Assembly (NCBI GenBank): GCA_028023455.1
Contig: JAQFVV010000008.1
Location: 12,772,001-12,836,000, forward strand
Reading direction: 5' to 3'
Length of the DNA: 64,000 bases
DNA from: Epiperipatus broadwayi
Lineage: Eukaryota > Animalia > Onychophora
The notes beneath the pieces are model-generated. The model was given only the letters and a program-made list of their open reading frames with translations. It was not told where the DNA came from and did not search any database. Position numbers and translations under genes: made by a program. Of the stretch, positions 1 through 64,000 are shown in pieces (the first letter of the stretch is position 1; the number at the start of each line of letters is the position of its first letter).

Positions 1-525
1 ACAAGTTAAAGTGTTTAAAGGTGAACTAGGGGATAAACCCCCAAGTCCACTTGGATAGTTTAAAGAAGCTGTTTGATTTCTATCAGGCAAATGAGGGAGA
101 TTAACTCACTATTTGCAAATCACTGCCTACAGGGCCCAGCAAAGAATTGGTAGGGTCAATCCAAGACACCCCCGGTGTTCAAGGAATATCAATCAGTGCT
201 ATTGACAAGCTACTGGAGTGAAGAGCATCAAGATATAATTCTTCATCAGCTCTCATAGAAAAATACAGATGGAAGGAAACCCACTCAGTTTTTCCTCTGA
301 CTAGAGACCCAGCTAAGATCTTTAATGGCATTCCCATTTTCCGATGCACACATCATCTGTACTGTGCAGGCTAACATGCTCCAGTCAGTTCAATGAGTAT
401 GGTAACAAGCAGGATCCTGAAAGTGGAGAAAATGGCACTTTTTGATCACTGTAGACCTTGGAAATTTTAGTAATGAACCCCTGGAAGAAGTAGAAAGGAA
501 GAGCCTCTAGTATTCAATCAGTGAC

Positions 526-1303
526 TGTACAGAAATGGAATGACTAACCTGACTGAGGGCCCAATTAGGTTGTTCCTCCAGACTGACCCACCTAAATATT
601 TAGAAACACAAAATAGTCTTGAGAAAACCCCATCTCTACTATAATCAATAAGGCAGAAGCCTTGGTTCCCAAATATGCCCATTGATCCACATCCAATTAC
701 CAATATGAAAGTAGGAGGTTTGGTAACTCATGCACTGTTGGACTTGGGAAGTCAAGTTTCCTTTACCTCAAAAGGATAATATGAACAATTAGAAAGAGGA
801 AAAGCACATCCTATGATTGCCCACCCATGCAGTTCAACCTATCCTCTCCAATGGAAGGACTCAACCAGAAAATTACCAGGTCTGGCTGGAAATGTGATAG
901 AAAGGGAGAACCCCTAGAGTTCATCCAGTAATTGTACAGAAATGGAACAACTAACCCAAATCAACATGTGACCAAAATCAGATTATATTTAAAAAATATA
1001 CTATAAAGAGCAGTTGGAAAATTTTTGAGGGCCCTATTAGGTTGTTCCTGCTGACAGTGTCCTGCCTAAAGAGTTATATGAACACAAAATGGTCTTGAGA
1101 AAATTCCATCTCTACTATAATCAATGAGGCAGAAGTCTTGTTACCAAATATGCCTGGGAAGTCAAGTTTCCCTTATCTCAAAAGGTTGGCATGAACAATT
1201 AGGAAAAGCATCTCCTATGATTGCCCATCCATGCAGTTCAACTTACCCTCTCCAATGGAAGGAAAACTAGTACAGAAAATTACCAGATCTGGCTAGAAAT
1301 GTC
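526..1303 (+). repeat. Diverged tandem duplication (~370 bp x2) of the gypsy protease region
   Basis: 526-~895 and 933-1303 share long blocks (tgtacagaaatggaa, attaggttgttcct, aacacaaaat.gtcttgagaaa, ccatctctactataatcaat, tgggaagtcaagtttcc, catgcagttcaac, cagaaaattaccag). The second copy lacks the segment encoding ALLD. Confidence 0.85.
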
Positions 1304-2996
1304 CATAGGCAGCACTGCAGGACACATTTTTTATTGTGGCTGGGTTGATTCATCATCACATAATAAGGTTTGACTTTTTGAATCAACACCAAAGTATGGT
1401 AGACTGTGCCCAGAGTATTCTCATGTTCAGAAGAGAATGAATTGCCTTTGTAGATCTGAATTGTAATATCCATGTTAAAGTGGGATGTGTTACATAGATC
1501 TGATAAGGGAACAGGCTCAAGAATCAGCATTAGAGGACACAAAAGACAGGGACAAGTTAAGTGAGATCCTTACTAGTAATGCAAGGGTGTTCTCAAATAT
1601 GCCAGGGAAAATTATGGTTATATACATCGAATCAAGGTTAAAGAAGAAAACTAAATGAAGACATACCCTATACCACTCCAATACCAAAATGAGGTCAACA
1701 ACAAAATAGAACAAATGATGAACTGGGGAATTAGGGTCCATCTCCATACAATAACTCCTTACTAGTTGTTAAAAAAAAAGCAGTGCTGTTTGACTGTGTT
1801 TGGATGCCCATAAGCTCAACAGCATTATGGTCCCAGAACAGGATGTTCTACCATCCATTCAGGAAATCTTTGCTCACCTTAGCCATAAAATGTTGTTTTC
1901 CACTCTGGACCTCACAGCCAGTTATTGGCAGATGATGCTGGACCTACTAAATATGAAGTACATGGTGTTTAGGCATAATAGTCAGACTCATCAGTTTAGA
2001 AGAGTTCCATTTAGCTTAATTAAGTGGGGCAGGACTAATGAGATGCCTCAACAAGGTTTTGTCAGCAGAAATCAAGAAACACTCCTCTGCTAAGTGGATG
2101 ATGTGGTAAGTTGCCTCACACAACTCAAAAGAATACCTGCTGTGCTTAAGAAAATTTTTCCAAGAATCTGCAAAAAAAATATCACTGTCAACCTCAAAAA
2201 AAGCTATTTTGCCATCCCAGTGCTATGCTTCTTGAGACATATCATCAATGGCTAGGGCATCAAGATGCACCCAGACAAGGTGGAAGCCATCAAGAAATTC
2301 CCTAGGCCTACCACCCATAACAACATCCAAGTCCTTCCTGGCATTGTATAATTACTATCACAAGTTTTATCCTGGGTTCACCCAAGAGGCTACCCATGGC
2401 TGCCCACCTGCTAAATCTCTTAAGGAAAGGTCAGAAGTGGGCATGGATGAATGAACATGACCAAGAGTTAGAAACCATTAAACAAATTTTTAAAAACCAT
2501 ATGCTGCATGACCTTGATTTCACACGCCTCTTTATGTCCAGATGGACAATAGTAAAAAGGCATTAGGTGCAATCATCTTTCAAGTTGAGGAGCAGGGAAA
2601 ACACCAAGTGCTAAGTTTCAGTGACCATACTCTTAGAGGCTGGAAAATCAATTATACCATCATAAAACACGAAATGATGGTGATTGTATGGCAGGCAATA
2701 AATTTAAGCAGATTTTTCTTGCATCAGATCATCACTGATTTATAAATGTCTGGCATTCCTCAGCCATTAACTAACCAATGAGCATCTAATCCATTGGAGT
2801 TTGTCTCTTCAAAATTCCAATTCAAGGTAATCTATTGTCCAGGACCCAAAAACATTGTCATGGAAAATTTGAGTCATCACACCATCGAGAGATCAGCCAC
2901 TAATGGTTGTGCTGAATTCGGTAAATAGTACCATGAAGACTGACTAAAAATACTCCTATACTGGCAGAACAAGGAACCACAATACCATGAAATAAT

Positions 2997-3582
2997 TGTG
3001 TTTTTGGTTAGATTTGCAGGTTCATAAACCAACAGATACAAAAAAAACAACTATTCAGCAATCAATATGTACAATTTATTAGTACCAAATATATACACAC
3101 ATTAGTTAAACAAATGTACAAATACAGTTGATAGACTTCACTGCTGAGATAGTCATGCGGAGTAAGGAACTCGCTTCCAGCTAATAATTAGCCTGCAACA
3201 TGAGTTCTGGTGAGACTCTTCCAGCTATGTAGTTAGCTTGCCTTGAGTCAGCTCTAGTTCAGACATAGCAGTTTCCAGTCCATAGGTGGACTTGCCTCAC
3301 TACATGGACATCTCAATAATGACTAGATAAATACCTTTGCTGATGGCAGAAGGTTTAATGGAGAGCACATTCTGCTGTTCAGGCTAACAGAAGTAATTAT
3401 TCTCCCTTTGCCTCTAAAAGGCTGACTATTTAAAGGCTGATCCCCTATCTTACTGGAAACATGTGGATTCGGTGCATGAACCCCAGTGAAGGTTTTACTC
3501 CTGTTGGATAGCAATTGGGTGCTAACCAATCAGGCAAGGAATCTGGAATAGTCCACTTCTGAAGGCTGGGTCAGATATGACA
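2997..3582 (-). mobile_element. 3' LTR (~586 bp, TG...CA) of a second gypsy element inserted antisense into the first
   Basis: Minus strand begins TGTCATAT at 3582, directly after a polypurine tract CAGGCAGGGGAGGGA (3583-3597), and ends ..AAACACA at 2997. It contains an AATAAA near its 3' part. Confidence 0.7.
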
Positions 3583-3905
3583 TCCCTCCCCTGCCTGAAA
3601 TTAGCCCAGGAGGATATAGTCATTGAAATGGACTGGACAACATTTTGTCCACTTGGTTGGTTTCTCCGGTTGATTGTTGTTCCTGTCTTCATCTTCTTCA
3701 CTTGATGAGTTTGTTTCTGCTTGTCTGCTGCTATCTTGATAGCTTTAGATGTGTAGTTGAGTCTTAGCTGGTTGTGATGGTGATGATGACCATCTTGTTA
3801 CCACAACAGTGTAGAGGCTTTTTATTTGTGTAACCACTGCTACCAGTCCCAACCTTCACAATTACAAAACCCTGATGCCACAAACACTGGTTGATACCGA
3901 ATAAA
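3583..3905 (-). pseudogene. Integrase C-terminal tail of the antisense gypsy element
   Basis: Minus-strand fragments WHQGFVIVKVGTGSSGYT, HHHHNQLR and RKPTKWTKCCPVHFNDY resemble the W..G.I....GP.SY, RRH..QLR and RRS.R....P....DY motifs at the end of Mag-like gypsy pol. Confidence 0.6.
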
Positions 3906-6376
3906 AAAACAGAGTTCTGCAAATACACACCAAAGACTCCAATAATCCATGAAAAATCCTTGTACCCCAGTCTACACACATGTTTAATTGACCATATTCA
4001 TAATTTAGTAAGGTATTATGATCCATGAATAACTGAAGAGGCAATCATATCGCAGTTCTACTGAACTGGCCTATATGCACAGGTGCTTACTGTATTTTAG
4101 AAATGTGCTGTTAATCAAGAAGTAAACTGCCAAATAAATCACATGCAGGCCATAGTACCTCAATTATCCCATCCCAAGCAAATACCAGTACTTCTTAGTA
4201 ACATATGTATTTTTCAAATATGTGCATGCTTACCTGGTATGGAAAGCTGATTTTCAGAATGCCATTTGAGTTCTACAGGAGAAACAATTCAATGAGGTGG
4301 GTAAACCCACCACCATCTTGTCAGACCAGGGACCTGCCTTCATCTTCAAAGAATGGAAGGTGGGGACTGGAAGACAAGACATCAAACACATACTTATCTC
4401 TATTTGAAACCCTCAATCCAACCCTTGCAAGTGGGTAATGAAAGAGATCAACCACTTATACAGAAAGTATATATCTGATAATTACAGGGGTTGAGTGAAT
4501 CATCATCAGACTGTTACCTATTTTATTAACATCATAAATGAGTCCACAGGGTTCATACCATAGTGACTCCAATTCGGGCAACCATGCCTGATCATGGTTA
4601 AAATCCTGGTCCCAATAGAACAGGGATACATTAGTCAAAAAAGGGACCAGGACAAAGCTTGATTATGAATGACACAAATGGCAAGGCTCAGAGAGCATAG
4701 GGGAAATACTAACCACCACACTTTCAAGACAGATGTAGTTTGGGTACAGGACCTGAAACCAAATAACATAAATCATAAGGAATCTGAAAATTCTTCCCAC
4801 TATATTCCTATTATCCAAGGATGAAATGGTAGGACAATTAATGCATGACATCTGAAGCTGTGTTATGAGATGTGCCCAGATCCTGGAAAAATATAAATTA
4901 TGCTCAGACTCAGAGGCTCATTTGGGAATATCATGAAACTGAATTGGACACCGATTAAAAGTATTGTGATAATACTTGTTTAAATTATATTATAGTTAAA
5001 TCCTATCATTTTTTTCTAATTAATCAGATGGTATCAGGAAGGATAAAATTAATTTTGCAGGTGTTAAGGGTTTATGCATTTTTAATAATTAATGTTGCTA
5101 TACTGTGGATGATGATGTGGAATGGCCAGCAGGAATTTCTAAACAAAAATGTAATGGAAATAAAGAATCATGTCCTGCTTTCAGGTATGTGTGAAATGAA
5201 GGAAATATCTTACCTCAAGGCAGCACTCGTTAAATATTTGCCTTGTGTATAAATAGCTAAATTTGGTTATCATTAGCTAAATTTTGGCTATCATTATTAT
5301 TCTTGTTCTATTTTGATATCAGGTAGTCAATATGCATTGTAAAATAAATCATGTCGGGGCAAAAGAGAAGACTGATTGCTTCCCCATACCTCTGAGCTTA
5401 TCTAGCTCACTATGCTGAAGTCTGAAACATCTAGACTAAATAAATGGGCCGTTTGGTAAAGTGCTTGCCTGAAAGTGAAATTTGAATCTCTACCAATGCC
5501 TGTTTCCAACCCAAACCAACTTATGATCATGATCCACCAATTACCTACGTCATGTCCTCAAGCCCTAGGTAATATCTACATTTCTGTCAGCTAATGAACT
5601 CTTAATTAATGAATTATTCTAATTCTAAACTATATTGTAAGCCTTTCTTACTTTCTATTTAATTCTTAAAAACTATTTATATAAATGCCAATAATGTCTA
5701 TACAATGTATTCTAACACTGTATAAGTTCTTACGGTTTGGGTGAGGCAATTTAGAATTAATTTCATTTCTCTTAGTTTGTGATTCTAATTTATTTTGATA
5801 TGCCAAGAAGATTTACAATCCAGCTAGTAAATTTAAACCAACAGCCAATAGTTTTTTCCTATTCAACTATGGAAACATAAATTTTCTTTAAAGTTAGTTA
5901 TTACAAACTCACTTGGTTTTATACCAATTATTTTATAATAATTTTACCCTTTAAATAATAGGAAGACCTTAATGTTTATATTTAATTGTTCTAAGTAAAA
6001 ATTAACATTCATTTAATGATTAAAATTGTTTTACCAATTTATTTAATTAAATCTCACCAGAAGTGAATTTAATATGTAATCTATCATGTGCATATGTGTG
6101 ATCTATCATTTTATTTTGTAAATTAATTTATTAAGTTGTATGTACAATGATCATTTGTAGAAATATAAGGAGATATTTTAGAAATGTGAGAAAAAGCAAT
6201 TTATTCCCTTTTAGTTTTAGACTCTGATCCCTTTTGTACATTTTATTAAACATTAGTTAAGTGCCCAGGATGGTTTGTGTTTAATCATTCCATTATGCAG
6301 GAGTGCATCCTATAATAATCATGTGTTCATTAATTTATTATGGTCGTTAGTGACACAAACTATTTATATGTTTTAG

Positions 6377-6476
6377 GTGTTATAAAGGTATTGTTGCAAT
6401 CATTATTTATAAATTTTCTTGCTTTGCCTTGGGATCTTTGGAACAACCAATCCCACTCTTCATTATCCTTCTTAAA
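6377..6476 (+). CDS. Candidate internal exon of an unidentified plus-strand gene (phase 1 to 2)
   Basis: ttttag| ... |gtaaat boundaries. Open frame VIKVLLQSLFINFLALPWDLWNNQSHSSLSFL. Phase matches the candidate exon at 7561. Confidence 0.3.
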
Positions 6477-7560
6477 GTAAATGTGTTTCCTACTAGGAAT
6501 CTTCTTCAGGCACCTCCAATGAATAAGTGTATGGGAAACATACGGATAAATCATCCCAACACACAACTTGTGCCACTATTCTTCAGAGATATGACCTTGG
6601 CCATCACACAGACATACTCTTTTTGTACAAACATGACAAAGCCACCCTAAACGTCGTAAGTGACCATCTTCCTGTATGCGATTGTGAACAACATAGTACC
6701 GCATTTATTATTATTATTATTGAGTTATTTATGAACCTGCAATGCTCTCTGTCAGACATAATTACATGTTGTTCACCACCCATTCTATTTTGTTGTTCAC
6801 CACCCACTCTATTTAATTCTTTAGGTCAGATTATTAATTACAGTTTTTTTAGGCTGCACTATTGTACTCCCACACATCTGAGCGATTTTCCAAATCTTAT
6901 TGAAATATGGTCTTGCACGCTTTTCAGATCACACATCATAAACTCTTACTTATATATATATATATATATAATGACTAATGAAACTCATTGGTGTGAATCT
7001 GTAATATTTTAAGTGAAGGTTAAGCTACAATGTATTATCGATTATCTAATCAAGTTGTCCATTTATTCTTGGAATATTAACCACATCAACCACCATATAT
7101 GATTAACCGCACAAGCCACTCTTGTTTTATAATGTAGTAATTGCACTAACCAATATTATGTAATAATACAAATATTTTAGTTCTGTAATTTTTGAATGAC
7201 CTATTTAATAAATCCATTGAAATGGGTGATTGCAAATTAACCATAATCAAATGTGTAATCATTGTATAGATATTTTACACACCTAGTTTATTTTAATTAT
7301 AATCATAAATTACCATACTTTATCATTAAATAAAATTATATTATATCATTTCTCTGTATTCTTGTATTTGTCTTTCATTGCCCGAAGCTCTAGTATTAAC
7401 TATTTGATTAAGTTAAATTGTTCCCCAATTGAATAAAAGGTTTTATTTAGTATTATTATTTATTAAACTCCTTTTATTAAGCAACAGTCTGAACCGTTCT
7501 TTAATTGTTATATTTTGTAGAAATTATTAGCTAATTATTTAAATATTATTGATTTTCAAG

Positions 7561-7663
7561 TCTCTTTGCTCACCCTGTTCTAATTGCCAGGTCTGGAATA
7601 AATGAAAAGCTTGCTAGTATCCTCAAAAGCATTGTTCATATAGTCAGAGACCCTGGAACACAG
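7561..7663 (+). CDS. Candidate internal exon of an unidentified plus-strand gene (phase 2 to 0)
   Basis: ttttcaag| ... cag|gtaaat boundaries. Open frame LFAHPVLIARSGINEKLASILKSIVHIVRDPGTQ. Higher GC than its flanks. Confidence 0.35.
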
Positions 7664-7914
7664 GTAAATGGGTTAGCTTATGCTATTGTTCCGGACCTGT
7701 GTATCTGGCACATGCAAGATTGCTATATTTTGCTAATATTCTAGGTCTTGTTGAATGAACACACGATTTTGACTGGTACAATAGTACCTATAAAACATAA
7801 AAAAATAGGATATCAAAATTGCCTTTATATATAGTAAAAGAAAAAAATAAGTCTGTTAATAGGGTGAGACTGGTTTCACAAGTTAAACATAGGTATAAAT
7901 ATTAATGCTGTGAA

Positions 7915-9420
7915 TTATGTGGTAAATGGACCAATAGAATAAGCAAAGCCTATGAGTGATAAGGCCAATCTATGGCCAAAATCACAAGAAGTTAAGAAAG
8001 AGAGAAACATAGCAAGCAAAGAAAAAATGATTAATGCAAGTTTCAGAATTGTAGCATGAGTATGTGGTAGAGAGAGGTCAACTAAAATGTGGTTCAAAGG
8101 GGCAAAAGTAAAGAATCTGTTGAATCAAGCAGAAATGATTAATGGTGACTATGATGGCATAAAAATATGCCACAAAAACCATGTTAGAGGGTGTGGTAGA
8201 TCAGTTACCATTAAATATAGCAAGTAGAATAAAAAATCTGAGAAGAAAATGAGAAACCCTAAAACAGTTAGTCGTGAAATAAAAATGATAATGTCATGGT
8301 GGGAAAATTGTTTGAAAAATAAAGCTTGAAAAAATTTTTTAGAACAGAAAGTTGCAGTAGTAGAAAAAAATCACCCAGGCCTATTCATGAAAAATGTAAG
8401 CTGGATAGATTTGGTGATTATGTGTAGCAAGTTTAGTAGGGTTTTTCTTTGATGTGGTGGGGAGGTGCTATACTTTGTGGAAAATATATTAGGCTTTAGT
8501 GTATAAGTTATAAAGCTAAGTTTTACTTCAGAGAAAAAATAGTAATAGAATGTAAACACATATCTAGTTTAAAAAGCAATAAAAAGATCATTAATAATTA
8601 ATGGAACATAAATGTAGATATATATGCAAGTTTTAAAAAGTAATGAAAAATAAATTCTGTAAAAATAAAAGAAACTTTATTTTTATAATTTGAGTTTAAA
8701 TCTAATTCAATGAAGAAAGATTGGTTTGCAGATAAATTAGACTTAAACAGATAAAGATTGTAACTTAAAAGCATTGTATAAAAAATTGTTGAAAGATAAT
8801 GCAAAAGATTATTTTCAAGGCCGGATATAACTTGCGGATTTAAAATTCCAATTTTAGGAGAAAACAAATGAAATAAATATTTGAAGCTAATTACTGTGGA
8901 ATGTGAATGGTTGTAATTAGAAGCCAGATTCTTATTGTCATTGTAAAAATGCATTAGCCAATTATATTGCAATAATAGGAATTTATCAATGAATTCAAGC
9001 AAGGAGAAAGCAGTATAAATTGTGTGTGCAACAAAAGAATGAGGTGTCAGCTTGTTGTTGCTGTCATAAGAGTCTTTGAGAAAGGCTAAGAAAGAAGTGG
9101 CCTTATTTTTCTGCAATGATGGCAGTGCCCCAGAGCCCATGCTTCTGAAGGTGAAAGATAGCCAGCTAACAAAAAAGTTTACAGACCTCACCGTCTTTTT
9201 ATTATTTGTGTACGCCTGAGAAGGCCCAATGAGGATTGTGTTTTAGGTACTGTGAGTATAAATTTTTAGTATTCACTTAGGTCCACAACTATTGCAGTGA
9301 AAATATTTATTTGCTTGGTGGCAATTATAGCCTTGAAGATTTAGAACTTTAAATCAAGGACTAATTGTTAATGTGTATAGCAGTATGACCAGCTCATTAT
9401 TGACTAAGTTCTTCAGAAAT
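7915..9420 (-). pseudogene. Degenerate long reading frame, possibly the RT C-terminus and endonuclease of an RLE-type (R2/NeSL-like) non-LTR retrotransposon
   Basis: One frame runs ~9420-8598 with three stops upstream of the 197-aa ORF; a second runs 8559-7915 with few stops. Weak motif echoes: LPSLQK..A..F, LEFIDKF....NWL, KIGILNP, SHHDII, ILVDLSLP. Confidence 0.35.
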
Positions 9421-9464
9421 TTTACCAAAATTACCCTTTCCTTTATTTTTCTGTAATATCTTAT

Positions 9465-9580
9465 AAATACAATTTATTCAAACCATTTTGACAAGGTAGT
9501 CAAAACCTAAAGTATATGTATATATGTACAATAAATGATTTGGCTAAAAATTGTTCAAAGTGGTTTGGATAAACCGTATT
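9465..9580. repeat. Small imperfect inverted repeat (~30 bp arms)
   Basis: aaatacaatttattcaaaccattttgacaa versus the reverse complement of ttgttcaaagtggtttggataaaccgtattt. Confidence 0.6.
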
Positions 9581-9618
9581 TACTGACTAAATTATACATC
9601 AAATCATATTTATTGATT

Positions 9619-10265
9619 ATATAGGGTATATGAACACAGACTTTCACACCACCCACCACTCTCCACACTATCTCATAACACTGATACACTCAAACACATA
9701 TATGTTGAAAAGATAAATTATCACCAATATACGTATTTCATGCGGTCCAGATTACCATCTCCACACATATATGCTATAAGTACTCAGATATATATTAAGA
9801 TCGTCATACATCTTACTTTAATGGACAGGCTTCAATCTACTCCACACTCCAACTCTTCAACTGTCCATCCAATTGAAAATCTGATGATGGAATGCTCAAA
9901 GGTCACCCTGAGGTCGAGATTCTTGCCACATCCATGTTGACCTAAAGTCAATATGACATCTCATGTACAGGACATAATCTATTTAACACATATACAAGGG
10001 ATGGGCAGACATCTCTACTATGTAATAACTGAAACACACAGGCTTATTATATACCTGTGTCTATATATGTAATATATAGGGTATATGAGCACAGACTTTC
10101 ACACCACCCACCACTGTCCACACTATCTCATAACAAATATGTGTTAGAGTGTATCAGTGTTATGAGAAAGAGTGAAGAGTGGTGGGTGGTGTGAAAGTCT
10201 GTACTCATATACCCTATATATTACATATATAGACACAGGTATATAATAAGCCTGTGTGTTTCAGT
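9619..10265. mobile_element. Non-autonomous Penelope-like fold-back insertion (family A), with its hammerhead core deleted
   Basis: Direct repeat 9623/10080 (period ~457 bp) followed by an inverted copy 10146-10265. Flanked by 12-bp TSD tatttattgatt (9607-9618, 10266-10277). Homologous to 21597-22385, with 20 nt of the ribozyme core missing at ~9743. Confidence 0.8.
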
Positions 10266-10978
10266 TATTTATTGATTGTATAATATGTATGTATATTTGT
10301 TCGGAATTAATGAACACTATTTAGTTATATCTTAATTGATGTGTGTATATATAATATGTAAGTAAATATATTTATTCTTATTTAATAACATTTTGGATAA
10401 TTAATAATTTTGTGATAATTATTGGTAGTCAGCTTCATAGCTGAATACACAACAAATTGTACAGCCAGTTTAACAATCTTGCCACACACATATTTTTCTG
10501 AGAATGTAAGCATTTTAAATAATAATTAATATAATTGTAATAATTGATCAAATGATATCAGTGGATGTCTAGGCATTTTTTTGTCTTCAATTTTTCTATT
10601 AAATAAAATTTTCTCTTATATAAATGTTCAAAATAAGACAAATATCAATCAGATTATTTATATTTTAATATAAAATTTTAAAAGTTAATAAGCAATAACA
10701 AATATAAGAAGCATATTTTTTCATCTTCTCTATGCCATTTATTGTAAGTTTTATTAAGCATGATTAATAAATCACACTATAGATCATGTGATATTTTATT
10801 GGTTTATATAAAATCTTGGCCGTAGGATAGATATGTCTATAGTTATTAAAAAAACTAAGTTTATTATAATATACAGAACTGAACAGGATTGAAATCTATA
10901 GGACTTTTGAAAACATTCATATGTTTTTTAGTTTGGGTTGATAACTTAATAATATAACATAGAGATAAATGATATCAG

Positions 10979-11169
10979 CTGGAAAGTCCATTAAATTCTA
11001 AAGATCCAGTTCCATTATTCCAAGATCCAATGGTACTCATTAATAAAAGCTATAAACTTGAATTATATCTGGGAATTTTGGATAGGAAAAGAAAGAATAG
11101 GAATTTATTACGCACTGCCATATACCATTACTTAGAAGGTGAAAAAGTATGCTACAAAAATCGCAAAAA
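10979..11169 (+). CDS. Candidate internal exon of an unidentified plus-strand gene (phase 0 to 2)
   Basis: 63-codon open frame LESPLNSKDPVPLFQDPMVLINKSYKLELYLGILDRKRKNRNLLRTAIYHYLEGEKVCYKNRK ending at |gtaag. The acceptor (gatatcag|) lacks a pyrimidine tract. Confidence 0.3.
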
Positions 11170-13429
11170 GTAAGATGAAATCTTATAATAGATCAGATGA
11201 TATTTTATTAAAATATAAAGTGTTGAGTGAATGATTCTTTTGTTATCAGTCATTAGTAGTTAATATGATTTGCTAAAACATTAAAATTCTTTGTTGTATT
11301 TGCACATACCAGAATACTTTATTGTGAAGGATTGTATTGATATATTGGTACACCTAACAAAAGTTATTTTTATCCAGAATAGATATTTTTATGCATCAAT
11401 ATCAAGTGTCATCAGAATATTCAAGATCCAAAAATTTTAAATTAAATACTTATTATAACCATATATTATTCCTTCAAATATGAATGTTTACAATCCTAAT
11501 CTTTAAAAATCATTTTATAGAATCACATAACATTATGGTCAATTAGGTGCATATAAACAAATGATAATAAAGCATACCAAACTTCACAAGTCAAAATATT
11601 TTACCATATCGTGGTATATCATAATAAAGCAATGTCTGAATCTCACACAGAATGCAGGAAAACAAGATAGCTTTAATGACCAAATCCTGCTTCAGGAAAT
11701 TTCAATAGATTCACATAACACTAATTTATTTAAAAATAAGAAAATTTTAGTAATACAAAAACATAAATTCACAGTGTATATAAGTAATCAAACAATTAAC
11801 GACAGAAGTTATTTTTCTAATCTTTATTCTCTAGTATAAACAATTATTAACAACATTGAATGATTAATTAATATAGAGTGTTTTCTTACATCACTATAAT
11901 TTATTAGTTTTGATAATCATCTTCATCTATTTATATATATATATAACTTCATTTAAAATACCATTTAAATCTGTTGTAGATATATATTATACAGTGAAGT
12001 CGTGATATGCGCTGTTCAATATATACCATTTTAATTATGTCCTATTCAAAAAAAAAGAAAAAAGTAAATAAAGAAAAAATATAAATAAATACAAATAAAA
12101 GCATTAAAATTTGTAAATTTAATAAATTTTATGAATTTGTATCCCAGCCATTTTTTATCTTTGAGAACCCTCACTAAATATAATATTCTTCCATGATTTC
12201 ACTTATTAATTACATTGAAAGCACATATATTATTGTTTTGTTTTCTTATCCCAAAATTTTGATATAGTATAGTATTTTGTTAAATAAAATTTTTTAAAGT
12301 GATAAAAAAAAAAATTATCATTTAGTTGTGAAAGGAAAAAACCCAGTAAATTGTTTCTGCAAACACGTTTGTATACCTTTAGAAAGTTTAAAATCTGTAT
12401 GAGAAGTTTGTCTGGGAATTTGAAATGAATAATTTCAAATCATCAAAACAACTGAAGTGGCTATGTCTGTCAATAACATGAAATATTCTATGACTAAAAT
12501 AAAAATTACAGAAGAAAATGATATCTTCCCAATAAAATATTTAATTGTGATGAAACTGGATTGTTTTGATACACTGATATCTTCAGAAGATTAATAGTCT
12601 GACCCCTTGCTATTTATTTTTCTTTTTTTTTTTAAAAAATACTGGTGAGGGAACACACTGTCACTAAATATATAAATAAATGTCTCTCAATTTTTTTTAT
12701 TAAAACTATATTACCTTTTTTTTGTTTTATTTTTACCATGTAATTTGTATACGCATACTATACATGTAAAAAAGCATGTGGTTAAAAATACTGCATACTT
12801 ATAGGATAGGATAGCAAACAATGTAAAAAAAGATTATAAGCAAAGTGCGAGCTATTGTTTGCCATATGCATCATATATATAAAGGAAATTTGGAACAAAA
12901 TATAGAAGATATTGCAACTTTACTGCCTATACATGTGTATGTATGTGTGTGCAAGGGCTTAATGTGCTTTCTGGATATCATACATTTCTTCATGGATATA
13001 TTTAATTTGACCTGTGTGTCAAACACATTTAAAATAATGTTAAATAAACTTATGGTTACATGTATTTAGGCTACTTTTATGACAGTTATATATGGCCTGA
13101 CAGAGTTACTGTTTTATAGATTTAGAAAATATATTAATGGCTTAAGAAATACACATATACTATATAGAAAATTACACATTATATTGATTAATGTACATAA
13201 TTTACTCAGGACAAAAGTGGAGTTACTGCCAAGTAATCAGACGTTCTTTTACAAGTCTAGCATAGATATGGCCTTTAGGATTAATTTTTAGACAGATGAT
13301 GGAATCAATATTAGTAAGAACCAAAATGGGAGCTATAAGATTGAAGCAGAATTCTTTATATTGTTTGGTGAATCTTAATCTGGAAACTTAACCTACTACC
13401 TTTCTTGTTATATAAATATAGTACATATC

Positions 13430-14600
13430 CTTCTTCAAGTTTTGTTTTTATTTAAACTAGTCTGGAATTTTTGCATATACTATAGTTTCTGATTTCCCCC
13501 CCTGTTACTTCTTTTATTATTGATGATCCAATAGTAACCTGTAATTGTTAGATGCTGTCTTAGCTTTGATCATTTTCACTGCTTTCACTATTATCATGAC
13601 TCTGGTTGCTTTTTTGATTTTATTTGGGATACTTGTCTTGGTTGAAGCCTTGGTTTAGGCTACTCTCTCTGCTTAGGCAATTGCCTTTGAATTAATGATC
13701 TTAGATGTATCTAAAGTATAATCAGATGTTAGATAGTTTTAATGATTGTAAATAAACTGCTCTCCACAATAAACAATAAGGAGGCACTTATCAATTTTTA
13801 CAGGCTGTGATTTTTCATTGCCACATCTATAAATTACTTTGTTCTTGATCTGTGAATAATTTTGAAGTGGATGCATGCCTTACTCTCTTCTTCTCTGTCT
13901 CTCTCTCTTTCAATAAGGCAAGCCAATAATATAAGTCCAAAGTTTTCTATTCACAAGCTCTGATGCAAGATATTTACTCAATATGGCAATAGGTATGATC
14001 AGTTGCAGTAAAATTATGCACTTTTGTACTACAACTTTACTTGTGATAAGCCCATTACTTTCTGGGTGGAACAATAGTGTAGTCTTGTGTTCAATGTTAT
14101 TGACCTTACAAAATTCTTTGCATTGCCCTGACATGAATGTAAAATCTTTACAAAATGCTATTATCCTAGGAATTCTGTGGATAAACTATAACTTCGTTAA
14201 GGCCTGTGTAGTAGTAAATATTTGCATTGATAGAATATCAATTATTTCAACTTATTTTGACTATACTACAATTAAAAATAGTTTACCATATCAAGGATTT
14301 GACAAAGACTATTTGGCCTCTATTCTAATAGCTGCTGATCTTTTATGAGGCATTTTTTTAAAACTTCATTAGCAACAATTTTGCATATCTCAAATAAATA
14401 TCTATAAAGACCTGCTATAAGTGTTATCAAGTAAGAATTTTCATATGAATTATATCAGAAGACTAGTAGTAAATTAAGTCAAAGGCTTGTTATCATTGTT
14501 CAGAGGGGATCTCTACTCCAATATCATATGGCTTTGCTGACTTTATCCACTGCATTTAGTATTTGATAAACCATGTCACTATCTGTTTAAACCTACTACT
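13430..14600 (-). pseudogene. Degraded gypsy pol fragment (RNase H end and integrase core)
   Basis: ORF 13910-14134: CKEFCKVNNIEHKTTLLFHPESNGL matches the integrase core EF..FC....I.H..T..YHPQSNG. An NDNKPL (TDHKPL-like) remnant lies near 14480. Confidence 0.7.
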
Positions 14601-14759
14601 GTTTTTTCTTTAGCTTTGGAATTTTATTAATTACACAGAGGCTAAACTCTTCATACAGTAGTCACATCCTAAAAATAATCCCAGGATATTGGATGAGTTG
14701 GCACTAGATAGGGATTTTATGCACAAACCTTCTTGCATTCTTTATGAAGTATTACTTTA

Positions 14760-15065
14760 CCTTACTTATTGCATTGCCAAATCCATATAATATTAAATCA
14801 TCTATGCTCTTTATTACTGTTTTACAATGCTGTTATTACAACCCGAACAGTTTCAATTGTCCCAGGAATCTTCTTCAGAACTGTAACAAACACAATACAA
14901 ATAAACATGAATATATAATATTACATCCTATATATATGCATAAATACTATCCCATAATCATTATTTACACCACCACATATATCTTTATATACTTCTCTTT
15001 ATAATTATTATCTTTTTATACATTATACATTTTACTCTTTTCATATTCTATATTTAACAAATAAT
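14760..15065 (-). mobile_element. Interspersed PLE-like repeat (family B) with a decayed hammerhead-like core
   Basis: Reverse complement of 19690-20005. Contains CTGAAGAAGATT...AATTGAAACTG. A partial third copy lies at ~49045-49130. Confidence 0.65.
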
Positions 15066-15661
15066 CCTTCCTATAATCATATATATATATATATTGTATA
15101 TATATGTTCTTAATCCACACACACACACACATATATATATATTCTTTAATTTAAAAAAAAATTTCTTTTATATAGAGATTTATGTGTGCGTATATTATGT
15201 ATAGTTTATAGGTGATGGAGTAATAAACAGTAATAAATATAGGGTTATAAGCAGTAATATTTAATATATTGATCTATTATTTTGTTAAATAATATGTTAA
15301 ATTATTTAGCTGTATTTTTTTTATTAAATAAAGCAGACAGACTTGACAGAATTTTTTAGGTGTAGAAAAAGATATAGATTAGTAGATAAAATGTACACAT
15401 GTGAGAATGACTGTATAAACACAAAACACTTTTACACATATTTCTAATGACTATAGATTGCAAGCTTTGTTGTTTTGTATTATCTAGATCTTAGATATCC
15501 AAGGAGAGAGACAGAATAAATGTAATTATTAATTTTCTTGTTAATTGCGATAGACCATCAGCTTGTGAAACTCTTGATTTTTTATTTCAAGATAACAGGA
15601 TTTACAGGTGGCCTTTTAATCAGAAAGACAAAATATAAAAACCAATGAAACAATATTTGAA

Positions 15662-15875
15662 GGTCAGTCGTTACTATTAAAAAAAGAAAAGTCAGTCATT
15701 GCTATTGAAAAGAAAAACAGTCAGTTTTTTACTATTAAAAAGAGAGATGTAGTCATTACTATTAAAAAGAGATGTAGTTATGAATATTAAAAAAAAAAGA
15801 AAATCATTCATTACTATTAAAAGTCATTCATTACTATTAAAGAATTGAGAGATGTAATCATTAATATTAAGAAAA
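15662..15875 (+). repeat. Degenerate minisatellite (~25-30 bp unit, about 8 copies)
   Basis: Repeated gtcagtcattactattaaaaaga-like units. Confidence 0.75.
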
Positions 15876-18800
15876 ATTCAGTTAACAATTTTAGGATGAG
15901 AATCACTTAACAATATGCAGTTTTTGAAGGCAATCAGTTAATAATTTTAAGAATATGCAGTTGTTTTAAAAACGAAGAAGAGATGAGCAGTTAAGAGTTA
16001 GTTTTTTTTTTTTTGACCGAATATTCAGTTCCTTTAAAGTTAAAAAGAAGAAAAAATTAAAGAATTAGCAGCAGTTTGTCATCGTTTTTTTTAAAACTCA
16101 GAATGAGTTGTTTGATTTTATTTCTCTCTTTAAAAAATTAAAGAAGAAAATATGACTCTTGTTTTAAAGTCAGCATAGAAGATGTGCGCATATATAAGTA
16201 ATTTACAGCAAAATTAGTTTAAAGAAAAGAGATGGATTTAAATTGAATCCTTTAAAAGAAGTTGTTAATATAACATATAATGGTACTTATATATATTTTG
16301 GCTGTTTGTGAAATCATAAGGATGACATGCTAATATTACCAATTTCTGTTCCTTGAAATCCTACCTTATGGGTTAAGTCATTGATCTATCTGTGGGCTCA
16401 TATACCAGTCTATAAAAAACCAAAGAAATGGCCAAATTCAAATCAAACCACATAAGCTATGTGAGAGGCTTCTTTTTTGTCTCCTGGCCTATTAAAGAAT
16501 CATCATCTTTGAAGGGAGGGAGAACAGGAAAGAAGATGTATAAAGCCATGCAGCCAACCTTAGTTAATCTATAAATCAATTTTTTTTAGGAAAAAAAGGT
16601 TTTTCTTTATATTTCTCCAGAATGCCTATAATAACTTTTAAAATGATGAAACAAGCAAACCAACCAGTTCAGATTTATCAAGAAATATCTACAATAATTT
16701 TTTTTTAAATGGTAGGAATAAGCAAACCAATGAACTCATACTTATCTAAAAGTATCTGCAATAGCTTTTTTTTAAAATGGTAGAAACAATCCAAACCAAC
16801 CTATGGAAGCTATAAATAGGAAAGCGGTCTGAAAATGTAATATCTGGGACATTAATAAGAAATGAAAATGGATCGGGTAAATTTTAAATTTAATTATCAA
16901 ATTTTCTTATTTACTTATTAAAAGTAAACTGTAATTTCTAAAGTCAAAGCATTTTATTTTTTTTTCCTTTTAATACATATACATTAAGAATTTGTTTATT
17001 AATCGTATTTTATTAATACTGCATAAATACACACACATAATTTAAAATTCATTAAACTTAATTTTTTCATTATTTTGATTTTTTTTTATATATATTGTAA
17101 TAATAAAATCTTTTTATTATTGTTCTTTCTTTATCGTGTTAACTGATCAACTTATCAATATATGCCTTATAATGTTTTTTTTTTTTATATTTATCTCTGC
17201 ATATTAAATTTGATATAATGTTGTTTTTTTGCTCAAAGTTGCAATAATATTTTTATATATGTGATTTATGTATCCATCCCTAATATAAGGGAACACATTT
17301 TAACATGATATATATGTTCACATATCACTGAGTGTGTGCATGTATAACTGCTTATACCATTCAGTGAAAATAGGTTAGACATAGTTATTTTAAGGTAGAA
17401 AAATATAAGAGCAAGGTTTTACACATGTATGGAAGTGGAAAAAGAACACACACAATACATAAATGAAATTTGCCTTTATGATATGTAATAAGTAGGAAAA
17501 GTCTTAAGTAAGCATTCAATGGAATATTTTCTAATGTCATTTTAAACTAACTTATTTCAAAATGTGTAGTAACATAGAAAAAAAGCAGATATATAAAATT
17601 GATTGGTTACGCATATAGTATTAAAATATTTTGTTTAATTGTATGTTTAATAAAGTCAATTGTATAATTAGTAAATTTGATTTATTAAAAAAAAAAAAGG
17701 AAGAGTGTTAATAAATATAATTATATCATATTTGGTTTCTGAGTTATTATTATCAATATTATTATATATTTTTTTCTTCTCTTAATTCTATCATTTTAAT
17801 TGATCATCATCACTCATAAATGTTATATAAATGTTAAGTGTAGGATATTGATTTGCCTATAAGGATGTTTAAGGATTATGCTTGACATATAACCAAGTTT
17901 TTAATAATTAGAGGTTAATAATAAAAGACTAAAATTATGTTGTGTCCAAGAGTTATGATCACCATCATCGCTGAATAAATAATAATCATTAAATCCAATC
18001 TTTAAAATATTTTATATGTTTAGTAAATAGGGGTTTATGAAAAGCTAAATATCATGTGGGGAGATTCATGATGATCATTCATCATCACTGGTAAATACTG
18101 ATAATTGAGCTACAATTTTATCTGTAATAGTATTTGAAGTAAATTTAACCATAAACGTATATAGATGCTAGTGAGTATTATAATTAAATCCCAGTTTAAC
18201 ATAAGATGATTTTAAGAAGGTGCCTATAAGTTTATGAAAGATAAATTTGTTGTTGTGAATTCATTATAAAGCTGTGGCTGGGATCATTATTATCATCACT
18301 ATATTATGATAAATAATTAAATTAAGTAACTAGGTTTAATGGCCATATAACTAAGTAATGGTCTTTACTATGTTTGTTTGGAAGCCATTAATAAGAGTAT
18401 ATCTGCATCTGTTCATCAATATACTTAAACTGAGTTAGTAATATCTATTAGAGTATTGGATATATAAATTTTATGGTAATGGGATCTTATAATTTTATTG
18501 ACATGGATAAAATATAAGAATGTCATCTTTGTTATTTTGTTTGTTAGTCATCTAAGCCATGTGTAGTAAAAAATGTACCGAATGAGTTTGAACTCAGTAC
18601 ACTATGGATAATCTTTATCTAGATTGAAATCAATCTAGTGGCACCCATGGAAAACGCATGTACTTAGCTAAGCTGAATAAAAGAGATATAGTCCGTTTTC
18701 CAACTTGATAGTATTAATTTTATATGATTTTTTTATATATATAAGTTGTTATAAATAGCGCCAGTGTGTGCGTGTGACCATGAACGATCTATATGGAAAG

Positions 18801-19689
18801 AGGAATGGGAAGGATTCTTTGTTAAAAGAACCTATTATTGGAGATAAGCATAATGCACTCCAGGGATTTCACAGTAATTTTATTCAGTTACTATAGCTAG
18901 TATTGGTTTATGTGATGACAATGGCTAGTATATTTTGTTAGTTAAAATGACTTCCCAATATCGAAATAGTTTAAATCTTCCATGATGACAGCGATTAATT
19001 GTCATTTTTATTTTGTGTGTTGAGAAATGGGATAATTTATTTATCTCATTACTAGCGTGACAGAATTAATGTTTATGATAGTTGCAAACGGGCTATGGTG
19101 TTATATTTAATTAGTTACAAATGGACGCCTAACTAAATATTATATATATTTCCATATTCTTATTTATAGATTAGCGTCTTCTTTATTTAATTATAAATTG
19201 TATGTCAGCTATCATAGTAAATGTATTCCCTCATTTCATCATTATTTTATTCTATTACAATATATATATTATTTTTATTTCATTTAAATTTACTCTTATT
19301 ATTCTTTTAATATTTAACTCGAATTTTATATATTAATACTTTAATATTTTACATTATAAAAAATTTAGTTATACAAAAAATAGAAAGAGGAAACTACTAA
19401 AGTAAAATAAATTTAGTTATATAAAAAATAGAAAGAGGAGCTTCTAAAGTATAACTAAAATTTAAAGTTTGAATTTAGCAGTTAAGGTTTGGATATATGA
19501 GTAGAAGATAGGTATAAAAAATAAGTTGAAAAATAATATTATAGGTAAAAGAAAATGATATATGTATTGAATGTTAATATAATGAATAATAATAATGTAA
19601 AATATTAAAGTATTAATGTATAAAGTTAGAGTTAAATATTAAAAGATTAATAAGAGTAAATTTAAATGAAATAAAAATAATATATATAT

Positions 19690-20130
19690 ATGATGATAGG
19701 AAGTATTAATTGTTAAATATAGAATATGAAAAGAGTAAAATGCATAATGTATAAAAAGATAATAATTACATAGAGAGATATATAAAGATATATGTGGGTA
19801 AGTAAATAATGATTATGGGATAGTATTTATGTGTGTGTATATATATAGGATATAATATTATATGTTCATGTACATTTGTATTCATGTATTTGTATTGTGT
19901 TTGTTATAGTTCTGAATAAGATTGCTGGGGCAATCAAACTGTTTGGGTTGTAATAAAAGCATTGTAAAACAGTAATAAAGAGCATAGATTATTTAATATT
20001 ACACTTCTTGGATTCATTGATTACTCTGGCTTGCACTGAGTGGCACTATGTATGAAGAGTTTGGCCTCTATGTAAACAGCTTGTGTAAGCATAAAGAATG
20101 GTGATCATGTGATGTTTAGTGATGAAATCT
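19690..20130 (+). mobile_element. Family B PLE-like repeat plus an adjoining segment shared with 44095-44530
   Basis: CTGAATAA GATTGC tggg GCAATC AAACTG at 19912-19941 has a perfect 6-bp stem II. 20005-20130 (cattgattactctggcttgcactga.tggcacta) matches 44420-44530. Confidence 0.65.
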
Positions 20131-20145
20131 ATTAATCATATTAAT

Positions 20146-20420
20146 TTATACTTTCTTTCCTGGGTCTTCAAGAAAAAAGTTAACTAGTTTAATCTGTTTA
20201 CATGATAATGTCATGATCTTACTTACACTTTTCATGCTGAACCAGTGACTGCTCTGGGTAATATTTGTTAATGCAGGCTTTCTTGATCCTAAAATTTTTA
20301 AAACGTTTTGATTTGTAATTATTGTGAATTTATGACTATAAATAAAATTGTAAAACTTTTTTATATCTGCACTTATTGCTTGAGCATAATTGTGTTTAAC
20401 CTTGTTCAATGTAAAAATGT
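20146..20420 (-). pseudogene. Gypsy RNase H fragment
   Basis: HNYAQAISADIKKFYNFIYSHKFTIITNQNVLKILG resembles NYSQ.EKEALA...VKKFH.YLYG.KF.L.TDH.PL. Confidence 0.7.
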
Positions 20421-21749
20421 GAAAGCTAAAGTATTTTTTGACTTCATTCTTTTACAGTGGATAAATAATTTTGAATCTAGTGGATGACACAATACATAAT
20501 ATTTATTCCATATCAGAATGTTCTAGTCCTGGGGGCTTGAGTTATATACCTTTGAGCATCATTTCTTCTCCCTCCCCATTTCCAAGTTGTCTCACTTTGA
20601 ATAATTTGTATGTAAGTAATGCTAATTCTATTTAATAAGAATAAAATTCTTATAGTAATTTCTAAATCCTTGAAATGTTTTTAAATTTTTTTGACATATG
20701 ATTTTTACCTTTTCCCACTGCTTTTACTTTACTGTTTATGAGCCAATTTGTGATATATTAATTTTAAAGCTGAGAAATTCTCCTTCTATTCTTTCAAATG
20801 GATCCTTTTCTAAACTTATACTACTGCCCAGTGAACTAAATTTCTCTAGTTTTTCATGCTTTCATGCAGACTTTTTAATGATTTTGCAACTGAAAGCACC
20901 CATTATGCCATTTCATAGCCTGCATGAGAAGTGGGTGATTCTGCATCTACCAAAATGTAAAGACAGGCATTCCTCAGCTCAGTTCAAATTCTATCTGGGT
21001 TATTAATATTTATTTGTTTGATTGACAATAGAATATAAAAGTGTATTAATTATGCATACAGTACAATACAATACTAAAGAGAAGTCATCACTTGACTTTA
21101 GAATAAAAAGTAGTTAATAATCATTTAAAAATATAAGACTATATTTAAAATTTTAAACCAATAAAAATTCATTGAAAGTTTAAAGTAAAAAAAAAACATT
21201 CAGTATTTGCTAAAGTGATGTAAGAGTGGTTATATGAGAACAAATTTTAAATAGCTTCTACAAGTCAAACCGATGGGATATCAATCTAGTCGGCCAACTA
21301 TATTTCCATTTTCTCTTTACTCTTTAAATAAAGAAATGCTTTGACATCATGAAAGAATTCAAGGATGATTAATCCATAAAAAAATATTTTCTTACTTTTC
21401 ATTGACAAGTCTTCTTTTTTTTTTTGAAAATTTCTATTAATCTTTTTTATTTCTTCTTTGACTTTGAGAAACTGGAGAGGGAGCAAATGAAAAGGGAGCA
21501 GGGTAAAAAATTTGGTCTATTAGAAGTTTTCATGTTTTCTTTGGATTTCTCATAATCGTAGTACTACCTAATATTAATTTGCAAAAATTAATTGATAACT
21601 GAAACACACAGGCTTATTACATACCTGTGTTTATATATATGTAATATAAAGAGTAGATGAGCACAGACTTTCACACGACCTACCACTCTCCACACTATCT
21701 CATAACACTGATACACTTGAACACATACATGTTGAAAAGATAAATAATC

Positions 21750-21793
21750 ACCAATATATGTATTTTATGCTAAACCAGCAATCATCAGTTAGT
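21750..21793 (-). ncRNA. Mutated type I hammerhead ribozyme (GAAA changed to AAAA)
   Basis: Minus strand: ACTAA CTGATGA TTGC TGGTTTA GCAT AAAA T ACAT A TA TTGGT. Confidence 0.6.
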
Positions 21794-22234
21794 CTAGATT
21801 ACCATCTCTACACATATATGCTATAAGTGCTCAAATATATATTAAGATAGCCAAACCTCATACTTTAATGGACAGGCTTCAATCTACTCCAACTCTTCAA
21901 CCGTCCATCCAATTGAAAATCTGATGATGGAATGTTCAAAGGCCACCCTGAGGCTGAGATTCTTGTCATGACCCCATCCCTTGTATGTGTATTAAATGGA
22001 TTATGTCCTGTACATGAGGGGTCAGATTAACCTTAGGTCAACATGGGTGTGACAAAAATCTCGGCCTCAGGGTGGCCTTTGAGCATTCCATCATCAGATT
22101 TTCAATTGGATGGACTGCTGAAGAGTTGGAGTGTGGGATAGATTAAAGCCTGTCCATTAAAGTAAGAGGTTTGGCTATCTTAATATATATCTGAGCACTT
22201 ATATCAGCATATATGTGTAGAGATGGTAATCTGG

Positions 22235-22278
22235 ACCAACTGATGATTGCTGGTTTAGCATGAAATACATATATTGGT
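22235..22278 (+). ncRNA. Minimal type I hammerhead ribozyme motif
   Basis: ACCAA-CTGATGA-TTGC(TGGTTTA)GCAT-GAAA-T(ACAT)A-TA-TTGGT. Stem I is ACCAA/TTGGT, the core is intact, stem III is minimal, and the predicted AUA cleavage is after 22273. The 9.7-kb copy shows the palindromic loop ACGT. Confidence 0.75.
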
Positions 22279-23117
22279 GATTATTTATCTCTTCAACATA
22301 TATGTGTTCAAGTGTTTCAGTGTTATGAGATAGTGTGGAGAGTGGTGGGTGGTGTGAAAGTCTGTGCTCATATACTCTATATATTAAAAATTAATTGATG
22401 TATAATTTAAAAAAAAACTCTTTTGATTCCTAATTGAGAGATTTGTTTTGGAAACTTTATTGTCTTTAAAAAAAATTTAATTTCTTCTTGGATTTTTAAA
22501 AGGTAAGAAAAGAGGAGGGGGTGATAGTGATTTGTGTTATTGATTTTGAAAACCAATAATTGTTAGCTACATTCAATACAAAGTAAATATCAAATTAAAC
22601 AATCCAAATCAAAATGAAGTGACTAGTTTTGAAACAGCAACAACAAATTAACCAAAAAACAAACCTAAAATCAAAACTTCTTTCTTTTTTTTTTAAATTG
22701 ACATTACCCATCTGATATTTGTTGATTTTTTGACTTCACAAAAAATCAAAGGCACCATTTTGAATCAAGTAATTTATTGGCAGCATGTGCATGGGCAATG
22801 CACAATTGCTCTAAACTCCCTTATCTTTCTTTTCTCCATCACAGATGACTCAAGATTATCTCTAAATGAAGAAAGAAAGTTTTTTTTTTTAATTAAAAAC
22901 TAAAAGCAATAATAAAATGATTTAAATGCACACCATCTTCAAGTCTAATATTTCCAGTTCCTTTCCAAATAAAAACATTTTAAACAACATGATTAATGCA
23001 GTACATGAAGTTTATTTTTAAATTAATTTCTAACAAATTAAAAAACAATAGAGATAAATATTTTTTTATATACTCTTCATGTAATATATATATATATATG
23101 GAAGATGGGGACCAGGG

Positions 23118-23157
23118 CCAATTGATGAGCATTGATTCAGCACGAAATGAATCTTGG
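23118..23157 (+). ncRNA. Decayed minimal hammerhead motif (second family)
   Basis: CCAA-TTGATGA-GCATTGATTCAGCAC-GAAA-TGAATC-TTGG: C3 changed to T and stem II damaged. Related to 50606-50649. Confidence 0.5.
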
Positions 23158-23462
23158 GGGTCATTTGTCTTTTGTTGTATCTTTATTTATATGAAATTTA
23201 AAAAGAATGAGAAAGTATGTAGGTCGTTTAATATATCTATAAAGATATTGCACATGGGAAAGTGAAAGGTGAATAATTCCACGTGTGTGTATGTTTAAAA
23301 AATTAAAAAAAATCAGATATATTAATCTTTAACTGAGGTTTAAAGTTTATATCTGTGCTAGAGATAATATCTAGTTTAGTAAATGATTAGTAATAATCAT
23401 TATTGTATTTATATGAGGTGGATAGTGTCAAAGTTGTGAGTGGGGTGAGTTTGACAGTTGTA

Positions 23463-23728
23463 ATTAAATGCTTTTACTGACCCTGCACTTAAAAAAAATT
23501 GTGTCTTCAACCACAATTGGGGCTTTTAGATTTAACTTGAAATAAAAGCATGGAGGAAAAGGGGTTCAGAAATTAATTAAGCCAATCCCTTATCATGAAA
23601 AATAAGGATTAACTTAATTAATTTCTGATCTCTCCCTGCTTTTATTTCAAGTTAAATCTAAAACTCCAATTGTGGCTGAATAAATAATTCTTTTTCTTTT
23701 TAGTGCACAGTCAATATAAGCATTTAAT
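23463..23728. repeat. Long imperfect palindrome (MITE- or fold-back-like, ~120 bp arms)
   Basis: caaccacaattggggcttttagatttaacttgaaataaaagc versus gcttttatttcaagttaaatctaaaactccaattgtggctg. Outer ends attaaatgc/gcatttaat. Confidence 0.75.
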
Positions 23729-23870
23729 ATAAAAAATGTTATCTCTATTATTTTTAAGTTTTTAGTATTGATACAGTAAATGAAAATGTAAAACTATATC
23801 ATACTTTAAATTGACTGGATACTTATAGTTGACATGTATATATCACTAGACATTACTGCTATAATTAAAA

Positions 23871-26200
23871 TGTATTGTACTGCTAGTGAATAGTGCTACA
23901 TATTTCATAATTTTTTAAGAAAAATTATAGTTAATTTAAAAATTTTAAAATGAAATTTTAAAAAATAAAAATACTGCGGATTATTTATTAGTAAATGATC
24001 AGATTAAATATCACAAAAGAAATAAGTAAAGTTTTAATAAATGAAATATTAATACTAAAGTGTTTAAAGAGTTTACAGGGTTTTAACCCCTCCAGCTTCA
24101 CTTTGGGAAGAATATACCATACTCATTTAAGAACAGGCTACCAGTGGGAGCAGGCCTGATAGATAAAAGGAAGGATGATGATCAAGCACAAATTAGTTTA
24201 GAGAAGATGGATGAATTAAGGCAGAAGAAGCAAAGAAGGCTAAGGATAGATTTATGATAGGAGATGAGGTCATGATAAGAGTCAACCCTACAAGCCATCC
24301 TGAAAAACATATTTTCAAAGAGTTTAAACCAATCTACAATGGTCCGTATACAATAATACAAAAATACAATAACAATGCATTTGCTGTGGCACAGGGCATG
24401 GAGAAGGGAGCATATAATGCCTGGTCACTAAGATTGAAACAGAGAAAAAAGGAACCACTGGACAAACCATGAACAAGGTACAGTAATGGGTAGGAACTGT
24501 AGGTCATAAAATTAAAATAATTCTTTGGGATACACGAAAAAGGAAACAATAAGTAAAAATATAAAGAAATTATTAAAGATAAAATGGGTCAAAAGATGCA
24601 TTTTACTCTCAAACAGAGGGTGGTGTAATGTACTGTGAGTGAATAATGCTACATGTTTCAGAATTTTTTAAGAAAAATAATGGTTAATTTAAGATTTTTA
24701 AAACAAAATTTTAAAAAGTAAAAATACTGCAGAATCATTTATTAGTAAATGATCAGATTAAATTTCACAAAAGAAATAAGTGAAGTTTTAATAAATGAAA
24801 TATTAGTACTAAAGTGTTTAAAGAATTTTTTTGAAGAGATGCAAATCACCAAAAGACAAAGTGTTGTGTCATCTTGTCATTAAAAATATATATATAAAAG
24901 TTTTAGTAGTTAAGAGCAAATAGGAAACGAAGGATGGAAAACTAACTAAGTAAAAAGTTAAAACTTGGGTTCTCTCTTTTCATAAATTTAAAGAAAAAAA
25001 ATGTGTGTGTGTAAAATGAAAATTGAGTTAAAATATGAAAGGAAAGTGTATAAATTTAAATCCACTTAAAGACTGCTCAGCCGATAAACAGAAGAAAGGG
25101 ATTAATAACTATAAATTGCAATAAATGAAAATAATGGAAAATGATTCAAGATGGTATCATCCGAAGGCTAGATTAATCTACAAAAAAAATGCAGATTAAA
25201 CACAATGGGAATATAATTAATAAAACTTGTAAATTAATTAAACCAGATCAGAGTGACAACTAGAGATACAATAAAAAGAAGTCATATAAAAGGACTGAAA
25301 AATCCATTCATTATTATTCTTCATTATTCTTTATTCTGCATGCATATCAATCATCAAGATTAAGACTATTATAACCATATAGTGCCAGCATATTCATACT
25401 GCTATCATGGAAGAGTTTCCAGAGAAGAAGATGATGGGGAAAGCTACTAATATCCTCAGCATGTGAGTAGATTTCTTCACATTTACTGAAGCACCATCTA
25501 ACATCATGCAGTGCTAGAAAGTCGCTGGAATATGCAGACAGTCTTCACTCCCAGTCCTTCAGAACATCAGAAGCCCTCCAAATAGAATTCATGCCCCCTA
25601 TTCAGAACAGTCAAGGAATATCTATCTCAGTGAATATAGGAAGTCAGCCAAGAGCCAAAACCATTAGTGGAGTCTAAAAAACCAACCAGTTGGTGATCAA
25701 TATAGCAGAAGAAAATGAGTCATATCTTTGAAAGAGTAAAGTGCAAAATCCTAGGTAACTATGAATTTCCTTATTCCCATTTTATAAACTGATCATGTTT
25801 AAATAAAAGCCTTTGTTGAACTTTGATAGTTGTAGCAATCTTTAAGTATCTCCTATAAGTCATTATATAGAATGAACCCTAACATGTGCGTGAATATTTA
25901 ATTTTTTGCAAAGCTTTCCATTGAATAATGAATTTATATTTTAATGTATGTGTGTGTATTTAGATTTAAATGTTTTAAGTATAGTATTATTTATTATCAT
26001 ATACCTTAACTAGAAGTGTGTTTAAATAAACTTATAATGTTCTTTTATTATAATATTTTATTACCATGTTTTTGACTAGAAGTGTTATAAATAAATTGTT
26101 TGTTTGCTAATTATTGTTTGGTCAGTTCTCTTTGATAATTATGCCACTAATATATATTCTACAGTTAAATGTAAGTATTAAGCAATACATTATAATTAGT
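23871..26200 (+). mobile_element. Gypsy remnant: partial LTR, integrase C-terminus, PPT and LTR
   Basis: ORF 24254-24472 (GDEVMIR..FKPIYNGPYTII..GAYNAWSL) resembles the IN tail at 55725-55940. PPT-like agagggtgg precedes TGTAATGTAC at 24624. 23871-24070 duplicates 24624-24824. The right boundary is approximate. Confidence 0.7.
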
Positions 26201-26842
26201 CTTCCCTATACTTAAATAACAAACCTAGCTATGGATTAATCAAGTGCTAAATTGTATACCTGTTGTATAAGCATGCTAATTATAACTTATTATTAGCTGG
26301 CACCTGAGGTTTTACTTCAAAACAAATAAATGCTTTGGCTGGCATGGTTCAAATTTAGCAGCTGAAAAGTTCTATAGCCTGGAAATATGGCTGCAGGTTA
26401 TACTTTGTATAGTCTCGGTCTGCTTATTGGTGTCGTTGGTCTTATCCACCTTCTGTATTTGACTTCTCTGATTGAAGGGCTGGTTTGCTATGATAGTGAA
26501 AGTGCAGCTGGAGCAGATCAAGATTTAATTGTTAATTTATAATCAGAGTGATCTTTTCCCACCCAGTTCAGTATATTATTTATGTATATATCCTATTTAG
26601 TATGTATACATAGTAATATATGTGTATAAGTTATCAAAAATATGAAATATTTTAAGTGAAAAGGTTTAACAATTTTACTTTGATTGAAATTTTTTTTTTA
26701 AAAAAAAAAAACTTATCGAAACTATATTGTAAATGAATTTAATACATATAATTTTACTTTAAATCAATTTCACACATATAGTGTATACATATCATTAGAT
26801 ATTTTTGCAGTAAGTTAATATGTATACTCTTTATGTATATAT

Positions 26843-28620
26843 CAGAGGTGGAAATGCATAAGGTCAATAAAAACTGCATCATGTTATTTCAGTACAGAAA
26901 AATAAATATATATATAGACAAATTTTATTTAACTTAATTAATATGATGACATATTTTACACAAGTTTTAAGTGCTGGTATAAAATATATAAGAAAATATA
27001 ATTAAGAGAAATAAATAAAATGCAAAATAATTATTTCAAAATATTAATAATAAAAATAAAATATAATAATAAAAATTCGTTAATAAAAAGTATAACATTT
27101 AATAAAAACCTTTGGCCAAATCTTTGAAATTTGAATTATAATTTGTTAAAACTGATTACAGTTCTATGATGTTGATTGGTCAACTGTGAATATTTTGACT
27201 TCATGAACTTCATTGTGGAATACAATGATTCATAACAATATGTTTCAAAAATTGAAATTAAATGGCAAGCAGCTTTCTTTAAATGTGGATATTTTGATTC
27301 TGGTATGAATTTTCCCAAAATTCAATTAGATAACTAGATTTATGATGCATTTGCAATGCCTGATCCTCTTTCATCTCTAATAATTCCAATTCCCAGCTGC
27401 TTTTTTGACAAGTATTATTTCAGAAATTGGAAATCCATCTTCAATAATATAACAAATAAATGGGTTCACAAAATATGCAAATGTAGATTTAAAACTTTTC
27501 AAATCTTCAAACCTACATTTGAAATCCACAATCTTTCCAATTTTTTTTTATATTTGTCTAATTTTTTTTCTTTGATATTAATTATTAATAATACGCTGAT
27601 GTATTGTGGTGAAACTTTCTATATAATAATTTCTGTAGGCTTTCTATATAATTTCTGCAGGCTTAGCACTTTCAGAGTTTTGTTACTCCATAATCATAGC
27701 CTCTTTAGATTAACATCATTATATGAAAATATATGCAAAACTATCTCCTATATTAATTATATTAGTTTTTACTTGTGGAAAATGATTAAATATTCTGGAC
27801 TTAAAATCGTGCACAAAAATTGAAAATTAGCTTCAAAACTAAATATAGTTTGTAACAAATTAAATCAAGTGTTTGCAAATGTTCCATAATGTCTGTAAGG
27901 AACATTAACTCAGAAAACCAAGTTTCACTTTCTAATTTTGGGTATTTTTTTTCTTTTTTTAAAAACAAATGTTATGATAGGATTTAGGAGTTCCACAAAA
28001 TAGCTCAAAATGTTGTAAGTTGGCAATCATCTTATAATAGACCATAAGGAGAAATCACTGGCAATTCATTTTTTTTAGCATTTAACTCTTCTAAAAAGTT
28101 CTTAAAGTGAGGGTATATTTTGACATTTATTCTAATTAAATTCACAATCTGCAAACAATCTTCCACACATTTTTTATGAGATGCTCATGGTGAATTATGC
28201 AGTGGAGAGATATAAAATGTGGAAATTTTAGGATCATTGTTTAAAAGACCAATAAGACCCAGGTTTTTCCTTATCATTGCAATGGATCTGTCAGCCATAA
28301 TACTTCAAACCTGTTCATTACCTCATCAAATACATTTCTGAAATTGATACTGTGAGTTGTTTCAGTAAGAGCTAGTAAAGCTAACATTTCTTTCTTCACA
28401 TTTACATCTGCAGATACATAGCAGCAAAAATGGCCAATTTTGAAACATCCTGAATATCTGTAAACTCATCAAGAGAAAAATTGAGTGCTGTACAATTTTT
28501 CAAATCATACATCAAATTATTTTCAACATTTTACTAATTTCACGAATGCAACACTCAGATGTACAGCATGACATAGGGAATCGTGCAATCAATTCATGCA
28601 GTTTTGTATTATCTAAATCA
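26843..28620 (-). mobile_element. Degraded hAT (Charlie/Buster, GTF2IRD2-like) transposase
   Basis: FSLDEFTDIQD (first catalytic-D region, ~28455-28480) and the dimerisation domain YPHLKKAACHLISIFETYCYESLYSTMKFMKSKYSQLTNQH (27136-27318). A possible terminus cagaggtgg lies at 26843. Confidence 0.8.
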
Positions 28621-29345
28621 AAGCTTTAGCCACTTCCAAGTTTCTTTTAATAATAGAAGTATTATTCTTATATCTTCTCTTTTACTTTTTTGCATTCTTC
28701 ATATATTCATATATATTACTTTTTATAAATCTCTACATATACACTCCTATGCACATTTTTAAAATATAATTCCTTTAATTTTCTAATAATTTCAATTGTC
28801 CTGCAATCTTCATCAGAGCTACATTTAAACATATAATCATATAACCATTATTCTATATACATATAAAAATAAATATTTTACATTATTATTCATAATCATA
28901 TTTTATTTTTAACCCTATACCTTTACTTCCCTCTTTTTTTACTGATTATTATTTTTCAATATTTCTTTACTATTTCGACTTTCTTTTTACTTTTTACCTT
29001 TTCTTCTTACCTATTGTTATACATTAATCTCTAATATTTACATTTTTATTTTACTTTTAATACCTATAAATCTAATTTTGTTCCTTCCTTTCTAATATTT
29101 ATCTATACTTATTTTTTTTTTATTAATAATTTGTATTCCTATCTTTATTCCCTTTTATAATTCACTTATTCATTTTATTCACCATTTGCATAACCTTCCC
29201 CTTTCTTTTTAAATTTATAACTGACTCTTTTTTTTTAAATCCTTAGCTTCTTTTTCATATACTCTTTAACACAACTCCCTCTATTATCAATTTCTTTAAC
29301 TTTCTATCCTATTTTTAAACTTTTTATTCTATAAAACTTTACATA

Positions 29346-30998
29346 CACCTGGGTTTCATTTTATGTGGACTTTTTAAATGAGATTTTGAAGTTATGTGAT
29401 TCATGTTTCTTCTTAATATCTTTTATGTGGTTTTCTTTTATGCAATAAAGAAGTTCATATTTCACTATATTTATTAGATATCAAGAAATATAAATTATTA
29501 ACAATTTATTTTGACTTTTTTTCATAAATATAATGTTATATTAGCAGCTAATGAGAAAATAGCCTGAAGTTATTTAGAAACTTACCTTCTACATAAACAA
29601 TCTACTTATACTTACAAGTATAAAAATATTGCAATAAATATTGAACAATTTTTAACTTTTAAAACATATTTCGTTAGATGTAACAGAAATAAATAAACAT
29701 TCTTTGAGATTTTTAAAAATAATCAGAAATAAAAGATTTTGTTGATTTTGTAAACTGAAAATAATCTTTCTAGAAATGATAACATATAATCTTTTTGTTT
29801 GAATCGCAATCTCATTTTTTTAAATATTTATAGCAACAAAATGTGAACATTTAAAATTTATTTCAGTAGTAAACAAAAATATCTATCAAATGAAGTCAAA
29901 TTTATTATTTTCTGATAAGTAATAATCATTTAATCATATATTTTACGTTGATGTGTGAGACAAAGAAAAACATCAGAAAATGCTGAAATTTGAGTTTGCT
30001 GCAATGAACAAGCTCTTAAATTCCAATGAAAGCTAAATAGTAGTTGTATGTCTGTGTTATGTATGCATATTTGTATATTTTCTTTTATACACATATATAC
30101 ATGGAGAAACTTTTAGACAGAAAAAAGTTATAATAACTTTTATTTTCTACTTAAAAAGAATATATCTTTAAAATGTGTTTATATTTTCTTGTATACACAT
30201 ATGTACATGGAGAAACTTTTAAACAGAAAAAAGTTACAAGTAAAAATATTTAAGAACTTTTAATTTCTACTTAAAAATAACGTATCTTTAAAATTTTTTA
30301 AATATTTTTACTTGTAACTTCTTTCTATCTAAAAGTTTCTTCATGTATATACATGTAAAAAAAGAAACTTTAATCATTAGTCATTATTAACACACTCTTA
30401 AAAGTGTGTTATATATAGAGAGAGTTGCACTAGTGGAAGTGTATTCTCTAACAGCTAAACATAGCAGTCTGGATATCACTAGCTTTATAAACAATTAGTA
30501 AAATCATCATCTCAAAGTTTAATCACCGATTACATTGTCGATAGAAAAACATTAACACAGCACAAGACTGAAGGTGGCACTAGTTGTACTTCCTCTGGTG
30601 ATGAATGTGATTTCTTACCAGTTCACAAATGAGCCGCATATAGTCAAATAGCGATAATGATTAAAATATGTTTGAAAAAATGTAAAATATATTACACATA
30701 AAACATATTGTTTTGAATAAAATTAAATACTGTAGTTAATAAAAAAAGTAAAAAAAGTTTGTATTGTATCCATTTTTTTCAAATATTTGAAATTTTTTAT
30801 TAGTCATAATTTATTTCCTTATTTTTTTTATGCGAATTTTAAAGTAATTTTTCCTTGTTGCTTTGCTTTTATGCGATTTCTGAAAATTAGGGAATGTATC
30901 CCCCATTTTTCAAGATAAGTTAAGTCTATTTATGTGCAATTTTTTTTAATGCAGATTTTCTGCGGAACCTATCTACCACATAAAATGACACCCAGGTG
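29346..30998. mobile_element. Non-autonomous Tc1/mariner (Tigger/pogo-like) element
   Basis: TA-flanked TIRs CACCTGGGTTTCATTTTATGTGG and CCACATAAAATGACACCCAGGTG. Subterminal ttatgcg repeats and a ggaacctatctacc motif. Confidence 0.75.
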
Positions 30999-31049
30999 TA
31001 TATACATTTTCTCTATTATTATTATTATTAATAACTTTTCATTCTCCAT

Positions 31050-31230
31050 GTACACATTTGGTGTGAGCAATATTTCAAGCTATTCAAAAACTAGCTTTGT
31101 TGGCTCTGTTATGTTTGCGACTAAGAGAAGACAAGAGTCCTTGTTGCTTATGAAGACCTGATTGCAATGATTTAAGTTTCTTTGTTCACAATTTTGAATT
31201 GTTTTGAAAAGTAGGGGTAATTTACTTCAT
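31050..31230 (-). pseudogene. Possible hAT dimerisation-domain fragment
   Basis: ISNKDSCLLLVANITEPTKLVFE*LEILL weakly resembles S.ER.FS.AG.I.T..R..L....LE.L. Confidence 0.35.
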
Positions 31231-33564
31231 AATGTCAACATAAATTGCTTACTTGTAGTTTGCAATTGTAATTTTACAAATTAAGACACAATGACTTTCC
31301 ATTAGTGACAATAAAAGCAAAATTTTCTACCCATTCTTTCTGAAAGCTTCTATTTTCTTGTTCATATTTTCATTTTTTGATATTTTCTGAGATCATATTA
31401 ACAAAAAAGTTAAGTAAATTTATTTCCAAAGTCTGAAATTCAAACAAAATAAAAAAATAATTAAAATAAAAATGTCTAAACATTAATTATTGTTTTAAGA
31501 TTCATAAATGGTACAACAAATTGTCAAAGAAACAGGACTTGGAATAAAAACAATTTAGAATAATTAAAAGCAATTTTGGACTATATTTTTTTTTGGTTGA
31601 TATTTTCCTGATAATTTTTAAACATCTGTTTTATTATTATTAATCACTAAAAAATAGAAACAATATAAAAAAATCAAGCAAATGCTTTCCAGTTTTATTT
31701 TCAAGAGTTTTTTATATAATTGTTTTTAAAAAAACATGAAACTCTAAGTGCCATTAATTATAAACAATTAAAATAATTTTTTAATCTGTAAGCATGTCTT
31801 TAGAAAGCTTGCACTGACATAGTTGAAAAATTACACATCATAAACAAGTTTAAATTGCTTAATAAAACAGGCTACTTACCAGATTTTAAAAAAAATATGA
31901 AATAGAACATTTATCTGATAGGAAAACTATCACTGAAATATACAACATTGCACAAATCATAAATATACACACGTGATGATTCCATACATGCATTAAGTAA
32001 TTTTTATAAAATTTTGTAGATGTCAATAACATACAATTTGCTAATATATTTGAACATAGTATGTACATACATATATGATATAATATATAATAAAATAATA
32101 AAAATGTTTGATGAAAATTTTTATCATATTACAATTTTTTGTCAATTAAAAAAAATCTGAAATAATAAAAATAAAACTGAATCTCAATGAGAGCTGCATT
32201 TGCCCCCTGTTGGTATATATCATATTTAGTATGTGTACATCATTATACATGAATAAGAAATTGGTAAATAACTTTTCTAACAAGGTTGATAGTATGCATT
32301 ATTTAAAACAGTCCCCTCATGCTTATTATCTAAGAAACTAATTCACTTATTTAAAAAAAAAAATGAGTTCTATCACTTTCATAGACATTTTAAACAAATG
32401 TCCAAAATTTCAACAAGTTATATTACACTTGAATATATTAAATATCAATTGTGAAATGTTTAAAAAATATTAAATTGAAAAAAAAATGTTATATTGCCCT
32501 CTGGTGACTTAAAAAATAAACAAACAAACCAATTTTTCAACTTCAATAAAAGCATTTTTTTTAAAAAAATTTGTAATGTGTAGCAATGTTGTCACCTTTT
32601 TAGTTTTTTTAATTCTTTACAAATCAAGATTTTAGGTACACATTAAATTTATAAATTATGTCATAGCAGACTGTATTTCATTACTCTCCTCCCTCACTTT
32701 TGAAAAAGCAAAGAAGAAAGAAATTTAAAAATTTCTAAAGACAAAAAAGAAGAGGAATCAAAATTGCCAAAACAATTTCTTTCAAACACAAATAAGAAAA
32801 GATTGTTTGAAATTTACATTTTGCAAGTCTATATTAGGTAGGTAGTATTATGAGAAATCAACTGTGAAATCTTATACCCCCCCTCATCTCTCTCTCACTC
32901 TTTCACCTCCTCTCTTTTTTTCTCAAAACCTAATAAGAAATTGAAAAGAGAAATAAAAATTTGCAAAAAAAAACTCCCAAAAGATTTGTCAATGAAAACT
33001 AACACTAACAGCTTTTAGATTACACATTGAAATTTGTAAATTAAGTTGTCATAATATTACCATAATAAATTGTCAAAACAGATTTAAAGAGTCAATTAAA
33101 GAGAAAATCAAAATATAGGTAGTTGACTAGATTGGCATCAAATGACATATATAAACATTTTTAACTTAAAAAGTTGGCTGAAAAAATATTTTATTGCCAA
33201 ATATTCATTTTGTATCAGTAACCGAATTTGGAAATAAATAAAAAGTCATTCATTATCAAAAAATTTAAGAATAGGTTTAAATAATTGGGAAGAGTCTTTA
33301 ATTATCTTTTTCTTTTAAACGAATATTTTACTAATGAAGTTAAAAAATGAGATGGAAGAAAATAAATGTTAACACTGTATTTGTGAATTCATAATTTGTT
33401 TTTATCAACTCACCCCCCCCCCCAACTCTAATTTTTGCTTTTATTACTTTTTATTTAAAAATGTATATATGTACAGTGAGCTTCAACATTAATACTCATA
33501 CATAGATTAAGTGTAATTAATATGCATTTTCTAAAGCAAATACTGCAGGGTTCACTGTACCATG

Positions 33565-33686
33565 CTAATAATTAAATGCTATGTCTATAAGGATTTGACT
33601 ATTGCGTTTCACTAATTCAATCTTCATGAAAATTTTTTGAAACTCATCAAATATAAAAAATGTGAACCCTCTGTATTTAAAGTAAC
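33565..33686 (-). pseudogene. Fourth, diverged copy of the GTSF1 C-terminal exon unit
   Basis: Starts GYFKYRG like the copies at 34549 and 34324. The acceptor position reads TG. The frame diverges and stops after 40 codons. Confidence 0.45.
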
Positions 33687-33807
33687 CAAACAAGATCTTT
33701 TATTTTTTTAAAAACTAAACTCATCAAGATTACTATGTACATATATATATATAATAATTAATAAAACAAGTCACAAAATGCGGAACTTGCTTAAGCTTGT
33801 ATTACAG

Positions 33808-34142
33808 ATATTCACTAGCGGGAGCTTACCAATAGCTCCAACCAAGCTTTAATTTATAAGTGCCAAAAGAGAAAGAATTTTAAATCTCTATCGGAAAGCT
33901 TCCATTCCCAGACCGATCAGTTTCGAGCTTATGGCTCACCTCAGTGAAGAGCTAGGACTTCAGACTTTTGAATTGGTATTTTGGATCTAGTGTTTGAAGT
34001 CCTAGCTCCTCACTGAGATGAGCCATAAGCTTGAAACTAATCAGTCTGGGGGTTTTCTGATAGAGACTTTAAATTCTTTCTCTTTGGAACTTATAAATTA
34101 AAGCTTGGTTGGAGCTATTGGTAAGCTCCCTTTAGTGAATAT
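33808..34142. mobile_element. Palindromic Penelope-like terminal-repeat insertion with hammerhead-like motifs in both arms
   Basis: Near-perfect ~150-bp inverted arms. 34008-34051 (+) CCTCA-CTGAGAT-GAGC(CATAA)GCTT-GAAA-C(TAATCA)G-TC-TGGGG and its counterpart 33906-33949 (-). Confidence 0.75.
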
Positions 34143-34165
34143 ATATATATATTAAATTACTTTAC

Positions 34166-34324
34166 TTTTTCCACAACCTATTGAAGAAACATTTTTATGT
34201 TCATTTGTAACAATCACTTGAGGTCTTTTCAGAGACTGAAGTTCTTCAACAAATATTTTCTCTATTTCAATAATAAATTGGGAACATTTTTTAAGTAATG
34301 AAGATCCTCTGTATTTGAAATAAT
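34166..34324 (-). pseudogene. Third copy of the GTSF1 C-terminal exon unit (open frame, acceptor AG changed to AA)
   Basis: 159 nt, same length as 34391-34549. Encodes YFKYRGSSLLKKCSQFIIEIEKIFVEELQSLKRPQVIVTNEHKNVSSIGCGK. Donor gtaaag retained; acceptor reads gtgtaa. Confidence 0.55.
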
Positions 34325-34390
34325 TTACACATTTTTTAAAAAAAAAACTAAATTCATAAAGTTTGTAATATATATATTAAATTACTTTAC

Positions 34391-34549
34391 CTCTTCCACA
34401 GCCCATTGAAAAAGCATTTTGATGTTCGCTTGCAAAAATCTTTTGAAATCTTCTTAGCGGCTGAAGTTCTTCAATAAGCATTTTCTCATTTTTAATAATG
34501 GATTCAGGAAATTTTTTAAGTAATGTGGACCCTCTGTATTTGAAATAAC
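34391..34549 (-). CDS. Candidate additional GTSF1 exon (symmetric phase 1), second copy of the C-terminal module
   Basis: tcttgcag| ... |gtaaag. Open frame GYFKYRGSTLLKKFPESIIKNEKMLIEELQPLRRFQKIFASEHQNAFSMGCGR. In phase with the donor at 34622 across a 72-nt intron. Confidence 0.55.
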
Positions 34550-34607
34550 CTGCAAGATTTATTTTTTTTTGAAAAATTAAACTCATTATGAATATAATAT
34601 ATATATA

Positions 34608-34788
34608 TTAAATGATTTTACCTCTTCCACAGCCCACTAAAGAAGCATTTTTACGTTCACTTGAAAAAATCATTTGAGATCTTCCTACAGGCTGAAGTTC
34701 TTCAACAAAACTTTTCTCATTTTTGATATATTCAGAAAAATTTTTATGTAATAGTTTTCTAACTTTTTTTCGTTCTGCTGGTTTTAAA
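34608..34788 (-). CDS. GTSF1: Candidate GTSF1 exon 3 (terminal to the stop at 34608, or spliced at 34622)
   Basis: tatag|T TTA AAA CCA (phase 2, matches the 43331 exon). LKPAERKKVRK resembles the ..P.ERR.FR segment I recall after the zinc fingers in arthropod GTSF1. Ends GCGRGKII*. The three-exon model gives 160 aa. Confidence 0.6.
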
Positions 34789-35329
34789 CTATATATATAA
34801 ATAAGCATATACATATACATAAACATAGACATATTATACATTTAACTCATTTACTCAATAATATTATTAACTCAGAAACAAAACGAGGGGTTAATTCTTA
34901 ACATGTCTACTAATAAAATAAATTTCAAATAAACTCAAAGTGTTTGAAATAAATAAGCAACAGCATACTGCAATAATATTATGTACATTGATCAATTGGT
35001 TACCTAGGCATTTCCTGCTTTCCTATCCTATCACTATAATCTAACTGCCTTATATCTCCCATTAGTTTTTAAATCACAACCCTTTCTTTCAATCTATTTT
35101 TCTTAGAAGTAAAGTATTTTTTGACAATGTATATATATTTTTTCAAACCTAAAAGCAAATATTATCTTTTTCTATACATTATATAGAAATATAATAATGA
35201 TAAATCTCAAAATGTCAATGTTATCCTATAATATTTTCTAAGCTCAAAACATTGCTAGACAAAAAAGTTGTTCAGCACTCACACCACAAATATTTTCTAG
35301 ATAAAATTTCAACAATATTTTAAGTTCAA

Positions 35330-36050
35330 GTGATAACAAAGGTATTTTCACTAAATAACAACTATAGAGTTAAGTATTTTATAAAATAACCAAAAGAACA
35401 AGCTGGATTTAAAAGTGGTTTTAGTACAGTGAATCATATTCACATATTGAGAAAAGTTATAGAAAGGATCAATGTATATGAGTTATCAGTATTAGATTAT
35501 GAAAAGGCCTTTTGATTCTATAAGCATTTCTATAATGACTAAAGGACTGGATTATCAAGATATAGATCCAGGATATTATATTCAAAATATATTTGTCAAA
35601 ATGCCATAATAATGATTAGATTATAAGATAGAAAGATTCCATATATCCAAAACAGTTTCAAATAGCAGGTTTACAAAGAAGTATTTTGTGGATTTAGATT
35701 TAGCAGATGATGTGGTTATTTTTGCAAATAATGCTTCAGATCTTCAAGAAATATTGCAAGAGTTATCAGATGAAACTAAGAAAGTAGGACTAAAAATAAA
35801 TGCTAAAAAGATTAAACAAATATTCAATGGACCCCCAAAATGGATGATGAATTAGAAATATCTTGATTCATATTATTAATACAGATGGAAATATAATGAA
35901 TGAAATTAATCACAGAATTAAATTTGGATAGAGTGCTTTAGATAGAAATATTATTAAGAATTATTTAGCAATAAACTGATATTTTTAAATGAAGTAATTT
36001 TAAATAAAACATTATGCAATTATAGTGTTAGCAGAATCATGGATTTTGAC
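35330..36050 (+). pseudogene. RTE-clade LINE reverse transcriptase fragment
   Basis: QPKEQAGFKSGFSTVNHIHILRKVIE, DYEKAF and LDLADDVVIFA remnants, with stops and frameshifts. Confidence 0.8.
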
Positions 36051-36935
36051 TGAATCTGCATGCATTATGAGACAAACTAACTACAATGAATTAAATAGAT
36101 TTTATTGGAGTTAAACTGCTGTTTTATTTATACTTATACAGCCACAACTTTCTAAAATAGAGTCTACATGCTAACATATCGATATTATAATATGAAGAAT
36201 AAATAAATTATTGGCATTTATAACTATATTAAAAGAACTATGATAAATAACATAATTTATAAGTGCATGTGTTAGCATCATAAATATAAAAGGATTTGAA
36301 CATGTTAAATAATTGTGCTTGTTTCATCAACACATGAAATGCTTTGTCTCAGAAATTTTTTTTATTTTACTGGGAATCTACTATCAAAATTCTTACTTCA
36401 GATAATATATATAAATGCATGTGATGACAGAATAACATGAATAAAACAAATCAAATGTTGTTTGAATCTATATTATTGTAACACTATAAAAATCTATGTT
36501 ATTACATTCATAAATTATAAAGTGTGATAATAATGCATACTTTAATTATGATCTTTACACTTAAAACAGCATGAATAACATTAAGTAATTTTAACAAAAT
36601 GATACACATCAAACATTATTGTAATCATTTGCTTATTAATGAACAAATGTTTTGACAAAGAAGGGATTTATAGTTTGCTCTGGTTGTAAACTTTAATATT
36701 TTAATTTTCTAATGTGACATTGTTAATGAAATTACTATTGTTAATTTAAAGTACCTGAAAATCTAAAATCTAGATAGGTCTTTTATTAGTCAACTTGCCT
36801 ATAAATAAATAAAGCAAGTATTATATGTATACCAGAAGACAAACTTAGGTGAACCATGATTGAATCAAGTTAGATGAATCTCAACACTATCCCAAATAAT
36901 CCAGGATAACAATAAGACAAGTATGTGTTTCAAGA

Positions 36936-36940
<5 letters not shown>

Positions 36941-37020
<80 letters not shown>
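36941..37020. repeat. (TA)n microsatellite
   Basis: Two long TA runs separated by ctt. Confidence 0.95.
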
Positions 37021-37169
37021 ATAAAAGTAGAGGGCAGAAATAGGTTAATAAACTACTTTAATTGAAGAGAGAAAGGTATTGTTAATTTATTTCATTAATA
37101 ATGGTATTAATATATAAGCATTAAATGCACCTCCAAAAAACATGCCATGGTCAGTTAAGATATATATTT

Positions 37170-37260
37170 AATGATATAGCTGGGAATCAAACCCATGATT
37201 CAATCCTTGATATTTCAGGTTAAGCTTTAGCTTGAAGTTCTCTAGTCTATTCACACATGC
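37170..37260 (-). mobile_element. Possible tRNA-derived SINE head
   Basis: Minus strand carries a B-box-like GGGTTTGATTCCC about 70 nt downstream of a GGCATGTG start. The A box is poorly conserved. Confidence 0.35.
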
Positions 37261-38041
37261 CTTGTTTTACAGTGTGATAATATTCCATCTATGCATTCTT
37301 ATACTTACATAAATATTATTATAAGATATATTTTTTCTCTTTTGCAGGAGGAAAATCTTGATTATTGTAATATATAGATTAAACTAAAATAATGAGCATG
37401 CTAATAGCTCTACAAGCTTTATCTTAAATGCTGCAGAAGCATTTAAAATCTCTATCTAGACACTATCCCCATCAACAAACTGGTTTATTGGTTATCCTAT
37501 CATGTGATATGTGACTCATTTATATATATATATGACATAAATTTAATTAATACCAGCTATAAAATTTTTATAAACTTTTAGGCAGCAGTATTTCTGTCAA
37601 TAATCGATGTTAACAGTGGAATGAGAAAATTGTGAGATTCCAGCAAACACAAAAACACAATTTCTATTTGTTTTCAATTACAACACTCAATTTATATTAA
37701 AGTTTGAATATAATTTTAGCAGCTATTTAATTAAAGCTTCCTTCATATCAGCTTAATGTTAAAAAGCAAGGCAGACTTTTTAATCAAATATTTTTAATTA
37801 ACATATTTTAAAATTATTACAGATGTATGTAGTTTTTAATTTTATATACATAAATGTTGCATTTCTTTAATCTTCAGTTGAATCCAAAAAATATAAGCAC
37901 TGATTTAGTCAGTGGACACTAGATAGCAATGCCAAAAGACTCCAACAATAATGACGTAATATGTAGAGAAAATATTATATGTACATAATTATAAGGGGGG
38001 GGGGGGATTAAGACAGATAGATAAGTTGGTTAGAAAAAAAA

Positions 38042-38430
38042 GTGATAAGTAAAATATATAAAAAAAGGAAGCGCTATGTAAAATATATATGTTTAAAATA
38101 TAGTCTAGAATTGTTTAAAAATAAAATATGTGTAAAATATAAAGAAGAGTATGGTAATACTAGAGACAGATTATATATTGCTGAAAAAGAGCTTTATATG
38201 ATCAAGGAAAGAAGACAAAAATGGAATAAATGATTTGGATTATGAATGCAATTTATGTGGAGATAATAGGGAGAATATTGAACATTTATTTTTTGGAATA
38301 TAGGATGTTGAAAGAGAATCAGAACAGATTCCAGGAAATGGGAGAAATTTAAAAATTAAAAAAATAATTAAAAATATGTAAATCTTATAATTTTTTGATT
38401 AGATCTTTGTAATAAAAATGAAGAATATGA
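38042..38430 (+). pseudogene. 3' fragment of a LINE (C-terminal CCHC finger)
   Basis: CNLCGDNRENIEHLF remnant at ~38270-38295, preceded by YSLELFKNK-like sequence resembling the LINE at 39.1-39.3 kb. Confidence 0.6.
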
Positions 38431-38587
38431 TAGGATAGAGCAGTGTAAAAAAAAAAATAGAAAAAAAAGTTATAATTGGAATAATAATTTGATAATGAAT
38501 AAATAGTAATTGTGGATATAAAATAATTTCAGAGAGAAAATTTAATTTGGCTAATAGAGATTTTGAGCATGTCATATATACGGAAAC

Positions 38588-38648
38588 ATTACCTAAGGTG
38601 AAGTCAGTTTACGTCACTATTACCTAAGGTGAAGTCAGTTTACGTCAC
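38588..38648 (+). repeat. Exact tandem duplication with a 31-bp period
   Basis: attacctaaggtgaagtcagtttacgtcac(t) occurs twice. Each copy contains a CRE-like TACGTCA. Confidence 0.9.
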
Positions 38649-38699
38649 ACCTCCTGTATCTAGATAATTGTTTCTTTTTTCTCCGTAAACACAATTAAT

Positions 38700-41600
38700 C
38701 AAAAAAGTAATGCAAATTGATGTGATGCACTGTGACTTCTCCTTATACAGAGTCAGGAATCTTTCAGCAACTATGCCCAGAGAAATCTGTTAGCCACTTT
38801 AACTTCCCTTTCCATTCCCTGCCCTAAGTTTTCTCATATTCTTCTCTATCCTTTTCCATCCCATTGCCATAACATAATCTTTGTCAACCCCATGGCCTTT
38901 ATAGATAAATCCCCCTTTTCCCAAACCCAGCATAAAAACCAATAACATGCTTTCAGTATAATCACTTTGTTTATATTTATTCTTCCACAATTTCATTATT
39001 TGAACTCTTTCTGCTTTCAGAGATTTACATTCAATTAACAGATGCCTAATTTTTTTTATTCTTCCTTACAGAACTTGCAGACTAAATCACCCACATTTTT
39101 CCATTTATGTGTATATTTCTTTGTTACTAAAGATCCTGTTCGAGCCTTAAAAAGTAAACTACTTTCCTTGCTATTATCATAAATTAACTCGCACCCAATA
39201 TTCTGTTTACTTCTATATATATTTAAACTCTTTTTACTCTCCATACTAGTTCTCCATCTCTCCAACTCCCTATTCTTTATTAATGCATCTATTCTTCTAT
39301 CCCATTCCTTAACACTATAACACTCAACAATTCTCCTAACACAATCATCCCACCTTTTGTATAAGTATACTGACATAAATTCTTTATCCAAATCTTCTGC
39401 ATATTGCATTACCTTTCTCACCCATCTTGTTGCCTGTCCTTTATTCATAACTCAATTAAATACTATTTTGGCTATTCTTTTATTATCCATAAACTGCAAT
39501 CTACCAAACATTTTCATTTTGCTTTTTGCATCTCTCATATAAAAACTTGCCCCTCCTATTTCTCCTTTGAATTGCCTCCTTTGCTATCCACACATCTGCA
39601 TCTAATGCATGTCTTTCTACTTCTCTTTGTACTTTTTCTAAGTAATCTAATATCCCTTTACTAACACATAACACATCATTACCATATGTTAACCCTGCTA
39701 CTGCCACTCCCTTTCATACAATTCTAGCTACATCATACTTATTATATGAGAACACTGTTAATTTCTTTATCAATCCCTTTCTTTTCTTCATTTATCAATT
39801 TTTTCTCCCATTCATCCAAGCAATTTCTATGATTACTTAAGATGATTCCCAAATAGTTTTATCTATTCACCACACTTAACTTTATATTACCCAATAAAAA
39901 TTCTCTGTCTTCTCTTTCCCCAATATTAATCATCATTACTTTTGATTTTTCTTCACTAAATTTAATCTTCATCTCTTCATCCACCTTTGTGCATGTCCTC
40001 AGCATAACTTCCATATCTTCCCTTCTTTCTGCACACAAAAAGACATCCTCCTCAAATAAAAGACCTGACAATGTATATACTCCCTTGTTTCAACTATTAA
40101 TGGTATCTCTACCCAACTTCCTAGTCTTTCTATTGCTCTCTCCATTTCTCTCAAATACAACAAAAACAAAATAGGTGATATAGAGCATCTTTGCCTTAGT
40201 CCCAATCCATTTTTAACTTTAACTGATTCTATATTCCCTAGTTGATACATATAGTAATTATTTTCATATAATTTCTTAATAATATCCACTAAAGCTCCAT
40301 CCATTCCCAAATTTATTAAACTTACCCATAATCTATTTCTATTTACTCTATCATACACCTTTTCTATATCTATAAAAATCATATATAACCATCTAACCTG
40401 TATTCCTACTCAATATCCATAAGTTGTGTGACATTTCTCCCACAATATTATTTTCTTCCATCCATTTTGCAACTCTTCCAGCCACCATATATGAGAAAAC
40501 TTTATATAGCACTGATGTTACCACTATCAGTCTATAATTAACTTTCTACGATCCTTACCCTTTCCTTTAAATAGTAGCCTTACTCTTGTATTATTCCAAA
40601 CTACTCAGAAAATCTCCCTTCTGTGCCATCTTATTAAAACATGATAATAATTTTAATTTTGCCCTATGGCCCAAATTCTTTACTATCTCTGCTGCCCATC
40701 CATCCAAATCTCTTGCCTTTCCACTTTTCAATTTCTTATCTGCCTCACTCAGTTCACTTTCTGTAAACCTAATATTCTCATTAATATATGCTTTCATGTT
40801 TGCTATAACTCTGTCCTTCAGATCTAACATCTTATCTATATCCATTACATACTTATTTAAGATTATCTCTAATTTTTCTCTAGATCTACACTATTCCCTT
40901 ATTAGCTAGTAATACTATTTCTCTCTACCTACATTCTTTCTTTTAATGTATTTCCAAAATTTTTTACTCCCATGTCTTCCACTTTTTATTAATATCCTCC
41001 AACAATTGACTGATTATCTATTTTAGCCAACTTCTTTTTTTCTAAGTACTTTTCCTACTTAGCATTAACATCTTTTTCACTTTCTTTGTTCTTAATAACA
41101 CACTTATATTCTTTGGATGCTTTCCCCCTCTCTTTTATACCTTTACTAACTCTCACTTTCCTAATACTTTTATTCTTCTGAATATTTTCACCTAAAACCT
41201 TATTTGCCACTTTTTCTATTTCACCACACCAGTCCTTATACTCATCCCCAACCAACTCTTCCATGGTTTCTTCAACTTTTATTTTATACTCTTCTAACTT
41301 ATTCTTATCATTCACTCTCCATCCACATTTTTCACTATCCTTTCTACTTTTATTTCTATTTTTCATCACATTAATAACTATTTATATTATAAAGAAGTTA
41401 TGTTCACTACTACATACTCTCTCTTCATTATCAAACATCTTAATTTTCTGTACTTTATTCATTCCCTTTTTCTCTACTAATACATAATCTACTGTGTGGA
41501 ATATATTATTTTTAAACCATGTGTATTGTCCCTCATAAATATTTGAAAAATTTCCAATGCTCAAATTCACTCTCTGACAAAAATTCTTCAAAAGCTGTCC

Positions 41601-43140
41601 ATTCTTATTACCCACATTAATTTCTTCAATATGCCCATTCATATCCCCTATAACCATAATTCTCTTCTTCTTTTCTTTGAAACTCTGTATTTCCTTAACT
41701 AGGCATTCATATATGCTACTGTTCCAGTCTATTATAGTTTGACTATCTCCAGTGACTATTTACACTATAGCCACCACCCATTCTTGTCTTTCTAACTTTA
41801 TCTCAAACCACAAATGTTCTTGACATTTAACAGTATTTAAATATTTTTTTGACATAACTCCTATACCACCATTACTTTTTTTCTTTTTCTTTTCTATTTA
41901 TACTTTGCCATACCAAGTCTTCCAGAAAAGGTTTCTTCTTCTTCCCTTAGATGTGTTTCCACTACTGCTAATACCTCAAGCTCTTCATTTTTAATTGCTT
42001 TATTTAATTCCAGCCACTTTTCTGGTCTTCTACCACCTTGCATATTCAAATATCCAATTTTAACAATTTCTTCTTTCCTAACTAATCTTTTATAAATTCT
42101 TTTGACTCTTTCTTCTCCAATATCTTTATAAATAACTTGCTTACCATTAATTTTACAGATTCATTCCCTCTCCACATCTACATTTATATCTAAATAAGCT
42201 ACTCTTTGATTATTTCTTACATCCAGTCCATTCTTTTTCTTTCTGATGACACTGCCACTTAAAACCCCAATCTCTTTATAAGTTTCCTGAACTATATTTT
42301 TTATAAATCAAACTCCCTAAAACTTCACTTCCTTGTTTTTCTAAGTTCAATCCATTCTTACTATATAAATCCCTCTTTCTAATAAAAAAATCCCACACAT
42401 CCACAAACACACATAATTTTTCTCATACAATTTTTTCAATATCTCATTTATAGAACATACCCTATCTAACATATACCTCTTGTTAAATCTTGGTAATAAT
42501 CCAACTATTCCTCCTTTATTCTTACTCAAATTCCTAATCAATTCTATATACTCATCAATTATTCTCTCTGATGACTCTGACAAATTAATAATCCCTACCA
42601 TAACATACACACCTCTACTCCCTTGCTTCTTTACATTATCTGTAACATCCCTAATTCTAGCTCCAGGCAAACATACTCTTACATATTTGTTTCTATTTTC
42701 CTATATCTCTTCATTCTCTAATTAGTGAATCTCCTATCAATAGTCTCATAGTTTACTTTTTCTACTTCATCCATAACATTCTCTACCATCTTCTGAACTT
42801 CCTTATCTACTTCTTTTTTATCATTACTACTCAATAATTCTTCATCTGCTCACACTTCGTCTGTAATGATTTTAATTTTGGTTCTACATCTTTTACCTCT
42901 TCCTCCATCTTACTTATTTTTTGGCTAACCATCTCCATTGCATTACTAATTTTTCCACTCATAACTCCTGTCACTCCACTAAAACCATACTCTATCCTAT
43001 TTTCCTCAATTACTTTTTGCTCCATTTCTCCTGACTTTCTTTTTAAACTATATACGCTTAGAAACCACTTTTTCACTTCTTTTTATCACATTTACACACT
43101 TTCTACATAACCATAAACCTGTTACATCTTTCCTAGTCTT
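38700..43140 (-). mobile_element. Near full-length degraded RTEX-like LINE (esterase ORF1; APE-RT-CCHC ORF2)
   Basis: ORF1 PGARIRDV..VMVGIINL (SGNH/esterase-like, 42347-42670). APE VIGDMNGH..TW..TVDYVL..SSEH (41382-41657). RT FIDIEKVYDRV, GLRQRCSISPILF, LLFEEDV (39859-40382). LTYGNDVLC; FKARTGSL..CKFC..HLLIEC. Confidence 0.85.
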
Positions 43141-43330
43141 ATTTAAACATTTCAAGTGATAAACGTCATCACTTACAGTACACTCTACCAAAACATGCCT
43201 AATTTCTTTCTGATCTTATATATGCATTGTGGAATACAAATATGAAAAATCTATTTGCACTGCCAAATTAATGTTTACAGTAAACTATAATTACAAAATA
43301 AATAAATATAAATCAGTAAAACAATCAAAC

Positions 43331-43391
43331 CTGGTAAATATTCTACATTTTTCCAGTTTGCTTATTTTGATGTAGGGCAAAACATTCCATT
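43331..43391 (-). CDS. GTSF1: Candidate GTSF1 exon 2 (61 nt, phase 1 to 2)
   Basis: ttatatttcag| ... ccag|gtttga. Only the phase-1 frame is open, (E)WNVLPYIKISKLEKCRIFT, which is the phase exon 1 requires. Confidence 0.5.
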
Positions 43392-43825
43392 CTGAAATAT
43401 AATTAAGACATAACATATTAAATCAATTTAGTAAATAACCAAAACAACAAAGATTTTACAATTTCGACTTATAAAAAAAGATTAAAAACTAAAGACTTAA
43501 ACTGAATAAAAATATTTAAAAATATATCTATTTGAAAAAATATTTTTAATAAAATATCTAAACCCATATCTATATTTACTTAAATATACATATGGTATGC
43601 ACATAATCTAGATGTAAAAAAATAAAAAAATTTTGATTATTATTTTTAAAATAATTTAATTTTATACAATTATAGTCATTCAACTATTCTAAATATGATA
43701 TTAAAAACAGTTACTGAAGCTTTCTTAATTATCTTTTGTTTGTAAATGAATACACATCTTTTTTTTTGCTCTTTTAAGATGTGTATATCATGATTTTCGT
43801 AAATATTCTTACTTAAAAGCAATAA

Positions 43826-43994
43826 TATATGCGGGTTCGAACTCAGCCTTTCACACGACCCACCACACATGTGTGTGATCAGGTGGGTCAGCAATATGAG
43901 ATGGCACTGAGAGTGGTGGTGGGTCGTGTGAAAGTCTGAGTTTGAACCCGCATATATTACATATATAAATGCAGGTTTAAGCCTGTACAATGTA
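43826..43994. mobile_element. Short fold-back PLE-like insertion (family A-related)
   Basis: Inverted arms gcgggttcgaactcagcctttcacacgacccaccac and gtggtgggtcgtgtgaaagtctgagtttgaacccgc. 13-bp TSD ttaaaagcaataa (43813-43825, 43995-44007). Confidence 0.8.
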
Positions 43995-44094
43995 TTAAAA
44001 GCAATAACAAAAATTACAAAACTTTCTTTTATGTTTCTGACAATAAATTCAGATACTTAATACATTCTTTTTTTGAATATTCATAATCTTAACT

Positions 44095-44530
44095 TTAAAA
44101 CAGGCAAAACTATTCATACAATAGTGCCACCCAATGCAAGCCAGAGTAATCAAGGGATGCCAGAAGGGTTGGGCATAAAATCCCTATCTAGTGCCTACTC
44201 ATCCAATATCCACAGACTAGTTTCTAGCTTGTGGCTTTCATCAGTGAGAAACATTGGATCCGAGAGCATTGCATCTAGATCTTAGGATCTAATGCAACTC
44301 TCCAGCAGCCAGCTTTGATCTCTAGTTAACTACAAACTTATGAGTGTAAAGGTGAAAACCTAATAATGTTTTCAATCCAAGCTTATTAGCTTATATAGCA
44401 TATAGGTCTGAACTTAAGATTCCATTGATTACTCTGGCTTGCACTGATTGGCACTACTGTATGGAGAGTTTTGCCTGTTTTAACAGCTTGAGCAAGCAGA
44501 AGAAATGGTAATCATGTAATGTTTAGTGGT
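44095..44530. repeat. Inverted-repeat copy of the segment shared with 14684-14740 and 20005-20130
   Basis: gtgccacccaatgcaagccagagtaatcaa (~44125-44155) is the inverse of ttgattactctggcttgcactgattggcac (~44425-44455). Confidence 0.65.
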
Positions 44531-44664
44531 TTAATCTTAACCTTCCAAAAAAATTATTCTGACAATATCTTTTGTAATCCTAGTTTTGAATAAGCAGAGA
44601 GATTCAAATGTTTAATTCTGGGATACATAACTTACAAAGATAGGTTCCCATTTTCTTTCTAAAC

Positions 44665-46260
44665 CAGAGCTTCTCAAACTGGAAGCTGCAACCTCTTGGG
44701 TAGTCACTGACCTTGTCAAGAGGAACCATGAAAATACATTTCAAATTTTTAAATTAATTAGATTTATTTTTATATACAAATATATTTTTAAAATTCTAAA
44801 GTGAAAATGCACACATTATCTTATGTAGTGCAATCTAATTATGACTGATTATTTTACAAATTCATATAGTCCAGCACTATAAATACTGGGTAATTTCTTT
44901 ATTTGTGCAATTTATTAGTTTTATCTTTGGAATGAATATTATTGGTATTAATGTGTTTAATAATTCTTCATTAAAAATTTAGCCCCGAAATGGCTAATAA
45001 ATGTACATTGTATTTGTAGATGTCAGCCAGTCAAAGGTAATGGACACAACAAAGAATCTAAATTACAAGTGACAGGATCTCATATTTTACCAGAACTGTA
45101 CATATCATTTTCAACACTAGGTGGCAAGAGGCAGAAAATATCATATGGAAATAAGTCATGAAAATGATCCATATTATTTGAAGTTTGAATTTGTGCCTTC
45201 ATATAATGATCCATACAAGCCTACATATGTAATCTGCTAGAAATAATTGTCAAATGATGTAAGACTTGGAAAACTTAATTGCCATTTATATACTGTGAAT
45301 AATGAATTTAAAACTAAAATAGTTTAATTTTTTGAAAAAAAGGTTGAAGACTTAAAATGTCAAATTAAGTTTTTTTCAAAATTGATTTATTAATTACTAA
45401 AACAAATATACACACAAATGCTTACAATTCACAAAGACTTAGTTTCACAAGCAGCAATAAAGATTTGTGAAACTATCTGCAATGTATAGCCAATGACACA
45501 AAAGAAAAATAGATAGCACACATGACAATACCATGTCTATGTTATTGTCATCAATAAAACAAAGTATCATATTTGTCATACAACTTGGTGATATAAATAA
45601 ACCTGCTGCTTTGTAGAAATTTCTCTGGAGCAACTAAGAAAGAGATATTTGAAAAGGTGAATATTTTTTTGTATGTATAGAAAATGAGCTTGAATGGCAA
45701 GAATGCATGGGGTTTGTACAGATGAAGATTCAGCCATGATTGGAAAGATTTCAGGGGTCACAGGAGAATTTAAAAAGGTTTGTCTAAATTCAAGACATGT
45801 TAATTGCATTATCCACGGAAAAAAGTTGGATATTTTGATATATGTAAGAATTGTTTAGTAAAGTATTATCAGAAGTTTCAAATAGAATATTTTTCTGCAA
45901 GAAAAATTATCAATATGTTAACACTAAACACAAAATTGCAAGCATTTGAAAATAAACTTTATGCATGATTAAAAAGTTTTAGTGATAATAATGCAGAAAA
46001 ATTTGCACTTCTCCATGAATTTTTTGAAGAAAATAACATTATATTATCAGCAGAAAGTAAAAGAATAATACTGTAATTAGCCACATTAAAATTCAATATT
46101 TTTTTTTTTAAAAATATGTTCTTAGTTTAAATGAAAATAAAAATCATAACTGGATAAGAATGTTATTTGGTCCATCCCTACAATTTGAACTCTCCCATGA
46201 TCATCTAAAGAATAATTGACTTGAGAAAAGATTTAATCCATGAATCAGTATTTTATAATA
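44665..46260 (+). mobile_element. hAT (Charlie/Buster-like) transposon relic with left TIR
   Basis: TIR CAGAGCTTCTCAAACT preceded by ttctaaac. Transposase remnant LEWQECMGFCTDEDSAMIGKISGV..HVNCIIH (CTDGA..M.G / HC.IH motifs) at ~45685-45818; WIR at ~46150. Confidence 0.8.
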
Positions 46261-46289
46261 CACATTTGTAAATTATATTTATCTTGTTT

Positions 46290-47840
46290 ATTATTTTTTT
46301 AAACAGCTACATTACTATTGCATTCTTCCAATCATCTGCTACATCTTTATCATTTAATATACAATTTTGTCAATTTTTCTATTTCTTCATTTGCTTCTGT
46401 TAAAATATTAATAATAATTCCGCTATTTCTTGCAGCTTTTTTTTTCTTCACAAATTTAATTGCCCACCTTATGTATTACTTCATTTAAAATACTTGGCAA
46501 TATAGAAGATGGAGTAACTGTATTAGTAGTTACTTTATTTTCTTGTTCTTTATTACTATATAATAACTCCTTATAGAACTTTTCCACACATTTCATAATG
46601 TTATTTTTCTTTTTAATCATAGTTCCATTTCTTCTTCTTATTGCTGCAACATTTCTTCTGATACCAAAATGTTTTATAGTTTTGAAACTTTTACTCACTT
46701 TATAGCTTTTCTTGCCAATTCACATTTATATTTTCTTCTATCATTATTAACTCCTTTCAAAATTTTTTTACAGAACTCCAAATATTCAATTCTTATTAAT
46801 GAATTATTTATAAATATTTTCACATTCTTTTTTTTTTTTCGCACATTATATTGTCTCACTTGATAATTTACTAGTGAATTTACTTCTTTTTTATATCAGA
46901 TATCTTTATTTCAGTTCTTAATATAGCATGAATTATTTTCTTAATGATTTCATTCAAATCTGAACCATTTTTAAAATCTATCAATATTTTTAAATGATTT
47001 TGCAAGTTCTCATTTAAATTATTTGGAATGCTTCTGAAGAATATACTATTAATACTGTCTTTTAAAATTATTTTCAATTTTCTAGTTTCACATTGAAAAG
47101 TATCTTACATCTCACTAATTGATACTCATTTCTTGTATTAAATTTATTAGGAACACTACAATCTTGAAAAACATAATTTCTGTTAATCTAAACATAATCC
47201 AATTTTTCTGTTCCTTCATTTGGATATTTCCATATCCATTTACATTTTTCTTACACTATTTTTCTTTTTCTGCAAATCCTATAAGTCTATAATCTCTCCC
47301 ATTTCCATCACATAACCAAATTTAGCTACAGAACTTTTATGTTTCATTTACTTTCCAATTCTAGCATTAAAGTCTAACATGATAATTTTAAAAATATTAT
47401 TTGGTATGGCCAAAAGCATATATAAAAATCCTCTATTTCTTCATCACATTGAGAATTTATTGGGGCATAAACTTGAATTATTTGACTTAGGTATCTTCCA
47501 TTTAATTGAATAACTAATCTTACCACTGTATCTGATATAGCATCAGTCTTCTCAATATTGTTCTTCCAATTTTTATTTATAATGAACTCCATTCCACTTT
47601 TGCTTTTAATATTTATGACTTTGTAGTAAAGTACACATTTACTCTTCATAATATTTGTCTCTTTACCTTTTTTCCTAACATCATAAAGCCTAACAATGTC
47701 CCATTTAATATTAGCTAAGTGTACTTCCATATCATGTAATCGTCTTTCATGTTCTAAAATGAAGGGAGAACTAAATACTCTAAAAATATTCTCCAGTCTG
47801 TAATCCACTAATACAATGAAGTTTTGATTCATGATTCCCT
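46290..47840 (-). pseudogene. RTE-clade LINE ORF N-terminal part (APE and linker)
   Basis: ORF 47374-47832 IKWDIVRL..V..IIQVYAP..DEEIEDFY. 46456-46698 IRRRNG..IMKCVEKFYKELLY. DDWKNAIV at ~46320. Confidence 0.8.
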
Positions 47841-48461
47841 GAAGTAGTTATCTACTGGGGAAAAAATATTTCTCATGCATAAAAAGTCAATTCATTTTTC
47901 AAGATTATAACTATATAACTTATCATAAGCTATAAGTTATTTAAATGTAAAAATACAAAAGACTTAAACCCTACCAAGTTCTTTACATAATTTTATTTAT
48001 AACTATTAAAAACATAAAAGAAAAGCAGGATAAGAGTCTTCCCATAATTTATGCAATTTTTATTATAATAGCAAATTCTTAGAATAGATAATAGTCTAAA
48101 AAATACTTCTTATACATTCCTACTACATTAAGAACATTGATTCATCTCTTTTCATTCTTTTTACAGAACAAGTGATAATAATCATTAAATAGTCTGTAAA
48201 TTAAATTTCTGATTAATTTGTAATTATTGGTCTTTGGCAATGAGAACAATGAATTACATATATGCACGAAGTAATCACCATTATTTCTTTCATAATATCC
48301 AAGCTAATGATCTGAAAGATTTAAACATTATATAATTTCAAATCTAAGCTAGCTTGTTTGCATAACTATATAATCTCAATTATATAAAAACTATAAGTGC
48401 TTTGACTCTTTGGCATCCATCATTTACTCTAGCTTACAATATCTGGAAGTAGATCAGTGTT

Positions 48462-48566
48462 TTTTTTTTCTCATGTGTCATAGCATCGGCCAGGAAGCGA
48501 ACCTGCTAACCCAGGACAACTGTTTGTTAGGCAGCTGTGCTGACTTCTCGACCATCAATGCTTGAC
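48462..48566 (-). mobile_element. tRNA-Gly(TCC)-derived retroposon with poly(A) tail and 15-bp TSD
   Basis: Minus 48561-48483 GCATTGATGGTCGAGAAGTCAGCACAGCTGCCTAACAAACAGTTGTCCTGGGTT[AGCAGGTT]CGCTTCCTGGCCGATGC aligns with the metazoan tRNA-Gly-TCC consensus as I recall it. It is followed by a short trailer and an A-run. TSD aagtag(a/g)tcagtgtt at 48447-48461 and 48567-48581. Confidence 0.85.
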
Positions 48567-49133
48567 AAGTAGGTCAGTGTTAGACTAGATTATTGCTGAT
48601 ATGAGTCTGCTATGCTTTGTTTATTAAAAACAGATTTTAATAGATTTCAGCCCTTTGGTTTTGTTTTTAAATCTCATAATAGTAAATTTTCATTGAGATT
48701 TATTTTTTAACCATTTACTAAATAAATTAATTCTTAGCTATCCTAATTGATCCATTAAATTTATTACTAAAGATGAGCCCAAGGGTTTTCAAAAATATAA
48801 TGAAGTAGCAACCATTTTGTTAATTTCTTGTTTAGAAGATGTTAATTGTTGCAATTATAATTTTATCTGGCTTAGTTCAATTGCTGCAGAAACTTTAATA
48901 ACATCAATATTTTAAATATAAAAACAAAATTAGTGACTTTTATGATGTTTAATTAACTTATAAATCTTAAATATTAATATCATTTATGTTCTTTTACAAT
49001 GCTTCATATAATTACAACTCACTATTGACAGTTTTGATTTGGAAGTGCAATTAGCAATCTTCTTCAGAACTATAACAAATCCAATACACATACATGAATA
49101 CAAATATACATGAACATATATTTTACATTTTAT

Positions 49134-49173
<40 letters not shown>

Positions 49174-49308
49174 TAGAGAGAAAAAATAAAGCTAACTTTC
49201 ACTTGTACAATTGTTCTGAACTATCTGTGATGTTGAGATAACTATGCACATCATAATTAAACAATATATACAAACAGATACAACAAAATTAAGATTTAAA
49301 ATATATAC

Positions 49309-49549
49309 CTGAGAGAGAAAAGTCTTGTTGAATAAGAATTTTGTCAGGACAGACTGCCATATGATATCTTATTTTTAATTTTGGAATACTATGGCTTCTG
49401 TTGTATGGGCATGCTGCCATCTCAGATACATCATTATCTTCCTGGCATTTAACTAAATGATATTGCAATCTTCTATGAAAAATGACATGACAAGGATCAT
49501 AAGGACAGATTACTTTGTCTTCAGGTTTTGGTGCATTATACAAATACAT
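49309..49549 (-). CDS. GTSF1: Gametocyte-specific factor 1 (GTSF1/Asterix-like) first coding exon with two CHHC U11-48K-type zinc fingers
   Basis: C15-H21-H31-C35 (CPYDPCH..YHLVKC) and C47-H53-H63-C67 (CPYNRSH..YHMAVCPDK), both C-X5-H-X9-H-X3-C. Acceptor (t)12ag at 49557-49558, ATG at 49549, donor cag|gtatat at 49308 (phase 1). Confidence 0.9.
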
Positions 49550-50605
49550 AGTGGTTCTAAAAAAAAAAAAGTGATTTCCAATTTATTACTATATATATAT
49601 ATTTGAAAAAACTATTTGATGAATTAAACCCTAAGAAATAATATTATAGTATGACAAAATCTTCTAAACTAATTATTACATAATAACAATACAATTTTCT
49701 ATTAACAAATAAAATACAAATAAATTAAATGTAATTTTACTCAGTATAAAAACATATACTGGTTATATGAATTTAAGCTTAAGATTATTTTCCTATACTT
49801 TTAAAACTATAAAATCATATGAAAATATTTGTTTTTATTTCAATAATATAATCTAAAATATCATCAAATAAAAATGTAACAATTATGAAAATCTCGAAAA
49901 ATATCTTCATAATTTTATGAGTAAAAATTAATCTCACAGTATCTATATATTTAAGAAATTACTTGTTTAAAATACAAACATCCTATTCATTTTTTGTTAT
50001 GGCAATATGCAAGAATAAAATCCTTGTGCAACATTAGAAATGATTTACCATTTTTTAAGTATATTAATATTATTAATATCTATTTTTAAGATTATTTTAT
50101 AAGTTATAATCTTTAAATTTAGTTGAAGGTCATAATATCTATTATAAACTCCAATCATATATGACATTATTTTAACTTTCTTATTGTTTCACATACGCAT
50201 ACTATTTTATACATATATAAATCATTAGTAGATTTTAATATAAATTTCCTGAATAAGTTAATCTTTTTTCTGATAATAATGTTCATCCATATGGATGAAA
50301 TATCTCAATAATAGAAAATACTTTCTTATTTTTATTTCTGACCCCCCCCCCCCAATATAAATCTATTTGTCTAAGAATATTTCCTATTGTTATATATTAT
50401 TTTTCACATGTAACTACAAAAATGCACTAATAATTTTTATCAGTCATTCATTAGACTAGAGATGATCCAATAATGAATAATATTTTTGTAGTGTAATTTT
50501 CGCTACACCATTCTCATGCAAGTTAGGAACTGGTTTCTATCCACTTTAAACACCTTGTGGAGGGATGTAATCATAAATATATGACAAGTGAAAAAGATTT
50601 ATTAT

Positions 50606-50649
50606 CCACAAGATTTGCATTTTGTGCTGAATCACCACTCATCAGTTGG
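50606..50649 (-). ncRNA. Decayed minimal hammerhead motif (second family)
   Basis: CCAA-CTGATGA-GTG(GTGATTCAG)CAC-AAAA-TGCAAATC-TTGTGG. The CGAAA to CAAAA change is consistent with CpG decay. Confidence 0.5.
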
Positions 50650-51889
50650 CCCACAATCTCTTACACATATTATTTTTCATTATTCAGTAAAAATGCACTA
50701 TATAACTAATTCTTATATGACAACAATAAAAGATAAATGAATTGCAATGTATTACTTAGATAATAATGCTCAAGGCTAGATGGGTTAATAAATGTAAATA
50801 TAATGCAGAAATCCACACCTAAACAATATCATTAACAATCTCAATCTGTTACCAAAGCAACCTCCTGTTTACAATAAAGGTGGATACCTATGGTCTAACA
50901 TGTTTCAAACAAAAAGCATACTTGCTGATTTATCTGCAAGATTCTGTTTCTTTTAGAAAAAAAAACTGGATAATGTACAGAGGATAAGAACTAATGGGCT
51001 ACTTGCTTTGATCTAGTGTTTCACATTAAAAGAATATCCAAATATAATGAATATTTTCATAACTTTTAATAAATCAAAGTAATTAAAATAAAATTTGACA
51101 CTCTTTATATAATTTTTAACTTAATAATTCTTTTTTTTTTCTTCTACTTGTTCAAACAAGAGAGAGACACTTATCTCTTTTACATATTATCGACTTCATT
51201 TACATACCAGATTTTTTTGCTTTATTTGTAAATTTTTGGGGTCTTCTCAACAAATTTATAAAGTAATCTGTTTTCTAACAAAGGAAAAACTAATTAAATG
51301 AATATATCAACACATATTTACTAAATAAAAAAAATCTTTATTCACATAATTATTTTCTGCATGTGGATATTTCATTACTCATTTGTTTATTTCAATTTTG
51401 TATGTATTGAAGCTAAATATATGCATATATATATATACTTCATGTTGACATATAAAAAATTATGAACAAAATTTAAGTTCAAAAATTTAATAAATAAAAA
51501 TTAAATGTGTATTGTAAATGCACAGATAAAGATATATGGTATAATTAATAATATAATTATTTTGTGTTAAATGCAAAATATTTTCTAAAATTTAAAAAGA
51601 TAATTGATTCTTTTAACAATATGGAAATGACACTCTAGGAAAAGTAATTAAAATGCTTGTAAACAGATTGCTAAATTAAATTTTAGGAGATAAGTATTTA
51701 AAATAATTTAATTAAAAAGGCTATTATTCCAGTTCAAAAATATGAGCTTGCAAATAGGATATTGGACAAATAAACTTGGACTTCAACAAAAATAAGTTAT
51801 CTATACCCAATAAATCAAAGAATCCAAATAAAAAATGGATCTGAATTTTACAGATAACTCCAAATCATATAAATAGCATGAAAATTACA

Positions 51890-53140
51890 TTCATTATTAT
51901 TCTATCTTAAATCTTGAAAGCTTGCCATCATTATTCTGCACTCATAATTATTATTTTTTTATTAAGATTTTGCTTTCACTATTAAGATTCTACCTTAAAT
52001 CTGAAAAGCTTGCCATCATTATTCTGCATTCATTATGATTATTCTATCTTGATTCTGCCAGTGATTATTATTCTGCTTTAATTAATTTTCATCTGGTAGT
52101 TCCAGCAAGGGTACCATGCAAGAGTAGAAAAGTCATTATCTGCTTCACTCTGTCAAGCTGGAGAGGAAAGGCCAAAAATCCATCACTGAGTCACATTAAA
52201 GAAGCCATCATCAATAGGGAGTCATCTGAATGTGTCCACTATGTATCCACCTTAGAAGAGGACAAAGCTGATGTCCAGTGCTATGAGAAGAACCAGACAC
52301 CAAAACAAGATCTAATTAAAATCTATGCATCCAAAATGAATGTGAAATAGTGATTTAAACCTGCATTCACTATCACTATGGTTTTAAGAATAAACTCTGC
52401 AAATACCTAAAGACTGAACATGAACTGTTAAGCTGAAAAAATAAATTAGACTAATATTTAGTTAATTATTATCTCCGATCTAATGAAATATGTTAATAAA
52501 TAGTTATGCAATTAGTCTGTTTGCATGCAGGTATGGCAAGAGATTGTAGTCTGTTCTATTTAAATATTATGCCACAATTTAGTCAGTGCTAATTGTAATA
52601 AATTAGTTTATAAAAGGCAATTAGCTTGTAATCAGAGTCTCTTGCTATGCTATTAAAAGATATACATTATTTAAAGCAGTATATCTATTAAATTACAAAT
52701 GGAGTTCAATTGCATTGCATAGACAAGCTAGACTAGAGTTCTATTACATAGATATCAGTTTTAGCTAACTAGTTTTGTATTTGAATTATTATTAATAAGA
52801 ATGTACTGCTTGGTATCCATTAATTCAGGTTATGAGTTACATCTGATTCTCATTCTTATGTAATGTGTCAATATTAGATGATTGTAACATCATTTGTGAA
52901 TGCCGATCTCTTACAATCATCTTATCTTGTAGAAGTTTAATTCCTGCCATAGGCATATAATCTCTCCATGTAACTGTTATAGTACAGATGTGGTTTCCTG
53001 TATTTTACAATTATTTTATTACCTATTATGTACTAATATCATAACGTGTAATTGATCACAACAGTCAATTAGTAAGATCAACCCTAATTTATAAGCTTGT
53101 ATCAGTTAGCATTAGAACAGCGGTGAGGATAGTAGTGAGT
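51890..53140 (+). repeat. LTR-like segment related to 25290-26300, with an internal ~95-bp tandem duplication
   Basis: Shared cattcattattattct and gttct.ttt.a.attatgccac motifs. aaagcttgccatcattattctgca is duplicated at ~51918 and ~52006. Confidence 0.4.
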
Positions 53141-53147
53141 AGTTATG

Positions 53148-54247
53148 TGTTATAACGGGATGATCCTTTTCAGGATTCGAGGAAGTCACATCTAACTATA
53201 TTCAGACTTTAAGTCTTCTTATAGAATGCCATGGATGACGTGATTTAAAATATAATCCAATCCACTCCTCTATTAATAATCTCGTTACTCTCAGAATTCG
53301 AGCTCAGAGTAGAAATCGCAATTGACTGTCTTCAGGTATTTCCACAAATATCCCATAGTAATGATAAATTTAGTATAAGCTATATATAACTTTTTTATAA
53401 ATATTAAATCACTAAGTTGATTCAACATATATATGCGTGAGTATGTATATTTATAATTATTAGTTTTATAAAATGACTAAATAAAATAAACAAACGAGAC
53501 CTGTTTAATTTTAAAATCAAGTTTAACACATTTTAATCAGTAATAGAAACAAAAATATTATCACATAAATAATTAAAAATATTAAAATTTAGAATTATAA
53601 TCTGTGCTTATATATAATACAATAATAAACTATTTAACATCCAAAAAAAAAAACAATAATGTAATTATTTACATATAAATAATTTAAAATCATGTGTACA
53701 ATAAATAATACCACCATACATTATAAATCTACATATTGTGTCATTAAAATGATTCAGTGTGTGTTATATGTTTGTACCAGATAACATCCATTCACACTAG
53801 AATAACAATAGAATGTATTCTTATATTAATTATGTTATTGATTAAAAAGAAATTATGATAATTGTCAGGTAATGTTCAATTTGGAATATAATAAACTTAC
53901 TTCCAAATTGAACTGATTTTAAAACTACTACCTTAGTCAACCATCACTTTCATCAGAGCATATATCAAAATATCAACATCTAGATTTTATTAAATAAATA
54001 AAAATAAAATGTTCATCTTATCAGTTCTCCACTTATCCTGTTAAGTTCAATTTAATATACAAAGTAATTTTTCCACGTAAATATAATTATCCCCAAATAA
54101 AATAAAGTTTAAGAGTTATTAAAGTACACAATGAAGTATTCCAAGATGAGAAAGAATAATGGTTTTATATTCGTCCTTAGACGAAATAAAATGACGATGA
54201 ATGTTGAAAGATAAAGTTCATTGATCATCCTTCGAAGAGGCAATCCA
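53148..54247 (-). repeat. 3' LTR (part alignable to the 5' LTR; may extend to ~55331)
   Basis: Highly similar to 61464-62584. Ends ..TATAACA at 53148. A PPT-like AAAAAAGGGG precedes TG at ~55331. Confidence 0.8.
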
Positions 54248-55724
54248 AATATTCATTCTTTTAAATATTTGCATAGTAAAATATTTAACATCTTCAATAA
54301 AATACTCCATTATTAAGGCAGCTTTTTTATTGGGAATTACGATGATTATATTTTAGGCATTAAGTAGGAATAAATCTACATTTTTAGATCTAAAACATCA
54401 GCATAAATCCTTGGCATAAATTGTCTAGCAAGAGAACATCTTTGTAAATTTTTGTCTTCTTAAACATATATTTTGAAAATCATTTTGAAGACGTTGATTT
54501 CTCTTATAACCTTGTCAATTTAAATGATTATTTGTTTAGTTCTTTATAATATTAAAAGTAAGTAAATTAATTACTTGAAGAAAGTTTTAAAATAGTGAAT
54601 CCTCTTTTTTTTCTTAAATGTGTTCTAAATTCGAACACATTTAAATTTACCAATGTAGTTATTGCTTCGATAACTAAATAGAAGATTATTATTATAACAA
54701 TTTAGTTCGTTTTTATACTTGGATCAATTTCTGACAGCATATCACATAATCATGCTCATGCTCTCTATTGTTTAAATGTACTTACAATTTGTAATGAACT
54801 CCAAACATTTATTTCCTTTGTTTCAACTGATAAAATGCAATGTTGACTTAAGGCTTTGTCACTGTCAAGTTTTGGTTAATAAAAAATACCATTAGTTGGA
54901 AACATTTATTTATGTGTGTATAAATAAATAAGAATAATTCATTTTTAGATTTATTTTAATATTTAATTAGTTTATGTATATAGCTGATATATGAAAAGCT
55001 GAAGATAGGTGTAGGTTATTTATATCTGTTAATTTGATATAGGCACAGGTAAATTCATAAAGAATCAAATTGTTTTAGGTGAGGCTCATGTGGTACTCTT
55101 ACATTATCCCTACTTTATAAGTTCAAATTTTATATTTACCATTAAAATTTGGACGCTTAATGTGTGTATGCATTAAATATAAAGTTGTGGAGCTTGTTTT
55201 TCTTTCTTGCTTTTATCAACCCTTATTATTTATTCTATTTTCTAACCCTTTTCTTTTTCTCTATACTAAACATCATTCAATTTAAACAGAAGGACAAGGG
55301 GGTTCATATATATAGGGTTCTTTCTTTTTCACCCCTTTTTTATTTTTCTTTAATGGATTTATTGTTATGTGCCTCTTTTATAGATGACACGTATGTATGT
55401 TTGTTTGGTAGTCTCCATCCTGCTTTTCTTTAAGACTCATGGACTTTTTTTAGAGCTATCCAAAACATAAGAACATCCATCATTCAGCATGAATTAACTC
55501 TTAAAACGATTTTAGTTTTCAGGTATCCTAAGAATTAATTTTAATTGCTTAGCATACCCTCATCAAAGAAAATTAATGTCTTTTTTGACTTATATACATC
55601 CTTAAACATATATATATATACCTATATACTTTTAAATGAAAACTTTTTCTCTCCTTACCTATTCCAAGTTATCTTTTCTTTCAACATTTTACTCTATACA
55701 TAAGTAGAATGTGGTAAAACATTA

Positions 55725-56788
55725 TTAATTCGTTTGACTGAAATAGGATTTTAAAGCTCTAGCATTGTAAGTGCCTTTAATGTCTCCCTTTATATTTATC
55801 CAGAATGCATTGGGAACTGTTTGCTTTATGATAGTATAAGGTCCTTCATATTGATGGTAAAACTTTTGATATTTGCTCTCTTGGGGTTTACTCATATGAG
55901 GTGTTTTTATAAAAACTTGATCCCCAATTTTGAACTTCATGTGAAATTGTCTTCACATTTTTATTTCTTTGATTGGCCTTTTTTACAAGTTGTTCATAAG
56001 CTTTTACTCTATCTTCTTTTGTATCTATTTCAGCATATGTAGCCATAGGTTTATATCTTGCAAATAATGTTGGTATGGTTTTTGTAAAGTGTAATCTAAT
56101 TGGTGCGAATCCAGTTGATTCATTCACATTCCAATTGATGAAATCGATTACATGCTTGGTTAGCTTAACCCACCCCTTATGCTCATCTCCTAAATAAGTC
56201 CTAAACAACCTACCAAGCTCCCACATTACACATTCACAAGAGTTGGACTGAGGATTTTTAATGGAGGTAAGCACATGTTTAATTTGAGATCTCTCTACCC
56301 ATGTTTTTCATTCTTTGGATAGGAAAGGAATACCATGATCTGTTTGTTAATATGATTCTAGGCTTCCCTATCCCAATGAATTGGAGGGTATCTAATATTT
56401 TGATGATATGTCTAGTATTAGCTTGGGGTATTGGGTAAGCTGACACATATTTTGAAAAGAGATCATAAGTAACTAATAAATATTTCTTCTTATTGAATGG
56501 AAGCAGAGGTCCATAATAATCAATTGCCAATGTCTCATTTGATCTTACTGGAATAATAGATTTTATTGAATTAACATAACTTTGGTTTACTGGCTTTGCT
56601 CTCAGGCACACTAAACAACCATGCAGTGATTTCAAGATGTCTTGATACATCTTTGGCCAGTAAAACCAATTTTTAATTATATGTTCTGTCTTATGAGCAC
56701 TGTAGTGTCCATACAGACAGTGTGTATATTTTACAAGTGGCATTCTTATTGATTTGTGTATAACTACCCTCCACTCTTCAATATCCAA
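55725..56788 (-). pseudogene. Gypsy integrase split by frameshifts
   Basis: HHCC finger HCLYGHY..CLVC, AIDYYG, frameshifted LTDHG, PQSNSCEC and GPY motif YEGPYTI across ORFs 56279-56788, 55888-56274 and 55725-55940. Confidence 0.9.
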
Positions 56789-56890
56789 ATTCAGTTTATA
56801 AAGTTAAGACATTTTTCTCTAACTTATATTGGATAAGATCTTTTGGCACATGCAGAACTTTCTCCCCCTTTAATGCATTAATTATGGGAT

Positions 56891-58957
56891 TTAAGTAGGA
56901 TCTTTTGACTGTGGGTCTTGTAAGTTTTCTAAATCGTTCTCTACATTTTTATCAATAATTAGATTGATGTTAGTAAGGTAGGCATTATCTACTGACAGGT
57001 TATATTGTTCTGACCTACATGGGTTTCGATTGAGCACATCTGCTACAACATTCTCGGATCCTTTGTAAAATTGGATGGTGTAATTGAATTCCTGCAATAA
57101 CAAGCTCCACTGGATTAAATGACTGTTAGTCAAGTAGCTGTGATTCAGGAATTCGAGGCTTTTGTGATCCATGACCACTATCACTTCTGATCCAAGAAGC
57201 ATCTGTTGAAACTTTTGGAAGGCCCACACTATGGCTAGTGCCTCCTTCTCAGTGACTGTATAGTTTAATTCTGGACCTTTCAAGAGATGACTGATGAAAT
57301 AGAAGACACCAGGTTGACCATCCTCCTGGATCTGGGATAATGTTACCTCTAATCCAAAACCACTGCTGTCCGTTTGAACAATAAATGGTTTGTTAAAATC
57401 AGGGAAGGCTAAGAACCCTGTTTTAATCTTTGTAAATGCCTCATCTTGTTCACCAGTCCAGTTCCACCTTTCATCCTTTCTAATGAGTTTTAGTAATGGT
57501 TCCATGTGGTCAGAGAACTTTCGATAAAAACGATTGTAGAAATTGCACAGTCCCAAGAATGATCTAATTTGTTTTCTACTCATGGGTTTTGGGAAGTTCT
57601 GTCTGGCACTGATCTTATCTGGATGAGGTCTTATCCCATTGCATCCAATGATATGTCCTAAGACAACCACTTTGTTACATACCGTGCTTTTCTTGAAATT
57701 GATTTTAATTCCCTTCACACGGCACTCTTTAAAAAATAATCTTAGATGTTGAAGGTGTTCTTCAATAGTGGTAGATGCAATAATTACATCATCCACATAA
57801 ATTGTAATGATCTGTTTGACCTCAGTGGATAAAGTTTTATCCAAGCATCGTATAAGGCCAGCACCACTATTGATCAATCCAAAGGGCATCCTATTAAACT
57901 GATAGGTGAAACCCTCATATCGGAAGGCAGTATAGTGGTGATCATCAGGATGGAGTTTAATTTGCCAATAACTGGAGGTTAAGTCAAAGGTGGAGAATAC
58001 CTTCTTATTTCCAAACTTCACAAACAATTCGTGAATGGGTGGTGGGATGTTCCTATCAAGAACCGTAATTTTGTTCAGTTGACAAGCATCCAAACAAAAT
58101 CTCATCGACCCATCTTTCTTTTTCACAGTAACAATTGGATTACAATAAGGGGAAGAACATTTGGAAATAATTGCCCAATCTAGCATCTTATTGATTTGTT
58201 TTGTTATCTCTTCACGATATTGGTATAGTATAGGATACAATTTGGATTGAAAGGGTTGGTCATGTATAAGATTTATTCTCTGCTGGAAACCCTTTATTAT
58301 CCCTGGTATTTTTGAAAAAATAGGGTCAGATTCATTAATAACAGATCGTAATTTAATTTTGTCATCGCTTCCAAGTAAATTAGATTCTGTGATTTTAATT
58401 TCAATTAGTGCCTGTGAGATTACAGATATCATACAATCAACTTCAAAAAGACCATATCTTGGATGCAATGTCATTTCCAAAATCTCATCATTAATCCTAT
58501 TATTTGAGAAATCAAGGATAGAATGGTTCATGTGGAGGAAATCTGCCCCTAAGATAGCCTCATGTATTAAGCCATCTAATATAAAAAAGACATGATAGAG
58601 GGTTGTTTGGACAATTTTAATTTGTATCCAAATTTGTTTTTGTAATAATTTGGCTTTTCTATTATTCGCCATGGTGACTTGTGTGGATTTTAGTGGTAAA
58701 ATTTTGATATTAGGGTTATTTGTCAGAACTTTATGATAGAATGCATCTGACACCACTGATATTTGACTACCAGAATCTAATAATGCTTTAACTGGTATGT
58801 CCTCAAACAACACCTCTATCATGGGGCAACTTTGCAAAGTAAAATCAGGTGCTCTGTCCTCCCATGAATTCATTAAATTAGTGATTTCCCAGTTTTCTAT
58901 TTTATTTATGTCCCTCATCGTTTTTTCGGTTTCTTGAGGTGAGGAACATGACCCCAA
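56891..58957 (-). CDS. pol: Gypsy pol: protease, reverse transcriptase and RNase H (688-aa uninterrupted ORF)
   Basis: ALLDSGSQ; FSTFDLTSSYWQ, RMPFGL, YVDD; QTDSSGFG, EKEALAIVW, DHKSL, NVVADVLNR. Confidence 0.93.
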   Translation of the reverse strand: MGSCSSPQETEKTMRDINKIENWEITNLMNSWEDRAPDFTLQSCPMIEVLFEDIPVKALLDSGSQISVVSDAFYHKVLTNNPNIKILPLKSTQVTMANNRKAKLLQKQIWIQIKIVQTTLYHVFFILDGLIHEAILGADFLHMNHSILDFSNNRINDEILEMTLHPRYGLFEVDCMISVISQALIEIKITESNLLGSDDKIKLRSVINESDPIFSKIPGIIKGFQQRINLIHDQPFQSKLYPILYQYREEITKQINKMLDWAIISKCSSPYCNPIVTVKKKDGSMRFCLDACQLNKITVLDRNIPPPIHELFVKFGNKKVFSTFDLTSSYWQIKLHPDDHHYTAFRYEGFTYQFNRMPFGLINSGAGLIRCLDKTLSTEVKQIITIYVDDVIIASTTIEEHLQHLRLFFKECRVKGIKINFKKSTVCNKVVVLGHIIGCNGIRPHPDKISARQNFPKPMSRKQIRSFLGLCNFYNRFYRKFSDHMEPLLKLIRKDERWNWTGEQDEAFTKIKTGFLAFPDFNKPFIVQTDSSGFGLEVTLSQIQEDGQPGVFYFISHLLKGPELNYTVTEKEALAIVWAFQKFQQMLLGSEVIVVMDHKSLEFLNHSYLTNSHLIQWSLLLQEFNYTIQFYKGSENVVADVLNRNPCRSEQYNLSVDNAYLTNINLIIDKNVENDLENLQDPQSKDPT

Positions 58958-59029
58958 GTACCTTTTCAGTTTGGTTTTTGTTGTATTTTCAGTGCATGAT
59001 TACTGGTTGTAGGTTGAGATTTTTCTGGG

Positions 59030-61146
59030 CTATTGAAAGGATTCATCTTGTTTTTTTGATGTTTGATTACTCTTATTTGAGTATGTATGAGAAGGGATTA
59101 GCTGTAATGACTTCCCTTTCCAATGATTTATGTCATTATTATTCTTTCTTTTTTTATAGTAAGTAGTATTTACTGTGAGTTCTTCTTTTCTCTTTTCTGT
59201 AGTTCTTGATGATATGTTAGTATTATTTAAATCAATACTGTTAAGTAATTCTGTTACTTTTTCTATAGTATTGGTATTTGTGCATAACAATGTTTGCTCA
59301 ATTTTCCATGGTAAGTTTCTTTTAACAATATGAACAATATCACCTTCTGTTAAATGATAAGTACTTAATGTTCTAAGTTTGGTAACTTGACGTCGGAAGA
59401 ATTTAGTTAATATTTCTCCTGGAGAAGGCTTATATTTCTCTTGAAATAGTTGATAAAGTAATGTTTCTTGTTTATCCCTACTCCAAAAATTTTTAATCAA
59501 CATTATTTGGTAATCATTAAATGTGGATGGAGTTTTGAATAATGACTCCCACCATAGGAGTGCATCTCCCTGTAAATGACTATAAGCAATAATCAGTTTT
59601 TCTCCCTCAGTCAAATTCTTATTTACTGAAAAATATAAATTGAGACTCTTAAGGTGTTCTATGGGTGCTTCACTTGGTAATCCCTTAAAAACCTTGAGTC
59701 GCACAAATTGATTAATGGTATTCATCGGTGTTGTATGATTATATGGTCTATTTAGCACTGTAGAATCTATATGTGGGGTTAGCATACGTAAATCTGAATT
59801 ACTTTGATTTATGTTAGGATTAATTCCACCAAAATTATCATGAAAAAAATATTCTTAATTTTCTTGCATCATTTGATATGGAAAGATAGATTCCAATAGG
59901 GATTTGTTTGCATCATTAAGATCTCAGGTAACTGTATCTGAATTATTTTCTACATTTCTTCTATCTTTATCATCTTGGGTATTTGGGTTATATTCATTTA
60001 ATTACATTTTTGTATTTTGTGAATTTTTATGTAATTGAGATTCAACATGGATAAAATTTTGGGTAGTGGTTTTATTCAAGTGATGTATTTGATTCTGCGT
60101 TCCACTTGTGTCTTTTATAATTATTTCTAAAGCCTTTTTAGTTATAATTATATCTGCCTCATTTAAAGCCACTTTATCTCTTAGCTGCCTTAGATCTTGA
60201 TTTATGGTTTCACTAATTTCCATCCCTGTTTCTATTTCACTATTCTGTCTTATATTAAACTGATTCACTTTCACATAAATATCTTGAAATTCTTCTTGAA
60301 TCTTTTCATGGTACTTTTCTTGGTTTGTTTAGATTTCATTTTTAAAAAGTTTCCTGGCTCTGGTGCATCTCTTGATATTTGATATCTACTTGATTAGTTA
60401 CACTACAACTAAATTCTTTAAAACGTTGTTGACATTGTAAGTTTTCTTCATTCATCTCTTTTGTCACTTCATTTACTCTTTGTTTTATTTCAACATTATC
60501 TTTTTGAACCTTATTTAAATCTAATGATAATTGTTTCATTTCTTCAATTTAGTTTCCACATCTTTGATTTCTACTTGCATCTTTTCCTTAACACCATCAA
60601 TATCTTTCTAAACTCTTCTTTTATAGAAATTGTCTTCTTTTAATTTCACTTCCATATTATCCATATCAACTTTAATTACAATATTATCATTCATTCTAGC
60701 CATTTCTCCCTTCATATCAGCATTCATTTTATTCATATCAGCTTTGGTTACCATATCAGCATTCATTTTATTTATATCAGCATTCATATTATTCATATCA
60801 GCTTTGGTTACCATATCAGCTTTTAAATCCATCATCATTTGGACCAATTGAACCATATACTTATCATTACCTTGAGGTTGTACTGTTATAGCTTCAGTTA
60901 CCTTTTGTGTTTGAGGTAATATTTGATCTGTCATGTGAACTGTGAAGGATGTTCATCTTCTGCTATAGACCCCTCAGACATTAGGACTTGTAAAGATCTT
61001 TGTTCATTACTAATTGAAGTGATTTCTATTTCACTATCTTTATTGCTTAAAGATTCTTCGAAACTTTTTACTTCCATTATTATTAGCTTTTTCCCACTTC
61101 TAGTTATCATTAACAAAAAATTTCTAATGTTATATTTATAAATCAC
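59030..61146 (-). pseudogene. gag: Gypsy gag with a long coiled-coil N-terminal region, broken into several ORFs
   Basis: 59030-59785 capsid-like FKGLPSEAPIEHL..HLQGDALLWW..LPWKIE. Upstream ORFs 60002-60934 are coiled-coil-like with ADMVTK/ADMNKMN repeats. Confidence 0.75.
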
Positions 61147-61445
61147 TTTCTTTTCAAAGTTATACTTTAATATATGCCATAAGATTTCATGCTGTGTTTA
61201 TGCCCTTAAATGTAATTCTATTTTTCCTACTTTTATAAGATGTTGTTATAATATATATTTTAATGCCCAAACTATAATCATATTTATTTATTTATTTTAA
61301 AGCGACTGATTTATCTGTTTAGTACAGTTTATTTTATTTCAAGGTCTTCATTATTTATTATTCAGTGTTTTTACCAATTCACAACATACTCATATAATTT
61401 TTTTTTTAAACTATGGATTTAACTAATGGAAAACTACTGTTTCAT

Positions 61446-61463
61446 GCCCCACATTCAGTGCCA
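61446..61463 (-). promoter_or_regulatory. Primer-binding site, tRNA-Lys-like
   Basis: TGGCACTGAATGTGGGGC directly after the LTR-terminal CA. 14 of 18 positions match TGGCGCCCAACGTGGGGC (tRNA-Lys-CUU PBS). Confidence 0.75.
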
Positions 61464-62584
61464 TGTATAATGGGACGATCCTTTTCAGGACTCGAGGAAA
61501 TCGCATCTAACTATATTCGGACTTTAAGTCTTCTTATAGAATGCCATGGATGGTGTGATTTAAAATATAATCCAATCCACTCCTCTATTAATAACCTCGT
61601 TACTCTCGGAATTTGAGCTCAGAGTAAAAAATCGCAGTTGACTCTCTTCAAGCATTTCCACAAATATCCCATAGTAATGATAAATTTAGTATAAGCTATA
61701 TATAACTTTTTTATAAATATTAAATCACTAAGTTGATTCAACATGTATATGCGTATGTATATTTATAATTATTGGTTTTATAAAATGACTAAATGTCTTT
61801 GGGAAAAGATAGAATGGCCATTCTATCTTTTCCCAAAGACTTTATCATGTGTTGATATGCAAAGTGCATTTTCACAGCTTAATGCTGTTTAACTATTACA
61901 TGTAAATAATTAAAAATATTAAAATTTAGAATTATAATCTGTGCTTATATATAATACAATAATAAACTATTTAGCACCCCAAAAAAAAACAATAATGTAA
62001 TTATTTACATATATATACTTTAAAATCATGTGTACAATAAATAATACCACCATACATTATAAATCTACATATTGTGTCTTTAAAATGATTCAGTGTGAGT
62101 TATATGTTTGTACCAGATAACATCCATTCACACTAGAATAACAATAGAATGTATTCTTATATTAATTATGTTATTGATTAAAAAGAAATTATGATAATTG
62201 TCAGGTAATGTTCAATTTGGAATATAATAAACTTACTTCCAAATTGAACTGATTTTAAAACTACTACCTTAGTCAACCATCGCTTTCATCAGAGCATATA
62301 TCAAAATATCAACATCTAGATTTTATTAAATAAAATACAAATAAAATGTTCATCTTATCAGTTCTCCACTTATCCTGTTAAGATCAATTTAATAAATGAA
62401 GTAATTTTTCCATGTAAGTATAATTATCCCCAAAGGAAATAAAGTTTAAGAGTTATTAAAGTACACAATGAAGTATTCCAAGATGAGAAAGAATAATGGT
62501 TTTATATTCCTCCTTAGACGAAATAAAATGATGATGAATGTTAAAAGATAAAGTTCATTGATCATTCTTCAAAGAGGCAATCCA
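61464..62584 (-). repeat. 5' LTR (probably truncated at the U3 end)
   Basis: Direct repeat of 53148-54247 abutting the PBS. Similarity stops after gaggcaatcca. Confidence 0.85.
61795..61840. repeat. Perfect 46-bp palindrome inside the 5' LTR
   Basis: gtctttgggaaaagatagaatgg|ccattctatcttttcccaaagac. Absent from the 3' LTR. Confidence 0.95.
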
Positions 62585-62916
62585 CGATATTCTTCCTTTC
62601 TGCTCGTGTGTTATATAAGTTCATGTTTAATTCAACTATCAATTGTTCCACTGACATTAAGATTTAATAATAAAATAAAAAATATATAAGTATTTATTCT
62701 TAACTTCAAATCTGGCATTTTACTCAAAAGCTTAAGGTATATATTATTTAAAACTTAAATGTATATATAAATAGTACATATATGTTACATAATAAAATAG
62801 TCAAATAAAAATTTATATTTATAAATAATTTCACAAGAGATAAAACATGCTAGACTAATAATAACAACTGTAAGTTACTATTATAATATATATATATGTG
62901 TGTGTGTGTGTATATA

Positions 62917-63759
62917 TATATAAGACATTTTATGAGTTCATCCATGTTAAAAAATTTAAATATTGATATACTGACATTTCAACTTGGTCACATAAGTCAT
63001 CCATTGGGTGATGAAAGGTAGAAATAAGCCTTATTTAAACCCAAAATGGACAAAATAGGAAAAAAAAGATGATAAATCAACTATTAGGATTTGTGTTCCA
63101 TATGTAAAAGGAACTACAGACAGTATTGGATGTATATTAAAATGCTATAATATAGATACAGCATTTTCTACTCATCAAAAGATCAGCAATATAATAATCA
63201 AGCCTAAGGATTCAATACCTCTTGAATCTCATGGTGTTTATCAAATCTTATGTAAAAATTGTAAAGCTTCTTACATAGGTATGAGTAATCATCGCATCAG
63301 TGTTAGGAGAGATGAGCATGCTAATGCAGTTAAACAACACTCATCAGCAGCAGCACTCTCACTCCATACTATAGATTCAGGTCATAAAATTGATTTTTCT
63401 AGTGCCAGGATCACATCCAGATGTGATAATCTCTTCCAAAGCAAAATTAGAGAAGCCATTGAGATCCTTAAAAGGCCAAATTGTATCAAAAAGCAAGATG
63501 ATACATGCAAACTTCCTCTTATTTGGAAAGATTTTTTTAAAAAACATTCTTAACATTTTTCTATTGTTGGAACTTTAGCGTTTATTCAAATCAATGATTG
63601 TAGCGCCTCTACAACCATCTTTCAACCTTTTATCACCCAGTGGATGACTTGTGTGACCAAGTTGAAACGTTGGTATATCAATATTTTAAATTTTTAATAT
63701 GGATGAACCCACAAAATATGTCTTTTATATATGCAACCTATGAAAATCTTTGTTTCAGC
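62917..63759 (+). mobile_element. 5'-truncated Penelope-like element: GIY-YIG endonuclease with an inverted pseudo-LTR
   Basis: Frame ~63070-63553 VPYVKGTTDSI..GVYQILCKNCKASYIG..RRDEH..GHKIDF..REAIEI. 62917-63022 is the inverted copy of 63620-63730. Degenerate GATGAC..GTTGAAACG hammerhead-like relic at ~63640-63672. Confidence 0.9.
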
Positions 63760-63914
63760 ATATATATATATATATTGATAGCATAAGATGGGAATTGTTT
63801 ATTTGATAATAAATACTAAATATAAGAAAGAAAAAGATGAATAAGATAATGTATAATGGATGTATACATATGTATAAAATTGTAATAATAATAATATTTT
63901 TTATTTTTTCACAG

Positions 63915-63979
63915 GTTTATTTCTAATGATGACTACTAGGGTGTATAAAGCTATAGAACGTTTATTGTCACGTGATTAA
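63915..63979 (+). CDS. Weak candidate terminal exon
   Basis: Strong acceptor tttttttcacag| followed by (G)LFLMMTTRVYKAIERLLSRD*. No other support. Confidence 0.15.
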
Positions 63980-64000
63980 TTTTTAAAATGGCATCTTGAG

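Follow-up and report, generated by a model that had tools for sequence, protein, structure and literature searches.

Which PIWI or Tudor protein a GTSF1 paralogue serves depends on its fast-evolving C-terminal tail; such tails bind PIWI and Vreteno via tryptophan and set PIWI specificity (PMC9385479, PMC10711660, PMC9539491). In the 64-kb stretch of Epiperipatus broadwayi DNA analyzed here (the window), a gene of this type is followed by a tandem array of exon-like units, and the question is whether this array adds modules to the tail. An earlier reading of the same DNA (the original prediction) had proposed that it does, with alternative splicing giving isoforms with one, two or more modules. 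We find that the gene is a new GTSF1 paralogue and that its array is an ordinary, lineage-specific, partly decayed intragenic duplication. Adjustable valency by alternative splicing is unproven, and beyond two modules it is contradicted by the splice sites. The array carries weight as a worked example of duplication and introduces no new mechanism.

Gene structure and family identity

The window belongs to an assembly of 5.6 Gb and is AT-rich, with a G+C content of about 25–30% along most of its length. A finger-encoding open reading frame at 49289–49549 (minus strand) specifies two N-terminal C-x5-H-x9-H-x3-C fingers. Exon 1 of the gene (49309–49549, minus strand; 241 nt; ATG at 49549) encodes both CHHC zinc fingers, keeps an open frame and all eight zinc ligands, and ends at a phase-1 donor. 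It matches Pfam family PF05253 over two stretches (E = 1.5e-16), which bears out the original assignment as a GTSF1/Asterix homologue. A search of 1.84 billion representative proteins with the exon 1 product returned 1059 family matches (best score 88 bits), the named ones being gametocyte-specific factor 1-like or protein D7-like proteins of Octopus, Haliotis, Pecten, Exaiptasia, a fly and birds. On sequence grounds, the gene is of GTSF1/Asterix type and one of two such paralogues in the genome. It resembles GTSF1/Asterix (UPF0224, U11-48K-type CHHC) in its two tandem N-terminal fingers and short, fast-evolving tail, but is only 43–52% identical to any library protein and has a lineage-specific tandem triplication. 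Because the best library identity to exon 1 is only 52%, no comparison of orthologues is possible; none of the 1.84 billion proteins exceeds this value, so no transcript-derived model of the gene is on record.

Exon 2 (43331–43391, minus strand; 61 nt; phase 1 in, phase 2 out) encodes EWNVLPYIK... between AG and GT sites that were read directly. It holds one Trp, in 'SEWN', which resembles the E-[ND]-W-D block of the family and is replaced by Gly in the paralogue. Exon 3, which is also unit 1 of the array (34622–34788, minus strand), starts with the family tail motif LKPAERKK and ends GCGR-G|GT, the donor context after GCGRG being GAG|GTAAAA; read-through past the GT adds KII before a stop at 34608–34610. 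The proposed exons 49549–49309, 43391–43331 and 34788–34622 are bounded by canonical GT/AG sites and join in frame into a model of 480 nt or 160 codons, which inclusion of unit 2 would extend to 639 nt or 213 codons. The junctions originally put forward (49309/43391, 43331/34788 and 34622/34549) are indeed all GT..AG and frame-keeping, and both codon counts hold. The tail is short, and the KGCTDVPxY and E-[ND]-W-D blocks of most long homologues are missing from it.

Two groups of retroelement sequences lie nearby. Inside intron 2, at 38000–43200 (minus strand), LINE-like reverse transcriptase (RT) fragments accompany a region in which GC skew is strongly negative, and open frames for gag and a Ty3/gypsy-type pol (protease, RT and RNase H) occur at 56894–59785 (minus strand). 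We rejected the possibility that exon 2 is a piece of the neighboring LINE-like element because a genome search found the exon to be single-copy.

A tandem array of three units

Behind the finger exon, three tandem units of about 225–231 bp occupy 34141–34790 on the minus strand. TRF places the array at 34141–34752 (period 225, 2.7 copies, 79% matches, score 710), and a profile built from the units gives three matches (E = 3e-69, 7e-59 and 6e-55) and a weak, partial fourth at 33687–33764. Pairwise identity of units 1–3 in the profile alignment is 79–81%, and invariant GAAGAACTTCAG anchors at 34703, 34472 and 34247 define periods of 231 and 225. The profile detected no further units, either upstream of 34790 or in the rest of the window, no Pfam domain was matched by the units, and DNA and protein searches of the organism's own genome showed the array to be single-copy in its 5.6 Gb. 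The idea that the units are a genome-wide repeat was rejected, the only other DNA match (contig C6287) being a short AT-rich chance match.

Units 1–3 are open in one frame and end in GCGRGKII-stop, GCGRGKVI-stop and GCGKSKVI-stop, respectively. Units 2 and 3 are each 159 nt long, run from phase 1 to phase 1, are 77% identical and end at a phase-1 GT. The open frames, the 159-nt lengths and the phase-1 GT endings had been described in the original prediction and are confirmed here, as are the states of the copied acceptors, which read CAG for unit 2, TAA for unit 3 and TTG for unit 4.

Unit 1 is separated from unit 2 by the first copy of a short candidate intron 3 (34550–34621, minus strand; 72 nt; GT..CAG), which contains an AATAAA at 34563; further AATAAA sites occur at 33704 and 33455. 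Unit 2 (34391–34549, minus strand) keeps the CAG acceptor, 53 open codons, GCGRG and the donor GAG|GTAAAG, and its GCGRG stretch matches unit 1 at 15/15 nt. Its acceptor is preceded by an A-run instead of a pyrimidine tract. The second intron copy (34325–34390, minus strand; 66 nt) retains its GT and has TAA at the homologous acceptor; an AG at 34349–34348 lies one base out of frame and an A10 run spans 34338–34347, both as originally noted. Unit 3 (34166–34324, minus strand) is open and without an acceptor, and in it GCGRG has become GCGKS and ELQP has become ELQS. An intact acceptor and donor are not found on every copy; only unit 2 has CAG..GT. All copies also retain another AG 16 nt further in (ATACAG), and the shifted frame that it opens stops after 15–26 codons.

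The third intron copy has received a foldback or MITE element (33803–34147), a 345-bp near-perfect palindrome whose inverted-repeat arms are 85–92% complementary. It is a high-copy repeat, with 5806 first-look candidates genome-wide and many full-length copies that are 75–82% identical. Beyond it, unit 4 (33565–33686, minus strand) has an open frame of 40 codons (GYFKYRGF...), closed by a TAG at 33565–33567, and is homologous to units 2 and 3 only over its first ~26 nt. The original count of four related units stands as three units and a partial fourth; the fourth, however, is better read as the original next exon (exon 4) than as a degenerate module.

One further feature of the units is a purine-rich 14-nt sequence, TTGAAGAACTTCAG (34696–34709, 34465–34478 and 34240–34253), which is identical in all three despite ~20% divergence. 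By a rough hand estimate this invariance alone is not significant (P about 0.17). The GAAGAA within it resembles an exonic splicing enhancer.

A paralogue with a single tail unit

A genome-wide search for GTSF1-type loci found only one besides that in the window, 252 kb away on the same strand (C8:13037701-13073405). Several GTSF1 paralogues per genome are also present in flies, silkworm and mouse (PMC9385479). Exon 1 of this paralogue again has 241 nt and ends in phase 1, and comparison with the window copy gives a dN/dS of 0.21/0.62 = 0.34, showing that the gene family is under selection here. Exon 2 again has 61 nt and the same phases (44/61 nt identical, no indel; tblastn E = 0.005), and exon 3, matched by unit 1 in tblastn (E = 7e-7), runs from LKPAERR to S-I-G-R-G-R-G|GTAGAG. 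These equal exon lengths and phases back the originally proposed link between the zinc-finger exon and the exon at 34.6–34.8 kb. Exon 2 is conserved between the paralogues no better than its own intron flanks, the paralogue's flanks near exon 2 matching the conservation of the exon itself, and conservation alone is therefore no proof of an exon.

Within the range searched, 60 kb downstream of its exon 1, the paralogue has a single tail unit. At 107 nt after GRG|GT comes TTAG, followed by an 83-nt open exon (GCFKY...) ending CAA|GTAAGT, and then by TTTCAG, nine codons, a stop and, 5 nt on, an AATAAA. The GRG donor of the paralogue is at C8:13038011 and the GCFKY exon starts at 13037903. The resulting five-exon model is in frame throughout (612 nt, 204 codons). 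Units 2, 3 and 4 have a GYFKYRG head with homology to the head of the GCFKY exon, and unit 4 resembles this exon 4 both at the start (GCFKY) and at the end (K-Q-N-V-S-Q). Open stretches of 40 and 28 codons occur in this DNA at background rates of about 5% and 11%, respectively. Because the paralogue has a GT at the same post-GRG site and a plausible exon behind it, the units appear to descend from an exon–intron–exon sequence. We consider it probable that the GT behind GRG is a genuine donor of long standing and that GYFKY heads an old exon 4; the exon 4 assignment is drawn from open frames, phases and signals alone.

Global alignment of the exon 4–5 regions of the two paralogues was unreliable, and comparison of 25 kb downstream of the paralogue with the window (blastn and tblastx), covering exons 5 and later, gave transposon matches only. 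A long-tailed D7-like gene was sought in this genome for the sake of its intron positions, and none was found.

Origin of the array

On the whole, we favor the view that the array arose in one of two GTSF1-type paralogues by intragenic exon–intron–exon triplication with in-frame chimeric exons. Homology between the units begins at ~34752, inside exon 3, and ends at ~33660, inside exon 4, and these limits yield exactly three copies of one segment (~34752–34522, 34521–34297 and 34296–33660, minus strand), the third enlarged by the 345-bp foldback element and ~60 nt more. The copied segment, of ~231 bp, would have run from exon 3, of which it held the 3' two-thirds, across the short intron 3 and ~26 nt into exon 4. 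Since both breakpoints would lie at compatible codon positions, each extra copy would create an in-frame chimeric exon of 159 nt, in which an exon-4 head is fused to an exon-3 tail with GCGRG, bordered by GT and AG sites copied from the intron. In unit 2, for example, exon 4 would have supplied the first 26 nt (GYFKYRGST) and the 3' part of exon 3 everything after them. The units differ from one another by 17–23%, whereas intron flanks differ between the paralogues by 28–37%; the triplication thus appears younger than the paralogue split, in agreement with the paralogue's single unit. Unequal exchange or replication slippage after that split is the most likely mechanism.

Tandem exon duplication is a general source of internal repeats or alternative exons in animal genes. 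The array conforms to this pattern, with homologous exons side by side that agree in length and phase and have copied splice sites. It differs in that the duplicated block is a half-exon, an intron and an exon head rather than a whole exon, which would account for the chimeric exons, and in that two of the three copied acceptors have already been lost. The locus offers a concrete route to tail-motif multiplication, through in-frame duplication of such a block.

Selection and drift in the tail

Over the clearly homologous 43–44 codons (Nei–Gojobori method), inter-unit dN/dS is 1.08, 1.11 and 0.88, and differences by codon position (8/8/6, 10/11/8 and 11/10/9) show no third-position excess. The original prediction had named neutral evolution of the units as something that would refute it, and at face value ratios of 0.88–1.11 are just that; however, the test is powerless, because unit 1, the exon most likely to be used, is equally unconstrained (9 non-synonymous changes and 1 synonymous change from the unit consensus). 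The whole tail drifts near neutrality, unit 1 included, and dN/dS speaks neither for nor against the use of unit 2.

Other measures describe the same drift. Changes from the three-way consensus number 10 in unit 1, 12 in unit 2 and 20 in unit 3, and derived changes at 102 well-aligned sites, with the paralogue as outgroup, number 6, 5 and 9. In protein, units 2 and 3 are nearer to the paralogue (17 and 16 matches of 34, respectively) than unit 1 (12 matches). The intron copies are 71–81% identical with 4–6 gap columns each, and the exonic parts are 77–83% identical with one 3-nt indel, which separates unit 1 from units 2–3. When the consensus was evolved neutrally in simulation, the probability of remaining open was 0.39 for unit 2 and 0.23 for unit 3, so that their open frames are only mildly unlikely.

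Splicing and predicted protein products

If the unit 1 donor and exon 4 are real, the CAG of unit 2 is the closest intact acceptor available to that donor, at a distance of 72 nt. As no in-frame partner is left for the unit 2 donor, splicing would by default yield a 213-aa protein with two modules that ends GCGRGKVI. Reading into the intron would give a 160-aa form ending GCGRGKII, with the 213-aa form perhaps made in addition by splicing unit 1 to unit 2. We give roughly even chances to the presence of unit 2 in a sizeable share of mRNAs. As read from the assembly, three or more modules are excluded with canonical in-frame sites, unless two acceptor sites are misassembled. Of the isoforms originally proposed, those with one or two modules remain plausible and those with more than two do not, since units 3 and 4 are without an in-frame canonical acceptor; the gene would have at most a choice between 160 and 213 aa, with no graded series.

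Alternatively, exon 3 may always have been the last coding exon, which we regard as unlikely. The GT would then belong to a GGT codon, ~100 nt of 3' flank would have been duplicated along with the end of the exon, and units 2–4 would lie beyond the poly(A) site, outside any mRNA and open by chance; the protein would have 160 aa and the remainder would be untranscribed flank. The AATAAA at 34563, 45 nt past the unit 1 stop, suits this reading, but the ~110 nt between the read-through stop and the TTAG acceptor of the paralogue contain neither AATAAA nor ATTAAA. The residues G-K/R-V/I-I after GRG are conserved between the paralogues, and the last GxGRG falls within 20 aa of the end in 18/65 motif-bearing homologues; against these stands the complete in-phase series of AG, open frame, GTAAGT, AG, stop and AATAAA downstream in the paralogue. 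Open frames arising by chance would agree with the neutral look of unit evolution and with the probability that both units 2 and 3 stay open (0.39 × 0.23), yet exon-4-like frames are open in a compatible phase in both paralogues, at backgrounds of about 5% and 11%, and the junction of every extra copy is in frame.

A second alternative is that selection has kept a regulated, alternatively spliced series of one, two or more GRG modules for Tudor or PIWI partners. The equal length and phase of units 2 and 3, the three kept donors and the unit 2 acceptor would be in keeping with such adjustable valency, as would the status of GxGRG as a real and often multi-copy family motif. We nevertheless consider it improbable: unit 3 and exon 4 have no in-frame AG, GRG has been lost from unit 3, the units show no sign of purifying selection and the paralogue manages with one unit. 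Also improbable is that the window copy is a decaying paralogue whose tail, and perhaps the whole gene, has lost its function, with the array as debris of a dying 3' end. In favor of this, evolution of the tail exons roughly keeps pace with that of the introns around them, non-synonymous changes in unit 1 outnumber synonymous ones by 9 to 1, the exon 4 acceptor is gone and the W of exon 2 is absent from the paralogue. Against it, exon 1 is intact in its ATG, eight zinc ligands and open frame (dN/dS 0.34 against the paralogue), every canonical splice site of exons 1–3 is preserved and fast-evolving tails are normal among GTSF1 paralogues (PMC9385479).

A GxGRG motif across GTSF1-type tails

The more interesting by-product of the analysis is a family-wide motif, G-x-G-R-G. 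With tail-motif patterns that were defined after the data had been seen, we found it in 60/131 homologue tails, whereas shuffles that preserve composition gave 1.9 ± 1.4. The family mostly has R, L, I or V at position x, as opposed to Cys in the window, and hydrophobic residues tend to precede the motif. Most tails that have both motifs carry a TP[AS][EQ][KR][KR]-type motif upstream of GxGRG. The original prediction had presented a tail of tunable valency as not known for this family, but two to four separate GxGRG motifs are present in 28 of the 150 best homologues (out of 1059): multi-copy GRG tails are a family habit, as fixed sequence.

Within the window, on the gene's strand, G-x-G-R-G occurs only in unit 1 (34622–34640) and unit 2 (34391–34409), and the open frame of unit 1 is the sole one of 1934 window fragments with both tail motifs, LKPAERKK and then GCGRG. 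This is also their order in the long-tailed 'protein D7-like' or 'gametocyte-specific factor 1-like' relatives, such as those of Haliotis (XP_046367391) and Pecten (XP_033726596), in which TP[AS]E[KR][KR] is followed by one to four hydrophobic-GxGRG motifs. There the repeated motifs are fixed in a protein of 300–500 aa, whereas in the window the second copy stands in a separate, recently duplicated candidate exon. BLASTP of the 131 homologue tails against all window open frames gave no significant match to the units, and the tail similarity is therefore at the level of short motifs only.

Arginine-methylation sites of the RG/GRG type dock Tudor domains in the piRNA pathway, for instance at PIWI N termini, and the units resemble them in that a short GRG motif lies in a disordered part of a protein of this pathway. 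They differ in that the known contact between a GTSF tail and a Tudor protein, that of Bombyx Gtsf1L with the eTudor domain of Vreteno, uses a Trp motif and a hydrophobic pocket and no methyl-arginine (PMC10711660). In the literature searched, we found no study of the GxGRG motif, no link between GTSF1 and RG/GRG motifs, and no report of methylation or Tudor binding of GxGRG. Quite tentatively, hydrophobic-GxGRG may be a conserved docking motif, perhaps for methyl-arginine and Tudor or for contact with RNA, and the locus may have caught the birth of a spliceable extra copy; if so, the species would produce one- and two-motif forms of GTSF1.

Octopus sinensis XP_029657875.2 (101 aa) is 98% identical to a 321-aa Octopus homologue over residues 1–80 and unrelated to it thereafter, and the two gene models cease to be alike at the same phase-1 exon-1 boundary, after residue 80, as is found in the window gene. 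This suggests an Octopus GTSF1-like gene with two different 3' ends, as isoforms or as differing gene models.
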